From IMG/VR virus record IMGVR_UViG_3300036773_000046, positions 15,067-79,066 of that record: 64,000 nucleotides of DNA; one strand, 5' to 3'. Below the pieces are notes generated by a model. That model worked only from the letters and a program-made list of their open reading frames with translations, was not told the origin of the DNA and made no database searches. The number at the start of each line of letters is the position of its first letter. Position 1 is the stretch's first letter. This stretch comes from a virus (Duplodnaviria > Caudoviricetes). Positions 1 through 64,000 of the stretch are shown in pieces. A program made the translations under genes and the position numbers.

Positions 1-477
1 GTACGCACCCACCTGCGTGTTGTAGCAGTGCGGCCACGCGTTGTACACGTACTGCGCAAGACCCGCGGCGTTGCACGCGCCCGCGCCTGCCACGCGCTGC
101 CACACCTCCATCGAGTAGTGCGCGCTCGACGGGCCCTCGGACAACGCAAAGCCCATGCCGCTAACGGGTGCCGACGTGACGAGCTCACGTGCGGACAGCA
201 CGTACGGCATCATGTCCGGGTCCACCGTCAGGAGGTCCGTCTGGAGCGACATGCGCTTCAAGATCGGAGGATCGACCTGGTTGACGCCAATGCCGCCGTC
301 GGCGGTACGCTCGAAGAAGTCGGTGCCCGCCTCGTACTGCGGCGTCATTGCGACCTGGGTGAACAGGTTGGTGACGACGACGTGACTCGACGCGCCGGTG
401 ACGGGGTTGCCGCAGACGTCCAGCTGAACGATGCGAATGACGACACCCTTGATAGGTGCGCCGCAGACTGATGCCAT
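1..477 (-). CDS. Major tail protein, N-terminal part (runs off left edge)
   Basis: Not in ORF track because no stop is in the window. ATG at 477 gives MASVCGAPIKGVVIRIVQLDVCGNPVTGASSHVVVTNLFTQVAMTPQYEAGTDFFERTADGG..., which resembles cluster-B-type actinophage major tail proteins; lies directly after the capsid genes. Confidence 0.7.
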   Translation of the reverse strand, partial: MASVCGAPIKGVVIRIVQLDVCGNPVTGASSHVVVTNLFTQVAMTPQYEAGTDFFERTADGGIGVNQVDPPILKRMSLQTDLLTVDPDMMPYVLSARELVTSAPVSGMGFALSEGPSSAHYSMEVWQRVAGAGACNAAGLAQYVYNAWPHCYNTQVGAY

Positions 478-484
478 GATTACC

Positions 485-1414
485 TCACGTTCCCTTCGGA
501 ACACCAAGTGATACTTGCGCTGCGAAGAGGCAGCAATCCCAGCCGAGCACGTAGGTGCGCTCGGCGATCATTCGCATCGTGTTCACCGCACGGTCCATCG
601 CCTGCGCGCCCTGCGGGGCGCGCACGCGAACCTGCGACCGATAGCCAAACACGTTGCCCGTGCCGTACATCCAACACGCGTTTCCACTGCGGTTGGAGCC
701 GTCAGGACCAGTGCCCTGGAAGCCAATGCCCACCGCCACCTTGTTCCCGTTCGCCGTGTAGAGCGTCGGGGAGTTGCCGGTACGCTTGATCAGGTCCCAG
801 GCGTCGAGCGTGGGTAGCAAGATGTCGGGGACGTGGATGACGCCGACGCCTCCGTAGCAGTCTCCCATCGCGGATTCGATCAACCCAAGTGCGGTTGCCG
901 CGTTCAGCAGGTCGCCACTTACACCCGTAACGTTCACCGCCGAAGGCTGAAGCAGCACACCATCCGAATCCCTCACCACGGCATTCGCAGCTAGGTGCGG
1001 GAAGACTACTTGCTGCCCACCAGCTTGACCAGTCCAAAACGCGTTCTCCACCTGCCATGGTTCGGCGACGGACAACGCGCGTTCCGCGGTCGCCTGCGCC
1101 TGCTGATTCCCCACGGGTGCGCAGTCAAACTCTGAGTACACGACGAACGAGGTGGCGCCACGCGTCACCGAGCTCACCGTGTTGGCGAGATTCGCGGGTG
1201 ACGGCGGCGAACCCGTTCCGGTAACGGCAATGCAACCCGCCGCGTACGTGCTCGCGCCGAGGTGCCCGGACGGTCCACCCGAGTCGCACAGCGACTGATA
1301 CGTGATGCCCTGCATCCAGTGCTCAGGCGCGGGTGGAAACTCAACCGCAGTGAGTAGACCGAAGGGACTAGGAGTGTACGATGGCGGGTCGACCACCTGC
1401 CGCATACCCGCCAT
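485..1414 (-). CDS. Second capsid protein (putative major capsid pentamer protein)
   Basis: 309 aa, starts VVDPPSYTPSPFGLL; directly downstream of the 590-aa capsid gene, the hexamer/pentamer arrangement of cluster-B-type actinophages. Confidence 0.6.
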   Translation of the reverse strand: MAGMRQVVDPPSYTPSPFGLLTAVEFPPAPEHWMQGITYQSLCDSGGPSGHLGASTYAAGCIAVTGTGSPPSPANLANTVSSVTRGATSFVVYSEFDCAPVGNQQAQATAERALSVAEPWQVENAFWTGQAGGQQVVFPHLAANAVVRDSDGVLLQPSAVNVTGVSGDLLNAATALGLIESAMGDCYGGVGVIHVPDILLPTLDAWDLIKRTGNSPTLYTANGNKVAVGIGFQGTGPDGSNRSGNACWMYGTGNVFGYRSQVRVRAPQGAQAMDRAVNTMRMIAERTYVLGWDCCLFAAQVSLGVPKGT

Positions 1415-1459
1415 CGTTCACCTCGTCTCCTTGATCGTAGCCACGTAGTCCGCTGTGGC

Positions 1460-3232
1460 TTAGATGCGCGCCGTCGGGGTGCCGAGGACGTACGCCGAAC
1501 CACCCGTGGCGCCATTGACGCCAAAGTTAAGGTTGTAGACGCGCGACTCGTTGCCGACCTTCGCCACCAGGTGGCATTCCTCGGACCACGCGGCGGTGAA
1601 GTCGTTCGTCGCGTTGAGGACGGAGTCGCGAACGACGCCGAGGTCGAGGGTAAGGCCGTTGCCCTTGATGAACGTACCCGCCGCGTAGACCATGATGCTT
1701 GCGGTCGTAGGCCAGGCGATCATCGAGGTGTTCGGGTTGCCGAACTGACCCGCTCCGCGGAACTGCCAGTCGCCGACCCACTGGACGCGAATGTTACGCG
1801 CCGCCAGGTACTGGTCGATTTCGGTATCCGAAACCGACAGCGTGTTGCCGAACGCGCGCCACGCGAGGTCCGCCTGGATGAGGTCCTTGACCCAGTACGG
1901 CAGCACCGTCTCCAACGGCACCTCGTCCGGGATGGCGAACTTGGCACGGTAGTCGGTGCAGGCGAGGTCGATGCCGTTCACGACGGTCTGGTATACGGGC
2001 GAGCTGCCCGCCGAGCCGAGGCCGGTGGCGACTGTGGTCGAGAGCGCGACCATCTGGGAGATGATGCGCGCGTTCTGCGCGTGCTGCCACGCGGTGAGGA
2101 GCAGACGCAGCGTGTGCGCGGTGGCCTCGGGGTACGCGTCATCCGTCAGGTTGCCCGCGGTCAGCGTAATGCCATAGCACTCAAGCCGCTGCTCGGAGAA
2201 CGACGGGCAGGCGACTCGGATCGTCGGCTTGGTCGGCGAGCCGGTAACCGCCGCGATGTCGTCGGTCTCCGTCCAGACCCAGGGATCCGAGCCCGAGGTG
2301 AACGCGACGGCGAACGGCGCGAGACCCTTCGAGCCGAAGGCGTCGGCGATGGACGGCGAGACCGGGAACTTCAGGCCGCCGCGACTGATGCCGACGGTGG
2401 GAAGGTCGATCAGTCCGTCCACGCCCGAGACGTTGAAGAAGTCGTACTTGATCTCGGACGGCGCGCACCAGCCGCCACCCGCGACGAGGGACTGCATCTT
2501 CTCGGGACGCCGCAGGTAGTTGATGAGCTCGTCCATCTGCGCGGGCGACGTGCGGTCGTCCACGGTGTGCTCGAACTCGTTGCGGATCGTGCAGACCAGA
2601 CGCTCCTGCGGCGCGTTGCGCGTCACGGGCGCCGACTTGGCGGCGCGCTGGAACGCCTCGACGATGTCGTCGAGTGAGGTCATGTTTGAGCCACGCGCGA
2701 CGCCAGGAATGTCGACGCCAGCGGTGACAGCCAGCTTCTTGTTCTTCGACACGTCCACGGGCGGCGCAGCCTTGCGCGCGTCGGCCAGCGTCGCGAGTCC
2801 GCCGTTCCCACGCACCCGACGCTCGCCGGCCGCCGCGACTAAGGTCTGCGCGACGCCACGTGACGCGGCCTCGGTGATCGCCGCGAGGACCTCGGCCGAC
2901 AGCTCGCCGGGAACCGCGCCGTTGCCGCCGCCTCCACCTTCGCCGTCGCTGGGGCCGTGAACACGCTCGCGCAACGCCTCGCGAGTCTCGAGCATGCGCG
3001 CACGCTCGGTCTCTGCGGCGAGTTCAGCGCGGGCGGTGCGCCCGGCCTTCTCGGCGTTGATGCGGTCGATGTCGTTCGCCAGCCGCATTTGGTACTCGAG
3101 GCCCTCCGCGGTGACGTTGTCGTCGTTTGACAACCGATCGAACTCGGCGGTCGCCCGCTCTTCGACTTCCGCCAGCTCTTCATCACTGATGAGCGTGAGG
3201 TCCGCGGGGACCTGAACAATGTCGTCAGCCAT
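1460..3232 (-). CDS. Major capsid (hexamer) protein
   Basis: 590 aa with a helical scaffold-like N-terminus, then SLVAGGGWCAPSEIKYDF, DLPTV.ISRGG and ITAGNLTDDAYPE motifs typical of this HK97-fold capsid family; position after portal/MuF/protease. Confidence 0.85.
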   Translation of the reverse strand: MADDIVQVPADLTLISDEELAEVEERATAEFDRLSNDDNVTAEGLEYQMRLANDIDRINAEKAGRTARAELAAETERARMLETREALRERVHGPSDGEGGGGGNGAVPGELSAEVLAAITEAASRGVAQTLVAAAGERRVRGNGGLATLADARKAAPPVDVSKNKKLAVTAGVDIPGVARGSNMTSLDDIVEAFQRAAKSAPVTRNAPQERLVCTIRNEFEHTVDDRTSPAQMDELINYLRRPEKMQSLVAGGGWCAPSEIKYDFFNVSGVDGLIDLPTVGISRGGLKFPVSPSIADAFGSKGLAPFAVAFTSGSDPWVWTETDDIAAVTGSPTKPTIRVACPSFSEQRLECYGITLTAGNLTDDAYPEATAHTLRLLLTAWQHAQNARIISQMVALSTTVATGLGSAGSSPVYQTVVNGIDLACTDYRAKFAIPDEVPLETVLPYWVKDLIQADLAWRAFGNTLSVSDTEIDQYLAARNIRVQWVGDWQFRGAGQFGNPNTSMIAWPTTASIMVYAAGTFIKGNGLTLDLGVVRDSVLNATNDFTAAWSEECHLVAKVGNESRVYNLNFGVNGATGGSAYVLGTPTARI

Positions 3233-3416
3233 CTGACGACTCCTTTCGAGATTGGTTACCCATCAGTGGGGTTCGTAATGAACAGTATCAGGTTCACACG
3301 GTGTGTACGGCGTAATCACTTCACTTGGCAGGTTCCGGAGTCTGTACCGGCTCGGGCTGCGGCGGCGGAGCCGGGGGCGCCTGGATCACTGGCTTGTTGC
3401 ACCCACACATTTTGGC

Positions 3417-5129
3417 TTACACCTCCCTCTTACCGTGAACACGCTCGATCAACTTGCGCTGCACGGCGCGCATCGCGATCTGCTCGAGCTCTTCCTCAGA
3501 AAGTTCAGCCTGCTTGGGCCGCTGCACCGGGACGATGCCGGACGCGACGAGCGAACGGATCTCTCCCGAGGCGACGAACGAGCGACTCGACGGTGCCTGG
3601 TAGCCGGAGGTATTCACCGTGAGAAGCGCGACCATCCGAAGCGCTCCGCCAATGCGCCGCCAGTCGGGAGAGACCTGCCCCGACGCACGCAGTGAGTGCA
3701 CCCGGGACGCGTGAGCCCACGGCCGGATCGCGCCCGCGACCCAGATGCCGTGCTTGTCGTTACCTACGACCACGTCGGCGACGCACGCGTCGGTGTTCTC
3801 GTAGTGCTCCTTCGCCTTCGACGCGCTCAGGTGAAGTGCGGCGTGCTCGATTCCCGCGGTGATCTGGCCGACGGCGACGGTGGTGCCGTCGTCCAGCGGA
3901 ACCTCACCCGTGAGGAAGTACGCGTGAAGATCTTCGCGCGGCGGCATGACGCACTCGTCCATGTAGCCAAGGTGACACTGCGCCCACGCGGCCGCGTGGC
4001 CGTACACACGACCCGCGTCGGTGACCATGATCGGCACGTACTGTCCGAGCCCAGGGTTGGTGAACCACTCCGCAGGCGGACGCCACACCTGGTCCGTCCA
4101 GCTCGACGCGACGATCACCTCGGCTGAAGTCTCGAAGGGCGGCGGCGTCTGGCCCGCGTCCTCGAGATGCTTCGCCAAGTGATCGTAAGCGAGACGACGA
4201 TCAGACTCGGAAAGTTCAGAGCCACCACGTCCGCCGTGAAGCAAGCCAATTCCCGCGGCGCAGGCGGTGACGTTGGCCGCACCCGCGACGCCGTCCTCGC
4301 CGACCTCGTGATGCAAGATCCCGAAGACCTCGTGATCGACGGTGGCTTCGACGACGCGGCTGGCGTGAACCGCCGAGTCCCAGGTGCCGTCGGACGTTGC
4401 GGTCTCGTGCACGTTCGACTTCGCGGCTTCGAGTGCCATCGCAGATCGCTCATCCTCGGGGATGGGCATGATCTTAGCCTCGACGAACGCGGGAATGTCG
4501 CAGAGAGTGGCGGCGCGAACGCGGGCCGAGTGAAAGATGATCTTGTCTGGCGCCGCGAACAGCATCTTGAACAAGCTGTCCTCGTCGTCTTCCTCACCCT
4601 CTTCGGGATCGGCCCACACGTACTCGACGTCGGCGTCGGTGATGTCGTCGGCATCGATGCTGATTCCCGTGAGCGCACCTGCCTGGTTGCGCCGGTACGC
4701 CTCGTGTGACAGGTCGTCGTCGGATCCGCCGAGGTCGAAGATCCCCTCGGCCATGATCTGGTTCGTGCCGTCGGGTCCGGGCTCGCGGTACACACGCTGT
4801 ATCGTGCCGACGTTCACGGTCTTGTTCTGCGGCACGCCGCCGTGAGAGTCCTCGTATTGCCAGCGCAGCGGCAGTGGCGGGTCCGCCCAGGAAAGCGAGT
4901 CGAGCGCGAACTCACGCCCGTCGCCAGTCGGCGTTCCCTCGACGACGAGGGGCCCGCGCCACATGGGCGCTTCGGTCATGACGGGTGGGGCGTCCATCTC
5001 GGTGTCGTCCGCCGCGGCCTTCTTCGCCGCACCCGGCTTGTTGACCCTCTTACGCTTGTCGGCTGGAGTGCCGGGACTCGGCTTACCGCCGAAGTCTTCT
5101 TCGGACTCAGGTGTGAGTAGCTCGGTCAT
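3417..5129 (-). CDS. Head assembly protein / capsid maturation protease-like
   Basis: Start moved to ATG 5129 (GGAGG RBS upstream). W.GPLVVEGTPTGDGR N-domain and GRVYGHAA.W..CH.G C-domain; sits between MuF and capsid genes. Confidence 0.55.
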   Translation of the reverse strand: MTELLTPESEEDFGGKPSPGTPADKRKRVNKPGAAKKAAADDTEMDAPPVMTEAPMWRGPLVVEGTPTGDGREFALDSLSWADPPLPLRWQYEDSHGGVPQNKTVNVGTIQRVYREPGPDGTNQIMAEGIFDLGGSDDDLSHEAYRRNQAGALTGISIDADDITDADVEYVWADPEEGEEDDEDSLFKMLFAAPDKIIFHSARVRAATLCDIPAFVEAKIMPIPEDERSAMALEAAKSNVHETATSDGTWDSAVHASRVVEATVDHEVFGILHHEVGEDGVAGAANVTACAAGIGLLHGGRGGSELSESDRRLAYDHLAKHLEDAGQTPPPFETSAEVIVASSWTDQVWRPPAEWFTNPGLGQYVPIMVTDAGRVYGHAAAWAQCHLGYMDECVMPPREDLHAYFLTGEVPLDDGTTVAVGQITAGIEHAALHLSASKAKEHYENTDACVADVVVGNDKHGIWVAGAIRPWAHASRVHSLRASGQVSPDWRRIGGALRMVALLTVNTSGYQAPSSRSFVASGEIRSLVASGIVPVQRPKQAELSEEELEQIAMRAVQRKLIERVHGKREV

Positions 5130-5290
5130 GGTGCCTCCAGACGTGGTTACCGTACCAAAACGAGAATGCGTGCCAGCAGTGATGACTCCACGACTCCCCA
5201 AGTGCAGCTCCGCATCAGGTGTGTAGTCCTTGCGGAAGAAGAATCCCGGTGTGATCTCTTCCGCATCAGTGGGTGCGTTACGCGGACTCG

Positions 5291-7036
5291 TCATGGGCAC
5301 CTTCCTAAGTCAACGCAAAGCGGAGTGGGATCAAGACCTAGTTCACGCATGAATGTCTCACCCCACTTGACTACCCAATCAGGTCGTCGTGTGCCACCCA
5401 TGTTGTAGTTGGCCCACAGCTCAGCATCACGCTCACCTGCGGACTCCTTAGCGTAGTCAGATACGTGTAAACCCTGCGGCGCACCTGCGGCACGGGCGGC
5501 GCTATTCGCTGCTGATACTGCACGTGAGTACTCGCGTGATGCAGGAACCCAGCCACCCGCCGGCCGCATGAGGACGTGTCCGAACTCATGCACCAGTGTG
5601 TCCTCAATGCCACCCGACCCATGCTGAAGCCAACCGGACTTCTCGTCAGCCCTGATGAATTTGTCGATCAGTTCGTTACCATTCACACCTAGGTAGTTAC
5701 CGTCACGCACGTACGCTATGACTTCGTAGCCTGGCTTACCGTACATCGCCGAAGCTGCGTTCTCAGCTGATGTAAAGTGATAGCCGAATCGCTCCTCAAG
5801 AACCTTATTCAAGTTCAAGATACGCGTGCGATACGCCGAGTTGGTGATACCAGCGTACTTCAAGTTCTCGGCGGTCAAGGCATCTGCTCGAAATCCTGCA
5901 TTACCGCTAAGATCGTATCGTGCGTTCTGTCCAGGAGATAGTGTGGCAAAGCGATCAGTCACAAGAGATGTATCAGAAGATATCCCTGCGCATGCGCACG
6001 GCGATTCAAGTGCAGTCGACTCCGCCGCGGTGTCATCGAGAAACTTCTTAGCAGGTGCGGCGACGGGTGGCGGCACGTAACCTTCGGCGGCTGCCTTCTC
6101 CGCCGCACGCTTAGCCTTCTGCTTCTCACGGTAAGCCTTGGCGTACGCGGGGTCGTAACCGGCGAACGTGATCAACGCACTCGCACTTAAGCCAACGCCG
6201 ACGGGACTTGTGCACCCACACGCCTGCTGAACAAACGAGTCCTGGCTGCTGATCGGCTCGCCGGTCTGAACGTCGGTGGTGATCGTGTCATCGTCCGCGA
6301 TGTCAAAGCCCAGTGTGCAGCGACAGTTAGGCTCATCACCCGGGTCGTCGCCCGTGGAGAACACGGAGTCCAGCGGAACCTGCTCGCCGTCAACCTCGGC
6401 ATGCTCGGGACGAGTGCGGTCATCGTTGACCGCAATCCACTCCTTCATGGTCTGCACGTTGGTCAACATCTTCATCTGATCCAACGAGCCCTGGTTCATC
6501 GCGTGTCCGGTCTCTGATCGCGCGATCACCTCGGCGCGCGATCCTGACACGTTCGCCGACTCGACGACACGCTGCCTCAGCGCGGGCAAACCTTCACCCG
6601 CCTGAATCCCCTCAAGTAGTTGAGATCGCGCCGCGCCCCACACGTCGTTGCCGACGCCGACGAGCCGGTTGCGCGCGTTCGCCAGGAAGGTGTCCACCTG
6701 CGGGTTGTGCACCTTCGGAATCTTGAAGCTATCGTCGCCCGCGCCGACGGGTTCGCCCGCGGCCGCGGTGAGGCCGAGGTGCTGCACGATCGCCTCATGC
6801 TGGTTGATGCGCGTGATGCCCGACCCAAGGTCGTAAGACTGCTGCACGAAGTCAATCAGCGAGTCGACTTCGCGGGTCCAGTGACTCTTCACAAGCGTCA
6901 GGTCGTCCACCGTCACCACGCCGTGAAGTCCACTCGCCGTCTTGTCGAGCACGCGGTTGATCGCGTTCCACGCGGCCTCGGTGAAGACGTCCCCCATGAG
7001 ACCGATGTCGTCCGACGTGGGTCCCTTTAGCTTCAT
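5291..7036 (-). CDS. MuF-like head morphogenesis protein with C-terminal HEXXH metallopeptidase-like domain
   Basis: MuF motifs IARSET, KEWIAVNDDRTRPEH, EPNCRC; C-terminal DTLVHEFGH and SDYAKESAGE.DAE. Confidence 0.75.
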   Translation of the reverse strand: MKLKGPTSDDIGLMGDVFTEAAWNAINRVLDKTASGLHGVVTVDDLTLVKSHWTREVDSLIDFVQQSYDLGSGITRINQHEAIVQHLGLTAAAGEPVGAGDDSFKIPKVHNPQVDTFLANARNRLVGVGNDVWGAARSQLLEGIQAGEGLPALRQRVVESANVSGSRAEVIARSETGHAMNQGSLDQMKMLTNVQTMKEWIAVNDDRTRPEHAEVDGEQVPLDSVFSTGDDPGDEPNCRCTLGFDIADDDTITTDVQTGEPISSQDSFVQQACGCTSPVGVGLSASALITFAGYDPAYAKAYREKQKAKRAAEKAAAEGYVPPPVAAPAKKFLDDTAAESTALESPCACAGISSDTSLVTDRFATLSPGQNARYDLSGNAGFRADALTAENLKYAGITNSAYRTRILNLNKVLEERFGYHFTSAENAASAMYGKPGYEVIAYVRDGNYLGVNGNELIDKFIRADEKSGWLQHGSGGIEDTLVHEFGHVLMRPAGGWVPASREYSRAVSAANSAARAAGAPQGLHVSDYAKESAGERDAELWANYNMGGTRRPDWVVKWGETFMRELGLDPTPLCVDLGRCP

Positions 7037-7038
7037 GA

Positions 7039-8817
7039 CTAGGCCCCACTAATGCCGGCCATTGCGGTGTGATGCTTCTTTGAAGGATGCATGTCCGCCG
7101 CGTCACCGTTGTAGATCCGCTCGCCGATCACGGGGGCACCGGTGGCGTTGAGCCAGCAACGGTACGTGCCCGAGCTCCCGGGCAACGCGCCGACGGCGGG
7201 CTTCCACATCGCGTGCGTCATGGGACACGAGAACATGTGATCAACGCAGTCGTGCGGATGCAGGATCGTCCAGCCGTCGAACTCGATCTTAAGACCGTGC
7301 GTCAGCGTCGCCTGGTGCGCGAGCTGCTCGGTGATGCCGCGCGACTTGGGTGGCTGCACGTCACGCTGCGGCTGAGGTGCCGGCGGGTTCTTATCGGTGG
7401 GCGGCGGGTTGTCCGGTGGTGGCTCGGCGGGAGGACGCGGCGCGGTGGGTGGCGTGTCGTGTGTCACCTCGAGTCCAAGCTCGTCCATTGCGGCGAACGC
7501 GTTCACGGGTTCGGTGGCGGTCTTCAGCAAGATCATGCGTCGCAGGTCGTCGTCGCCCGGCTTGTCAAGATCGCTGAACCCAGTCTCACGACGCAGCGCG
7601 TCGCCGTTGATCTCCAGCCTGTCGTAGGCGTCCTTCGCGTTCTCGCTACGGTCGGGACGAAGGATGAGCTCGGATGCGTCGTACCAGACGACCCAATCTT
7701 CCGGGTCCTCGCCCGCCGCGTCGAGCATCGGCTTGAGGTAGCCCGTCGTGAGCGCGTCGCAGATGATCTCGACGTCGGGCGCCACGTGGATCTTCACTCC
7801 CTGCTCGTCGATGAGCCAGGCGTTCCAGTGGTTGACGTCCTTCGTGCCGAGGAGCGCCTCGGGCGGCATGTCCAGTGAGATCGCCAGTCGAGAGAGCGTG
7901 CTGTCACGCTTATTGATGATCTGATCGTCGAGCCGAAGCGTGAAGTCGATGTGCCGTACCTTATCGACGAACTCACCCGGCACCTTGATCGGGATCGGGA
8001 TGACCGCAGACGCCGTGCCGGGAGTCTTGATCGCCTCGGCGGCGATCTCGATCCACTCGGCAACGAACGGATCAGGCTCATCTGCGAACTCAGGACGCAC
8101 CGGGAAGGTGATCTCGTCGGGGAACACCACGATGCCTGCCGACGCGAGACGACTCATGTACTGCGCGGCGATGTGCCGGTTGATGAGCTCAAGTTCGCGC
8201 AGCAGTGGCCGTGCGGCGCGTGCGGACGAGTCGGCGACGGCGTGCCAGCGGTGATGCGGACGCCACACGCGTACGACAATGGAGTTGTCTGGAAGATCGC
8301 GCCACCTGCCGTACGGCTGCGCCACGGACATAATGCTCGGGTCGAACGAGCTGGGCCGCACCTCCTCGATGGAGCGAATGTACCACTTGTTTGTGCCGTC
8401 GGGCTGGGTCTCGCCAATGAGGTAGCACTCGCCGGGTGCGCTGACGTAGACGGCGAACCCGCGCATGAGACTCGACTGGCCGCCGATGCCACCCGCGAGA
8501 TTGGCGACGATGTCCGCGGCGGGTCCGGTGTCCTGGCGCTGCGGCTCATCCACGCCCTGGACCTTCTTAGCCGCGACGAGGCGGACGCGAGAAAGCATGT
8601 TCGCCTTCCACGTGATGCCCTGACGGAACTCTCCGAGGGAGTCGTAGAAGTCCCAGACCTCACGCTGCCAAACGTCAGGCGTGCGATACAGGCGACGACG
8701 CGGGTCGGTGACGCGATCTTCATCGGCGTTCGCGCCGGGACCTTGCACGACCTTCGCGTCCGCGGTAAGTGCCTGCGGCACGGTCTTGGTCCTACGACTA
8801 AACCACGCCACGGACAC
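7039..8817 (-). CDS. Portal protein
   Basis: 592 aa between terminase and MuF; WQREVWDFYD..GEF, VWRPH, AGIVVFP, RLAISLDMPPE.LLG..D.NHWNAW are characteristic of this actinophage portal family; Pro-rich C-terminal extension. Confidence 0.85.
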   Translation of the reverse strand: MSVAWFSRRTKTVPQALTADAKVVQGPGANADEDRVTDPRRRLYRTPDVWQREVWDFYDSLGEFRQGITWKANMLSRVRLVAAKKVQGVDEPQRQDTGPAADIVANLAGGIGGQSSLMRGFAVYVSAPGECYLIGETQPDGTNKWYIRSIEEVRPSSFDPSIMSVAQPYGRWRDLPDNSIVVRVWRPHHRWHAVADSSARAARPLLRELELINRHIAAQYMSRLASAGIVVFPDEITFPVRPEFADEPDPFVAEWIEIAAEAIKTPGTASAVIPIPIKVPGEFVDKVRHIDFTLRLDDQIINKRDSTLSRLAISLDMPPEALLGTKDVNHWNAWLIDEQGVKIHVAPDVEIICDALTTGYLKPMLDAAGEDPEDWVVWYDASELILRPDRSENAKDAYDRLEINGDALRRETGFSDLDKPGDDDLRRMILLKTATEPVNAFAAMDELGLEVTHDTPPTAPRPPAEPPPDNPPPTDKNPPAPQPQRDVQPPKSRGITEQLAHQATLTHGLKIEFDGWTILHPHDCVDHMFSCPMTHAMWKPAVGALPGSSGTYRCWLNATGAPVIGERIYNGDAADMHPSKKHHTAMAGISGA

Positions 8818-8851
8818 CTCCTAGTCGGAGGAATCGTATCGCGTCGTTAGG

Positions 8852-9223
8852 CTATGAAGTCACCTTCGCTAGGAACGCTCCTAGACCCCACACCGCAAGC
8901 CAGCACAAGATCGGCGCCGGCATACCCCACATCAGCCACGCGACGAGCACCAAGCCACCCGACACGTACGCCGACGCGCACCAAATGCAGCCAATCAATT
9001 CGCCCAGCCACCAGTAATCCTCGACGTAGCCGAACCGAATGATGCCGTCTTCGTGCACGTCCACCTCGTGTCGCACGAACGGGCGCGCGTGCTGGATCTT
9101 TCGCCGTGACCACGCGATGGGAGGGAACGTGTCGAAGACGATCAACCGTGTGACGCGAAAGGTCGCGAAGCTGAGGACGACTAGTAAGAGCCAGAGACTC
9201 ATCGACTGGCGACCTTGCGCCAC
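8852..9223 (-). CDS. DUF1360-like membrane protein
   Basis: FRVTRLIVFD ... GELIGCIWCAS motif with hydrophobic helices. Confidence 0.6.
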   Translation of the reverse strand: MAQGRQSMSLWLLLVVLSFATFRVTRLIVFDTFPPIAWSRRKIQHARPFVRHEVDVHEDGIIRFGYVEDYWWLGELIGCIWCASAYVSGGLVLVAWLMWGMPAPILCWLAVWGLGAFLAKVTS

Positions 9224-9262
9224 TCCGCCTTTGCAAGCGCCGCACCCGCGATCTTCAGAGCG

Positions 9263-9484
9263 TCACGGCGTGTTAGTTCCATCATCTTTCTTCTTCCCAT
9301 CGGTCTTTCCGATTGTCCAGTTGTTGTTCGCAAACATTACACCACCGAACGCGATCAGCGCGGACACCGCCGAGGCGATGTACTGATGCAGGGTGATGGG
9401 AGTGTTATCGGCGGTCGCCGTGTAGAGAGATCCCAGGCCGGCGACCAAGAGGGCTACCACTGCCTTCACGTAAGTTAGGTTCAC
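9263..9484 (-). CDS. Holin-like small membrane protein
   Basis: 73 aa, two hydrophobic segments, charged C-terminus KTDGKKKDD. Confidence 0.5.
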   Translation of the reverse strand: MNLTYVKAVVALLVAGLGSLYTATADNTPITLHQYIASAVSALIAFGGVMFANNNWTIGKTDGKKKDDGTNTP

Positions 9485-9485
9485 G

Positions 9486-10052
9486 TTACCATCCCGTAGG
9501 TAGTCCCGACGTGTTGCCGGGAATGTGATGTCGCCAGATCCACGTCATCTCCGGTAAGTGAACGATGTGAGCGCCCGCCTTGACGCAACCTAGCGTAAAC
9601 CGCCAATCCTCCCCACCCACGGTGGCACCTTCGTCCGGCGCCGTGAACCCGACCTCCTGCGCAAGATCGGTCTTGACTCCAACGATCATGGTGGTGTGCG
9701 TCGGTTCATCTGGATTGAACTCGTGTCCGAACAACCGAAGCACGTCCAACGAGACCGAGGTGTCGTAGTAGCTGAAGACGTAATCCGCGTCCGTGTCCAC
9801 CGCGCACTGCAGCAGGTGCGCGGTGTGCTGTGGCTTGAAGAGGTCGTCGTCGTCGAGGAAGAACGTCCACGTCGTCCGCACGGCGTCCAGCGCGCGCTGT
9901 CGCGTCAGCCACGCGCCCTCACGGTTCACGTCCATGGCCACCGACACCGCGGTGGCCGGCAGATCTTGGCACCACACCGAATTCAACGCCGCCTGTCGCA
10001 GCTCTCGACGTGGCGGAATCGTCGGCATGGCCACCGCGTAATCGAACTTCAC
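9486..10052 (-). CDS. Glycosyltransferase family 2
   Basis: VAMPTIPPR N-terminus, FFLDDDD (DxD), GEDW; GTG start overlaps the upstream stop (GTGA). Confidence 0.75.
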   Translation of the reverse strand: MKFDYAVAMPTIPPRRELRQAALNSVWCQDLPATAVSVAMDVNREGAWLTRQRALDAVRTTWTFFLDDDDLFKPQHTAHLLQCAVDTDADYVFSYYDTSVSLDVLRLFGHEFNPDEPTHTTMIVGVKTDLAQEVGFTAPDEGATVGGEDWRFTLGCVKAGAHIVHLPEMTWIWRHHIPGNTSGLPTGW

Positions 10053-10474
10053 TTGAGCAACTTCGTCACGCACGCCTCGATCTCGGAGAGAGACTGCACG
10101 CCGGGTCGGTCTTGACACCCATTGGCATAGATGATGATCTGCTCAAGAGTCTTGATCGCGTCCGTGGTGGCCTTCTGGCTTCGTAGGTTGCACGCGTGTC
10201 CCGGCGTTGTGCAGTCAATTAAGATCCGCAACGCCTGCTGAGTCTCCTGCTGACTACGATGAGTGGTTACCTGCTGCGCGCGAATCGCGTTGAGGATGTC
10301 ACCGTTCTTAGTCTGCTGTGCAATGATCAGCACTATCGCGATGGCAAGAACTAGCGCAAGCAGCGCGAAGATCACACTTCGAGTTATGGTGATCCACACG
10401 CGCAGCTTCGAGATCTTTTCGTTCTCGACGTCATTGCCGTTACCGTTGACGCGTCGGTCGAGTGTTGCGATCAA
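10049..10474 (-). CDS. Membrane protein, probable lysis-region gene
   Basis: One long hydrophobic helix followed by a Gln-rich segment with Cys pairs. Confidence 0.5.
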   Translation of the reverse strand: MIATLDRRVNGNGNDVENEKISKLRVWITITRSVIFALLALVLAIAIVLIIAQQTKNGDILNAIRAQQVTTHRSQQETQQALRILIDCTTPGHACNLRSQKATTDAIKTLEQIIIYANGCQDRPGVQSLSEIEACVTKLLK

Positions 10475-10814
10475 TCTCAGTCACCTTCTTTTCGATCCGC
10501 TCGGCGCGCTCATCGTGCTTCTTAAGTTGAACCATGACGTCGCCAATCTCTTTCTTACTCGTCACCACAAGCTCGAGTGCCTCACGCCGGCCACGTTCGG
10601 CGTCACGCTCGGCGACGACGCGTAAGATCTCTTTGTCTTGAAGATCACGCTCAACGATAAGGTCATCTCGAACCGACCGCAGCTGGGTAAGCTGCTCCTT
10701 CGCCATCGCCGCGCGAATGATGACGAAAAGACCTGCGGCGAGTGTGAGGACGCTAAGGGTCGCGAAGATCGCACCCGGTACGGTGACGTAAGACAGGGAG
10801 ACCGCATCAGTCAC
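10440..10814 (-). CDS. Membrane-anchored coiled-coil protein, probable lysis-region gene
   Basis: N-terminal TM helix then a charged heptad-like region; GTG start near the upstream stop with gaaggga RBS. Confidence 0.5.
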   Translation of the reverse strand: MTDAVSLSYVTVPGAIFATLSVLTLAAGLFVIIRAAMAKEQLTQLRSVRDDLIVERDLQDKEILRVVAERDAERGRREALELVVTSKKEIGDVMVQLKKHDERAERIEKKVTEIDRNTRPTRQR

Positions 10815-11475
10815 TCCCTTCACTGCGGTGAAGCTCAGCCATGCGATCATGCCCTCTGCCTCCGACGTTTCCTCCCCAGACGTTATAGTTCCAGGTCCTC
10901 ACGCCGGTAACGTGGTGGAACTTCGCCCCTACGTTCAAGAGGCGTAGCAGCAAGCCGTAGTCCTCGCAGTCCTGCGACTTACTCGCGTCAAACGCGTAGG
11001 GCGCGGGGAATCCACCGACGCGTCTGACGAGCTCTGTCTTCACCATGTAGGTGACGGGAATGAAGTTACCGAAGGTACGGAGGGAGTGTTCCGCCTGCGC
11101 ACTCCACGGGACGTTGATCGGCTCAGGAATCAACTGCCCATTGATCCAACACGCGAGTGGGTCACGCGACCCAATGAAGTTGGCATACGTGAAGACCATG
11201 TCGGCGTGCGACTTGTTCGCACCACGCACTAGCACCTTCAAGTGATTGGGACAGAACTCGTCGTCGTCGTCAAGAAACGCAACCCAGTCCGTCATCACCG
11301 CCTTGAGAGCGGCGTTGCGAGCCGCGTGCGCGCCGTGACGTTCGCTGTCGAGCTGCACGACGACGTTGCCCGGCTGCACCCGCTGGGCCGTAACCGACGC
11401 GTACGCGCGCCGCAACATCTCCTCGCGACCCTCGATGGTCGGAATGAGGACGGTGACGTCGCTGCCCTTGATCAC
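10807..11475 (-). CDS. Glycosyltransferase family 2
   Basis: VTVLIPTIEGR, AARNAAL, VAFLDDDDEF, EDYGLLLRL; GTGA overlap start. Confidence 0.8.
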   Translation of the reverse strand: MIKGSDVTVLIPTIEGREEMLRRAYASVTAQRVQPGNVVVQLDSERHGAHAARNAALKAVMTDWVAFLDDDDEFCPNHLKVLVRGANKSHADMVFTYANFIGSRDPLACWINGQLIPEPINVPWSAQAEHSLRTFGNFIPVTYMVKTELVRRVGGFPAPYAFDASKSQDCEDYGLLLRLLNVGAKFHHVTGVRTWNYNVWGGNVGGRGHDRMAELHRSEGSD

Positions 11476-12170
11476 GACGCCACCCCCGGATGCATGATCG
11501 CTCCGAGCAGTTGCTCGCACCACTCATCACGTATGTACTGAAGATCACGATACCTTTGTGGGTTATTGTCAGTGATATCTCGATTGAGTCGGTCTTGGTG
11601 TGTCTGGTCAAGTGGACCCTTGCCGACGGCAGGGTGCATGTGCTCGGTCAAGATCTCAGGAATGAAGATGCGACGACCGATCCGCTCAGCGACACGATCT
11701 ATCCATAGATCTGCAAAGTCGCAGGAAAAATAGGATGGCAAGAACTCACCGACGATCTCCACCCACTCCTTGCTCAGGAACCCGTGCGTGCCGAGGTTCT
11801 GATCGTGAACGCCGTCACGTCCGTACACAAACGCTATGCGGTCTGGGATCTTGTCGAACGCGGTCTTGACGTGAAGATCCCAGTCGGGCGTGCGGAACCG
11901 AATGTCGTCGGCGCAGTGCATGTATATATCCCCGTGGGCGTGATCATACGAGTCGTTCCACAACGCGGACATCGTGTCTCGACGACCAGAGACCCAATGA
12001 ACTTGACCTCTCGCGCCTCGTGACCGCAGCAGATCATACGACGAGTCGTCATCGTCAACACGCACCACCATTTCAACGTCATCAATGTCCGTGGCAGTCT
12101 CGCACGCGGTGTGCCACATCTCTACGAGCTGTGTGGGTCGCCCCCGGCTTGGAAGCAACAGCGAGATCAC
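11472..12170 (-). CDS. Glycosyltransferase family 2
   Basis: ISLLLPSRGRP, VDDDD, IYMHCADDIRF (DxD-like), EHMHP. Confidence 0.75.
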   Translation of the reverse strand: MISLLLPSRGRPTQLVEMWHTACETATDIDDVEMVVRVDDDDSSYDLLRSRGARGQVHWVSGRRDTMSALWNDSYDHAHGDIYMHCADDIRFRTPDWDLHVKTAFDKIPDRIAFVYGRDGVHDQNLGTHGFLSKEWVEIVGEFLPSYFSCDFADLWIDRVAERIGRRIFIPEILTEHMHPAVGKGPLDQTHQDRLNRDITDNNPQRYRDLQYIRDEWCEQLLGAIMHPGVAS

Positions 12171-12397
12171 TGCGGCACCTTTGTGTTCGCCTTGTCCACG
12201 GCGTTGAGCACCTTGAACATCTCCAGCAGGTCGTTCTCCATCTTCACTTGTTCGCTTGAGTGTGGAATCTTATGGTTCTCATTGAGCAGCTCCCTAAGCT
12301 GCGTGAGGTAAACGTCCATGACCGGCGGCGACGCCACTAGTCTGTCGTACCGCATGCGTACGGACTGCACACGTTCCTTCGTGGTCATGGTGATCAT
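12167..12397 (-). CDS. Hypothetical protein
   Basis: ATGA overlaps with terminase stop and GT2 start; MITMTTKERVQ... Confidence 0.5.
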   Translation of the reverse strand: MITMTTKERVQSVRMRYDRLVASPPVMDVYLTQLRELLNENHKIPHSSEQVKMENDLLEMFKVLNAVDKANTKVPQ

Positions 12398-13770
12398 TGC
12401 GGCCTCCGCGTCAGGCGACGGTGCGCCATCTGACTGCCGCCGAAGGACCCGACGGCCTTGAAGATTGTGGACACCAACTTCATGTACCACGCGGGCCACA
12501 CCATCGCGTCAAGACGGTCGGGTGACCAGTCAGACGAGTCGACCCACGTACAGAGCTGATCTTCAAGCTCAGGGTGTTCGTTCACCATGTGCCATCGCCC
12601 CTGCACGGCCATCGCCGACACGGGCTGCGCACGCGGAGACTTACCACGCGACGCGTGAACGGTCTTCACTGGGATCGGAACGCCCATGTGCTCGGCGGCC
12701 GTGGTGATCGTGCTGACGGCCATGTCGCCGCCGAAGTTCGTCTCGACGATTACCGCGTTAGCCTCCCAGTCCACCGCAGTCTGCACCGCCGCACGGCCCC
12801 AGCCCTCGGGGTTGGTGTGCACCGTTGCGTCCTTCAGCACGAACCCGTGCTTAGTTGGTCGACCCTTCGACTCGGCAGTGATGATCTGCCCCGAGCCGAC
12901 GACGACGATTCCCTGCTCGCCAGCACCACCCGATGGGTCGACGCCAACCGCGATCTTGTTCATCCACCCGGGTGCTACCGTGAGTCGGTTGTCGTTGAGG
13001 TTGGCGCGCGTAAAGAGCGCGTTCTCGTCCTGCTCCACCAGGCGGCCGTAGAGTTCCTGCGCGCCAATCGTGGTCCCGGCGTACGCCTCCTCAAGATCGT
13101 CCTTGACCGACTGCGGTAGGTAAGGGTTGTCGTACATCGTCGCGTACGTCAACACGACGTTGCGGTAGTCACCCTTCGCCAACTTCTTAATGAGTGGACG
13201 TGGCTTAGGAGTCGTCGACCCGATCCACCGCGGGTGCTTGCCGATGCGAAGACCGAAGCGAAACTGATCCCAGGCGTCCTTCAGGTAGCGCCACGCAGCC
13301 ATCTCTTCTGCCCAGACAAGGCACACATTGCCGCCCGCTCGAAGTCGCTCGATGTCGTCCGGATCACGGGTGCCAAACATCTTAGCCTGCGAGCCGTTGG
13401 GCCAGGTGATCAGCAGCCCACCGGGCTTCGACTGCATTTGTGCCTCGGGTGAGTAAGTGTGAATGCCGGACGGACCAGCGAAGCACGCGGTGGCCGCGTC
13501 ACCTAGCGTCGGCGCGATGATCGCCATCCAGTGTGGCGTCGGGCCGGGTAGGCAGGGTGGTCCGTTGACGTGTCGCACCATGTAATTCGAGCAGGCGTCC
13601 GTCTTGCCGGCACCACGACCGGCGAGTAGCATCCACCCGTACCAATCATCGCCAGGAGGCGGCACCTGGTGTGGCAGCGGCTTCCACCTAGGCCGCAACA
13701 CCTGCTTCTGAATGTTCTGCGCGATGATCTCACGCAGGCGCTCTTCAGGATCGCCCTGCCAGTTCGCCAC
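12394..13770 (-). CDS. terL: Terminase large subunit
   Basis: Walker A AGRGAGKT, Walker B VWAEE, GSTTPKP, nuclease VGVDPS and C-terminal SPDRLDA. Confidence 0.95.
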   Translation of the reverse strand: MANWQGDPEERLREIIAQNIQKQVLRPRWKPLPHQVPPPGDDWYGWMLLAGRGAGKTDACSNYMVRHVNGPPCLPGPTPHWMAIIAPTLGDAATACFAGPSGIHTYSPEAQMQSKPGGLLITWPNGSQAKMFGTRDPDDIERLRAGGNVCLVWAEEMAAWRYLKDAWDQFRFGLRIGKHPRWIGSTTPKPRPLIKKLAKGDYRNVVLTYATMYDNPYLPQSVKDDLEEAYAGTTIGAQELYGRLVEQDENALFTRANLNDNRLTVAPGWMNKIAVGVDPSGGAGEQGIVVVGSGQIITAESKGRPTKHGFVLKDATVHTNPEGWGRAAVQTAVDWEANAVIVETNFGGDMAVSTITTAAEHMGVPIPVKTVHASRGKSPRAQPVSAMAVQGRWHMVNEHPELEDQLCTWVDSSDWSPDRLDAMVWPAWYMKLVSTIFKAVGSFGGSQMAHRRLTRRPQ

Positions 13771-13785
13771 GCGTGATCACCGCCC

Positions 13786-14040
13786 TCAGCCCAACGTGCC
13801 GAAGGGAACGTGCGTGGCGGTGATCAAGCCCGATCCCGCTTCACGCGACGCATTCAGCAACGAGTCGCCGAGTTCCTTCGCACCAGCCGAGTTAAGGAAC
13901 ACGTACTTCACGCCCGACGCGTCGTGGATCTCCAGCACCACCGCCTGCGTGCCGTCAGACATCGGCAGCACCTTAGTCTCGACGCGCTGCGGCACCGGGC
14001 TCGGCGGAACGACGATCTGAAAGATAGGTCCAGGCATCAT
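13786..14040 (-). CDS. Hypothetical protein
   Basis: MMPGPIFQIV... compact ORF in the packaging operon. Confidence 0.5.
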   Translation of the reverse strand: MMPGPIFQIVVPPSPVPQRVETKVLPMSDGTQAVVLEIHDASGVKYVFLNSAGAKELGDSLLNASREAGSGLITATHVPFGTLG

Positions 14041-14414
14041 GCGGGAAGATCCATTTCTTGCCGGTGGCATCGACGGGAAGTGCGTTGACAGCGCATCGCA
14101 CGACGCATGTCATGCGCAAGTTCGTAGGAGAGTCGGTAAAGCGTCATTATCTCAGTAATGGTGGCGCCACGCGCAAATGATCGTTCCACGTTCTCCTTGA
14201 GAACTGCGCGTGCGCCCGGAGACAGCGTGCTTCGACTGGTAATTATCACGACGCCTCCCACCGACATGACCACCTAAAGTTGTGACAAGGATGAAGTCGC
14301 CTTGGAAACGGCGTGGTGGGTAGTGCGGCTGCGACGGCACAACGAGCACACGACCCGTGACCGTCAAGATGTGCGGAGGCAGGGTGGTCGCAGAAGCAGA
14401 TGTCCTGTGAGGGA

Positions 14415-14702
14415 CTACTCGTCGAGCTCGTCGAGTTCATCTGCGTCAAGCTCATGAAACTCACCGGCCACCGAAAGGTTGCGCTTCTGCATGTTCATCC
14501 AGTGAAGCGCCTCATCGAGCGTCTGCACGTACTTAGTCATCGTCACGGTCATCATGTAGTGCTGCACACCCTCGTGCTCACCGGTGTCCGCACTTACCAT
14601 GAAGTGCGTGTCACCTAAGTGCAGTTCCGACGCGACGAGAACGGTCATTCGCTTGCCTCCTACTACGCGAACGGTAGCAAACGGCGAACGGTCGAACGTC
14701 AC
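14415..14702 (-). CDS. Hypothetical protein
   Basis: 95-aa ORF with acidic tail, in operon orientation. Confidence 0.4.
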   Translation of the reverse strand: MTFDRSPFATVRVVGGKRMTVLVASELHLGDTHFMVSADTGEHEGVQHYMMTVTMTKYVQTLDEALHWMNMQKRNLSVAGEFHELDADELDELDE

Positions 14703-14712
14703 ATAACAATGA

Positions 14713-15291
14713 TCAGGACTCGTCGTCCGAAGGCGGAAGCTGCGGCGGAAGCGCGTCGCCGCCGGGTAACTCTCGATCTCCGACCAGCGCCTGATGCATC
14801 GACTCCAACGCGTGAATGCGCTGATCGGGTGAAAGGTCCAGTGAGTCGAGACCGGCGACGAGCGCGTCGGTGATCAGTCGACCCTCCATGTCCAGCCGAC
14901 GAATCATCGCCTCGGCCACACCCGCGTCGATGGCCATCTTGGCAGTTCGCTGCAGTATGCGCTCTTCGTTGCGAGACTCGGCCATCCAGGCGCGCGCCTC
15001 CTGCGGCGGCACCTCGGGGTTCCCTTCGCCAGTCTCTTCACACTGCGCACGCCACCTCTTCATCACCTCGTCGGTAACTCGATCGCAGATGCGAACCCGA
15101 CGTGCGCGACGCTTCACGCCCAGCAGCAACGCGTCCCAGGGCGAGATGTCTTCAAGATCGGCGATGTCGAACGTGTCCATCCAGATCTTAACCTCCAGCG
15201 TCGAACCGGACCAGCGTGGAGACGCATCGCCCGTGTTTCGACGGTGCCGCGCCTCCTGGTACGCCTTGACGCTACGCCGTGGGAGTGGCAT
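14713..15291 (-). CDS. Possible terminase small subunit
   Basis: Helical protein (ISPWDALLLGV...KMAIDAGVAE...) upstream of terL; start moved to ATG 15291. Assignment is positional. Confidence 0.45.
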   Translation of the reverse strand: MPLPRRSVKAYQEARHRRNTGDASPRWSGSTLEVKIWMDTFDIADLEDISPWDALLLGVKRRARRVRICDRVTDEVMKRWRAQCEETGEGNPEVPPQEARAWMAESRNEERILQRTAKMAIDAGVAEAMIRRLDMEGRLITDALVAGLDSLDLSPDQRIHALESMHQALVGDRELPGGDALPPQLPPSDDES

Positions 15292-15832
15292 CAGTCCACT
15301 CCATCCACCGTCGGTTGAGGTTGAAGTCGGTCCAGTCGGCGGGCATGATAAACCGACCGCCACCACCTGACGGCCGTGGCATCTTGCGCACCGAGTAAAG
15401 GTATGCCGCAAACGACGAGCACACGACGTGTCCCGGAACACCCGTGCCGTGCCAGTCTTCAGAGAAGAGGTTGTGAATGCCGAGCGACATCAGCGTGTCG
15501 GTCATGATCGCATCCCAGTCGTAGGCACGTCCTAGCATCACCTCGGCCTGGGTGACGACCCATGAACGGTCGGCCAGCTCTTTCGGCTGATGCACGTTAG
15601 AAGTGGTGCGTGGATCGCGCAGGTAGTTGGTTAGGTCGGCCCAGCCAACGCCGCCTGGCTTGCCTTCCAAGCCCCACCAGACGCCGTTCGTCTGATGATG
15701 CACGACGACGACGTGGTTATTGAGCCCAATCTTGCCACGCAAGATCTCGCCAATGTCGATCAGCTTAGTGGACAGACCCGTCTTCGTGGCGACGGCGAGG
15801 ACGTCGGCGGGTTGCACCTGCAGCGTTGACAT
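15272..15832 (-). CDS. Permuted NlpC/P60 (YiiX/YebB-like) papain-fold enzyme
   Basis: His motif NHVVVV precedes AYDW and the catalytic VVCSSFAAYLY, the permuted order. Confidence 0.6.
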   Translation of the reverse strand: MSTLQVQPADVLAVATKTGLSTKLIDIGEILRGKIGLNNHVVVVHHQTNGVWWGLEGKPGGVGWADLTNYLRDPRTTSNVHQPKELADRSWVVTQAEVMLGRAYDWDAIMTDTLMSLGIHNLFSEDWHGTGVPGHVVCSSFAAYLYSVRKMPRPSGGGGRFIMPADWTDFNLNRRWMEWTDATPTA

Positions 15833-15841
15833 GGTCTGATC

Positions 15842-16882
15842 CTAACGTAGCCACTCTGAGTGGGTAAGCGTCCACTCGACGGTCTTTAGCAACGAAGCTT
15901 CGAGTGGCACAGGTGGCTTCCAACCCAGCGTACCAATGAGGTCGCCGTTCAGCGCGTAGCGTAAGTCGTGTCCCGGCCGTGAGCTATGAAAATCGACGAT
16001 CTTCGACTCGGGTACGGCACGTCCACTCAGCCATCCGGTGTGCGCCGCAACGATGTTGAAGATCTCTTGGTTGGTGAGCTCACGCTCGCCGACGACGTTG
16101 AAGCGCAGCAGGTCGGCACGCGCGTCGGCGGCGTGGTGCAGAGGCTTGATGTTGTCGATCAGCCACACCAACGCGTCGGCCTGGTTGCGTGCGTGCAGGT
16201 AGAAGCGCGATCCCGTCTTACCCGTCTTGGGATCGCCGTGAAGTTCCATCACCTCGCCGGCAAGAACCGACTTGATGATTTTCGGCACCATCTTCTCGGG
16301 ATCTTGCATCTCGCCGACGAGGTTCATCGTGTTCGTGATTATGATGGGTAGCCCGTAGGTGCGCCAGTAAGAGAAGCACAGCGACTCCTGCGCCGACTTG
16401 CTCGCGGAGTAAGGGTTGGACGGACGGTGTGGTTCACCCTCTTCGTGTCGGTACCCCTCGGGCGCGGGACCGTAGACCTCGTCGGTGCTGATGTGAATGA
16501 ACTTGCTAACGCCGGGTCGTCGCTGGCGCAACCACTCCAGCATCGTCAACGTCACCGCCACGTTGTTCTCGACGAACTCTCGTGGCTGCTCGATGCTGCG
16601 ATCCACGTGCGACTCGGAGGCAAGATCGAGAACAAAGTCCACCTTGCCCATGTTCACGTCAAGTTGCGGAGAGATTGGGACGCGAAGATCGTGCGCGAAC
16701 ACGCTCACGCGCGCCGCGTCTTCGCCCTCCAGCTGCTGCCGAATGCGATCGGTCTTACCTCGATGTCGAAACGAGTCCAGCGCGACGATCTCCCAGTCGG
16801 TAGTCTCAAGCACGTGACGCAACACGTGAGACCCAACGAAGCCACCCGCTCCAGTGACGAGTACTCGTTGCCTAGACGGCAT
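15842..16882 (-). CDS. rmlB: dTDP-glucose 4,6-dehydratase-like extended SDR
   Basis: VTGAGGFVG, LASESHVDRSI, ISTDEVYG, PSNPYSASK, RPGHDLRYAL. Confidence 0.85.
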   Translation of the reverse strand: MPSRQRVLVTGAGGFVGSHVLRHVLETTDWEIVALDSFRHRGKTDRIRQQLEGEDAARVSVFAHDLRVPISPQLDVNMGKVDFVLDLASESHVDRSIEQPREFVENNVAVTLTMLEWLRQRRPGVSKFIHISTDEVYGPAPEGYRHEEGEPHRPSNPYSASKSAQESLCFSYWRTYGLPIIITNTMNLVGEMQDPEKMVPKIIKSVLAGEVMELHGDPKTGKTGSRFYLHARNQADALVWLIDNIKPLHHAADARADLLRFNVVGERELTNQEIFNIVAAHTGWLSGRAVPESKIVDFHSSRPGHDLRYALNGDLIGTLGWKPPVPLEASLLKTVEWTLTHSEWLR

Positions 16883-16954
16883 AATCACTTCCCAGTTCGA
16901 AGTTGTAGGGCCTCGTAATGACGCTATAGAGCTTTTCGGATTCCGGAGTCTCGG

Positions 16955-17266
16955 TCACAGTTCGAGCCGTTCCAGAGTCATGTTGATCATATCGATCAGG
17001 TTCCGCGCCCGGTTGGTCTGCACTTGAAGGAATTGCACTTGCTGTGATCGTGCATCATCACCGTCCGACGTCACTCGAATAGCCGAATTTGGATCAGCAG
17101 TCGGCACCGGAGTCAACACCGGTTCGAGGGATCCGATCAACTGAGTGATCGACTCGTGCAACAATCCGTATGTCTTGTCCAATTCGATCGACGCTCGGGT
17201 CACCGGCGACTCTTGTGGATCACGAGCTACCGCCTCGCGTGACGGTGAATTTTCGAAGTCTCTCAT
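16955..17266 (-). CDS. Hypothetical protein
   Basis: 103-aa helical ORF in operon orientation. Confidence 0.5.
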   Translation of the reverse strand: MRDFENSPSREAVARDPQESPVTRASIELDKTYGLLHESITQLIGSLEPVLTPVPTADPNSAIRVTSDGDDARSQQVQFLQVQTNRARNLIDMINMTLERLEL

Positions 17267-17269
17267 TAC

Positions 17270-17563
17270 TCAACCTTTCTGTTCATTCATTTGGTTCTTG
17301 ATCAATCTCAGGGTCATGTCGATGATCTCTACGGTGACGCCAGCGGACTGCCCGTAGGTAGCCCACGCGAGCGCGCACCGACGGCATGGGCAGGTGGACT
17401 TCTTGTTGCCCTTACGCTGGTTACACTTGTAACACGCGTACACGACGTTGGACACGCCGTTGATGACGACGCCGCTAAGCCCACTGGCCCGCAGGATCGC
17501 CTTGGGTACGATGTGATCGCGAGTCGTGCCGCCAGCATCCGACCCACAGTAGTGACATACCAT
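17270..17563 (-). CDS. HNH endonuclease
   Basis: CHYC, TRDHIVP, NVVYACYKCNQRKG. Confidence 0.75.
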   Translation of the reverse strand: MVCHYCGSDAGGTTRDHIVPKAILRASGLSGVVINGVSNVVYACYKCNQRKGNKKSTCPCRRCALAWATYGQSAGVTVEIIDMTLRLIKNQMNEQKG

Positions 17564-17567
17564 TTGC

Positions 17568-18494
17568 CTACGCGGACTGTAGTTCCGTCATGAAGTCGTC
17601 GTTGAGGCGCCCGATGCAGTCGGCGCACAGGATGAACGAGCGACTAGGGTGAGCAAGCACAGAGACGCACGCCCAGTTGCGGGGAAGATCCAACTTCATT
17701 CCCTGGACAACGGGCGGCGACTCTTCGCGCGTGCAGCGCTTGCACTTGCTCATGCGGTGAACCTACTTGCTCTTGGGGCCCTGCACTTGATCCGGAGTGG
17801 CGTCGACCTGCGCCGGGTCGGGCGCGCTGTCGCTCTCCTGCGCGGCCTTCACCTGCGACTCGTCGGGTACGGTCGGGTCGTCCGACGCGGACACCTCGGT
17901 CTCAGACTCTTGCCGGTCCGCCGTGCTTGAGTTCGTCATTGCGTTCTTCAGCGTGTCGTTCACCGTGTCGCCGCCAACGACGTCCTTCAACTTCTTCTCG
18001 GTCATGATCTTCTCTCCTAGAAGTGGCCCGATACGTGTAGTCTAACCGCCGTTAGAGATCAACGGTGACGATGGGAGGAGGCAACGGAACCCTGCCAGCT
18101 GCGATCATGATCGTGTGTCGTCTCGCCTCGGCGAGGGTGCGCGCGCCAGTCGGATACCGCACGACCTCGCCACCGTCACGCCACCGACCGTAGCACTTAC
18201 CCGACCGTGTGACCGCACTTGAGTCGGCGCACTCGTGCACCTCGTGTGGCCCACGAAGCCGGCAGTGACAGGCGCTCAACGTCGCCTGACAGATGGGAAG
18301 CGCATCATCACTCACGCGGTCGCATCCCTCATGCCCTTAGGCTGACGTCCCGGCTTGCGACGTAGCTCTTCACCCGTCGCCAGGGCGGACCCGTGCCAAC
18401 GCTCACCCTGACCGTTAGGCGGTAGGACTACGATGCGGTCGCCGACGCGCACACGACGTGCGGTGAATCGTTCACTTTCGTCAAGAACTGCCAT
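17568..18494 (-). CDS. Four small hypothetical genes (17568-17753, 17763-18005, 18052-18315, 18312-18494)
   Basis: Tandem short ORFs with RBS-like purine tracts and short spacing or overlap; two have Cys/His clusters. Confidence 0.5.
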
Positions 18495-18518
18495 TGCGTA
18501 ATCTTCCTAAGTGTTTAC

Positions 18519-18685
18519 GAGGTGGGAGTGGTCCAGACGGATGTCCTTCTTACGGTAGACGGCCGGTGTGATCAACGGACGACGGTAGGAGCAAGGACCG
18601 TCGCGCTTACCGTCTAGCGTGTCCTGGCAGGACACCCTTCACGGAACGAAGGGAGCCGCTAGTCCCGGGCCACTAGCCCCACCTC
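18519..18685. ncRNA. Candidate structured non-coding RNA (multi-stem junction)
   Basis: ORF-free gap closed by GAGGTGGG/CCCACCTC and AGTGGTCC/GGGCCACT with at least four internal helices; no known family recognised. Confidence 0.45.
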
Positions 18686-18744
18686 CTCGGGTGACCTCAC
18701 CTTGCGCTGCAACGCGTTAGGCTTGTTGGTCAAGTTCAGTTTCA

Positions 18745-18753
18745 ATCCTAGCA
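18745..18753 (-). promoter_or_regulatory. Extended -10 promoter element (TGC-TAGGAT) facing the left-arm operon
   Basis: Same TTGCTAGGAT as the promoter at 58009-58037; a -35 at canonical spacing is not evident. Confidence 0.4.
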
Positions 18754-18968
18754 ACGTCTTAGGTCAACTCATCGCCACGGAACTCTTATGGGCCCCGGCG
18801 ACTTCCAGCTGTTGAGGGCGTGGGGGTGGTCCGCCCCAGCCTGGAGCTGTCGTCCCGCAGGGAGTCGGTGAACGACGTTATCGCCGAGGCCGTTTGGTTG
18901 TGCGTGTTCAACGTAGCGCACCATATCTCTCAATCTTCATTGAGAACTCGACTGTCAATAAAGCGCGC

Positions 18969-19957
18969 TCACGCTTTCTCCGCGGCGTGACGCATTACCT
19001 CGGCGGCGCAGTGCGCGGACGGACGGTAACAGTCGTTCCACGTCCACACGAGCCCAAGCCCAATTGGCATCTCGTGATAGAGTCTCTTGCCATTACTCCT
19101 CGCAGAGTATGGCGCCACCTCATCGGCGATGTAGTTGCCGAGCAGCTCCACCGCCTGCTTGGCGTCACGGCGTGGTCGCTTATACTCCGAGTACGGGCTT
19201 ACGTGATCGCCGAACACCGAGTAGTCCTTGATCTTGGAGATACGCTTTGGCGAAAAGCCCGCGCCCAGCAAGATCGCGCCAAGCGGGCACACCTCCGCAT
19301 CGTCGAGATCCTCGGCCAAGATGTCGATTAGCTGGCCGTAATGCGCACCACGTCGTTCCAGCTCATCGGCGCCGTCAAGCAAGATTTGCTTGGGAGTCTT
19401 TCTAGTGGTCACAGTTCACCCGCCGGTTGACGATGTGAGTTTGCTTCAACATTTTGATCTTCCATTCCTTCGAGTTAATGGTTTCCTTCGAAGTCAATCG
19501 TACCAGCGTTAGCTGGACACCGTCGCACACCGTAGCGAGGAGGGGCGGACGTGGAAATGCCCGCCCTTCCACAGTGTGTGCTACAGGCCCAAACGCCGAC
19601 TTAAGATCGACGGCGGTGGCCGCGTTCGCGAGGTAGCCAACGCCCGCGTTGTCTTCCCACCGGCGTCGCACGCCAGCGTGCGGTCTGGTTCACGTAATCG
19701 TCGGGAAGATCACCGTAAGTGTAGTCACGCCCGTCCATCCACGGCCCGAACCAGATCACATCCTCACGTCGGCCGGTAACGCGATGCGCCACGTACGCGA
19801 CGTGCGCGCCCTCGTGATTCTTCGGCAGCGAGCAGCGATGACGGCTTCCTGGCAACGGCAAGGCGTTTGCCCTGGTTGCGTCGCCAGCCATCATGGACAT
19901 GCGGCAGAGATGTGACCAGTCGCGCAGGGTGCGCACAGGTTGATCTTCTTCAGTCAT
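18969..19957 (-). CDS. Hypothetical genes (18969-19412 and overlapping small ORFs up to 19957)
   Basis: ORFs in operon orientation; exact starts uncertain. Confidence 0.4.
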
Positions 19958-20448
19958 ACTACCCTTCCTACTAGCTTATTTTGCTCGTGCGTTTCGGTAC
20001 CCTCAGTGAACCACGTCACGGGTACTCCCGCGTCACGCGCACGGCGGATGGTGGCCCACGTGCCCGACCGGCGATGCCGTGACTCTTGCCCCGACGGGAG
20101 CGCGAGAATGAGGTCGCTGCACTGCACCACGTCTAGGTTGCGCACCATGGGTGGCTTGACCTCGTGCGTGACGTCAGACGTGGTGAACGCGCGCATGCCC
20201 TCGATGTCGCACGGGTGTGAGTGGATGACCGGCAGGCACGGGTCACGACGGTAGCCACCGTCCTCATCCGTGTAAGCTAGGTTGGTGCGGAACCACAGCG
20301 TCAGCCGCGCGAAGAACTCGTCCGCGCCGACGCAGTCGCCGTGATGTACCTCGGTCACGTCGTCGCGCAGCTCGAGGTACCGTGAGATGAGCCAGAGCCG
20401 CTGATCGTCCGTGGGGACGGAGCGGCGACCCGTGAAGCCTAGTCGCAT
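19954..20448 (-). CDS. SLOG-superfamily (DprA/YspA-like) nucleotide-binding protein
   Basis: LGFTGRR, VHHGDCVGAD, RN.DVVQCSDLILA, SGTWATIRRA. Confidence 0.65.
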   Translation of the reverse strand: MRLGFTGRRSVPTDDQRLWLISRYLELRDDVTEVHHGDCVGADEFFARLTLWFRTNLAYTDEDGGYRRDPCLPVIHSHPCDIEGMRAFTTSDVTHEVKPPMVRNLDVVQCSDLILALPSGQESRHRRSGTWATIRRARDAGVPVTWFTEGTETHEQNKLVGRVV

Positions 20449-20464
20449 GGCCAGATCATAACGG

Positions 20465-23400
20465 CTACACGCCACCCCGAAGCGCCACGGCGATGAGGAT
20501 GATGCCGCCGATCACGAGTAGCCAAAACAGCGGGTGCACCGCTAGTCCGAGCACGAGCGCGGCAATGATGATGATGACGGCGAGAAGGATCAGCATGATT
20601 CGAACTGTACGCCGCGCTAGCTGGTGCCGCCGTGCGGCAACTTGGCCCGCTCACGCTCACGTCGCCGTCCCGCCGCAGCCTTGGACGCCTCCCACGGCGT
20701 GAGCTCACCTCGCGCGCGCAGGTCGCGGTTGCGCGCCTCCGCGTCGCGCGCGGCTGCGCGTCGCGCCTCCTTGCGCAGGCGCGTGTTCTCGCGGCAGCGC
20801 GCGTGACGCCGCTTCCGCGCCTCGTTGCTCATTCGCTTCGACGCGGGATTACCCTTGCCGCCCTGCTGCCTAGCCATCACTCCTCCTCCAGTCGTCGCAC
20901 GTCGTCGGCGTTGGTAACGCCCACGGTGGCCACAACGACCTCGCGCACGACGCGGCCGTAATCGTCGTACGTGAGCGTGGTGACCGTGCGCGTCACATAC
21001 GGCGGTAGCAACGACGGCTGCGGTGGTGGGTAGTTCGCGGCGGGCGACGCCTGCGGCACGTCGGTGCGGCCCCACTCGTCTTCGTCTTGGTTCAACTTCT
21101 TACTCTTTCTCTTGGGGTTTTCAAAAGCGACGCGCACATCGGCAACGTCGAGCAGTGGCCACGAACGACCACCGCGCGTCAGGTTTGTCTCGCAGCTCAC
21201 CCGTGCCTGCCAGTCAGCTTCGCTCAGCGTGAGACTCAGGGCCGTGGTCATTCGCTGCGCTCCTTCAGTGTGTGGATCTCGATGACCGACCCGCCTTCGC
21301 GATGCCATGCCGCACAGTCGAGGCACAACAGGTACTCGGGCGTCAGGTCGCCGGCCATCGTTGCGCCGTAAACCGCAGGGTTGCGGTCGCAGTCGTAGCA
21401 GCGACGGGTCACGTCTGCTCCCCTGCCGTAACCGACCCAGACGCAGCAAGAGCGGCGCGCAACCGGTCGGGAACGTCGCTGAGTATGTGCGCTTCTTCCC
21501 ATGTGATCTCGCAATGGTCGCCGCCGTCTGTGGTTGCGAGATCATCCAGTCGATCCGCCTGCGCCGTGACCGTCTCCCGTAGTTCGGCCAGGTCCCGCAC
21601 AGCCGCGTCCCGCTCGGCGGTCAGTCGTTGAATCCCGGCGATCAATCCGCGCACTGTCGTGTAGGCGACTGCCGTCCCTGCCATGCCGATGCCGAACATG
21701 CATCGCTGCGCGTCGTTGACGTGCGCCGTGAGTTCGTCCTCGCTGCGCTCCGCGTCCCCAGTCACGACTGGCCCCGGTGGTCAGCGAGCAGAGCCAAGAT
21801 CTCATCGGCCATGGTCAATAGCTGCTCGCGCAGAACGCGGTCATGTTGAGTCAGATGGGCCGGGTCATCCCGCATCCAGTTCGACATGATCGCGCGGTCC
21901 TCGGCGTTGGTGTAGCCCTCCTGGAAGCACCACATGAGCCACGCCAGATGAACGCGGGCTTCCTCGTTGGGTTCTGCCGCAGGCGAAGTCACGACGACAA
22001 CACCTCGTCCCAAGTGCCGCCGCCCGGATGTGCGATCACCGGACGCCAGACCACGTAACTGCCGGTCGTAGCGTCGGCGAGCCGATCGAAGCAGGCCACA
22101 CAGAACACGCCGCAACCGCGAGCATGAGTCGCCGCCTCGTAGAGATCATCGTCGGCATGCCACACCACTTCGACCTTCCGCCCGCACTGCTGGCAGATTT
22201 CGAGGTAGTAGCCACGACCGACGACCAGCCAAGCGGCCCGGAGAAGCGCGCTCCAACGGTGCATCCGCGCGTAGTACCTGACGGTGTTGGCGGTGAGCGC
22301 CGCCCAGTAGCCGAAGCCGTTGTCATGGGCGGCGTGCCCGATCTCCGCGCTCATTGCTTCTCCCCTTCGGTGGTGTCCCCAGGTAGGGACGGAACAGACG
22401 ACAGAGCAGCGAGAGCGTGCAGTTCGGACGCGAGGCGTTGTACGTCGAGGTCTGGGCACCGGACCAACGTCGCGGCGATCTCGTCCATCTGCTCGATCGC
22501 GGCCTGCTGCCGCTCCACCTCGGCGAGTGCCGCCTCAACCTGCCGCGCGCAGTAGTCCAGCTTCTCGGATCGCAGCCGCTTCGCGATCGAGAGCAGGTCG
22601 TCGGCCAGCCGCTGCCGGTCCGGGGCCGTCACGATTCGTACCCCTTTCCGCGACACGTCACCAGTCCCGCCAGATCGGTCATGCGATCCGCGCGGGGCAG
22701 GTCGAACGGCGTCTTGCCGCAGCACTGCGTGACCGCTTCACCGCGACCGGGGCACTTGTGCACGGTCTCCCGCCCTTCCGGCGCACCACCCACGCCGGTC
22801 ACGAGGTGACCTTGGATTGCGACGACTGCAATCGGTCGATCTCGGCAGCGACGAGAGCGCCAGCCTTCACCAGTTCCCGGATACGCCCCTCCCGGAACTG
22901 CTGCTCGTGATCTTCCGCCGGAGTGCCTTCCGGGAGCGCGAACGGCTTCCAGTGCCAGGTCGCCCACGGCCACGTCGTCGGAACGGGAACCCACTGCGAG
23001 ATGCCGTCCTTGACAACCCGCGCCTGCTTGAACCGCCGCCATGGCCACGGGATCGCGTAGGAGCACGCTGCCAGCGCCAGTGACTCATCCGCGTGGGCAG
23101 TGTCGTGCTCGGGCTCATAGCCCTCGACCTCGATCTGCCGCTGCCGCTCTGCCGCGATCAACTCGGCCCCGGTCATGCGAAGTTCCCGGAGTCGGCCTGC
23201 ATCCACGTCATGTACACGGCGCGCAGCTTGTCCTCGTCGCGGTCGTCGTAGAACGCGCGGACCGCTGCGGCGAGATCGTTACCCATCGAGCGGATACGTT
23301 CGGATCGCGTCTCAGCCTTGTCGAGCGCCGATGCCAGCCACTCAACATTGCTCACAGTCACGTCGGCTATGTCCTGAGTCTGGGATTTACTCATGATCAG

Positions 23401-24602
23401 TTCTCCTGTTCGGTTGCTTCTCGGTTATCGAGCGAGTGATGCACGTAAATGACGCCGGTCTCGGCGTCGGACCACAAGGGCAGTTGGTGTTCTTCGTGGT
23501 GGATGTGGTCCGACACGTGGGACGGACGTGCAATTCGCTGGTCACAAGGCACCCTCCGCGATGTTCGCTGCTCGCGACATGCCGTTGCGGTACGGACCTT
23601 CCGCGTTGCGCGACTTGGCATCGCGAAGCCGCTGCAAATCGGCACGGATCTCACCCGCCACCTTCGCCCGCACTTCCCGCTCCACCTCGTCACGCGACAC
23701 CAGGGCTTGCAGGTCAGACCACACAGCGGCGAGAGCGGCATCGGCAGCCCACTTCGTATGCGTCGGGCCGCTGCGGTGAATGTGCCACCACGACTCGTCC
23801 GCGGTCGGCTGTGATCCCGCGCACACAGCCCACGCATCGAACACGGCACGCTCGGCCTTCTCGCGCAGCTCGTCCGGCACCTCGCCGGATTCCCCGCCCA
23901 CACCCGTCACGGCTGTGTCCTTCCAGGTTGAGTTCGGCGTCCTTGCCAGCCACCACTGCGCGGCAAGCACGCACTCCGCGAGCATCTGCCCGTGGTGTTC
24001 GTCGCCGTTCGTCATCCAATTGCGGGCCATGCTCATCAGGTATTCGGCGTTCGCGGCCACAGACTCAGCAATCAGTGGGACGATGCTCGGCGACGCCTTC
24101 ATCAGCCGCGCGATCTGCTCGTCCGTCGCCTGCTCGGCAGCCAGCAACCGTTCCCGTTCCTTGCTCACTTCGGCTCCTTCTCGGTGGTGCCTACGCCGAG
24201 GTAGACGACGCAACCAGCTACGCGCCAGGTAACGGGGACGGACGGTCATAGCCGCACCTCGTACGGCTCCTCGCACACCCTCACCGGTGGCGTGCGGACG
24301 AAGTCGCTGGGAATCGGGCACCGCACAGACGCCCGCACGCCGCCAGGAGGCAGCGCCGGGTTCTCTCGAATCAGACGCTCGATCTCACGGACCTTGGTCC
24401 GGTAGGCGTCCAACGCCCGGGCGTACGCGGCACGCTCCAGATCACGCTGGCGAACCAGTCGGACGGCCTCGGCCCGGGCCGCCTCCCTCGTGGCAAAGAG
24501 TCCGTAGTCCAGGTCCACCACGTACCGACCCCGGTAGTCCGAGTTCACGTCCTCGACCTCGATCACCCAGACCAGGGCGTGACGATGACTCGACTCGCTC
24601 AA
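20465..24602 (-). CDS. Chain of about 14 small overlapping hypothetical genes
   Basis: ATGA/GTGA stop-start overlaps at 21409-12, 21989-92, 22351-54, 22629-32, 22799-802, 23173-76, 24246-49. Includes a 43-aa TM peptide (20465-20596), an Arg-rich protein (20617-20877) and a common phage protein starting MTGAELIAAERQRQIEVEG (22799-23176). Confidence 0.55.
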
Positions 24603-24695
24603 CTTGATCTCTTCCTAGGCTGGCTGGCTGGAACCTTCGACTCGATCGTACCAAGTTGAGTCGACGACGGGCGCACACACCAGCTACCGGGACTC

Positions 24696-24724
24696 ATTAT
24701 CTCAAGTCTGAACGTGCGATACAA
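24696..24724 (-). promoter_or_regulatory. Putative sigma70/HrdB-type promoter
   Basis: Minus strand TTGTAT-17 nt-GATAAT just upstream of the small-gene chain. Confidence 0.4.
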
Positions 24725-24779
24725 CTGCACCTAGGAACGTGAGATTACTCGGGGGTCTCTCTCCGGGGAGTCACACTCC

Positions 24780-25712
24780 GGCACCGACCCTCTCTCACCG
24801 TGAGTGAGAGGGTGTGGATCTTGTGAGTGAGATCTTGTCCTCACCCTCGACGAGGACTCCGCACCACGGTGAAGTCTTCACCCAGCGTGATGTGATCTCG
24901 ACGGGATCTTGGTGATCACCCGCGCCGCGTCGCCAGTCCAGCGGGCCCACGCCTCGACGGGATCTTACACCACCCCGCCTCGCCGGCCACTTGAAGTGCG
25001 CCACACCACTTAAGATGCGATCTTGGTCACTCTCAGACGTGATCTCTTAACCACACGAGAAGAGTGTGAGGGTGATGTGGGTGTGTGAGGTGGGTGTGAG
25101 AGTGAGTGACACACACTCTCTTCCCTTGTGAGTGTCTTCACCTTCTCTGCTTGCTTCTCTCTGCTTGCTTGCTCTCTGGTGTTGCTTCCCTTGTCTTGTT
25201 GATCAAGAAGGGTACCCAAATGGCAGCACATCGCGAAGAGTCTCCTGCTAGGTTTCAGCCACCCTAAACAATCTTGTAAGCTTGTAAGCAAGTTTTTAGT
25301 TGGCGTCTCGAGCGCGCGTAGCGCACGCGTACGTTCCGGTGTACGTTGTCTGAATATCAAATAGTTACTTACATACTTACAACTAGATCTTCCATCTACC
25401 CAGACCCGTTGTAATCGTTGGGCCCAGGTGACTTGCTTGCCTGTAAGCAGTCGATAAGCAAGCAACAAACTGCCTACAACACAGCTGCTTTGCCTACGAT
25501 CAGATCTTGCAGTTATCCGCACGGCGGCCACGGTTGTCTCAACGATTGCCCGCGATGTAACGAACGTGAAAGGTCCAGTTACTACCAAACAAGCCACAGA
25601 CAAGTACCAACCCGCCGTCGTTGCAAGATCCACTACACCACGATTTCCCGTCGTCGCACTACGCATTAGACCCAGCTCACATGCACTACGCTAAGCTCAC
25701 ATGCACTACGCA
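24780..25712. other. Low-complexity, lower-GC non-coding region; candidate replication origin
   Basis: GTGAG/GTGTG and CTCTGCTTGCT runs, inverted repeats, AT-rich stretch near 25350-25400, GATCT cluster; lies beside the primase/helicase genes. Confidence 0.35.
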
Positions 25713-25717
25713 TTAGA
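25656..25717. repeat. Short direct repeats
   Basis: GCACTACGC at 25656, 25683, 25703; AGCTCACATGCACTACGC at 25674-25691 and 25694-25711. Confidence 0.85.
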
Positions 25718-26156
25718 GCCGAAGATCTCCAACCCAGGGCTCGTCGTCGTCACGCGGGTGTAGTGCGATCCCATCCCACGCGGGTTGGTAGCCCGGGTAC
25801 GTCACCACCGCACGCAGCCGTGCCTGGGTGATCGCCGTGACGCCGACGTCTGTGCCGGTGACGTCAACCTCGACGCCGCACGGCAGCTGCCAGCGACCCA
25901 AGGAAGAGAGCTCGAGGTACTGCTCTTTGCCCGCGTCCAGCGTGCCGCGTGCCCAGATGTCGTTGCGTACACGCCAGACGAAGTCCACGGCGCCCAGCGT
26001 GCGGTACTCCCGCGAGCTTGAGCCCCGGTCACGCGTGAGGATGGGCACGGGTAGCTCGTCCGCCGTCATGGGCAGCTTGAACGCCCCCGGCGCGATGACG
26101 CGGCCGTCCAGCGTGGGTACGCCCTCGTAGGCGATGACGTCGCTCCAGATCTTCAC
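25713..26156 (-). CDS. Stand-alone paralogue of the N-domain of the head protease-like protein
   Basis: IWSDVIAYEGVPTLDGRVIAPGA...LGAVDFVWR...IWARG matches MWRGPLVVEGTPTGDGREFALDS...VGTIQRVYR...IMAEG of 3417-5129. Confidence 0.6.
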   Translation of the reverse strand: MKIWSDVIAYEGVPTLDGRVIAPGAFKLPMTADELPVPILTRDRGSSSREYRTLGAVDFVWRVRNDIWARGTLDAGKEQYLELSSLGRWQLPCGVEVDVTGTDVGVTAITQARLRAVVTYPGYQPAWDGIALHPRDDDEPWVGDLRL

Positions 26157-26243
26157 GTCGCGTCCCCTTTCCACGGCTCAACTCATGCCTTGCCACGTTG
26201 ATCTCTTTCTAACCTTTCGCTTCCTAGCTCTATCCTATCAAGT

Positions 26244-27755
26244 CTAAATGATGAAGAGCGATCCCAGTGGTGCGAGCTTACCCGCCCACCGCGTGCCGCC
26301 CGACACGTGTGACTCCCAGCCCATGCCTCGCAGCTCGCCGTTGAAGACACGGTGACTTAGCTGCGTACGCTTCTCCTCCGTGCTGCCGTACTCGTGCACC
26401 CACTGCTTGTACACACGGTAGAGATCTTCGGCCTTCCAGTAGTTCGACCACGGCGTGCTCAGTGGGAACGGGTCGTGGACCAGGTAGCCGTGCTCTTCCA
26501 TGAAGCTGATGAACTCGCCGACGCTGGTAAGATCGCCGAACGCCTTCGCGGTGGCCTCGACCCACGTCTGTGGCCGGTCCGCGCCGTGCACGTCGTGCTC
26601 GTCGTTGTAGGCGCGTGCGCAGCCAATGATCAGCTGGGTCAGCAGCGCGTCGAGGGTGTTAGGATCGCCGCTGAAGATCTCGCGCTTACGTGTGTCCTCG
26701 GCGGCCGCCACGCTGTGCGGGAACGGCAGCACGTGCAGTCGACGCTTGACGCCCGAGTCGGCGCCCTTCACCTTGGGCACCGTGTTGCAGACGATCAACG
26801 GCGTGAAGTCGGGTACGCGCTCCACCATCACGTTGCTGCGCATGCCTCGTGCGGTTAGTGGGTCGCCGCCCGACATACGCTTGACGTGATCTCCGTGAAG
26901 CTCCCAGGCGTCCGCGCCCTCGCTGGCGTACACAAACCGCGCGGACAGCGCCCGCAGTAGGTCGGGTCTGGGCTTGTCGTCCTGGTTGGCACGGAACACG
27001 CTGGTGCCGACGGGTACGGCGTAGTCGCCCACCGCCCGCGCGATGGTCTCGACGAGTTGGCTCTTACCAGTCGTGGTGGTGCCGTGCATGATCGTCCAGA
27101 TGCGGAAGTGATTGCCGCCGTAGAGCATCGAGCCTAAGATCTTCATGAGGTAGTCCCAGTAGCCCGGCTCGGGTACGAACGTGCGCTGGAACTCGTAGAG
27201 CGGCTCGCTCCACTGCACCGGCGGGTTGAAGGATGCGCGCGTGATGTGCGTGATGAGGTCGAGTGGGTCGTGCGGCTTGAGCGTGAGGTTGGCGAGGTCG
27301 ACGGTGCCCGTCGGCGTGTTAAGCAATTGTGGCGTCGCGTCCAGCTCCTCGCCGCGCACGATCATGAGTGGCTGCGCGAGCTTGAGAATCGCGGTGCGGC
27401 GACCGACGGACTCGGTGGCGTCGCCCCAGCGTTGCCACACCCCACGCTCGTCGTCGTCGGCTACCCGCCTAGGCATGCGACGTACGTCTTGACACACCCG
27501 TAGCGTAAGGTTGAGTGCGACCTGCACGTCGTCACGACGCCATCGCGTTCCGTCCCAGTGCAGCCAGCAGTCCTCGGATGCCAGGTACTTAAGCTCGGGG
27601 CATAGGCGCTTGAACCTGAAGGCGTTCCCGGTGTCGGTTGGCGTCTCTTGGGCGTGGGTAATGTCTTGAATAGTCGCCGAAAGGTCGCCCAGGTCACCTA
27701 GGTCACCCTCGGGTTGCGGGATCGGCGGCAGATCTTCGACGGGAGGCTCGGTCAA
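26244..27755 (-). CDS. D5/P4-type primase-associated SF3 helicase
   Basis: D5_N-like motifs (GNAFRF, WLHWDGTRW, LLNTP.GTVDL, ITHIT), Walker A GTTTTGKS, KRMSGGDPLTAR, RRLHVLPF. Confidence 0.85.
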   Translation of the reverse strand: MTEPPVEDLPPIPQPEGDLGDLGDLSATIQDITHAQETPTDTGNAFRFKRLCPELKYLASEDCWLHWDGTRWRRDDVQVALNLTLRVCQDVRRMPRRVADDDERGVWQRWGDATESVGRRTAILKLAQPLMIVRGEELDATPQLLNTPTGTVDLANLTLKPHDPLDLITHITRASFNPPVQWSEPLYEFQRTFVPEPGYWDYLMKILGSMLYGGNHFRIWTIMHGTTTTGKSQLVETIARAVGDYAVPVGTSVFRANQDDKPRPDLLRALSARFVYASEGADAWELHGDHVKRMSGGDPLTARGMRSNVMVERVPDFTPLIVCNTVPKVKGADSGVKRRLHVLPFPHSVAAAEDTRKREIFSGDPNTLDALLTQLIIGCARAYNDEHDVHGADRPQTWVEATAKAFGDLTSVGEFISFMEEHGYLVHDPFPLSTPWSNYWKAEDLYRVYKQWVHEYGSTEEKRTQLSHRVFNGELRGMGWESHVSGGTRWAGKLAPLGSLFII

Positions 27756-27888
27756 AACTTGGCGTCCCGTTCATCATGGTCTTGGCGCCTTTGGATGGCA
27801 CGGTCGATGCGCACGCAGAGCACGACGTAGATCACCAGCAGCAGCGATCCGAACGAGGCTCCAATGAGTACGATCCACGGCCAGCTGA

Positions 27889-28592
27889 TCACAGCGGAGT
27901 CACCGACGTGATCGTGAACCGAGACCTACAGGGTACGTGCTTGCTGATCGCGCCCTTCATGCGCGGTAGTCGCTGGATCAGCGCGGTGTGCTCGGCGCAG
28001 AAGATGTACGACGGCGTGCCGCAGCCGCACTTGAGTCTAACGGAGTGAGTCGCGATCTTTATGCAACGCCGCTGCCGGCCACGCCACCACAGAAACACCC
28101 ACTGCTTCATGAGCTGGCAGCGCGGGTTGAGGTTCCAGTCGACGCCCTCGAACGGCTTGGGCAGCGCGGTCTCAGGCTTGAGCTTGGGCAGGGTGGGCGC
28201 GATCACGGCCGCCGCCGTGCGCGTGCGTTGAAGATCTTACGCCACCACGATCGTTCCAAGTCGCGAAGTCGAGTCTCGACGTCGTTGAGTCGCTTGGCAT
28301 CCTGCACCGCCCAGCGGTACAGGGCAACGAGTCCCGTGTCGCTGTGCACGAACTGCACTACCGTGTCGCGGTCGGGCATGCCGCCGCAGACTTCGTCATA
28401 CGCGGCGCGCTTCCAGGGCTGATCGAGCTCACGGTGCACTACGTCGAGCAGCTCGGATAGGTCGTCAAGCTCCTCGGTGGGCACCCACGCGTCGTCGCTG
28501 GTGTAGGTCCATAGTCGGTGGTTGCAACGTCGGACGGCACCTACGTGGTCGGGCGTGATCCAGCCTCTTGGGCAGCTACACAAGCTCGTCAT
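27889..28592 (-). CDS. Two hypothetical genes (27889-28206, 28203-28592)
   Basis: Overlapping stop/start with neighbours; Cys motifs. Confidence 0.5.
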
Positions 28593-29761
28593 ATCAACTT
28601 TCCCCTACCTTGGACGACGCATCGTATCAACGCCGCCTCGTCTCCGTGGTAGATGCGCTTGAGCGCGAATACCCACTTGCTGCAAATGACCTGACCTCGC
28701 TCGGTGACGTGCTCAAACAGATCTTCGAGGCTGGGGTCACGCGAGTAAATCGTCATCACCCGCCGTGTGTAGCCCTGTGCGTCGGTCCAGTCGGTGGCGG
28801 CGGACTTTCCGTCCGTGACGTCCTTGCCCGGGCGGGTCCAGTAGCGGCAGCTGCTGATTCCTCCGCGCACGTCGTCGTTGAGCTTCCACCCGTCCCACTT
28901 GAGCAACGGCTCCCAGTCTTGATCACGGTTGAAGGTTGCCACGATTCGGTCGTAGTCTTCCAGGTCGAGGCCACGCGACGACACGTCACGACGGCGACCC
29001 TCGTCGTTGACCCGTCGCCGCTCGGCGATCTCTCGCCTAAGCTGCACGGCCTCCTCGTGGGCGGCGTCGCTAAGCATGCGCAGCTCGTCGGCGTGGTACC
29101 GCGGCCCAAGATCGTGAATCGTCACCAGCTGCGGGGTGGCGTTGCGCTCATCACCCTTAGGCCACCGCACGGTACCCGCGAGTCGTAGGATGCGCACCGT
29201 GTCGTGAACGTGGTCGATGGCGTAACCACCCGCCTCGGCCAGTAGGAAGTCACGCCAGCGAATCAGCAGCTGCTCGCCGTCACGACCCTCGGGCCGCTGG
29301 TTGGTGTGCACGAGCCAGTAGAGGTGACGCCCACCCGACCCGCTATTCACCTGCAGGGTGGGCTTAGGCAGCAACTTCACGTAGTTGTCCAGCTCTGCCT
29401 GATCTTGAAAGTAGCCGTCCGCGCCGGGCTTCACGTCGAGGTCGGCCCAGACGCCGGGTATCGACTGCACGTCGTCCCGCCGGCCACGCCCTCGTTCCGG
29501 CACGGAGGTGAACGAGGCGCACGCCGTGTAGACGTTCCAGCGATCGTTCACGACGTCCTGTAGCGCCTCGACGGAGGCGGCCACGTCGTCGGCGTAGGAC
29601 AGCTCATCCACGGAGGTGAACGAGTGCGCCTCGGGGCGGTTGTTGCCCAGGAGGTTCAACGAGATGAACCCTTGGGCACCCTCGTGGAGCAGCTCGAGGT
29701 GCCGTGTCGCCTGATCGGCATCGACGGTGGGCTGCAGTTCCGAGGCGTATCGCGTTGCCAA
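28589..29761 (-). CDS. RepB-like archaeo-eukaryotic primase (AEP)
   Basis: VWADLD, NSGSGGRHLYW, RILRLAGT; C-terminal YWTRPGK domain. Confidence 0.75.
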   Translation of the reverse strand: MATRYASELQPTVDADQATRHLELLHEGAQGFISLNLLGNNRPEAHSFTSVDELSYADDVAASVEALQDVVNDRWNVYTACASFTSVPERGRGRRDDVQSIPGVWADLDVKPGADGYFQDQAELDNYVKLLPKPTLQVNSGSGGRHLYWLVHTNQRPEGRDGEQLLIRWRDFLLAEAGGYAIDHVHDTVRILRLAGTVRWPKGDERNATPQLVTIHDLGPRYHADELRMLSDAAHEEAVQLRREIAERRRVNDEGRRRDVSSRGLDLEDYDRIVATFNRDQDWEPLLKWDGWKLNDDVRGGISSCRYWTRPGKDVTDGKSAATDWTDAQGYTRRVMTIYSRDPSLEDLFEHVTERGQVICSKWVFALKRIYHGDEAALIRCVVQGRGKLI

Positions 29762-30084
29762 TGTGCAGATTCCTAATTCTTAAGTTCGGCGATCGCCTAA
29801 ACCCCCACCTACGATCTTGGCGCGCTCCCTGTCCGTTAGTGCGCTAGGTTCCCACCCGTGGCGTCGCGCGCTACGCCCCCGCCTCACGCGCCACCACGTC
29901 GTCGCAACGCTACCAGCTACGGGAACGACGCACCCGCCACGGCGGTGATCAACTACGTTCACACCGTCGCCGAACACTTGACGCGCACTTTGGTATCGTG
30001 GACCACGACGAGTTTTGAAAGGAAGAAGTGGAACCACAACTTAGGTCAAGTGATGGCGTGACGCCAATCTTGCCGGCCGCGGAC

Positions 30085-31452
30085 ATGGTGAACACCACCA
30101 CGACGTGGGAGCTGCCGAACGGCAACGGCGAGGTGGTGAGGGTGCACGCGGACTTCATTGGGTTTGCCTCGAGCCAGGGCCAAGAGCACTGGGGACACGT
30201 GCCGGGACACTTCGCCTCCGTGCAGGCACGTTGCCGCGCCTGCCGTTGGTTCGAGACGCGCATCTTCCGCGAGGTGCCCGAGCCGGAACGGTACCTAGTC
30301 CACTTCGCGGGCGTCACCACGGTGCCGGGTGAGGTGCAGCTTACCCGGGTGCACTGGGCGTTCAGCGCCGACGAGGTCGTGGACGCGCTGCAGCTGCAGC
30401 GGTCGGTGAACAAGGAGCCTAAGAGGTGCCCGGTCTGCAACGGCACCAAGGTGGTCTCCCGCCCGCCGGGTGTGGCAAGCGATCAGTCGTCGTGGGTGTC
30501 GTCGGGCGTTGGGCCGTACCCATGCGTGGCGTGTGACGGCAAGGGAATCATCCTCGCGCCCGGCACTGAAACCTTCTTCTCCATACCGGCGAGGCGCGTG
30601 ATCAGCCAGGCTGCCTCCTTCGACGAGGAGATCAACGAGGCTAAGATGCGGCGGGGATTGTGAGCGACACGGACACCGGACCCATCGTGATCAACTCGAT
30701 TGATCCCGCGACTGGTCTACCCATCCCCGTGGAAGTGCCCAAGATTCAGCCGCGCTACTCGCCCAAGCATGACATCATACCCGTGGACGCCGCGACGTAC
30801 GAACAGAACGCGGGTCGGGTCTGGGTTTTGCGGTCCCTCATGGAGTTCAGGCATAGGCACCAACCACCACGACGGTACTTCGATCAGCACGTGTGGCACC
30901 AGGGATTGCACCGTGCCGATGACTGAGGGGTACGTTGATCGCGTTCACCCAGGTCAATCGTGGCGCTGGGACACGCCCTACGACGAGCAGTCGTGGAGGC
31001 ACTGCAGCTATTGCGGCTCGATGGATCCTGAGTTCGTCGCCACCAACGAGGCGATCACCCACATCGAGTGGGCTGACTATAAGTACGGATGGCCGCACAA
31101 GTTTTACGCCAACGTGATCAACCACGAGTCGCACAAGCTCTACGTCATTGGTAGCATGTACACCCGGGACGACGAGGCGGCGAAGCGGCGTGGCTACGTC
31201 GACATTCGACATCGCCGTAAGTTGACCGGCGCGCAGCGTGACGCACTTGATCGTTACAGGTTCGGAGGTCGTCGGCCTAACTGGGTGACGTTTGGTCATC
31301 GCGACATGCTCATGGGTAAGTTTTACACCGTGCATCTCGCGGAGGACAGCCTTGACCCTGCACTCATTGATGCGGTGGAGAAGAAGTGCGGGTTACGATT
31401 CACGTTTAGGAACGGCAAGGTTGGCTGGAAGCCGTACGATGGGGACGTGTAA
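30085..31452 (+). CDS. Three hypothetical genes (30085-30663 with CxxC pairs; 30660-30926; 30919-31452)
   Basis: First genes of the plus-strand operon; overlapping starts and stops. Confidence 0.55.
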
Positions 31453-31453
31453 G

Positions 31454-31978
31454 ATGGCGCTGATCGCGTTGACGATGTTCACCGCCGCCGCGTGCACTCC
31501 TACTAAGATCGACGTCGGCGGCGGCACGCCGCCCTCTGCGCCGATCCCCTTCGACCCAGACGTCGCCGCGTCGTGGCCCGCGCCCGACCAGTCGCTGACG
31601 CCGGGTGACGTGATACCCAGCTGCACCTACCCACGACCCGCGTCGCAACGGTACGTCAGCGCCGCGACGCGCAACGAGGCGATCAGTAGCTACGGCTACG
31701 TGGGCAGCACGGGCATCACACACGTTGAGTTGGATCACCGTGTGCCGTTCTCGCTTTGCGGCGGCAACGACGTGCGCAACGTCTGGCCCGAGCCCTACGA
31801 CGGCGTAAACACGTCGCTATACGTGCACAATCGCAAGGATCAGCTAGAGCTGTTCGTGGCACGGCAGGTTCGGGACGGCGGCTTCACGCTGACGTTCGCC
31901 CAAAACCTGTTCTTGAACGACTGGCGTGCGGCGTGGTGCGCCTACGTCGGCCCGCACTACCCAAGTATCAAGTGTTGA
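31454..31978 (+). CDS. Secreted/lipoprotein HNH-like nuclease
   Basis: Signal/lipobox-like N-terminus FTAAAC; ELDHRVPFSLCGGNDVRNVWPEP, KDQLE. Confidence 0.6.
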   Translation: MALIALTMFTAAACTPTKIDVGGGTPPSAPIPFDPDVAASWPAPDQSLTPGDVIPSCTYPRPASQRYVSAATRNEAISSYGYVGSTGITHVELDHRVPFSLCGGNDVRNVWPEPYDGVNTSLYVHNRKDQLELFVARQVRDGGFTLTFAQNLFLNDWRAAWCAYVGPHYPSIKC

Positions 31979-31988
31979 AAGGGAAGAC

Positions 31989-33086
31989 ATGACCGGAGTG
32001 TTACAGCAGTACGCCCGAGGAGTTGACTTCTCGGGTGCCAACGTCACACCCGCGCAGGTGAAGGCGAGTCCGTTTGGCTTCGTCGTTCGCTACAGCGCGG
32101 GCGCGTTCAGCCACGACTCAAGCATGCAGTGGAAGCTATGCGGCGTCAACGAGCTGCGTGACTTCGTGAAGGCAGGCGTTGACTTCATTGCGGTGGACGA
32201 GTCGTCCGCTGGTCGCGTCACCCAGGGTTACTCGGCTGGGTTGGCCGACGGCAAGGCGGTGCTGCCGTTCTGGAAGCATCGCGGCTACGCCTACGGTGGC
32301 GCGATCTTCGCGTCGTGGGACGAGGGTCAACCCAACGCCGCACTGCACGACGAGGTGATCGCCTACCTGCGTGGCTTCGGCAAAGGACTCGCGGGCTACT
32401 ACAACGTCGGGCTGTACGCCGGTGACGTGGTCATCAGGGCGGCGTTGAAGGCGGGCGTCATCGTCGCCGGTTGGCGTGCGGAGGCGGAGAGCTGGAGCAA
32501 CGACGAGCCCGTGGGCGCGGGTTGGTACCAGCCCGGTAGGCAGTGGAAGCAGGCGGCAACCGACGTGGCGAAGATCTCACCCGCCGCGTTCTGGCAGAAC
32601 GGCAACGTTGCGTTCAGCAACGGGGCGGATGAGGACGTCGTCTTGCGCACGTTCAGGTACTCGCACTTCGGCGTGCAAGGTTCGCCAACGCCGCCGCCTC
32701 CAACTCCAACGCCCACGCCCACTCCCAAGCCCAAGCCGCCGAAGGTCGGCTCGTACACCGTGCAGCCGAACGACACGCTCTCTGGCATCGCGGCGCACTT
32801 CCATACCTCGGTGTCCGCACTGGTGCGTCTCAACGCCGAGGCGCACCCGTCGTTGCGCTTCAACCCCGACCGACTGATCATCGGGTGGAAGCTGAAGGTG
32901 CACGGCACTCCTGTACGCGTGGCGCAAAAGAGCTACACCGTCAAGCAAAACGACACCCTGGGTAAGATCGCCGGCAAGTTCCACACCTCGGTCACGCAGC
33001 TGATCGCCTGGAACGTCCACGAGCACCCAACGCTGCGGCACCACGCCGATCACATCGAAGCTGGGTGGAAGCTTCGAGTCTCGTAG
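31989..33086 (+). CDS. Endolysin: DUF1906/GH25-like glycoside hydrolase + PT linker + 2 LysM
   Basis: GVDFS...FVVRY catalytic barrel, PTPTPTPTPKP linker, YTVQPNDTLSGIAAHF and YTVKQNDTLGKIAGKF. Confidence 0.85.
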   Translation: MTGVLQQYARGVDFSGANVTPAQVKASPFGFVVRYSAGAFSHDSSMQWKLCGVNELRDFVKAGVDFIAVDESSAGRVTQGYSAGLADGKAVLPFWKHRGYAYGGAIFASWDEGQPNAALHDEVIAYLRGFGKGLAGYYNVGLYAGDVVIRAALKAGVIVAGWRAEAESWSNDEPVGAGWYQPGRQWKQAATDVAKISPAAFWQNGNVAFSNGADEDVVLRTFRYSHFGVQGSPTPPPPTPTPTPTPKPKPPKVGSYTVQPNDTLSGIAAHFHTSVSALVRLNAEAHPSLRFNPDRLIIGWKLKVHGTPVRVAQKSYTVKQNDTLGKIAGKFHTSVTQLIAWNVHEHPTLRHHADHIEAGWKLRVS

Positions 33087-33096
33087 GAAGTGGATC

Positions 33097-33762
33097 ATGC
33101 TGGTGCAGCGAGGTGAGATCAAGTTGGCGTGCGTGTGCGGTCCGTTCATCGTCAACGGCAACGTATACCCTCGCCCGCCGTTTCGACACTTGATCACCAC
33201 CTGCCCGGACTACCGACGCACCTGGTCTTTGCCACCGAAGGATCCGAAGGTTGGCGACCTGGTGGACGTGCACGGGTCGCTGGCCGTGGTCACCGAGATC
33301 GTCGCGGGTACGAACTACGAGGTGGTGATGGAGCCGTGAAGGTTGGAGATCGCGTACACTCGAACGAACTTAGCGGCACCGTGAACCGTGTCGAGGTGCG
33401 TCGGATCATCAACGGCCGCGGCTCGGTGTACGTCGAAGAGATCTACGTCACGTGGGCGGGCGGTCTTCCCGACCCACCGCCGTTCGAGAGACGAGATCAA
33501 CGCCCTTGATACGTTGCGATAGCTAGGAAACGTTGAAGGATGATAGGTGCCACCACCATCCCCGCAGCTTCGGCAGGTGAGCGTGAGCTTAGGCACACGC
33601 GCGCTGCCCGACGTGAAGGCGGCGGTGGATCACGCGACACAGAACAAAGATCATGACCCGATCGTGTTCTTGATCTTAACCGACCAAGGACAGCAGCAGA
33701 CCAGGTGGTATTGCGAGAAGTGTATGCAGATCAACGGCCTACCGTACTTTGGGACCTCGTAA
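33097..33762 (+). CDS. Small hypothetical genes (33097-33339, 33336-33509, 33547-33762)
   Basis: Short tandem ORFs in operon orientation. Confidence 0.4.
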
Positions 33763-33763
33763 C

Positions 33764-34699
33764 GTGTTGATAATTTTGGAAGGACCTGATGGGAGCGGCA
33801 AAAGTACCCTCGCTAAGCTGATATTCGATCACCTAAACGAGACGCTGCCGGGTGATCACGTCGAGCTACTGCACAAGGGTCCGCCGCACGTGCACCCACT
33901 TAAGGAGTACGAGGCGCCGATCTTCTGGATGCGCGACTACCGACCGGGAACCAGCGAGCACCTCATCTGCGACCGATGGCACCTGGGCGAGGTGATCTAC
34001 CCGGCGGTGTTGGATCGCCCATCCGCGATGACGCCCGAGGTGTTGTGGCACATCGAGATGTTTCTGCGGTCGCGAGGCGCGCTGATCGTTCACGTGGATG
34101 AGCACACCGACACGCTGATGGAGCGGGTACGCACGCGAGGCGACGATCTTATCAATCCCGATCAGCTGCAGGACATCCGTCGGCGGTACTACGACGTGCT
34201 GGCTGATTCGATGTTACGTACCACGATGAGTCGACGACCCGAAGAGATCGTGAAGATCGCCCAAGAGCTAGACGCGATCTCGTCTCACCTGAATAACTTC
34301 GGCACGTACGTCGGACCACGGTACCCCGACGTCTTGCTGTTTGGCGAGGTACGCAACGTCCCTCAGCTGGTGCTGGATCGGCCAACGCCCGCCTTCATGC
34401 CCTACCCCGCGACGTCGGGTGCGTACCTGCTACGTTCGCTGCTCAACTGCCCAGAGAAGCGCGACAAGATCGGCGTTGCGAACGCATGCGACCGTGACGA
34501 CCCGTTCGACTTGTGGTGGGAGTTGGGTCAGCCCTTCGTCGTGTCGCTAGGCGCGAAGGCGACGTTGACGCTGCGACGCAAGGAGATCTTCGTCTCACGG
34601 GTGGTGAATCACCCACAGTACGTGAGACGCTTCAAGTCAAGATTCGGCGCGCAGTACGCACGACAGATTCTCTACGGCGAGGAGCCGACGTGGAGTTAG
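33764..34699 (+). CDS. dNMP (thymidylate-like) kinase fused to a uracil-DNA-glycosylase-fold domain
   Basis: LEGPDGSGKST, ICDRWHLGE, RVRTRGD; C-terminal LLFGE, SGAYLL, VVSLGAKA, NHPQY. Confidence 0.7.
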   Translation: MLIILEGPDGSGKSTLAKLIFDHLNETLPGDHVELLHKGPPHVHPLKEYEAPIFWMRDYRPGTSEHLICDRWHLGEVIYPAVLDRPSAMTPEVLWHIEMFLRSRGALIVHVDEHTDTLMERVRTRGDDLINPDQLQDIRRRYYDVLADSMLRTTMSRRPEEIVKIAQELDAISSHLNNFGTYVGPRYPDVLLFGEVRNVPQLVLDRPTPAFMPYPATSGAYLLRSLLNCPEKRDKIGVANACDRDDPFDLWWELGQPFVVSLGAKATLTLRRKEIFVSRVVNHPQYVRRFKSRFGAQYARQILYGEEPTWS

Positions 34700-35523
34700 T
34701 GATCAAGGACCTTCGCGAGGACTACGTCAAGATCTGTCGTGACGTGGTGACGTACGGCGAGATGGTCTACGGACGTGGCACGGCGACGAAGGAGTGGACG
34801 GGCGTCACGCTACTGTGTCCCGACCCGACCGTCCCGCTGCTGCCCGTCGGCGTCGGACGTCGCGTCAACCTGAAGCTCGCGGCGCTTGAGGCGCTGGGCA
34901 TGATCGCCGGTGAGTGGCCGTGGGACTTGATCACGCGGGTGGCGCCTCTTTACTCGTCTGTGCTGGTGTCGGGTGACGACCCAGGCGCCGCACAGTACGC
35001 CGCGTATGGACCGCGCATTTCGCGGCAACTACCCGTCGTGCTCGACATGCTGCGGGAAGACAACGCGACGCGGCAGGCGGTCTTGCAGATCTGGAAGCCG
35101 GAAGATCTCACGCACCAGGGCGACCGTCCTTGCACGATCTCTCTGCAGTTCTTACGTCGCAACGCAAAGCTAGAGTGTCACACGTACATGCGATCTCAGG
35201 ACGTGTGGCTTGGACTGGCGATGGACGTGTTCGTGTTCACGCAGCTACAGCTGACGATGGCGGCGGCGTTGGGCGTCTCACCCGGCAAGTACGTGCATCA
35301 CGTCGGTAGCCTACACGCGTATCAACGCGACTTCGAACGCATCCACGAGATGGCTGAACACCCGATCTCAGCGGCGGTCGACGAGTTGCCGCAGGGCTTA
35401 CGCGTCGTGAAGAACCCGCAGATCATGGCGAGCCTGATCTTAGCAGGCTCGGCGCAGTCGTCGGACAACGAGTGGTACCTACGCCAGATGGCACTGATCA
35501 GGAAGATCAAGACGAATGCTTGA
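34690..35523 (+). CDS. Thymidylate-synthase-family enzyme, probable dCMP hydroxymethylase
   Basis: YGPR, TRQAVLQIW, catalytic PCT, RSQDVWLGLAMD with Asp where E. coli ThyA has Asn177, SLHAY. Confidence 0.75.
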   Translation: MELVIKDLREDYVKICRDVVTYGEMVYGRGTATKEWTGVTLLCPDPTVPLLPVGVGRRVNLKLAALEALGMIAGEWPWDLITRVAPLYSSVLVSGDDPGAAQYAAYGPRISRQLPVVLDMLREDNATRQAVLQIWKPEDLTHQGDRPCTISLQFLRRNAKLECHTYMRSQDVWLGLAMDVFVFTQLQLTMAAALGVSPGKYVHHVGSLHAYQRDFERIHEMAEHPISAAVDELPQGLRVVKNPQIMASLILAGSAQSSDNEWYLRQMALIRKIKTNA

Positions 35524-35947
35524 AACGAGAACACGGCCCAGCGAGGACGAGGTGCTACTGCACGTCGCCTACGCCATCGCCGCGCGCGGTACCTGCCCGA
35601 ACCTACAGGTCGGCGCGGTGATCGCCCGCGACGGTAGGATCTTGAGCACCGGGTACAACGGCGTGCCGTCTGGCTTCGAGCATTGCACGCACCCGAGGCG
35701 GCAGCCGGGCGACCCGATCGTGAAGTGTGGCGCCATCCACGGCGAGGCTAACTCCATCGCGTGGGCGGCGCGCAACGGAGTGTCAACCGTTGGTGCGACG
35801 ATGATCTGCACCGACACGCCGTGCTGGACGTGCGCTCAGATGATCGTGCAGGCGGGAATCGTGCGCTTTGTTGCGGATAGAGAGTACCGGCGAACCGAGG
35901 GTGTGGACCTACTGCGGCAGGCGAACGTGCAGGTGGCAATGCTGTGA
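35516..35947 (+). CDS. dCMP deaminase
   Basis: QVGAVI, STGYNG, HGEANSI, TPCWTCAQMIVQAGI. Confidence 0.9.
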   Translation: MLETRTRPSEDEVLLHVAYAIAARGTCPNLQVGAVIARDGRILSTGYNGVPSGFEHCTHPRRQPGDPIVKCGAIHGEANSIAWAARNGVSTVGATMICTDTPCWTCAQMIVQAGIVRFVADREYRRTEGVDLLRQANVQVAML

Positions 35948-35962
35948 CGTTGGTGTTGATTA

Positions 35963-37858
35963 GTGGGTGACATCATACCCCTGCGTCCCAATGAGAACAC
36001 GATCGTTGGGCAGGGGTATCGACCCTTAGGTGAGGCGCGTGCGCACCTCGTCGAAACCACCGACGACGCGTTCGAGTTGCTACGGTGGCTCAGCACGAAG
36101 ACGGAGATCGCCCTCGACACGGAGACCACCGGCATCGACCGTCAGAAAGATCGTCCACGCATGGTCCAGATCGGCGACGAGATGGACGGCTGGGCGATCC
36201 CGTTCGAGCGCGCCGCGTTCATCGTCGATGACGTCGTACGCCGCTTTGAGGGCGAGTACGTGATGCACAACGCGACGTTCGACGCGCACATGCTCGAGTT
36301 TCGCGGCGCCGTCAAGCCCATACCCACCAACAAGATTCACGACACGCGCATCATGGCGCACGTGCTGTCGTCCACCGGACCACTCGGCCTCAAGCCTCTC
36401 TCCCAGCGCTTTGTGGACGCGGGTGCCACCGCCGCGCAGGAGGCGCTGAACGACGGCATTGGCAAGCACGGCGGGTGGACGTGGGCAAACGTGCCAGTTG
36501 ACTACGAACCCTACTGGGTGTATGCCGCGTTAGACACCGTGTTGACCAAGCGATTGAAAAATCACTTGTGGCCGCAGGTGCAGACCATCGCGCCCAACTC
36601 GTACTCTCTCGAGATGCTCGTCATGTGGGTGTGCGCGAAGATGGAACGTAAGGGCGCGAAGATTGACCGCCAGTACACCCAGGAGTTCAGCGACAAGCTC
36701 GAGGTGTACGCGGGCCAGGTTGAGGACTGGGTGCGACAACACTACGGCGCCAGCGCGGGATCCGACGAGGCAATCGTTGCGATCTTAGAACGTGAGGGCG
36801 TGCCGCTGTGGAAGCGCACGCCGTCGGGCAAGCGGTACTCGCTCGACAAGGAAGTGATCGGCGAGATCGAGCACCCATTGGCGAAGGCGGTGCAGGGTCG
36901 CCGGCAAGCCGTGAAGATCATGTCCACCTACCTACGGCACTACCTACTTGAGACCGACGCGAACGACCGTGTGCACCCGTCGATCAACACCGTCGGCGGC
37001 ACCAGCAAGAGTCCCTTCGAGTCGGGCGGCGCGCGTGGCGTGCGCACGGGTCGTATGTCGATGGACTCGCCCAACCTGCAGAACGTACCCATCCGCACCA
37101 AGGAGGGTAAGAAGATCCGCAACTGCTTCATCGTGGACGACGAGGAGACGTGGATCAAGTGCGACTTCGATCAGATTGAGATGCGTCTGTTCGCGCACAT
37201 CGCGGATGACAAGGCGCTCATCGACGCGTTCGTGCAGGCGCACATGGGCGGTGTCGACATGTTCACCCGCGCCTGCCGCGACATCTTTCAAGATCAAGCA
37301 ATCTTAAAGAGCGACGACCGACGGCAGTACGTGAAGAACGGGTTCTACGCGATCTTATACGGCGCGGGTCTCGAGCAGTTCGCGAAGACGGCGGGCATCA
37401 GGCATCCCGACGGCGCTCCCGATCTTGGCTCGGCGAACGCGTTCCTCGTGCAGCTACACCGACGATATCCCGGCATCAAGCAGCTGCAGGCGATCACCGA
37501 GCAGGATGCCATGCAGCGACTGGCAAGTGAGGGTGAGGCGTACGTGGAGTCTCCGTTGACGCGTCGTCGATTCGTCGCCGACCGTGGTCGCGAGTACGCG
37601 CTCATGAACTACATGGTGCAGGGCGCCGCGGGTGAGATCTTGAAGATGAAGATTGTGCAGGCGGACATGGCCGGGCTGGGCGACTACATGCTCTTTCCGG
37701 TTCACGACGAGATCGACTTTGCGATCCCGACGAACGACCTACCCGATGCGACGCAGACGATCAAAGAAGTAATGAACGACGACGAGTTGCTCTCCGTGCC
37801 CGTGACCTCGACGATGTCGCTGGGTGATCGCTGGGGCGACGTGAAGGATGAAGAATGA
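35963..37858 (+). CDS. polA: DNA polymerase family A with 3'-5' exonuclease
   Basis: LDTETTG, HNATFD, HDTRIM, TGRMS..SPNLQN, DFDQIEMR, RQYVKNGFYAILYGAG, NYMVQG.A, VHDE. Confidence 0.95.
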   Translation: MGDIIPLRPNENTIVGQGYRPLGEARAHLVETTDDAFELLRWLSTKTEIALDTETTGIDRQKDRPRMVQIGDEMDGWAIPFERAAFIVDDVVRRFEGEYVMHNATFDAHMLEFRGAVKPIPTNKIHDTRIMAHVLSSTGPLGLKPLSQRFVDAGATAAQEALNDGIGKHGGWTWANVPVDYEPYWVYAALDTVLTKRLKNHLWPQVQTIAPNSYSLEMLVMWVCAKMERKGAKIDRQYTQEFSDKLEVYAGQVEDWVRQHYGASAGSDEAIVAILEREGVPLWKRTPSGKRYSLDKEVIGEIEHPLAKAVQGRRQAVKIMSTYLRHYLLETDANDRVHPSINTVGGTSKSPFESGGARGVRTGRMSMDSPNLQNVPIRTKEGKKIRNCFIVDDEETWIKCDFDQIEMRLFAHIADDKALIDAFVQAHMGGVDMFTRACRDIFQDQAILKSDDRRQYVKNGFYAILYGAGLEQFAKTAGIRHPDGAPDLGSANAFLVQLHRRYPGIKQLQAITEQDAMQRLASEGEAYVESPLTRRRFVADRGREYALMNYMVQGAAGEILKMKIVQADMAGLGDYMLFPVHDEIDFAIPTNDLPDATQTIKEVMNDDELLSVPVTSTMSLGDRWGDVKDEE

Positions 37859-38625
37859 CTGATCTTGAAGTGCAGCTGGTCGCAACCACGCAGTTCCACT
37901 TGCCGGTAGGCGTGCCGTGGAAGCCTGACATCGCGTCGGCAAGCTATCAATACAGCGACGATCCTGCCTACCTGATCGAGTTCGCAGGACGTGCGTGTTA
38001 TCAGTCGTGGAACCGCCCCAACGTGAATACCGCAACCGTCGCCGGGTACATCGCTCATCTCATTGAGGTGGGCCACCTGTCAGTGCTGGAGCACGCGTCG
38101 GCATCGTTCTACATTCGTGGGATCACGCGTTCATTGTCACACGAGCTGGTGCGCCACCGACACTTTAGTTACTCACAGCTGTCGCAGCGGTACGTGGACA
38201 GCGGCGGCACCGAGTTCATCATGCCACCCGAGGCGGTCGGTGACGCGTTCCTCGAGGCGATCATCGCCGATCACCACGAGAAGTCGTTGGCGACGTACGA
38301 TGACATCGTGAATCACCTCATGGAGAAGCTGAAAGACGAACCTGGAACGTCGGTGGAACGGCGTAAGCGTGCACGGCAGACGGCACGTGCAGTGTTGGGC
38401 AATGACGTCGAAACGCAGATCGTCATGACTGGCAACTACCGCGCGTGGCGACACTTCATCCGCATGAGAGCAACGGCGGGTGCAGACACCGAGATCCGAA
38501 AGCTAGCCGTCAAGATCTTACTGCGCCTACAAGAGTTTGATCCCGCGGTGTTCGGCGACTTCACGTTAGACACGCATACTGACGGCACGCTGATCGCTTC
38601 AACCGAGGTGGGGCAAGAACAATGA
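37855..38625 (+). CDS. thyX: Flavin-dependent thymidylate synthase
   Basis: EFAGRACY, HLSVLEH, ELVRHRHFSYSQLSQRY, TGNYRAWRHF, EIR. Confidence 0.95.
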   Translation: MTDLEVQLVATTQFHLPVGVPWKPDIASASYQYSDDPAYLIEFAGRACYQSWNRPNVNTATVAGYIAHLIEVGHLSVLEHASASFYIRGITRSLSHELVRHRHFSYSQLSQRYVDSGGTEFIMPPEAVGDAFLEAIIADHHEKSLATYDDIVNHLMEKLKDEPGTSVERRKRARQTARAVLGNDVETQIVMTGNYRAWRHFIRMRATAGADTEIRKLAVKILLRLQEFDPAVFGDFTLDTHTDGTLIASTEVGQEQ

Positions 38626-38790
38626 GGAAGTTTCGCAAGGAGTACATGCTTAAGTTACCCGCGCACGAGCTACGAAAGCTTCACGCCCAGATGCAGTACG
38701 ATCTCGAGTACCTCGAGCAAGAGCGCCGTAGGGCGCGTGAGAACCTCGAGCTGGTGCGTGACGCGTTGCGCGTGAAGGGAGTGATCATCG

Positions 38791-39051
38791 GTGGTTGACG
38801 CCGAGAAACGTAGCACCACCGGTAACGAGATCGACGCAGGCGGCGTGGATCATCCTGCGCACTACAACCAGCATCCATCTGGCGTCGAGTGCGTCGACAT
38901 CGTGCGGCACCATGATTTCGATATCGGTAACGCGATCAAGTACCTGTGGCGGCAAGGACTGAAGGACGGCGAGCCCAGCGTGCGCGATCTTCGTAAGGCG
39001 ATCTGGTACATTGAGGATGAGATCAAGATGATCGAGAGTAAAGATGCCTAG
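38791..39051 (+). CDS. DUF3310 family protein
   Basis: VDHPAHY...GNAIKYLWR.G.K...DLRKAIWYI. Confidence 0.85.
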   Translation: MVDAEKRSTTGNEIDAGGVDHPAHYNQHPSGVECVDIVRHHDFDIGNAIKYLWRQGLKDGEPSVRDLRKAIWYIEDEIKMIESKDA

Positions 39052-39359
39052 GACGACGGTCGGCAAGATCGGCTTTCTCTGGGTTGCCGCGGTGATCAAC
39101 GACTTCGATCAGCTGCGTGACATACGCATCGGCTTTACTGCCGAACACGCGTTACGCCGTACACTGAAGGTGCATGGACGATGACGCCACTTGAGCAGGC
39201 TGAGACACTCGAGGCGCGCGCAGCGTTTCTCGGCGACGTACGCATCCCGATTGAGCAGCGATTGAACGTCGTCGAGATTGAACGCACCGTGCTCGCGTTA
39301 CGTGGCGCAGCGGACACTCTTCGTTTAGTTCATCGGCACGATCTTGAGAGGTTGCAGCA

Positions 39360-39830
39360 GTGACACGCATCGTTGTGGGCGTTGACCCAGGTGACAGCAC
39401 CGGAGTGGCGATCTTCAAAGACGGCGAGTTCGTGTCGGCGCATCAGGGACCGCCGGGCGACATGATCACCCTCGTCGAGTTTATCGTGAAGAAGGTCGCG
39501 GGCAACGACAGCTGTTGCGTCGCCGTTGAACGGTTCGTGCAGGGCGGTCGCGTCGCGCACTCGCACCAGCCAGTCGCGCAGCAGGTGGTCGGCGCCGTCG
39601 TTTCGCTTTGCGAAAAGTACGGCATACCTACGACGATGCAGGGACCGGCGGACGCACGTGCGGTCGCGTCGAACGACACGCTGCGTGCGATGGGTTTGTG
39701 GCAGACGAAGAATGACGTGGATCGGCAGGATGCGAACGACGCGAACTCGGCGGTGCGTCACGCGTTGCTGTACATGGCCGGACACTACGCCACGGACTTC
39801 ATCAAGCTACGGCAGCGTGCGGGAACTTGA
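39360..39830 (+). CDS. RuvC-like Holliday junction resolvase
   Basis: VGVDPGDSTGVA, VAVERF, DANSAVRHAL. Confidence 0.7.
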   Translation: MTRIVVGVDPGDSTGVAIFKDGEFVSAHQGPPGDMITLVEFIVKKVAGNDSCCVAVERFVQGGRVAHSHQPVAQQVVGAVVSLCEKYGIPTTMQGPADARAVASNDTLRAMGLWQTKNDVDRQDANDANSAVRHALLYMAGHYATDFIKLRQRAGT

Positions 39831-39857
39831 TACGTTGATCGTCCAACGAAGGGAATC

Positions 39858-41765
39858 ATGGTTCACGCAACGCTGAGTGCGGCGAAGGACGCCATCAAGC
39901 TCGATTTAGCTTGGAATGAAATCGAGTTGGCGAAGATGCTGCCCGGCTCAAGCTACTCAGGACGCACCAAAGAGTGGACCGTGCCGTTGACGTGGGCGGC
40001 GATGATTCAGCTACGCAACCAGTTCAGAGAGAGCTTCACCTACGGTCAAGATCTGATCGACTGGACGTGGGAGGTGCGCCAGCACCGCGTCGATCCCGCG
40101 CTTGAGCTGCGTAACGTCATCGAGTGGCCCGACGACGAGCAGCAAGATCTCTACGAGTTTCAGCGTGCGGGCGTGAAGTGGATGCTCGTCGCGCAGAGTG
40201 GTCTCTTGGGTGACGAGCTGGGCGTCGGTAAGACGCCACAGGCACTCGTGTTCTTACAGGTGACGCAGGCCCTACCCGCCGTGATCATCTGTCCTAACCG
40301 TGTAAAGTGGCACTGGGCGTCGCGGCTACCACGTTGGTGTCCGGGCGCGGTGCCCTACGTGCTCGACGGCAGCGCGGGTGCGCGACGTAAGATCTTGAAG
40401 GCGGCCGCCGAAGATCCGATGGCCGTCGTGATCGTCAACTTCGAGGGTGTGCGCGCGTTCAGCCGGTTGGCACCCTTTGGCAACATCAAGCTGAAGCGGT
40501 GCAAGGAGTGCGATCCCAGGTGGGGCGACGGCATCAAGCCGTCGCAGTGTCACGTGCATCCCAAGGAGCTCAACGGCTTTGGCTTTGCCACGGTGATCAT
40601 CGACGAGGCTCATCGTATTGGCGACCCAAAGACGTTGACGACGCGCGCCGCCTGGGCCATCACACACGATGAAAGCGTGCGTTACCGCTGGGCGTTGACC
40701 GGAACGCCCGATAACGTCAAGCGGCTGTGGTCGATCATGCACGCCGTGCAGCCTAACGAGTACCCGACGCGGTCGAAGTGGATGGACCGCTACGCGCTGG
40801 TGGCGTGGAACGCGTACGGCGGGCAAGACGTCGTCGGCCTGCGACCCGACACTCGTGAAGAGCTGTACCGGATCTTGGACCCACGCTTTAGGCGCATGAT
40901 CAAGTCCATTGTGCTGCCGCAACTGCCGCCCATTGTGCGCAAGGCTGAGTTCTCTGAGCTCACACCCGCGATGCGTAAGTCGTACGAGGAGTTGGAGCAA
41001 CAGCTGTTCACGATGCTGCCCAACGGCCAGTCGTTCATCTCGCAGAACAAGCTCGTGTCACGCACCCGCCTCATGCAGTTCGCCGCGGGATCCGTCGAGG
41101 TGGATAAGGAAGACGAAGACGACGTCTCGACGTGGAAGGTCAAGATCCTTGAGCCGTCGCCGAAGCTGGACACGTTTCAAGAGATCATCGAAGACATGCG
41201 ACCTGGGCGTCCGTTCGTCGTCGCGTGTGAGTATCGTGACGTGGTGGACATGGCGGCGGAGCGGCTGTCGAAGCTCGGCATCCGACACGCGATGATCGTC
41301 GGCGGCGTGCACCCACGCGCCGCCGAGGAGGCATGCGTGGCGCTACGGTCAGGCGCGGTGCAGGGATTGATCTTCACGCACAAGGCGGGCGGCACCGGCC
41401 TCGACATGTCGGGTGCCGACCTGATGATCATGTTGCAGCGGTCGTGGTCGTTCATCGAGAACGTGCAGACTGAAGGGCGTGCGCACCGGATCGGCAGCGA
41501 GGTGCATGAGTCGGTGGAGATCATCGACGTCGTGACTCGTGGCACTCGTGAAGAGCGGCAGATCGAGGTGCTGTACCAAAAGCTTGAGCAGTTCGAAGAG
41601 ATCGCCCGCGACCGCAAGCAGGTGCAGGAACAGATCTTGAGGACTCCGTTCACCAGTGAGGAATTCGCACGATTGGTTGCTAGATTGGATCAACTGAACG
41701 CCGCGCAAGAGAAGCTCATGCGGAATGATGACCTAGAAATGTTACTCCAGCAGGAGGAGTTGTGA
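39858..41765 (+). CDS. SNF2-family helicase
   Basis: DELGVGKT, IIDEAH, LTGTP, AGGTGLD, QTEGRAHRIG. Confidence 0.9.
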   Translation: MVHATLSAAKDAIKLDLAWNEIELAKMLPGSSYSGRTKEWTVPLTWAAMIQLRNQFRESFTYGQDLIDWTWEVRQHRVDPALELRNVIEWPDDEQQDLYEFQRAGVKWMLVAQSGLLGDELGVGKTPQALVFLQVTQALPAVIICPNRVKWHWASRLPRWCPGAVPYVLDGSAGARRKILKAAAEDPMAVVIVNFEGVRAFSRLAPFGNIKLKRCKECDPRWGDGIKPSQCHVHPKELNGFGFATVIIDEAHRIGDPKTLTTRAAWAITHDESVRYRWALTGTPDNVKRLWSIMHAVQPNEYPTRSKWMDRYALVAWNAYGGQDVVGLRPDTREELYRILDPRFRRMIKSIVLPQLPPIVRKAEFSELTPAMRKSYEELEQQLFTMLPNGQSFISQNKLVSRTRLMQFAAGSVEVDKEDEDDVSTWKVKILEPSPKLDTFQEIIEDMRPGRPFVVACEYRDVVDMAAERLSKLGIRHAMIVGGVHPRAAEEACVALRSGAVQGLIFTHKAGGTGLDMSGADLMIMLQRSWSFIENVQTEGRAHRIGSEVHESVEIIDVVTRGTREERQIEVLYQKLEQFEEIARDRKQVQEQILRTPFTSEEFARLVARLDQLNAAQEKLMRNDDLEMLLQQEEL

Positions 41766-43306
41766 CACAGACGACGCTGACTGGCACGCAGGTGCGGCAG
41801 GCACGTGAGGCCGCAGGCTTGTCCCGTCGAGAGTTCGCCGAGCGTGCGGGCTTTTCCACGCAGACGCGGATCTTCAACATCGAGTCCAAGGACAGTTGGA
41901 AGCCGGGTGACCGTGAGAGGGTGCAGTCCGTGTTGGACGACCTCGCCACGAACCCGCCGAAAGAGACTCACGGCAGGAAGAAAGGTCGTACGCGTAAGGA
42001 GAGTGCCGACGAGCGACTTGATCGACTTGAGTCGGCGTTGCGCGCGAACGGCAAGCTCTACCGCGACATGGTTGAACCCGACGAGGACAAGGGTCCCACG
42101 CTAGTCAACCCGGAGGTCGACTTCGACCCTGATCTTGAAGGCCTGTTCACCCCCTCCGAAGAGCAGGCCGACGACGACGGCTGCGCGCCCGACGAGTGCG
42201 CGACCGAGGAGGACGTTGAGGAGCCCGAGGAAGATCGCCTGGAGCACAGTGACCCGGCGCAAGATTGGGACGATCTTGACGACACCAAGGAAGAAGTCAA
42301 CGCGTTGCCCACCGACGTCAAGTTGCTGACCAACAGCGAGGTGGCGGTGTGGAATCGGTGTCGTCGTAAGTGGTGGCTCGCGTTCTACCGACGGCTGATC
42401 TTCGGGCAGCGTGACTACTTCGGCGCGCGAGAGATCGGCAACCGTGTTCACCGCGCCCTAGAGGGTTGGTACGTACCCGAAGGGCAGGAGCGCGTAGACC
42501 CTCGCGACGCCCTAGAGCGCGCAATCGTTGACGACTGGACGCAAATCTCAAGGCAGGTCCACGAGCATGGCGTTCAGGGCGACGAAGAGCAGGTGCTCGG
42601 TGAGCTGGCAACGAAGTTCAACGACGCGGTCAGCCTCGAACGCGCCATGATCGAGGGCTACGTCGAGTGGCTGCAAGAGACGGGCGAGGATGCGAACCTG
42701 AAGATCGAGCAGCCCGAGGCGATCATTCACACTCCGATCGAGGGTGAGGTGGCCGGCGAGCACGTGGAGTTCGTGGCACTTGCCAAGCTTGACGTACGCG
42801 GCACGCGCGTCACCGACGGCACGCGCCTCTTCGTGGACCACAAGACGGTGGGTAACTTCACTGAGCCTCGCAAGGTACTACACATGGACCCGCAGATGCT
42901 GCACTATCACCTCATCGAGTGGCTAACGATGGAGGGTGGGCAGCGTTGCGACGCCGCGCTCTACAACATGCTTCGAAAGGTGAAGCGCACGCAGAGCGCG
43001 AAGCCGCCGTTCTTCGAGCGCGTCGAGGTGCATCACAACGCGTACGAGATCGAGAATTACAAGAAGCGGTTGATCGGCGCGGCACGCGACATTCAGCGTG
43101 CGACGCGCGAGCTGGACGAGGGTGCGGACCCGATGAGCGTCGCGTACCCCAACCCAACCAAGGCGTGCAGCTGGGATTGTGACTTCTTCATGATCTGTCC
43201 GATGGTGGACGACGGGTCACGCGTTGAGGACGCGATCACCACCCTCTACCATCAGGGCGACCCGCTTGCGCGCTACGCTAAAGATCAGGAAGTAGGAGGA
43301 ATCTAG
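41762..43306 (+). CDS. XRE-HTH + acidic linker + PD-(D/E)xK (Cas4/RecB-like) exonuclease
   Basis: VRQAREAAGLSRREFAERAG HTH; NRCRRKWWL, AKLDVRG...FVDHKT, CSWDCDFFMIC. Confidence 0.75.
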   Translation: MTQTTLTGTQVRQAREAAGLSRREFAERAGFSTQTRIFNIESKDSWKPGDRERVQSVLDDLATNPPKETHGRKKGRTRKESADERLDRLESALRANGKLYRDMVEPDEDKGPTLVNPEVDFDPDLEGLFTPSEEQADDDGCAPDECATEEDVEEPEEDRLEHSDPAQDWDDLDDTKEEVNALPTDVKLLTNSEVAVWNRCRRKWWLAFYRRLIFGQRDYFGAREIGNRVHRALEGWYVPEGQERVDPRDALERAIVDDWTQISRQVHEHGVQGDEEQVLGELATKFNDAVSLERAMIEGYVEWLQETGEDANLKIEQPEAIIHTPIEGEVAGEHVEFVALAKLDVRGTRVTDGTRLFVDHKTVGNFTEPRKVLHMDPQMLHYHLIEWLTMEGGQRCDAALYNMLRKVKRTQSAKPPFFERVEVHHNAYEIENYKKRLIGAARDIQRATRELDEGADPMSVAYPNPTKACSWDCDFFMICPMVDDGSRVEDAITTLYHQGDPLARYAKDQEVGGI

Positions 43307-43597
43307 GTGGAGTTTGAAAGAGCAAGTACCACCGCAGTAGGCGCGTATAAGCAAAAGTGTGAAGCGTGTAGCGGTGAGTTGTATCAGCAGCCCATCGCGC
43401 GTGCAGTTATTAGCGAAACACACAAGCCTTGGATCCACGCATCTCTTAAGTGTGCATCAATCATGGGTGAACGCTACAGCTCACAACTGTGGAGTGACGC
43501 AACACGTAAGAGTGAGTGTGAAGAGGCTGCGCGAAAGGGTGCATCCATGCGTTACGTTGGTGGAGGCCGCGGTAAAGACTGGGTACACACGCTATGA
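43307..43597 (+). CDS. Hypothetical protein (lower GC)
   Basis: 96 aa with Cys pairs; overlaps the next start. Confidence 0.4.
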   Translation: MEFERASTTAVGAYKQKCEACSGELYQQPIARAVISETHKPWIHASLKCASIMGERYSSQLWSDATRKSECEEAARKGASMRYVGGGRGKDWVHTL

Positions 43598-45375
43598 CAG
43601 CTTCTACACAGCCTGCAACCCAGCAGGCTACACCCGTCACGCAGCAGGCGCCGCAGCCGATCCAGGTGATCACGCCGTTTGGCGTACAGCAGCGCATGTC
43701 GTGGCTGATCCACGGCCGGTCGAAGCGAGGCAAGTCCACGCTCGCGTCGTCGGCGCCCAAGCCCCTCCTTGTGCTCGATGCCGAGGGCTCGTGGCGATTC
43801 ATTCCGCCGGGTGAGGGGAAGGTGATCAAGTACTGGGACCCACTACGTGAGACGCCACCGGTCTACGACGGAACCTGGGAAATCTGCGTCGTGCACGTGC
43901 AGGAGTGGAACACGGTCGACCTCGTGTACAAGTACCTCACGCAGTGGCCGTTGCCGTTCGTGTCCGTGATCGTCGACTCGATCACCGAGATTCAGCGGCG
44001 GTGCTTTCTCCCGGACACCGAGGTGTTGACGCCTAGCGGCTGGGTAGCAATTACTGACGTACGTGAGGGTGACGCCATTGCTCAATACCACGCCGATGAT
44101 GAGCGAATTACGTTTGCGGCGACCACTGATGTGCAGTCATTTGATTACTCTGGTGACGTCGTTCGTACGCAAACAAACTTTGCAGATCTTGCGGTAACGC
44201 CCGATCATCGGATGCTTGTTCGTAACACCAAGCAACATGTTCCCTATGAACGCACAGCTTGTCAGTTGCTTGGTGGCACCTACTACCTACCGGTTGCGGG
44301 AAGATACCACGGTGGATCGGCTGACACCCCAACCGACGATGAGATTCGTTTGCTCGTCGCGTTGCAGGCTGACAGCTATCACGCCACCACCAACGTGTAC
44401 GCGTTCAACCTTCGCCGTGACCGTAAAAAGACTCGTCTTGAACGTCTATGTCAAGCTACGGGCACACGGTACCGACGCATTGACCGAGGTGACGGGTGGA
44501 CTCACTTTAGGGTCTGGCGAACTGCAGTGATCGACAAGTGGTTGCCTGAGAAGACGTTCCAATGGATCATGCTAGACTGGTCAGAGCATGGACGCACCGT
44601 GTTTCTTGACGAGCTTGCGTCGTGGGATGGTTCACGCGCCCCAAGATCGGTGCATTACGGAACGATCAACGACCAAAATGCAGACATTGTGTCGGCAGTT
44701 GCCGCATTGACGGGTCGTGGCTCAAGCGACATGATTGGGCGCACACGCATCGGCACTCCGTATCATCGCATGACGGTCAGTGACTACACGTGGCGCCGTG
44801 TTGGACGAAGTGACTTCACGACTAGCGAGAAGTATGTTGGACGTGTGCACTGCGTCACTGTACCGTCTGGATTTATAATTACACGACGTAACGGCAAGGT
44901 AACCATCGCTGGGAACTGCAAATCAAATCTCAAGGGCACCGACGCCATGAAGATCCAAGACTGGGGCGTGTTGCTCTCGGTCATGGACGCGACGATTCGC
45001 GGGTTCCGTGATCTCTGCCTGATGCCCCAGCTCAACGTTCGGTGCGTGGTCTTCGTCGCGGAGACGAAGGACGGCCCACTGGGTCGTCTCATCCCCGCAA
45101 TGCAGGGTCAGATCGCAGGTTCGCTACCCTACTGGGTAGACGTTTGCGGCTTCCTCTACGAGGACTACGAGCTCGACGAGAACCAGCAGGCGACACGCGA
45201 GGTTCGGCGCCTGTGGATCAGTCCTCATCAGATGTACGAGGCGGGAGAGCGAGTGCAGGGACGACTCGGCAAGGTACTCACCGTCGCTAAGCCACCCGAC
45301 GGGCAGGTCGGCGTGGAGATCAACTACTGGATGCATTTTGTATTTGGTATTCCCTGGAATCAACAAGCTTCTTAA
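43594..45375 (+). CDS. Sak4/AAA_24-like recombination ATPase interrupted by an intein
   Basis: Walker A HGRSKRGKST, Walker B VIVDS, later VFVAET, SLPYWVDVCG. Confidence 0.8.
   Translation: MTASTQPATQQATPVTQQAPQPIQVITPFGVQQRMSWLIHGRSKRGKSTLASSAPKPLLVLDAEGSWRFIPPGEGKVIKYWDPLRETPPVYDGTWEICVVHVQEWNTVDLVYKYLTQWPLPFVSVIVDSITEIQRRCFLPDTEVLTPSGWVAITDVREGDAIAQYHADDERITFAATTDVQSFDYSGDVVRTQTNFADLAVTPDHRMLVRNTKQHVPYERTACQLLGGTYYLPVAGRYHGGSADTPTDDEIRLLVALQADSYHATTNVYAFNLRRDRKKTRLERLCQATGTRYRRIDRGDGWTHFRVWRTAVIDKWLPEKTFQWIMLDWSEHGRTVFLDELASWDGSRAPRSVHYGTINDQNADIVSAVAALTGRGSSDMIGRTRIGTPYHRMTVSDYTWRRVGRSDFTTSEKYVGRVHCVTVPSGFIITRRNGKVTIAGNCKSNLKGTDAMKIQDWGVLLSVMDATIRGFRDLCLMPQLNVRCVVFVAETKDGPLGRLIPAMQGQIAGSLPYWVDVCGFLYEDYELDENQQATREVRRLWISPHQMYEAGERVQGRLGKVLTVAKPPDGQVGVEINYWMHFVFGIPWNQQAS
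44002..44916 (+). mobile_element. Intein (305 aa) with degenerate LAGLIDADG homing-endonuclease region
   Basis: N-junction QRR|CFLPDTEVLTPSGW, block B VTPDH, C-junction VHCVTVPSG...TIAGN|CKS; lower GC than flanks. Confidence 0.9.
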
Positions 45376-45392
45376 GAGAGGAAGCAAGCAAC

Positions 45393-46373
45393 ATGCCAGT
45401 GTACAACTTCGCCGACCTGCTGAAGGAAGCCAAGCAGGGAAGCGCGTGGCCACCCGGCGACTACGACTTCGAGATCGCGCAGGCGGACTCGGTGCTCGCG
45501 GGAACCGGATCGCCCATGATCAAGTCCAAGCTGCGGTGCATCGTCGGGCCGTATGCCAACAAGACCGTCGATAACAACTTCGTGCTGAAGGTCGACAGCT
45601 CGGGTGCGATGGCTCGGTTCTTCATGCACATGGCGATCCTGGGCGTCACCGAGCAGTTCCTCACCGAGCAGCTCAAGCAGCTCAACACGGACGATCCGAA
45701 CTGCCTTGCGCCGATCGCCGCGCAGATTCGCGGCAAGCGTTGCCGTCTCAACCTGCAAGAGCGCACGTACAACGGCATGAAGCAGAACGACATCAAGGAG
45801 TTCAAGGCAATCGACGGTGGCCTCACGGGTGGACCAGTCGGCTTCACCGGCGGGATGCCCGGGCCGGGACCCGGTCCGACGCTGCCCGCTGCGCCGCAGC
45901 AGTTCGCGCAGGGTGGCGTCGTTCCACCCGACGCGTCAGTGCCGCCCGCGTTCGTTCCGCCCGCGCCCGTGGCCAACGGGCAGGCGCAGCAGTTCGTACC
46001 GCCGCCGACGCCCGACGCGTCACAGCCACAGTACGCGCCGCCCGTAGCTCCTCCGGCACCGGCTGCACCACCCACCGCACAGCCGCAGTACGCGCCGCCG
46101 CAGGCCACACAGCCGTCGCCACAACCCGCCCCGGCGCCGCCGCCACCACCCACGCCACCGCCGCCGCCCGCACCTCCAGTGCAAGAGCAGGCGCAGCAGC
46201 CTGATCTGGCGAACGTCCCGGCACCTCCCGGCTACGAGGCAATGTGGAATCAGATTCCAGCGGACGCGCGCGCCTCGATCTTGCAGAGCGTCGCGGCGCA
46301 GCAGGTCGCGCAACCGCAGCAGGCACCACAGCAGCAGGCCGCCGTGCCACCTCCCCCACCAATGCCCGTGTAA
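45393..46373 (+). CDS. ssDNA-binding protein (DUF669-like) with long Pro/Gln/Ala tail
   Basis: WPPGDYDFEIAQAD...MIKSKLRCIVGPYANKTV OB-like domain next to the Sak4-like gene. Confidence 0.65.
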   Translation: MPVYNFADLLKEAKQGSAWPPGDYDFEIAQADSVLAGTGSPMIKSKLRCIVGPYANKTVDNNFVLKVDSSGAMARFFMHMAILGVTEQFLTEQLKQLNTDDPNCLAPIAAQIRGKRCRLNLQERTYNGMKQNDIKEFKAIDGGLTGGPVGFTGGMPGPGPGPTLPAAPQQFAQGGVVPPDASVPPAFVPPAPVANGQAQQFVPPPTPDASQPQYAPPVAPPAPAAPPTAQPQYAPPQATQPSPQPAPAPPPPPTPPPPPAPPVQEQAQQPDLANVPAPPGYEAMWNQIPADARASILQSVAAQQVAQPQQAPQQQAAVPPPPPMPV

Positions 46374-46458
46374 TGAACACGGCGGAGGTAATCACGCTGA
46401 TCATCTGCGCCACAATCGCGGTGATCGCCTGGGCGGAAGCTTGGGTGAAACGTAAGAA

Positions 46459-47832
46459 GTGATAATCTCATATGGGAAGGTCGGGCGTGCAGTCGCATTG
46501 ACAGAGGCAGGCTGGTCGACCGTTGGCGGTGACATGGAACCTCCTCGCCTACTCCACGACCTAGCGTCGCGCAACCCGCAGCACACGTTCGCCATCATCT
46601 CTACGTGTCGTGATGACCCACAGGCATGTGGCTTCCCGCCCAACGTGGTGAACACGTGGACACCCGAACGTCTCGCGTGGTATTCGTCGCAGGTAAAGCC
46701 GTTTCAAGAGATCATGCGGCAGGTGTCCAAGACGGACATGGCGATGCTCGACGCGATCAGGGGGATCGAGGGTGTTATCGACACCATGCTGCTGCCTCTC
46801 GCAGAGAAGATGGAGGGTGCCGTCATCTGGTCGGGCCAACATGGGACGGCGAACAGCGTTCTCCCGTCGGTCACCGACCGCTCGGGTATACCTGGATTCA
46901 CACGGCCATATGACTCCTTCACTTTTTACGGTGGTGGGATCTTCAGGCTCATCAACGCGTGGCGTGACCTAGATCCGAAGCGTAATGAGGAGGTGTGGCT
47001 GATCGCCGACGCACGTAACCACCTCAAGGCACGCGACCAGAAGTGGCCGTTGCGTCATCCCGTACTCGGGCAGTTCAACTTCACACGCGATCTTCATCAC
47101 GAACGCTTCGGCGACAAGTCGAACCCGGCGGAGTTCTTCGGGTATGGCGACCGCGAGGAGACCGCGTCGTGGAAGACCGATCACACGTGGAAGTCACGCA
47201 TCAGCTACGTGTACTCGGGTCTCGAGGCGTGCGGCGTCATGCCCGAGCACGTCGGCCACTGGTACACGGACGACAACTTCAATCAACGTGCGCACTTCGG
47301 TCTCTTCATCAACGAGGCGGGTGGACACGTCGGCCAGGGCGCGGATCAGAAGGCCAACGAACACAAGCTCGGTCGTGCGACGATCACTCGCGACTGGGTG
47401 CTGCCGATTCAACCGGCGTTCATCCACGGCAAATGGACTAAGGCGTCAATGGAGGCGCTTAGCATCGACGTCACCTCGGTGCCGTTCGATCAGTACTTCC
47501 CAACGCTACGAACCGTCAAGTGCACGTTCACGACGCCATCTTCCTACAGCGGCTGGGCAACCACGAAGGCGTGGGAGGCGTTCGCCGTTGGCACGGTGTG
47601 CTTTCGACACCCAGAGTACGACACCCAAGATCACATCTACGGACGACTACCCGACGAGGTGCGTGGGTGGCTCTCACCCAAGACTCCTGAAGATCTCAAG
47701 GCACGCGTCGAGTTCCTCAACGGCAGCGAGGTAACGTGGAAGTGGCTGGTGCAGGCGCAGTATGATCTCTACCTAGACGTGGTGCTCAATCGCCCATGGC
47801 TGCAGAAGATCGAGGAAAGGCTGTTTGGATGA
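46459..47832 (+). CDS. T4 beta-glucosyltransferase-like DNA glycosyltransferase (GT-B)
   Basis: C-terminal GWATTKAWEAFAVGTVCFRHPEYDTQDHI...EDLKARVEFL...LVQAQ parallels the T4 BGT C-terminus as recalled from memory. Confidence 0.6.
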   Translation: MIISYGKVGRAVALTEAGWSTVGGDMEPPRLLHDLASRNPQHTFAIISTCRDDPQACGFPPNVVNTWTPERLAWYSSQVKPFQEIMRQVSKTDMAMLDAIRGIEGVIDTMLLPLAEKMEGAVIWSGQHGTANSVLPSVTDRSGIPGFTRPYDSFTFYGGGIFRLINAWRDLDPKRNEEVWLIADARNHLKARDQKWPLRHPVLGQFNFTRDLHHERFGDKSNPAEFFGYGDREETASWKTDHTWKSRISYVYSGLEACGVMPEHVGHWYTDDNFNQRAHFGLFINEAGGHVGQGADQKANEHKLGRATITRDWVLPIQPAFIHGKWTKASMEALSIDVTSVPFDQYFPTLRTVKCTFTTPSSYSGWATTKAWEAFAVGTVCFRHPEYDTQDHIYGRLPDEVRGWLSPKTPEDLKARVEFLNGSEVTWKWLVQAQYDLYLDVVLNRPWLQKIEERLFG

Positions 47833-47941
47833 GTTGGCACACTTGGAAACGACTTGGAGCGTTCAATCCCGGCCCTTACACACTTGATCTTTGGTGGTGC
47901 GAGCGATGTGGAAAGATCAAGGGTAAGGGTTGGCGTCTATC

Positions 47942-48157
47942 ATGAGAATGTTTCAGCTGGTACGTAAGGAAGATGTGACCGGCGTGTCGGGCACAGGCGT
48001 CGTCGCCGAGGGGGTTGAGTTCTCGTCGGGCGTCGTCGTGCTGACGTGGCTCTCTGACTGGCCTACCAGCGTCGTGTTTCACGACCGTGGTATCGACTCG
48101 GTGAAGGCGGTTCATGGGCACAACGGCTCGACGGTCATTCACTGGATAAGTCCGTGA
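47942..48157 (+). CDS. Conserved small actinophage hypothetical protein
   Basis: FQLVRKEDVTGVSGTGVVAEGVEFSSG.VVLTW. Confidence 0.65.
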   Translation: MRMFQLVRKEDVTGVSGTGVVAEGVEFSSGVVVLTWLSDWPTSVVFHDRGIDSVKAVHGHNGSTVIHWISP

Positions 48158-48978
48158 AGTGGACCTTCGCCAGCGTACCCACGCGTGAGGTGGCACGCTG
48201 GTGGGATCAGCAGCCGTGTAACGTCAAGCACAGCGACGCGTCGCCGGGATCCGTCAAGTTTACGCGTGACGTGCGCGATAAGGTCCGGCGCGCCGAGCCA
48301 CATCGCGTCGAGTTCATGCAGCTCGAACGCTGGAAGGGCAAGTGCGTCGTCGAGATCGGGTGCGGCATCGGCACCGAGGCGTTGGACTTTGCACGTGCGG
48401 GCGCACGCGTGTTCGCCTGCGACTTGTCCATTGAGTCGTTGCGAATTGCAACCACCCGCGCGTACTCTGAGCACTTGCAGGGGCAAGTGAAGTGGATCCA
48501 CTGGAACGCCGAGCAGGAGCTGCATCACGAGCTGCGACGACGCAAGGCTGACCTGATCTACTCTTTCGGCGTGCTGCATCATACGCCCAACCCAGACACC
48601 GCGTTGCGTCACCTGCGTCAGATGGCTGGTCCCAAGACGGAACTTCGCATCATGCTTTACAATCGCTGGTCCACGAAGGGTCTACGCTTAGGACTCACCG
48701 ACCGTAAGATCGCCAAAGGGTCGGAGGCGCGGGCCGACTCGCCGGTCACCTACGCATTCACGAAGAGACGCGCACGCACGCTGCTACGTAAGACTGGGTG
48801 GCAGGTGAAAAGCATTCACGTCGATCACATCTTCATGTACGACGTAGACGCGTACCGTCGTGGTGAGTTCGTGCTCGCGTTTCCCTGGCGGCACCTACCC
48901 GCGTGGGTGCGAGATCAGATCAAGCGTTTGGTAGGATGGCATCTACTGATCGTCGCCGAGCCGAGGAACAGATCATGA
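48154..48978 (+). CDS. Class I SAM-dependent methyltransferase
   Basis: VVEIGCGIG, ACDLS, DLIYSFGVLHH. Confidence 0.85.
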   Translation: MKWTFASVPTREVARWWDQQPCNVKHSDASPGSVKFTRDVRDKVRRAEPHRVEFMQLERWKGKCVVEIGCGIGTEALDFARAGARVFACDLSIESLRIATTRAYSEHLQGQVKWIHWNAEQELHHELRRRKADLIYSFGVLHHTPNPDTALRHLRQMAGPKTELRIMLYNRWSTKGLRLGLTDRKIAKGSEARADSPVTYAFTKRRARTLLRKTGWQVKSIHVDHIFMYDVDAYRRGEFVLAFPWRHLPAWVRDQIKRLVGWHLLIVAEPRNRS

Positions 48979-49964
48979 GCGTCGCAATCGTCAGCACAAG
49001 CATTCATGCGCATCCCGCCGCGTACGAGCTGTGGGCGAAGCAAGGGCACCTGGTCGTCGCGGGCGATCAGAACGCGCCGTCGTCGCTGCAGTACTTCATT
49101 AAAGATCTTGGCGGCACATACCTCACGCCGGAGCATCAGACGTCGTGGTCGTTCAGCGATAGCATCGGGTGGAAGTGCATTCAGCGTCGCAACGCGGCGG
49201 TGATGCACGCGTACCGCGAGGGCTTCGACTACGTGGCGACGGTAGACGACGACAATCAACCCGTGGACGACGACTTCATCGAACGGCACGTGGCGCACCT
49301 CAACGGCTCACTGCCCAACGACGTGCGGCTGTTGATCGGCGACAAGGACTGGACCGACATCGGGTGCATGTGCGTACCAGAGATCAGACAACGCGGCACG
49401 CCGTGGGGAATGATCCAAGCAAACTACACCGTGTCGACTGGTCACTTACCGAAGGTAGTCGCGTCGCAGGCGCAGGTGCTCGGCGATCCCGACTGCTGCG
49501 CGGTGACGCGTATCACTAAGAACCCGCAGGTGTCGGGCGTCGTACACAACGTCGTCGTCGGCGCCGATCAGTACGCGGCGTTCAACTCGCAGGCAACCGT
49601 GTGGGCTGGCAGGTGGGCGCCGTTGATCGCGTGCCTGCCGCACGTAGGTCGCTACGACGACATCTTCGCGTCATTCATCGCGAAGCGGATCATGATGGCA
49701 CACGGCGTAAGCTTCTTCGCGGGCGCGCCCTTTGTGTGGCAGCTGCGCAACGCGCACAACTTCGACAAAGATCTCAGTGAAGAGATCTTCGGCATGGACA
49801 ACACCGTGCCGCTCGTGGCGCGTATGAACAAGCTTCAACTGCCAGAGAGCCTGCCGAAGTCTTACGCGCAGATTGCCAACGCGCTTGAGGAGATCTTACC
49901 CGAGCGCACTCATCAGTTCATGCTCAAGTGGGCGCAAGAGTGGCTTAAGTTGGAGGCTAAGTGA
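48975..49964 (+). CDS. RGP/UDP-arabinopyranose-mutase or STELLO-like GT-A protein
   Basis: VVAGDQNAP, RRNAAVMHAY, ATVDDDN, GRYDDIFASFIAKRI. Confidence 0.6.
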   Translation: MSVAIVSTSIHAHPAAYELWAKQGHLVVAGDQNAPSSLQYFIKDLGGTYLTPEHQTSWSFSDSIGWKCIQRRNAAVMHAYREGFDYVATVDDDNQPVDDDFIERHVAHLNGSLPNDVRLLIGDKDWTDIGCMCVPEIRQRGTPWGMIQANYTVSTGHLPKVVASQAQVLGDPDCCAVTRITKNPQVSGVVHNVVVGADQYAAFNSQATVWAGRWAPLIACLPHVGRYDDIFASFIAKRIMMAHGVSFFAGAPFVWQLRNAHNFDKDLSEEIFGMDNTVPLVARMNKLQLPESLPKSYAQIANALEEILPERTHQFMLKWAQEWLKLEAK

Positions 49965-51145
49965 CGACGGTTGGAGTGCTGGGACTCGGTAAGCTCGGGT
50001 TACCACTTGCGCTGACGTTCGCGGAGGCAGGACACAAGACGCTGGTGTGGGATGTGGATGAACTGCCGCGTGACGCCGTGCGACGTAGGCAGAGTCACAT
50101 CGACGAACCCGACGTGCAGGGTATGCTGGAGTCGTTGCGTCTGCAACTCGCGCCGCCGGGACTTATGTCGGAGATCGCCGAGGTGGTGTTCGTGATCGTG
50201 CCGACGCCCTCGCTGCCTAGCGGCGCGTTCTCCGACGAGCACGTTGAGACGGCGATCGACATGATGGCGTACAACCGGTCGTCGTTGGACGGGCCCATCA
50301 TCGCGTGCGTAAGTACCCTATCACCCGGCTCGTCGTTGTGGCTGTCGAAGATGTCACGTGACCGCGGCATGCCCTTCGTGTACACGCCTACCATGATCGC
50401 ACTTGGCAGCGTTGTTCACGATCTTCGCGAGGCAGAGATGCAGATCATCGGCCAGGGCGCGTTGCCCGAAGAGCAGCGTGCGGCGCGCGTCGTGGGACGC
50501 GTCATGAAGAGCGTCGCGCGTTCGACGCCGCAGGCTTACATGCGTTACAGCTCGGCAGAGATCACGAAGATCGCAAGCAACGCGTTCTCCACCATGAAGA
50601 TTACGTTTGCGAACATGCTTGGGCACATGGCCGACGCACATGGCGCGAACGTCAACGAGATCAGCTACGGGTTGGCGCTGCGCGGACACGTCGGCTCGAA
50701 GTTGATCACCGCGGGTGCGGGCTTTGGCGGCCCGTGCTTCCCGCGTGACACGCACGCGTTCGACGCGGCGGGTGGCATGATGGGTAAGACGGTCCATGAG
50801 CTCAACGACAGGCACGCGTACATGATTGCGAGCCGAGTGGTCAACGCCCACCAAGAGCCGCCGACGACCTTCAGCATTCTTGGGCGCGAGTACAAGGAAG
50901 GTTCGAACTACCGCATCGAGCCGTTCAGCGACAAGGTGTCGGCGGTGCTTGAAGACGGCTACGAGCTGAAGCCGGTGGACAGCCGGGAGGCAGACGTCGT
51001 GGTCATCGCGATGCCACTGCGCAACGTGAACCTGTGCGATAAGATACGCGAGGGGGCGACGGTGATCGACCTCTGGCGCACGCATCCCTACCTAGGAATG
51101 TGTCCCGTACGCTACATCCCGTTTGGAATTGGAGAGACCAGTTGA
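49961..51145 (+). CDS. UDP-glucose/GDP-mannose 6-dehydrogenase family
   Basis: GLGKLGLPLA, IVPTP, STLSPG, AEITKIASNAF...KITFAN, GFGGPCFPRD. Confidence 0.9.
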   Translation: MTTVGVLGLGKLGLPLALTFAEAGHKTLVWDVDELPRDAVRRRQSHIDEPDVQGMLESLRLQLAPPGLMSEIAEVVFVIVPTPSLPSGAFSDEHVETAIDMMAYNRSSLDGPIIACVSTLSPGSSLWLSKMSRDRGMPFVYTPTMIALGSVVHDLREAEMQIIGQGALPEEQRAARVVGRVMKSVARSTPQAYMRYSSAEITKIASNAFSTMKITFANMLGHMADAHGANVNEISYGLALRGHVGSKLITAGAGFGGPCFPRDTHAFDAAGGMMGKTVHELNDRHAYMIASRVVNAHQEPPTTFSILGREYKEGSNYRIEPFSDKVSAVLEDGYELKPVDSREADVVVIAMPLRNVNLCDKIREGATVIDLWRTHPYLGMCPVRYIPFGIGETS

Positions 51146-52122
51146 CTAGGAAGGCGCTCGTTACCGGAGCCGGTGGCTTCATTGGTGGTCACCTCGTGCA
51201 GAGTTTACTTCACGAGGGCATGGACGTCATGGCAGTTGATCGTAAGCCGCGTGAAAGGTGGTATCAGACGCCACACGACGTGCGTAGCTTCACCGACACG
51301 AGCGTGCGTGAGCTCGTACCGGCAAACCTATCGGGCATCGACGAGGTGTATCACCTAGCCGCCGACATGGGCGGCATTGGCTACATCACGCACAACCTCG
51401 TGTCGTGCAGCCGCAACGTCGTCGACACGATCAACTTGCTGGACTGCGTGCATCCCGACACGCTGGTCTTCTTCTCCTCGTCGGCGTGCGTGTACCCCGT
51501 ACACATGCAGGAGAAGGGCGGGAACGTGTCGCTGGCAGAGCACATGGTGTGGCCCTACGATCCCGAACCCGGCTACGGATTCGAGAAGCTCTACGGCGAG
51601 CAGCTCATGAAGTGGTACCACGAAGAGCGCGACGTGCAAACACGCGTCGCGCGTTATCACAACGTGTACGGCCCGCACGGATCATGGAACGACGGTCGTG
51701 AGAAGGCACCCGCCGCCATCTGCCGCAAGGTCGCAATCGCAAAGCTCACGGGTGAACACACGATCGACATCTGGGGAGACGGCGAGCAGACGCGTAGCTT
51801 CATGTACGTCGATGACTGCGTCGAGGGCACGAAGCTGATTACCCGTGACACCCGACCTGACGCGTATGAGCCAGTCAACCTCGGCACCGAAGACTGGGTG
51901 ACGATCAACGAGCTGGTGTCCATCGTCGAGCAGATCGCGGGCGTGCACCTGCGACGACGTTACGATCTTACCGCGCCGCAAGGCGTGCGCGGGCGTAACA
52001 GCGACAACACCTTGATCGCCGAACGACTTGGGTGGGAGCCCAAGCTCACCCTCGAGTACGGGCTAGAGAAGACGTACCACTGGGTGTACGACCAGGTAAA
52101 GGCTGCGGCCGAAGGGTCGTGA
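51142..52122 (+). CDS. GDP-mannose 3,5-epimerase-like NAD-dependent epimerase
   Basis: TGAGGFIG, HLAADMGGIGYI, SSSACVYP, YGFEKL, GREKAPAAICRK, GVRGRNSDN. Confidence 0.85.
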   Translation: MTRKALVTGAGGFIGGHLVQSLLHEGMDVMAVDRKPRERWYQTPHDVRSFTDTSVRELVPANLSGIDEVYHLAADMGGIGYITHNLVSCSRNVVDTINLLDCVHPDTLVFFSSSACVYPVHMQEKGGNVSLAEHMVWPYDPEPGYGFEKLYGEQLMKWYHEERDVQTRVARYHNVYGPHGSWNDGREKAPAAICRKVAIAKLTGEHTIDIWGDGEQTRSFMYVDDCVEGTKLITRDTRPDAYEPVNLGTEDWVTINELVSIVEQIAGVHLRRRYDLTAPQGVRGRNSDNTLIAERLGWEPKLTLEYGLEKTYHWVYDQVKAAAEGS

Positions 52123-52997
52123 CCAACGAACTCAACACCACGCTGCTTGCACGCCTTGGCTGGTACGTCGCCGAGCGGCAAGCGACGTGGCATCGCCGGC
52201 AGCTTGGGATCACTCCGTGGTCGCCCGATCCCGTGATGTCATCAAACCACTTCACCAACGTCTACCGTGAACTTGATCCCGGCACGATCTATGCCCAAGA
52301 GCAACTCTCACAGCTTGATGAACTGCGTGACCGTATGTGGTTCGCGGTCGCGTATCGATTGGTCAACCGCCGCTCCACCTTCGAAGAGTACCCGGGTGGG
52401 TTCGGATGCTCATACACCGACGAGTGGCTGGCGTACCTTGAAGATCGTTACCAACGCGGGCTGACCGTCAAGACCAATCGACACCTCACCCCACGTCGTG
52501 AGTGGTACGAGAAGGCGTTGCGAACGATACCCACATTTCTACCTCGCGACGCGTCGGCGGCGTTCAAGACGTTGCACGGCGTCACGGGAGTGGGCGTGTT
52601 CACGGGTTGGCAGATACACTGCGATCTTGTGCAGTTCGGCGACATCGACTACGACCCATCATTCGTCGTCGTAGGTGACGGCGCGAGCTACTCGATCAGC
52701 TGCCTCTACGGGCAGCGACGGTTCGCCGACTACTGGCACGACGGGCGTGCGGGCACGAACATCGGACGTAAGCGTGCGGTAGGTGGCCGGGTGCGATCTT
52801 ACGCACACCCGTGGTTCAAGGAGGTGCTGCTGTGGCTAGTGGATCAGCAAGTTCATTGGCTGCCGTCGTACTGGCAGCCGTGGGATGGGCGTGCGCTCGA
52901 CCCCAAGAACGTCGAGCACTCACTCTGTGAGTGGCTGCGTTACGAACGTCATCTCATCAAGGATGCGGATGCGACACTTGATATACGATCAAGCTAA
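52119..52997 (+). CDS. aGPT-Pplase / 5-hmdU DNA kinase helical-domain family protein (HhH-glycosylase fold)
   Basis: ERQ.TW.RR..G..PWSPDPVM...HFTNVYRELD.GT, GVG.FTGWQI.CDL, EHSLCEW.RY. Confidence 0.6.
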   Translation: MTNELNTTLLARLGWYVAERQATWHRRQLGITPWSPDPVMSSNHFTNVYRELDPGTIYAQEQLSQLDELRDRMWFAVAYRLVNRRSTFEEYPGGFGCSYTDEWLAYLEDRYQRGLTVKTNRHLTPRREWYEKALRTIPTFLPRDASAAFKTLHGVTGVGVFTGWQIHCDLVQFGDIDYDPSFVVVGDGASYSISCLYGQRRFADYWHDGRAGTNIGRKRAVGGRVRSYAHPWFKEVLLWLVDQQVHWLPSYWQPWDGRALDPKNVEHSLCEWLRYERHLIKDADATLDIRSS

Positions 52998-53015
52998 GAC
53001 AGATTGGATTTTGAA

Positions 53016-53462
53016 ATGAGCGACTTCAACGACGTGGGCGACTTTCATCGTAAGATGGGACTACGCACGTCATCGGTTAGTCGAGTGGCGATGCTGCCTG
53101 ACCTCGACGACGCCGACGTGGACGACATGCTTCAGTTCCGCGTCGACTTCATGGACGAAGAGCTCACCGAGTTCAAGGATGGGTGGGCGGAGCAAGATCA
53201 CGCGAAGATGGCCGACGCGCTGATCGACCTCGTGTACGTCGCGATGGGAACGGCACACCTGCTCAACTACCCGTGGGCGGCGTTGTGGAACGAGGTGCAG
53301 TATGCGAACATGCAGAAGGAGCGCGCCGACGGCGCGGAAGACGCACGTTCAACGCGTAAGCACATGCTGGACGTCGTGAAGCCCGAGGGCTGGCAGCCGC
53401 CTGACGTCGAGGGTGTACTCAAGTACCATCGTAAGATCGACGACGATAGCTACGCGCACTGA
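53016..53462 (+). CDS. MazG-like all-alpha NTP pyrophosphatase (dUTPase/dCTPase-like)
   Basis: DFHRKMG, EELTEF, DALIDLVYVAMG, EVQYANMQK, VVKPEGWQPPD. Confidence 0.85.
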   Translation: MSDFNDVGDFHRKMGLRTSSVSRVAMLPDLDDADVDDMLQFRVDFMDEELTEFKDGWAEQDHAKMADALIDLVYVAMGTAHLLNYPWAALWNEVQYANMQKERADGAEDARSTRKHMLDVVKPEGWQPPDVEGVLKYHRKIDDDSYAH

Positions 53463-53464
53463 TC

Positions 53465-54700
53465 ATGTATCGAGCGTGTGATGTCATGGGCTTCGCGGGT
53501 GGCTTCACCCTGGGCATGGTGCAGGCAGGGTTTGAGCTCGCCGGCAAGAGAGAGCTACCCGGCGGCTTCGGCGCGTCCAACTGCCTAGCCAACCGCGATC
53601 TTCTTGGCGACGAGTGGGAACTCGAAGTGGGTCCCGGCGAGACGTGGACACCCGTGCAGGCTGACGCCGTGTTCGGCAACCCGCCGTGCTCGGGCTTCTC
53701 GGTGATGACGGCGCAGGCGCACCGCGGAATCGACGCAAAGATCAACGCGTGCATGTGGCACTTCAGCAACTACGTCGCACGGGTGAAGCCGCAGATCTCG
53801 ATCATGGAGAGTGTGCGCATGGCGTACACGACTGGTCGCCCACTGATGCAGCAGCTGCGCGCGAACGTCGAGCTGCAGACGGGTCTTAAGTACAACCTGA
53901 TTCACGTGTATCAGAACGCACTCGAGCTCGGTGGTGCGGCGCATCGTCCGCGCTACTTCAGCGTCATGGCGCGCGTACCCTTCGGCGTCGAGTACCCAAA
54001 CGTGCGCACACCTGTTCTTCGTGACGTCATTGAAGATCTCGAAGGACTCGACCTGACGTGGGAGCCACAGCCGTACAGACGTCCGCCGACGTGGTGGAGC
54101 AAGCCATCACGGTCGGACACGGGCATCGTAGACGGACACATGGTGTCTCGATCACCCGTCGTGACGCGCGCACTCGATCTTCTCGAGGCGAACGGCGGCT
54201 GGCCGCAGGGCAAGGCGGTGGGTAAGGTTCTCGAGGCGTACTACAAAGAGCACGGCACCCTGCCGAACAGCTGGCTCTACCAGAAAGATCGACTGGTCGC
54301 GCGTGACTTCTTCATGGGCTTCACCACGATGGTACGGTGGCGTGAAGATCGCCCAGCACGAGTGATCACGGGCGCGGCGTTGCAGTCGGTGCTTCACCCG
54401 TGGCTTGATCGAACGATCACACACCGTGAGACCGCACGTATCATGGGCTTCCCGGACGACTGGAAGATCAAGCCCATCGCCGGTAACGGCACGGCACCCA
54501 CGTGGGGCAAGGGCATCACGGTGCAGTGTGGTAAGTGGATCGGCGACTGGACCCGGCGGTCCATCGACGGCGAGCCGGGATCGAACCAAGGCATGCGCAT
54601 CGGAGACCGCGAGTACTTCATCGAGGCGACGCCACGCGTATGGAAGGCTTCCGTACCCGAACCCGACGTTGATCTAGACCCACTGGTGATCGGTGGCTAG
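53465..54700 (+). CDS. C5-cytosine DNA methyltransferase family
   Basis: GFAGGF (motif I), GNPPCSGFS (IV), MESV (VI, normally ENV), HRPRYF (VIII), RTITHRETARIMGFPDDW, GKGI (IX-X). Confidence 0.8.
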   Translation: MYRACDVMGFAGGFTLGMVQAGFELAGKRELPGGFGASNCLANRDLLGDEWELEVGPGETWTPVQADAVFGNPPCSGFSVMTAQAHRGIDAKINACMWHFSNYVARVKPQISIMESVRMAYTTGRPLMQQLRANVELQTGLKYNLIHVYQNALELGGAAHRPRYFSVMARVPFGVEYPNVRTPVLRDVIEDLEGLDLTWEPQPYRRPPTWWSKPSRSDTGIVDGHMVSRSPVVTRALDLLEANGGWPQGKAVGKVLEAYYKEHGTLPNSWLYQKDRLVARDFFMGFTTMVRWREDRPARVITGAALQSVLHPWLDRTITHRETARIMGFPDDWKIKPIAGNGTAPTWGKGITVQCGKWIGDWTRRSIDGEPGSNQGMRIGDREYFIEATPRVWKASVPEPDVDLDPLVIGG

Positions 54701-54778
54701 CCACTCTTAGGCGGCTAAAATTGGTCTTGTTCGACGGGTAAGGGACCCGTTCGACGGTCAAAATGAAAGGGACAGCAA

Positions 54779-55408
54779 ATGTCTCGTAGATTCAGAGCGC
54801 TCTTAAGTGTCGTCGCCATCACGGTGGCGTGCTTCGTGGCGCTGATCGGATCGGGAACGACGTCTGCGAACGCGAAGCCCAAGGCGGCTAGGACCGAGGT
54901 GTGTCAGACGTACACGGTTGCGTTTCTCGACGAAGACGCGAACCCAGGCAACTACCGACACAAGCCTGGTGTTCAATGTTTCGGATCGTATGCAGATTTC
55001 CACGATTTCATCACTCGATTCGTGAATCAAGGTGGACACTGGTTCGGCACCGGATACGACACATGCTGCTCAGAGGGTGGTGATCGTGTCGCGTTCCTCG
55101 ACGGTCGCAACAACGCTGGCTGCGGAAACATCGACTACCGCATTGATCTCATGCCCGACGGGTGGAACGACCGGCTCTCCGAGTTCCGCACCGAGCAGAC
55201 CGCGTGCACCAACTGGAAGTTCTACGATGGGTCATCGCTCGGAAACCCGAACTACGCAGGGAACACTCTTCCTGAGCCGAACGGCAACCCGAACGCACAT
55301 CTCCTAACGACGAGCGAGCCGTGCTTGATCTACTTCCAGACGTTTACCAGTCTGGACAATCAGGTCTCGTCCATCTCGTTCAACAACAACGCGAACCCTG
55401 CCTGCTGA
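54779..55408 (+). CDS. Secreted protein with beta/gamma-crystallin-like (peptidase inhibitor I36-like) repeats
   Basis: Sec signal peptide; WNDRLSEF and LDNQVSSISF motifs; multiple Cys. Confidence 0.55.
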   Translation: MSRRFRALLSVVAITVACFVALIGSGTTSANAKPKAARTEVCQTYTVAFLDEDANPGNYRHKPGVQCFGSYADFHDFITRFVNQGGHWFGTGYDTCCSEGGDRVAFLDGRNNAGCGNIDYRIDLMPDGWNDRLSEFRTEQTACTNWKFYDGSSLGNPNYAGNTLPEPNGNPNAHLLTTSEPCLIYFQTFTSLDNQVSSISFNNNANPAC

Positions 55409-55487
55409 CATCACACTGCATCATCACTTGGCCGCCGCATCTGGTAATGTCATCGTTGACCATCCAATTGAGAGGACGTGAGGTTGT

Positions 55488-55766
55488 ATGACGGAGGCAC
55501 CAGCCGAGGGTGCGGCGGCCGAGGAGTCGGGCAGGCGCGGGCGACCGCGACCGCAAGACACCATCGACCGCGACGAGCAGGTGTACCAGCTGCTCACCAA
55601 GGGCGCGCTGTCGCGCGTCGAGATCGCCGAGAAGCTCGGCATCGAACCCAAGGCGGCGTACCTGTCGCTGTTCCGGCTCAAGCGTGACGGCTACGTCAAG
55701 CGGACGCAGGGCGCTAAGGGCGATGCCAAGTCGAACACCTGGGAGGCCGTGAGCGCGTCGGACTAA
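55488..55766 (+). CDS. Winged-helix DNA-binding protein with RGRP motif
   Basis: RRGRPRP, LSRVEIAEKLGIEPKAAYLSLFRLKRDGYV. Confidence 0.75.
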   Translation: MTEAPAEGAAAEESGRRGRPRPQDTIDRDEQVYQLLTKGALSRVEIAEKLGIEPKAAYLSLFRLKRDGYVKRTQGAKGDAKSNTWEAVSASD

Positions 55767-55795
55767 GTGGTCCGGCACGAATCAAGTCAGTCGGT

Positions 55796-55840
55796 AGACC
55801 CCGGCTGCCGACGAACTAGAGTCGTTGGTAGTCGGGGTCT
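55796..55840 (+). terminator. 19-bp hairpin (3 G-U pairs), probable terminator
   Basis: AGACCCCGGCTGCCGACGA / TCGTTGGTAGTCGGGGTCT, 7-nt loop; wobble pairs form only on the plus strand. Confidence 0.6.
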
Positions 55841-55861
55841 TCGACGTTCGAGGAGCAGTGG

Positions 55862-56590
55862 ATGGCCAACGATCTTAAGCTGAAGTTGTGGTCCAGTGAT
55901 CCACGACTCAAGCGACACATCAACCACGACCCGCGTTCGCTGAACTACAAACTCGACGTGTCGAACTTGGCGCTCGTGGACGTCGAGTGGCCCATGCACA
56001 TCGCCCTGCGCGACCAGGGTCAAGTCGGCCAGTGTACGGCGGAGGCGGCCACCGAGGCGTTGGGCAGCGATCCCTTCTTCACCACTCTTGCCGGCGACGT
56101 CCAGTCACAGCTCGACACCGAAGAGTTCTCCCTGCAGTTCTACAGCAACGAGGAGACGCTCAACGGCGACGGTCCCTACCCACCCAATGACAACGGCAGC
56201 GACGGCCTTACGTCGGCGAAGGTCGCGCAGGCACGCAACTTGATTAGTGGGTACGAGCACACGTTCGCCGCCGAGGACGCGCTGAAGGGTCTACAGCTAC
56301 GACCCTTTAGCTGGGGCACGTTGTGGAAGACGGGTATGGACGACGTGGACGCGTCGACTGGTCAAGTCACGTACGCGGGGAACACCCGCGGCGGGCACGA
56401 GATGTGCGGCTACAAAGTGGACGTGTTGAACGAACACCTGTGGGTTCGCCAGTCGTGGGGCCCGTGGGGGTATCAGAACGGCGGAGTCTTTTGGATCAGC
56501 TTCACAGACTTCGAGAAGTCGTTGGCCGACCAGGGCGACGTCACGTTCTTCACGCCACTCAACCTTCCCGCGCCTACACCTTCAAGCTGA
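55862..56590 (+). CDS. Papain-like cysteine peptidase (C1 family)
   Basis: RDQGQVGQCTA, GGHEM, VRQSWGPWG. Confidence 0.8.
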   Translation: MANDLKLKLWSSDPRLKRHINHDPRSLNYKLDVSNLALVDVEWPMHIALRDQGQVGQCTAEAATEALGSDPFFTTLAGDVQSQLDTEEFSLQFYSNEETLNGDGPYPPNDNGSDGLTSAKVAQARNLISGYEHTFAAEDALKGLQLRPFSWGTLWKTGMDDVDASTGQVTYAGNTRGGHEMCGYKVDVLNEHLWVRQSWGPWGYQNGGVFWISFTDFEKSLADQGDVTFFTPLNLPAPTPSS

Positions 56591-56605
56591 AGGGAGGTGA
56601 CATTC

Positions 56606-56761
56606 ATGGGAGTGATCGCGGCGGTCTTCTTCCTCATCGCTCTGCTGGTGGGCAAGCCCGACACAGGCGGAAGTACGTTCTGGGTTATCCTAGGACTGAT
56701 CTTCCTGGCACTCGCCGTCGAGTTCGGTGGGTATGTGCGTGAGCGGTTCGTTCGCCGGTAA
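56606..56761 (+). CDS. Small two-TM membrane protein
   Basis: GGAGG RBS; MGVIAAVFFLIALLVG...FWVILGLIFLALAVEF; below the ORF-track cutoff. Confidence 0.6.
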   Translation: MGVIAAVFFLIALLVGKPDTGGSTFWVILGLIFLALAVEFGGYVRERFVRR

Positions 56762-56772
56762 GCGCACAAAGA

Positions 56773-56805
56773 TCGGCGCGCGACCCAAGTGCGGTCGCGC
56801 GCCGA
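56773..56805. terminator. 13-bp hairpin between convergent genes
   Basis: TCGGCGCGCGACC / GGTCGCGCGCCGA perfect stem. Confidence 0.7.
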
Positions 56806-56814
56806 CGTGTGTTA

Positions 56815-57132
56815 CTAGCTATCAGCCACCCAGGCCATGATTTGATCGTGCCCGGCGATCAATCGCGTGAGGGCGTCGTCGTGTGACAGCCCGTGCGCGT
56901 CTGTCCACACGTTGATCGTCTCGGCGACCATTTCGTCGAGGGTGTCGACGGTGGGTGTCATTTCCGAGTCGTCGTAGTCCAGCTCGTCGCCGGGCTCGGA
57001 GAGCATCCACCTGATCATCGCGGTGAGGGTGTGCGCCGCGTCGTTCCACTCGACGTTGCGCGTGTCTGCCCACGCGCTGATCCAATTGATCACGTGATGA
57101 TCGGCGTCGGGTACGGTGAGTGTTGCGTTCAT
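56815..57132 (-). CDS. Hypothetical protein with internal duplication (INWISAWAD / INVWTDAH)
   Basis: Strong RBS ggaaaggaaacgatc before ATG. Confidence 0.65.
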   Translation of the reverse strand: MNATLTVPDADHHVINWISAWADTRNVEWNDAAHTLTAMIRWMLSEPGDELDYDDSEMTPTVDTLDEMVAETINVWTDAHGLSHDDALTRLIAGHDQIMAWVADS

Positions 57133-58008
57133 GATCGTTTCCTTTCCTTGCTTTCCTGGACGCGACCAATCTTACCAGCGTTGACCGTGACGTGCAACGA
57201 GGCGCACGACGAGAAGATCGTTTATACGGAAATGAAAATGATGCGGCGACACGCCGTACGAAGATCAATAAACCGACTGTCGCATTTGTCGGGTTAGCCA
57301 GGTCACCCGAGAGACAAGATCTCTGGACTCCGAATACGTTCCAGCACGCAAGCTGGTCGCGCCCGCCAGCCTGCACGACGGGGCGGTCAGCCGCGATCGC
57401 TCTCGTCGATCTTCAAGCGGATTTCGGGTCACCCGTAGTTCACGAACGGCTGACGCCGTGGACGTACTAGCACGCGCGCTAGCTGGTCCGCCCTACGCCC
57501 ACGTCGGGGTCGTCGCGGGCAAATCGCACGCGACCCGCGCGTTTTGGCGGGCTACGTTGCGCGTGGCCAAAGGCGGCGTAGGGCGGCGTTGATCTCCGTC
57601 GCGCGTCGTTGGTCGCGCGACCCGCTGCACCCCGCAGAAAGAAGATCAACGAGGGTGTTATCGTTTCGTTATCGTCCTGAATCCCACTCTGCGGTGGCCG
57701 GCAATTTCTTGATCAAACCACACGGCCCAATCGCCCTAGACCCATCGTAGGACGGCGGGCCGTTTCGTCCCCCTAAAACGTTGGGCCGTAGCTGGCGATT
57801 GGCCGCCCCGTACGCGGCGACGACGGGTCACCTGCGCTAGCGTGATAGAACGTAGTCGGAAGAAGATCAAACCACGTTAGACGTGGACTGGTCGCCGCCC
57901 TGATTCTCCTTTTGATCTTGGTTGGGGGCAAAACGATCAGTTGTCTAGGTCCCTCGTTTTTCGCCCTGCGTCGCCGCGTAGATGGCTGGCGAGGGTACGC
58001 TACGCCTA

Positions 58009-58037
58009 TTTACAAGTGATGTCATCATTGCTAGGAT
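58009..58037 (+). promoter_or_regulatory. Sigma70/HrdB-type promoter upstream of the cassette array
   Basis: TTTACA-17 nt-TAGGAT with extended -10 TG. Confidence 0.65.
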
Positions 58038-58748
58038 GAACGTAGTTCATTCAAAACAAAACAGCGACCGGGACTCCGAAACCGTACGTACTCGATCAAC
58101 GCGCGAATCGCCACCCGTCCGATCTTGATGAATTCGATCAAGTGCTGGAACGTCCAACGATTTCTTGATCCAAGTGGAAATGGATCAAGATGGTAGCAAT
58201 CGAGAACTGGATCTTTGATCCTTGACGTCCACCCAACCGGTGATCATGAACGCATTTGATCTCTCCGAGAACCAGCCTGGTCGCTGAATGAATACGATCA
58301 AGAAACCACGTAGATCTTGCGCGGCTGCTTGACCCAAGATCCAGTCACTCGTCGTAGTCGTTCCCGCGATCACGATACGACGAACGACGACACGATCTTC
58401 GGCACCGGCCCTTCGACGCACGTCTTGATCAAATAACGGGTCAGCCCGCGACCTTGAACGCGGGTGGGTTGATCGACAGCCCGAAGAGCCTGAAACTTCA
58501 CCGTGCGGCTCCAAACGATCAAACGCCCTGGCGATCAGCTAGGGCGATCAACTAGAACAACTTCATAAGATCCAACAAGTTGCGTGGCGGCGCGTCTAAC
58601 GACGCGCCGACCGCGTTGCTTGCTTGATCCACAAGCAAGATCGAGGAAAGGGAGATCAACAAAATGCGTCACTACTGGTTCCACCTCTACACCATCACCA
58701 ACACCCTGCTCGTCGCCCTCTGCTACCTGCCGTAGCCAAGGAGAGAAC

Positions 58749-59024
58749 ATGATCCACTACGTCACCTCCGTTTCGATCCCTTGGGATCCAATGATCTTCG
58801 GCATCGCGCGCGACGACACGCCCGACGACCTGGGTGCGTTGATCCAAGAGCAATATCGCGATGCGTTGATCACCTGGGCCGAAGAAATGGGGCCCAACGT
58901 TTTGATCACCTGCGCGAACACCAGCTACGCGACGTGCGAACGATTCCACGAAGAGTTCGACGATCAAGCGATGACGCCCGACGACTGCTACGCGATCATC
59001 GCCGTAGCCGTCGCCGACGACTGA
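58749..59024 (+). CDS. Cassette gene, hypothetical
   Basis: RBS aaggagag; its TGA is the first 3 nt of the repeat at 59022. Confidence 0.7.
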   Translation: MIHYVTSVSIPWDPMIFGIARDDTPDDLGALIQEQYRDALITWAEEMGPNVLITCANTSYATCERFHEEFDDQAMTPDDCYAIIAVAVADD

Positions 59025-59100
59025 TCTCGTTGCGTTGCGATCAGCGTTCGCGCTGATCGCTTCGTTGCACGATCAAGTCGATCATGCAAGAGAGGAAATC

Positions 59101-59286
59101 ATGACCACCTGGCAACCCACCAACACATCGGCATCCAACGTTGACGCCGAGCTCGACGAGCTGCTCGACTCATTGGCGACCGTTCGCGTTCCCGCGCGTC
59201 GTCGCCGTACCGACGACGAAGCCGTCCGCGATCTTCGCGAGCACGGCTACGTCAACCACGTTCCCTCGCGCTGGACGCGCTGGTGA
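59101..59286 (+). CDS. Cassette gene, hypothetical
   Basis: RBS gagaggaa; stop lies 1 nt before the repeat at 59288. Confidence 0.65.
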   Translation: MTTWQPTNTSASNVDAELDELLDSLATVRVPARRRRTDDEAVRDLREHGYVNHVPSRWTRW

Positions 59287-59378
59287 CTGATCGCGTTGCG
59301 TTGCGACGACGTTCACACGTCGTCGCTTCGTTGCATGATCAGCCGATCGTGCTACACACCCCTACGAGGGAGAAGATC

Positions 59379-59741
59379 ATGTCCCACAAGATCGAGCTAG
59401 TCGACCGCACGCCCGCGTTCGTCGTCCCGGAAGACGTCGCACTCGAGCTCAAAGAGATCGCGTCGAAGCTGGACGCGAACCCACTGCAGGTCGCGCGCCT
59501 GACGTTCACCGACGCGAAAGAGATCACGTTGTTCGTCAAGCAAGCGAAGAGCTGGGCGGCCGCGAACGGCTACGTGTACGGCAAGCGGCGCAACCTGACC
59601 ACGTCCGACAAGGAGTTGACGTTCGTGCTGGTGCCAGCGGCCAAGGCCGAGGCGCGCAAGCAAGAGCTGGCCGCGAAGCGCGCGGAGCGCGCGGCGAAGG
59701 CAGCTAAGACGAACACGAGCAAGGGCAACAAGAAGAGCTGA
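59379..59741 (+). CDS. Cassette gene, hypothetical with Lys/Ala-rich tail
   Basis: gagggagaagatcATG; stop is the start of the repeat. Confidence 0.7.
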   Translation: MSHKIELVDRTPAFVVPEDVALELKEIASKLDANPLQVARLTFTDAKEITLFVKQAKSWAAANGYVYGKRRNLTTSDKELTFVLVPAAKAEARKQELAAKRAERAAKAAKTNTSKGNKKS

Positions 59742-59830
59742 TCGCGTTGCGTTCGACGGCGACCCAACGTCGCCGTCGTTCGTTGCATGATCAGACGATC
59801 AAGCAGCACACCGACGAAGGGGAAGAGATC

Positions 59831-60202
59831 ATGGGCAAGCACTCGATCATCGGCACGACGTTGGAGGTCGGGTACGACGACCTCAACGAAGAGATCGACG
59901 TCATACAGGTGGGTGCCGAGTCGTTTTACGGCGTGAAGCTGGACGTGCTGGAAGCCGACAGCTCTTCGGTGCGTTTCGGCTTGACTGGTCGCGAAGATTG
60001 CGTCATGGGCTTCCTCGTTGACTACTTCATCGGCGACGAAGATCTCGCCGTGCTGCACGTGTCGATTCACAAGCTCTTCGTCGTGAACCCAGCCGACTAC
60101 GACCCCGCGAACGCGCGACCGTACGACCCACGTCATGCCGCGCATTGCGCGCGTTGTGGCGCGCAGACTGACGAGCTTGGTCACTGCGTCAACGACTGCT
60201 GA
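59831..60202 (+). CDS. Cassette gene, hypothetical (C-terminal CxxC...HC)
   Basis: gaaggggaagagatcATG; stop is the start of the repeat. Confidence 0.7.
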   Translation: MGKHSIIGTTLEVGYDDLNEEIDVIQVGAESFYGVKLDVLEADSSSVRFGLTGREDCVMGFLVDYFIGDEDLAVLHVSIHKLFVVNPADYDPANARPYDPRHAAHCARCGAQTDELGHCVNDC

Positions 60203-60256
60203 TCGCGTTGCGTTGCGTAAGACATCGATCTTACGCTTCGTTGCACGATCACCTAG

Positions 60257-60322
60257 GCCAGCTGTGAATGAAACTTGGTAGCGCCCGAAGGGGTAAGGGG
60301 GGTTCGATTCCCCTCGCTGGCA
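60257..60322 (+). ncRNA. tRNA-like element with truncated anticodon arm
   Basis: GCCAGC/GCTGGC acceptor-like stem + A discriminator, canonical T-arm GGGGG-TTCGATT-CCCCT, D-loop-like TTGGTAG, only a 3-bp CCC-GAA-GGG mini-arm; 66 nt; no encoded CCA. Confidence 0.45.
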
Positions 60323-60362
60323 CTTGACACAACAAAGCACACAACCGAGAAGGGAAACGATC

Positions 60363-60685
60363 ATGGCAATGCTAGTGCACGCCGTTTGCGCCACGTGTGG
60401 TGGCAAGGTGCAACCCAAGAACAAGTCAGGCAAGGTGTACGTGCACTCTGGCCTGCACGCCGTCGGCGATCTTCGCAGTCGCGACGACGTCACGCGCGCC
60501 GAACCCGTTGATCACCTGATCACGGGAATCAAGATGGTCACCGACGAGGAGAGCTACTGATGAAGAGCACAGCATGCCTCGGCAAGCGCGTCAGCGCCGC
60601 GTTCGCCGCCCAGCATCCCACGTCCGTAATCTACGGCGGCGGTGGTCGCTGGTACCTGAAGCCCACGAGCAAGTTCAACCGCTGA
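60363..60685 (+). CDS. Two small cassette genes (60363-60560, 60560-60685)
   Basis: TGATG overlap; second stop is the start of the repeat at 60683. Confidence 0.6.
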
Positions 60686-60772
60686 TCGCGTTGCGTTGAG
60701 CAAGATTCTGATCTTGCTCTTCGTTGCTTGATCAGACGATCAAGTGCACGACGACGACGAAGGGAACAACCC

Positions 60773-60943
60773 ATGACACCTTCCCCCTGGCAGTGCCGAC
60801 GCTGCCTACACCCGTTCTACGAACACCGTGAAAGCAAAGAGTGGCAACTGCTGAACCCGCGGCGCAAGCGCGATCTTCACGGCTGCACACGCAAAGAGTG
60901 CGCGTGCGTCGCCGCCGACGCGTCGCACGCCACCACGCACTGA
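60773..60943 (+). CDS. Cassette gene, Cys/His-rich small protein
   Basis: CRRC.H...H, HGC...CAC; stop is the start of the repeat. Confidence 0.65.
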   Translation: MTPSPWQCRRCLHPFYEHRESKEWQLLNPRRKRDLHGCTRKECACVAADASHATTH

Positions 60944-61026
60944 TCGCGTTGCGTTGCGATGATCACATGATCATCGCTTCGTTGCTTGATCAGTCGATCA
61001 AGTTAGGAAATGAGAAGGAAGAGATC

Positions 61027-61634
61027 ATGACGCTGGAGCAGCTGCCCGTGGGCACGCGCGTTACCAACCGTGACGACGACGGCATCGTCGTGGCGCACAC
61101 GATCTTCCGTGACGCCGTGCGCATCAAGTGGGATGCGGGCTTCGAGATGCACACGCTGATCGCCGCACTCCACCCGATCATGAAGGGCTGATCGTCATGC
61201 ACCACGACAAGCACATCGTGATCATGACCACCGACTACGGCGACGGCACGCAAGACAGCGAGTCGTTCGGCCCGTTCGCCGACGTCACCGCCGCACGCGC
61301 GTTCATCGACAACATCGAGGGTGCCTTCGACGGCAACACGACGTGGTGGATCACCCGCCTGTCGAACCCTCGACCCGTCGTTGACGCGTTAGCGTTAGTC
61401 ACGCACTAGAGGGAAAAGATCATGACGCTGCAAGAGCTGATCGACATCGCGAACGAGAAGAACGTCACACCCGAGGAAGTTGAGATCTTCACCGAGGTCG
61501 ATGGGATGATGTCGTTTGCGTACGAACCCGACGTCGATGTTCGCACCGACGACCTCGGTCGCGGCGAGGGTGCCGTGACGCTGATCATCAGCGCCACCAA
61601 CGCCTACATCGTCCTGCCCGACGACGAAAGCTGA
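61027..61634 (+). CDS. Three small cassette genes (61027-61191, 61197-61409, 61422-61634)
   Basis: Purine-rich RBS upstream of 61027 and 61422, both with gatcATG starts; 61197 follows 5 nt after the previous stop; last stop is the start of the repeat. Confidence 0.65.
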
Positions 61635-61710
61635 TCGCGTTGCGTGATCATCACGAGAGATCGTGATGGTCGCGTTGCCTGATCAGATCCGACGGGCAAG
61701 AGAGAAAGGT

Positions 61711-62013
61711 ATGATCATGGGTGGTTACGCACAAGAGCTTGATCGTGTGCAGAAGCTGATCGATGACAAGATCATCGACGGCGCAACGGTCACCGTCGAG
61801 CTCGACGTGGCGTTCGGCGAGGTCGGCGGCTCACTCGACAAGGCGATCAGCGCGCTCACCGCTGACACCGCAGTGACGTCGCGCGTTCTCGTCGAGCACG
61901 GACCTGGCGGCGGTTGGCCCGTCGTCGAGTTCCACGGCACACCGGGTGATGTGCTGGTGCTGCTGCGCCGGTACTTCGTCAACGACGGCGACATGAACGA
62001 GTACTTCAGCTGA
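61711..62013 (+). CDS. Cassette gene, hypothetical
   Basis: VELDV...GPGGGWPVVEFHG motif; stop is the start of the repeat. Confidence 0.7.
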   Translation: MIMGGYAQELDRVQKLIDDKIIDGATVTVELDVAFGEVGGSLDKAISALTADTAVTSRVLVEHGPGGGWPVVEFHGTPGDVLVLLRRYFVNDGDMNEYFS

Positions 62014-62096
62014 TCGCGTTGCGTTGCCAACGGGCGTCACGCCCGTTGGCTTCGTTGCCCGATCACGGGCAGTCACTACGACCGAAGGGAAAGATC

Positions 62097-62789
62097 ATGC
62101 CTCAAAGTGTACAGCATCACGGGACGTTCGCGCAGGTGCGCGAAGGCGACTTCCTATCGACATTCGGCAACGACCCAATCACCGAGGTCGTTCGCAAGCC
62201 CGTGTGGTTGACGATCACGCGCGCGTCGGGCGAGGTGTTGCGTCGCCGCCGCACCGACCCCGTCACGTTCTACCGCGACGAACCCACCGAGGCCGAGCGC
62301 AACGACGAGACGCTGCGGTACGCGCAACGGCGAGCAGCATCGACGTTCGACGAGTTCGTGCAACGCGACTACGTGCAGAACTTGCACGAAGAGATCGACA
62401 AGCGTGCCGACTACCAGGAGATCTTCGACTGGTCAAACACCGCGTCGATGTTCAAGCGGCAGGCGTACCGCAAGCTCGGCATGGAGCTGATCTACATCGC
62501 GCAAAAGGTGCTGAAGATTGACGATCTTCGCACGGACGCCGAGTGCTTCGAGGCTCTTGCGGTGTGGTACGCGGAGGAAGTGCTTGGGAGTGGAAGCTAC
62601 AAGCAGCGCGTTTCCGACCCGCTGTCACGTTCTTCAGCGGTGTTGTCTTCGATCTTTGAAGATCTCGACCGCTGGGCGCGCGCTCAGCTGATCGAGCAGA
62701 TCAAGTGGATGGGCGAGCCGTTCACCGATCGCGCGAAGGAGATTCGCGCGAAGTTCGATGAAGAAGTCAAAAACAACACCCGACTCTGA
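62097..62789 (+). CDS. Cassette gene, hypothetical (230 aa)
   Basis: gaagggaaagatcATG; stop is the start of the repeat. Confidence 0.75.
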   Translation: MPQSVQHHGTFAQVREGDFLSTFGNDPITEVVRKPVWLTITRASGEVLRRRRTDPVTFYRDEPTEAERNDETLRYAQRRAASTFDEFVQRDYVQNLHEEIDKRADYQEIFDWSNTASMFKRQAYRKLGMELIYIAQKVLKIDDLRTDAECFEALAVWYAEEVLGSGSYKQRVSDPLSRSSAVLSSIFEDLDRWARAQLIEQIKWMGEPFTDRAKEIRAKFDEEVKNNTRL

Positions 62790-62870
62790 TCTCGTTGCGT
62801 CACCCACGGTCGTCGACCGTGGATGGCGTTGCACGATCAAGGTGGTCGTGAGGGAAAGGAAGTGGAGATC

Positions 62871-63252
62871 ATGAAGCCAGAGGCATTGATCGAGTACCTG
62901 GTTCGGCAACGCGACGAAGCGATCAACGTCGAGTTCTCGCGCTCGCTGCCCGATCACACGCGACGCAACGCGACCGAGCGCGCCGATCACCTCGAGCGTA
63001 GAATCATCGAGGCGCAGGCGCGCTACCGCGATCTCATCGAGCGGGGGTGCTGACATGAAGAGAGTCGTCAACGCGCTGATCAAGTTCTTCGCGTCTCCCG
63101 TCATCTACGTCGACCGACGCGAGGTCGCGGTGGAGGCGCACTACGAAGCCGTGGCGATGGACGCGCTCATCACGTCGTCGTTGCCCTACGTCGTCGTGGT
63201 CCAGATGATCGCGGACGAGGAACGTGACGCACTCAACGCACTCAACGACTGA
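62871..63252 (+). CDS. Two small cassette genes (62871-63053, 63055-63252)
   Basis: RBS + gatcATG; second stop is the start of the repeat. Confidence 0.65.
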
Positions 63253-63336
63253 TCTCGTTGCCTTGCGATCAAGCATCCCGCTTGATCGCCTGGCTGCGAC
63301 TGATCAGAGTGATCACGCAAATGAAGGAGGAAGATC

Positions 63337-63510
63337 ATGGGTTTCTACTATCGCAAGCGCGTACCCGTGGGCAAGCGCAAGCGCACGTGGATCAACGTCA
63401 GCAAGTCCGGACTCTCGGTGTCCCACCGTCGAGGCAATACCACGGTCAACACCCGTGGCCGCTTCTGGGTGAAGCTGGGCAAGGGCTTCGGCTATCGAGG
63501 GAAGATCTGA
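63337..63510 (+). CDS. DUF4236-like basic protein
   Basis: MGFYYRKRVPVG...INVSKSGLSVS; aaggaggaagatcATG. Confidence 0.65.
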   Translation: MGFYYRKRVPVGKRKRTWINVSKSGLSVSHRRGNTTVNTRGRFWVKLGKGFGYRGKI

Positions 63511-63785
63511 TGCGAACGCTACGCGACATGACCGAAGACGAGGAGTTCGACGCCGAGGAGGCGGAGATCGAGGGTCGCGCCATGGGCCTGCTTCGATGCT
63601 ACGTCTGCTACACGAAGCAAACCGGCAAGATCGACGAAGACTCACGTGCGGCCAGCGTGTTCCACGGCAAGGGTCCGCTGCGCGGCATCAAGCGTGAGGG
63701 ACTTACGCCGCCGCATCCCGACCCACGTTCGTTCGACGCCACGGCGACATACGAACTCGTCCCGTGCGGACACGTCATCATCTGA
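63510..63785 (+). CDS. Cassette gene, hypothetical (CxxC ... PCGH)
   Basis: TGATG overlap with the previous gene; stop is the start of the repeat at 63783. Confidence 0.65.
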   Translation: MRTLRDMTEDEEFDAEEAEIEGRAMGLLRCYVCYTKQTGKIDEDSRAASVFHGKGPLRGIKREGLTPPHPDPRSFDATATYELVPCGHVII

Positions 63786-63866
63786 TCTCGTTACGTTGCC
63801 ACCCGCCAGTCGGGTGGCTTCGTTGCACGATCAGCGTGCAGGTAGGCAAGAGAGGAAGTGGAAGCT

Positions 63867-64000
63867 ATGACCGAGAGTGCCGAAGATGCCAAGCGGCCGT
63901 ACGCCGAGCGCATCGCGAAGTTGCTCACGCGAGCGGAGGGCACCGACAACCAGCACGAGGCGGACCTCGCGAATGAGATGGCCGCACGTCTCATGGAGAA
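63867..64000 (+). CDS. DUF2786-like protein, partial
   Basis: ERIAKLLTRAEGTDNQHEA; runs off the right edge. Confidence 0.6.
   Translation, partial: MTESAEDAKRPYAERIAKLLTRAEGTDNQHEADLANEMAARLME

Follow-up and report, generated by a model that had tools for sequence, protein, structure and literature searches.

Imperfect hairpins with a conserved non-Watson-Crick core between the gene units of a phage operon: candidate mRNA processing and stabilising signals

Introduction

In phage T7, a family of hairpins of about 50-70 nt, the RNase III signals R0.3, R0.5, R1, R1.1 and R1.3, lies between the cistrons of one early polycistronic transcript. One copy precedes the first gene, a conserved sequence surrounds an internal loop located about one helical turn below the apical loop, and the hairpins have no terminator role. 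These characteristics are shared by the elements described here, which lie in a 64,000-nt stretch (the window) of the viral record IMGVR_UViG_3300036773_000046 (Duplodnaviria; Caudoviricetes). The cut in T7 leaves a stabilising 3′ hairpin; for RNase III in general, internal loops lead to single-strand cuts whose resulting 3′ hairpins stabilise mRNA, and the ideal substrate is about 22 bp long and two-fold symmetric (PMC3867540). In vivo, the enzyme prefers 5′ UTRs and intergenic regions inside transcripts (PMC6212723). Nevertheless, there is no sequence similarity between the two families. The phage elements have a conserved lower stem and a symmetric U.G/U.U/G.U core rather than an asymmetric loop; the hairpin begins on a stop codon, its right arm is predicted to be used by a second, competing hairpin, the host is probably an actinobacterium, and cleavage is a step that we infer.

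Integron attC sites resemble the phage elements in that both form imperfect hairpins in which the ends are conserved, the paired centre varies and some bases are unpaired; both are also strand-specific, and both mark the 3′ ends of gene units that lack promoters, in a single orientation. An earlier, sequence-only reading of this DNA had proposed attC and single-cleavage RNase III sites as analogies. The former fails, and we rejected it, since the arms are not R′′/R′ complements (RYYYAAC/GTTRRRY) and the record contains no integrase, neither IntI nor another recombinase; moreover, the mismatches are symmetric rather than extrahelical bases, and predictions give a stable fold for RNA alone. Of the two, single-cleavage RNase III sites are the better analogy.

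Two further families were rejected by their defining characteristics. The promoter-early stem-loop (PeSL) cassettes of T4-type phages are defined by a strong sigma-70-type promoter, which is absent from the phage elements; their stem is a terminator and their conserved part is the promoter, unlike the non-Watson-Crick helix found here. The REP/BIME sequences associated with RAYT transposases are likewise repeated extragenic palindromes that directly follow stop codons within operons, and REP elements are able to shield the mRNA upstream of them from 3′ decay, but the phage elements have neither a Y1/RAYT gene nor a GTAG-type head, their centres differ wholly between copies, and they are limited to one phage operon. 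Finally, the stoperators of cluster A mycobacteriophages and the short inverted repeats found between genes in cluster EG and O actinophages resemble these elements: each is a motif present in many copies, located close to stop or start codons in narrow gaps between genes, uniformly oriented with respect to transcription and concentrated among right-arm genes of actinophages (PMC9283540, PMC7302621). Those motifs are 13-18-bp duplex DNA sites, read in the case of stoperators by a known repressor, whereas the elements are 52-nt covarying hairpins with a spacing and a strand bias that speak against a duplex site.

Results

The repeat is genuine and occurs far more often than chance would produce, with 11 copies (E1 to E11) at 59022-63833, all on the + strand. 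The left-arm pattern had 11 matches in 59021-63796 (+), nine exact and two with one mismatch, against a chance expectation of 0.86 for the whole window, and the right-arm pattern had eight exact matches in the same interval (1.2 expected). A twelfth copy, E0, was located outside the range of the earlier reading, at 58570-58636 in the operon leader. It was recovered twice, by script and by a covariance model whose training set did not contain it (23.6 bits, E 4e-5). Pattern and covariance-model searches of the whole 79-kb record found no other copies. Neither relatives nor a second genome with the element were found, and it is for this reason that we infer function.

As the sequence-only reading had noted, both arms carry CGTTGC in the same orientation, each in 10 of the 11 copies; the exceptions are CGTTAC in the left arm of E11 and GGCTGC in the right arm of E10. 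Longer strings are also shared, CGTTGCGTT on the left in 7/11 copies and TTCGTTGC on the right in 8/11. The distance between the two boxes ranges from 32 to 36 nt, while the folded geometry is constant.

Single-sequence folding and RNAalifold, the latter without manual input, give the same structure, and the T-T and G-T oppositions between helices that had been proposed are thus borne out. The element is about 52 nt long, and its helix has 23-26 stacked positions. From the outside inwards, it comprises a 6-bp outer stem (UGAUCG/YGAUCA), a C.N mismatch, and the pairs G-C, U.G, U.U, G.U, C-G and G-C, followed by a UU/UU 2x2 loop, a variable stem of 8-11 bp and an apical loop of 3-6 nt. Only GUUGC opposite GUUGC (G-C, U.G, U.U, G.U, C-G) is common to all 12 copies, with substitutions in E10 and E11, and the core is a two-fold symmetric non-Watson-Crick duplex, r(GUUGC)2. 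The claim of an invariant internal loop holds for the U.U flanked by two wobbles and not for the TT/TT loop, 8-11 bp below the apical loop, which is exact in eight of the 11 copies and TT/CT in E10. The short-type copies E0, E7 and E9 have no UU/UU loop. Two of these, at 61632 and 62787, had been described as having shortened both arms; this is not the case, as each retains 25 stacked positions, with a U.G and a Watson-Crick pair in place of UU/UU. In E0, whose GUUGC/GUUGC core is at 58579-58619, the outer helix is unlike that of the other copies, a GAUC/GAUC pairing placed 4 bp further out. The apical loops are not conserved among copies, which fits a reader of the helix, not of the loop. The 8 nt that follow the full hairpin hold one or two T in E1-E11 and three in E0, and a canonical terminator was rejected for this lack of a U-tract. 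The earlier statement to the same effect is correct for the full hairpin but not for the upper stem taken alone, which has UUCGUU directly 3′.

The elements punctuate an operon (58749-64000, +), following almost every gene unit. It comprises at least 17 small ORFs, unrelated to one another and arranged in 12 units of one to three genes; the last ORF runs off the record. The proteins encoded in the array had no significant Pfam matches. In 10 of the 11 copies the upstream ORF ends on the TGA of the element, and in 10 of 11 the next start codon lies 25-38 nt beyond the hairpin. Thus, E1 (59022-59075) begins on the stop codon of ORF 58749-59024 and E3 (59739-59793) on that of ORF 59379-59741; the exception is E2 (59288-59341), since the ORF before it stops 4 nt upstream, at 59284-59286. 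E5 (60683-60734) closes the two-gene unit 60363-60560 plus 60560-60685, and the short-type E7 (61632-61685), with U.G and G-C in place of UU/UU, closes a three-gene unit. The remaining copies are E4 (60200-60251), E6 (60941-60992), E8 (62011-62065), the short-type E9 (62787-62839), the most diverged copy E10 (63250-63306) and E11 (63783-63833), the final one before the record ends at 64000; E1 to E6 and E8 are of the long type. E0 lies in the 5′ leader and follows no ORF. The 111-nt spacer after E4 holds a tRNA-like 3′ half.

A promoter-like site at 58009-58037 (+) matches the consensus (TTTACA, 17 nt, TAGGAT with TG) and, by this match, would be the sole plausible start of the element-bearing operon. 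Our scan gave one further site in the array, at 59312-59339 (9/12), where it overlaps both the upper stem and the right arm of E2; promoter-like sites in the array are at chance level. No -10-like sequence was found between the hairpins and the next starts, so that the genes downstream rely on read-through.

The upper stem differs in each copy and is nevertheless paired, with double changes at 10 pairs and 97% of cells paired. None of 500 shuffles equalled the observed covariation score, and sliding the partner columns lowered pairing to 26-57%. The lower stem carries two compensatory changes; a G-C pair has become C-G in E10, and a wobble has become a Watson-Crick pair in E10 (G-C, with U.U retained) and in E11 (G.U to A-U). 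The hairpin structure is under selection. This covariation, the compensatory changes and the 32-36-nt spacing support the earlier proposal of a folded single strand rather than a dsDNA operator.

That proposal had left open whether the strand is DNA or RNA, and pair probabilities and + strand stability now favour RNA, as energy-model predictions. With RNA parameters, the core pairs have probabilities of 0.84-1.0; under DNA parameters, 9/12 copies have only 0.05-0.31 at the two lower core pairs. The mean predicted RNA folding energy is -29.8 kcal/mol for the + strand versus -24.7 kcal/mol for the - strand (a difference of 5.1), whereas DNA parameters give no difference (-15.5 versus -15.3 kcal/mol). 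The elements contain 31 G.U pairs and 44 mismatches. The mismatches are without exception pyrimidine-pyrimidine or C.A, never purine-purine; on the opposite strand, they would read A.A, G.A or G.G. All 12 copies are oriented in the direction of the genes. We consider it probable that the elements act as sense-strand RNA structures and not as dsDNA operators, and the earlier interpretation is, overall, partly supported.

The right arm can also pair with the segment immediately downstream, giving a near-isoenergetic alternative hairpin, for example at 59330-59355 (+). Equivalent hairpins were predicted at 59062-59091, 59782-59807, 60721-60751, 60979-61008, 61675-61699, 62056-62071, 62827-62854, 63295-63319 and 63823-63841 (all +), while E4 has no convincing one. 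They start at the first to third base past the UU of the right arm and have differing registers and loops of 3-12 nt. Their summed energy is -115 kcal/mol; shuffling the downstream part raises it to -60, and cross-pairing arms with the downstream parts of other copies gives -95 (0/68 match the observed value); thus, each right arm covaries with its own downstream partner, matching within each copy and not across copies. Forcing the first 16 nt to stay unpaired leaves the right arm paired downstream in 9-10 of the 11 copies, and in five copies the alternative is already present in the unconstrained minimum-energy fold. This predicted second pairing of the right arm is newly identified here. Because the right arm must also pair downstream, the role of the non-Watson-Crick mismatches could be to tune a fold with two states and not to offer a recognition surface.

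Discussion

By analogy with T7 early mRNA, we tentatively favour a function as intercistronic processing and stabilising signals, although the complete series of steps falls short of being probable. One long transcript, probably initiated near 58009-58037, would carry the 17 or more small genes, and after each unit the RNA from the stop codon onward would fold into a hairpin of about 2.2 helical turns. A homodimeric dsRNA enzyme, most likely host RNase III because the phage encodes none, would dock on the helix of 23-26 positions and nick its 3′ strand at the UU/UU loop or close to it. The upstream mRNA would then terminate in the variable 8-11-bp hairpin, blocking 3′ exonucleases, and the freed right arm would refold with the adjacent downstream segment, so that the next mRNA would start 0-2 nt from its own 5′ hairpin, blocking 5′-end-dependent decay. 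E0 might serve the leader likewise, as site R0.3 does in T7. When we folded the T7 early sites, the internal loop lay below an upper stem of 9-13 bp, and conserved sequence was shared among the sites.

Several points count against RNase III. Its recognition is degenerate, which alone leaves the invariance of the core in 12/12 copies unexplained; it could be accounted for equally well by a sequence-specific reader or by thermodynamic tuning alone. The RNase III dimer contacts both halves of its substrate, whereas conservation is limited to the lower half of the hairpin. An enzyme dyad on U.U would put the cut inside the right-arm GUUGC, harming the alternative hairpin, and the three short-type copies have no UU/UU loop, the proposed nick site.

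An RNA device that is not cleaved, either a two-state switch or a site for a phage or host RNA-binding dimer, seems unlikely, although several observations are in its favour. A ribosome halted on the UGA would cover the left arm, so that the right arm flips to the downstream hairpin, and the non-Watson-Crick pairs would hold the two states near in energy or be a protein recognition surface. In 10/11 copies the element contains the stop codon, blocking the left arm yields the downstream pairing described above, arm and partner match copy by copy, and the core is invariant even in E0 despite its different outer stem. However, the predicted accessibility of the next ribosome-binding site (0.63 versus 0.61) and start codon (0.50 versus 0.55) is the same in both states; therefore, translational coupling, the obvious output, is not supported. 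Furthermore, no dsRBD was found in the genome, the array proteins offer no Pfam-recognisable candidate, and E0 has no ORF before it.

It is more doubtful still that the arms are crossover points of DNA cassettes, at which related phages would swap gene units by homology, as in PeSL, or through a recombinase acting on folded single-stranded DNA, as in attC. The elements do delimit units of one to three unrelated orphan genes, and their conserved arms flank a variable paired centre. Nevertheless, neither a tyrosine or serine recombinase nor a Y1/HUH transposase is encoded in the record, which is 98% complete. The two arms consist of GTTGC boxes in the same sense, predictions for DNA leave most of the conserved core unpaired, and exchange by homology alone requires neither a hairpin nor compensatory changes. 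With no second element-carrying genome found, no swap is demonstrable.

Leaky transcription attenuation is a comparably doubtful explanation, in which the GC-rich upper stem and UUCGUU would halt some RNA polymerases and produce a falling expression gradient. The nine long-type copies have U at 4/6 nt after the upper stem, 7 of the genome's 13 perfect hairpins of at least 9 bp fall within the elements, mycobacterial RNA polymerase tolerates imperfect U-tracts (PMC3993855), and PeSL stem-loops attenuate transcription (PMC2839356). On the other hand, just two U abut the stem, versus the three or more needed, the short-type copies have no U run at all, and actinobacterial RNA polymerase failed to terminate at hairpins lacking a U-tract even in the presence of NusA or NusG (PMC3993855). 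Eleven serial terminators without internal promoters would starve the distal genes, and the conserved lower stem and invariant U.U would be left unexplained.

A bipartite dsDNA operator, its GATC and CGTTGC boxes bound by a regulator such as the winged-helix protein encoded 3 kb upstream of the array (55488-55766), is highly improbable: there is a 3.2-fold enrichment of GATC across the genome, rising to about 9-fold in the leader, and other actinophages have short GATC-containing inverted repeats upstream of right-end genes, e.g., GATCAACCNNGGTTGATC in Microbacterium cluster EG (PMC7302621), but the box-to-box spacing varies by 4 bp, the centres are all different yet paired, which a duplex site does not need, and neither the compensatory changes of the lower stem, the strict strand bias of wobble and mismatch types nor the varied registers and loops of the alternative hairpins are in keeping with such a site.

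Genomic context of the array

The phage record is linear, 79,066 bp long and 98%-complete, the window being its final 64 kb. Its G+C content is 61%, and its relatives are all distant (<30% identity) and mostly actinophages, although the best single match is a Methanoculleus virus. [quoted passage not shown] A Pfam search of the array ORFs returned no significant domain, their comparison with each other revealed no similarity, and a tblastn search of the array proteins against cultured phages retrieved no homologue; one array protein has a single homologue, 55% identical, in a large protein database. Both record ends interrupt ORFs, namely a minus-strand virion gene on the left (genome 1-886) and a + strand ORF on the right (63867-64000), whose N-terminus we take to be DUF2786-like; thus, the array may extend into the missing ~2% of the genome. 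Its continuation at the left end of the record was rejected because that end lies inside the virion gene.

Between the leftward gene at 56815-57132 and the array lies a leader of ~1.5 kb (57140-58660) with no convincing ORF, which is possibly a long regulatory leader or a replication origin. This gene-poor and GATC-dense region carries one of the promoter-like sites returned by our promoter scan (58009-58037), several GATC-bearing palindromes, such as that at 58163-58190 (10-bp stem), and one DnaA-box-like TGATCCACA; 35 GATC sequences were counted in the scanned interval 57140-58760. A 23-codon ORF (MRHYWFHLYTITNTLLVALCYLP) with a Shine-Dalgarno sequence follows at 58664-58735, between the leader copy of the element and the first array gene, and may encode a small hydrophobic peptide or a leader peptide. 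The longest perfect hairpin of the genome (56773-56805; 13-bp stem and 7-nt loop) is located between convergent genes and, with no clear U-tract, looks like a bidirectional terminator.

Conserved hairpins between the array genes

The left-arm pattern of the repeat has 11 + strand matches at 59021-63796 (9 exact and 2 carrying a single mismatch), compared with the 0.86 that chance would give over the whole window, and the right-arm pattern has 8 exact matches in the same interval, against 1.2 expected; the rest of the genome outside the array holds no further match to either arm. These matches define the copies E1-E11. A twelfth copy in the operon leader, E0 (58570-58636), was found by a script seeking co-folding GTTGC pairs and, independently, by a covariance model trained on E1-E11 only (23.6 bits, E 4e-5). 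A weak match of the covariance model at genome 2142-2262 was discarded, as it falls within a 1334-aa ORF. All copies are oriented with the genes, 11 of them between gene units and one in the leader. In 10 of 11 copies the hairpin begins on a stop codon, and in 10 of 11 its end lies 25-38 nt from the next start.

Read from the bottom up, the common fold consists of an outer stem (UGAUCG/YGAUCA), a C.N mismatch, and G-C, U.G, U.U, G.U, C-G and G-C oppositions, followed by a UU/UU 2x2 loop, an 8-11 bp upper stem that differs in every copy and an unconserved loop of 3-6 nt. RNAalifold, unguided, yields the identical fold. In the alignment, 97% of the cells are paired and both sides change at 10 pairs; the covariation score was reached by 0/500 shuffles, and shifting the partner columns abolishes the signal. 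The lower stem also appears to be under pairing selection, given that E10 has C-G in place of G-C and that a G.U wobble becomes a Watson-Crick pair in both E10 and E11. Folding of each copy confirmed the proposal, made from the sequence alone, that both arms carry CGTTG(C) in the same sense with T-T and G-T oppositions. As RNA, the two GUUGC strands, which we call the core, form a two-fold symmetric duplex with its dyad through the U.U pair.

The number of stacked positions is 23-26 in E1-E11 and 21 in E0, or more if the outer GAUC helix is counted. The core lies 10-11 positions above the hairpin foot, and the UU/UU loop lies 8-11 bp beneath the apical loop in the nine long-type copies of the twelve. 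E0 has the same core with no UU/UU loop, and its GAUC/GAUC helix is displaced 4 bp outward. The other two short-type copies, E7 (61632) and E9 (62787), had been read as shortened to 14-nt arms; instead, a U.G and a Watson-Crick pair replace the loop, and the helix length is kept at 25 positions. The invariant internal loop of the sequence-only reading therefore stands as regards the U.U opposition, which is retained in all copies (12/12), but not as regards the TT/TT loop, which is absent from E7 and E9.

A competing hairpin downstream

Starting one to three bases past its UU, the right arm finds its complement in the adjoining downstream segment. The resulting alternative hairpin, typically GCAYGAUC, 4-5 nt and GAUCRUGC, or UUGCNYG and its complement, is predicted for 9-10 of 11 copies once the left arm is constrained to be single-stranded, and it is already present in the unconstrained minimum-energy fold of five copies; E0 possesses an equivalent. 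The summed energy of these hairpins is -115 kcal/mol, as opposed to -60 for shuffled downstream parts and -95 for arms paired across copies, and 0/68 cross-copy permutations reach -115 kcal/mol, which indicates that the arm and its downstream side covary copy by copy. Their register and loop length (3-12 nt) vary between copies, which argues against a duplex site and for RNA. This competing right-arm hairpin is a new observation. Since the right arm has two partners, there is a second possible reason, beside protein recognition, for the conservation of the wobble and U.U pairs. Translational coupling through a masked next ribosome-binding site was rejected, as this site is predicted to be equally accessible in either fold.

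Strand and nucleic acid form

On the + strand, the elements contain 31 G.U pairs and 44 mismatched oppositions (29 U.U, 8 other pyrimidine-pyrimidine and 7 C.A, with no purine-purine), at which the opposite strand would place A.A, G.A and G.G. These oppositions favour the + strand over the - strand. RNA is in turn favoured over ssDNA: the + strand folds 5.1 kcal/mol better than the - strand under RNA energies but gains nothing under DNA energies, and the four core pairs, which reach probabilities of 0.84-1.0 when modelled as RNA, include two lower ones that drop to 0.05-0.31 in 9 of 12 copies when modelled as DNA. The orientation with the genes, the start on a stop codon and the 25-38 nt to the next start fit a role at the transcript level. 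Based on the energy models and this placement, the elements probably act as RNA.

Possible processing by RNase III

The elements can be classed as phage intercistronic punctuation hairpins, which are known as a kind. The array is distinguished by a symmetric non-Watson-Crick core, by hairpins that begin on the stop codon and by a bistable right arm. RNase III is a homodimer that grips ~22 bp with two-fold symmetry, it is limited to one strand by internal loops or mismatches, and the 3' hairpin that remains after its cut stabilises the upstream RNA (PMC3867540); in vivo, it prefers 5' UTRs and intergenic regions inside transcripts (PMC6212723). Taking the reference helix geometry from these two sources, we found in E1-E11 and E0 a continuous helix of about two turns (roughly 20-22 bp), long enough for one dimer. 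Their placement is of the T7 type: they separate the cistrons, and mark the leader, of a presumed single polycistronic transcript, for which no internal promoters were detected.

The closest working model is the set of RNase III sites in the T7 early transcript. We folded five T7 early intergenic regions, with the site positions presumably as in Dunn and Studier 1983; these positions fall inside annotated T7 gaps. The T7 sites form a sequence-related family that, like the elements, lies between cistrons with one member ahead of the first gene, and their conserved internal loop is found under a 9-13 bp upper stem. In the elements, 8-11 bp separate the UU/UU loop from the apex. The phage record contains neither an RNase III nor a dsRBD gene, so the enzyme would be that of the host.

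On these comparisons we tentatively favour a full T7-like RNase III processing model. If the 3' side of the UU/UU loop were nicked, the upstream unit would end in a private hairpin and the right arm would be released; its alternative hairpin could then form 0-2 nt from the resulting 5' end, an arrangement expected to guard against 5'-end-dependent decay. Such a scheme agrees with selective RNA processing and stabilisation as a general principle (PMC10667835). Against it, RNase III recognition is too degenerate to account for a core that is invariant in 12/12 copies, conservation is confined to the lower half of the helix, and the short-type copies lack the proposed nick site.

Alternative readings

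The elements might instead be a non-cleaved switch or a binding site for a dimeric protein, possibly set by the terminating ribosome, a reading that we consider unlikely. In a more elaborate and rather improbable version, each boundary would be a translation-sensing three-segment RNA relay read by a putative dedicated dimeric protein on the symmetric r(GUUGC)2 patch. A ribosome ending on the UGA at the hairpin foot would unzip the left arm, the right arm would flip downstream, and the flip would settle for each unit if its RNA is to be cut, retained or passed on. If true, this relay would constitute a novel type of post-transcriptional control spanning the operon, and the conserved arms might also serve as gene-unit exchange points.

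Leaky attenuation has only a slim chance of being correct. The upper stem is adjoined on its 3' side by UUCGUU, of which UU alone directly abuts the stem, and might act with it as a weak attenuator. The earlier statement that no U-tract follows the stems holds after the whole hairpin, with 1-2 T in the 8 nt 3' of E1-E11 and 3 after E0. A canonical terminator demands a GC-rich hairpin followed directly by at least 3 adjacent U within a U-rich stretch of 7-9 nt, and purified actinobacterial RNA polymerase read through U-less hairpins, even with NusA or NusG (PMC3993855). Canonical intrinsic termination was rejected on these grounds; a terminator scan matched 0 elements, and eleven serial stops with no internal promoters would silence the distal genes. 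Our promoter scan of 55500-64000 returned 2 promoter-like sites, against 2.1 expected by chance, and none between a hairpin and the next start; the site outside the leader (59312-59339) is inside E2, spanning its upper stem and right arm. The elements are not PeSL cassettes, as defined in PMC2839356, because these carry a sigma-70-type early promoter in each repeat; TANNNT is absent from the spacers after the elements.

Equally slim is the prospect of cassette exchange at the DNA level, in which the gene units lying between conserved arms would be the units exchanged. The likeness to integron attC sites put forward in the sequence-only reading did not survive, since the arms are not inverted complements: the same-sense GTTGC arms pair via U.G, U.U and G.U and not as R'' (RYYYAAC) and R' (GTTRRRY) complements. 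A search for a tyrosine recombinase (PF00589) retrieved nothing at E <= 1 from the 98%-complete record (~2% missing), although the control genomes all matched, and the record also lacks a serine recombinase and a Y1 transposase. REP/RAYT elements were rejected because the Y1 (HUH) transposase PF01797 is absent and the upper-stem centres are unrelated from copy to copy, and tandem duplication of a gene with its element because the genes are mutually unrelated. SECIS or readthrough signals were discarded, as the following ORF is in another frame and no conservation is seen in the apical loops, and N4-type hairpin promoters, as the apex is the variable part of the elements.

A duplex DNA operator of the stoperator type is scarcely credible: the box-to-box spacing is not fixed but varies over 32-36 nt (a rotation of up to ~140 degrees) with no change in the folded geometry, and strongly covarying intra-strand pairs would be useless to a duplex site, so that the earlier preference for a folded single strand is upheld.

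Distribution and significance

A cmscan of 58500-64000 against Rfam at E <= 1 assigned the elements to no family, known ribozymes included; its sole match, Xoo5, scored 22.5 bits against a gathering score of 50 bits and is unrelated, lying on the - strand at 62967-63080, outside the elements. In IMG/VR, an exact 18-mer and a 20-base gapped pattern found no other copy, the two matches being due to chance. The gapped pattern gave at least 120 single matches in metagenomes; among the matches listed, none was hairpin-like or multi-copy, and the best-looking one lies within a bacterial housekeeping gene region. A 22-base pattern had 9 matches, all single and at chance level, in 185,579 species genomes, and blastn in near and distant modes detected no copy in GenBank phages. 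Three array or neighbouring proteins had no relative in IMG/VR. The neighbouring protein at 55862-56590 has one relative (59% identity), whose contig carries no such hairpins; its only covariance-model match, 13 bits, is at chance level. Judging from these sequence searches, the element family appears to be absent from Rfam and from the collections searched (for metagenomes, among the matches listed).

Phage early genes are mostly small orphans and, to our knowledge, little is known outside T7 and T4 about how their expression is organised. The array offers a clean and compact example, whose twelve copies separate what is obligatorily conserved, a five-base symmetric wobble and U.U patch together with the GAUC stems, from what needs merely to pair. 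Should the elements prove to be processing sites, they would represent T7-style mRNA punctuation for a high-GC, probably actinobacterial host, and would provide a short portable module (3' protective hairpin, cut site and 5' protective hairpin) for tuning actinobacterial operons. Were they read instead by the terminating ribosome or by a specific protein, the mechanism would be new.

GATC enrichment and a tRNA-like segment

GATC is the most over-represented 4-bp palindrome of the genome (885 observed vs 279 expected, 3.2-fold). Its density is ~10 per kb throughout and 31 per kb in the operon leader, with the maximum at 58000-59000, and it occurs mostly in a WWGATCWW context (TTGATCAA, AAGATCAA). 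It makes up the outer stem of the elements and is also frequent in their variable stems. GATCATG, for which the ATG and GATC frequencies predict roughly 20 occurrences, is present 61 times over both strands and precedes many real starts (e.g., 59375-59381, 59827-59833 and 61418-61424, and 57132-57138 on the - strand). The 16S rRNA 3' end is GAUCACCUCCUU; hence, GAUC adjoining a start codon could lengthen Shine-Dalgarno pairing.

The unusually long spacer 3' of E4 contains a segment resembling the 3' half of a tRNA (60255-60322), with a perfect T-arm (GGGGG, a GTTCGATTC-type loop and CCCCT) and a closing acceptor-like stem of 6-7 bp followed by A. It has no D-arm, its anticodon-like stem is merely 4 bp long, neither ARAGORN nor Rfam called it, and its fold is no better than that of shuffles (z = -0.25). 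Candidate explanations for this segment are tRNA decay, an attP-type remnant and a tRNA-like processing mark confined to a single junction.
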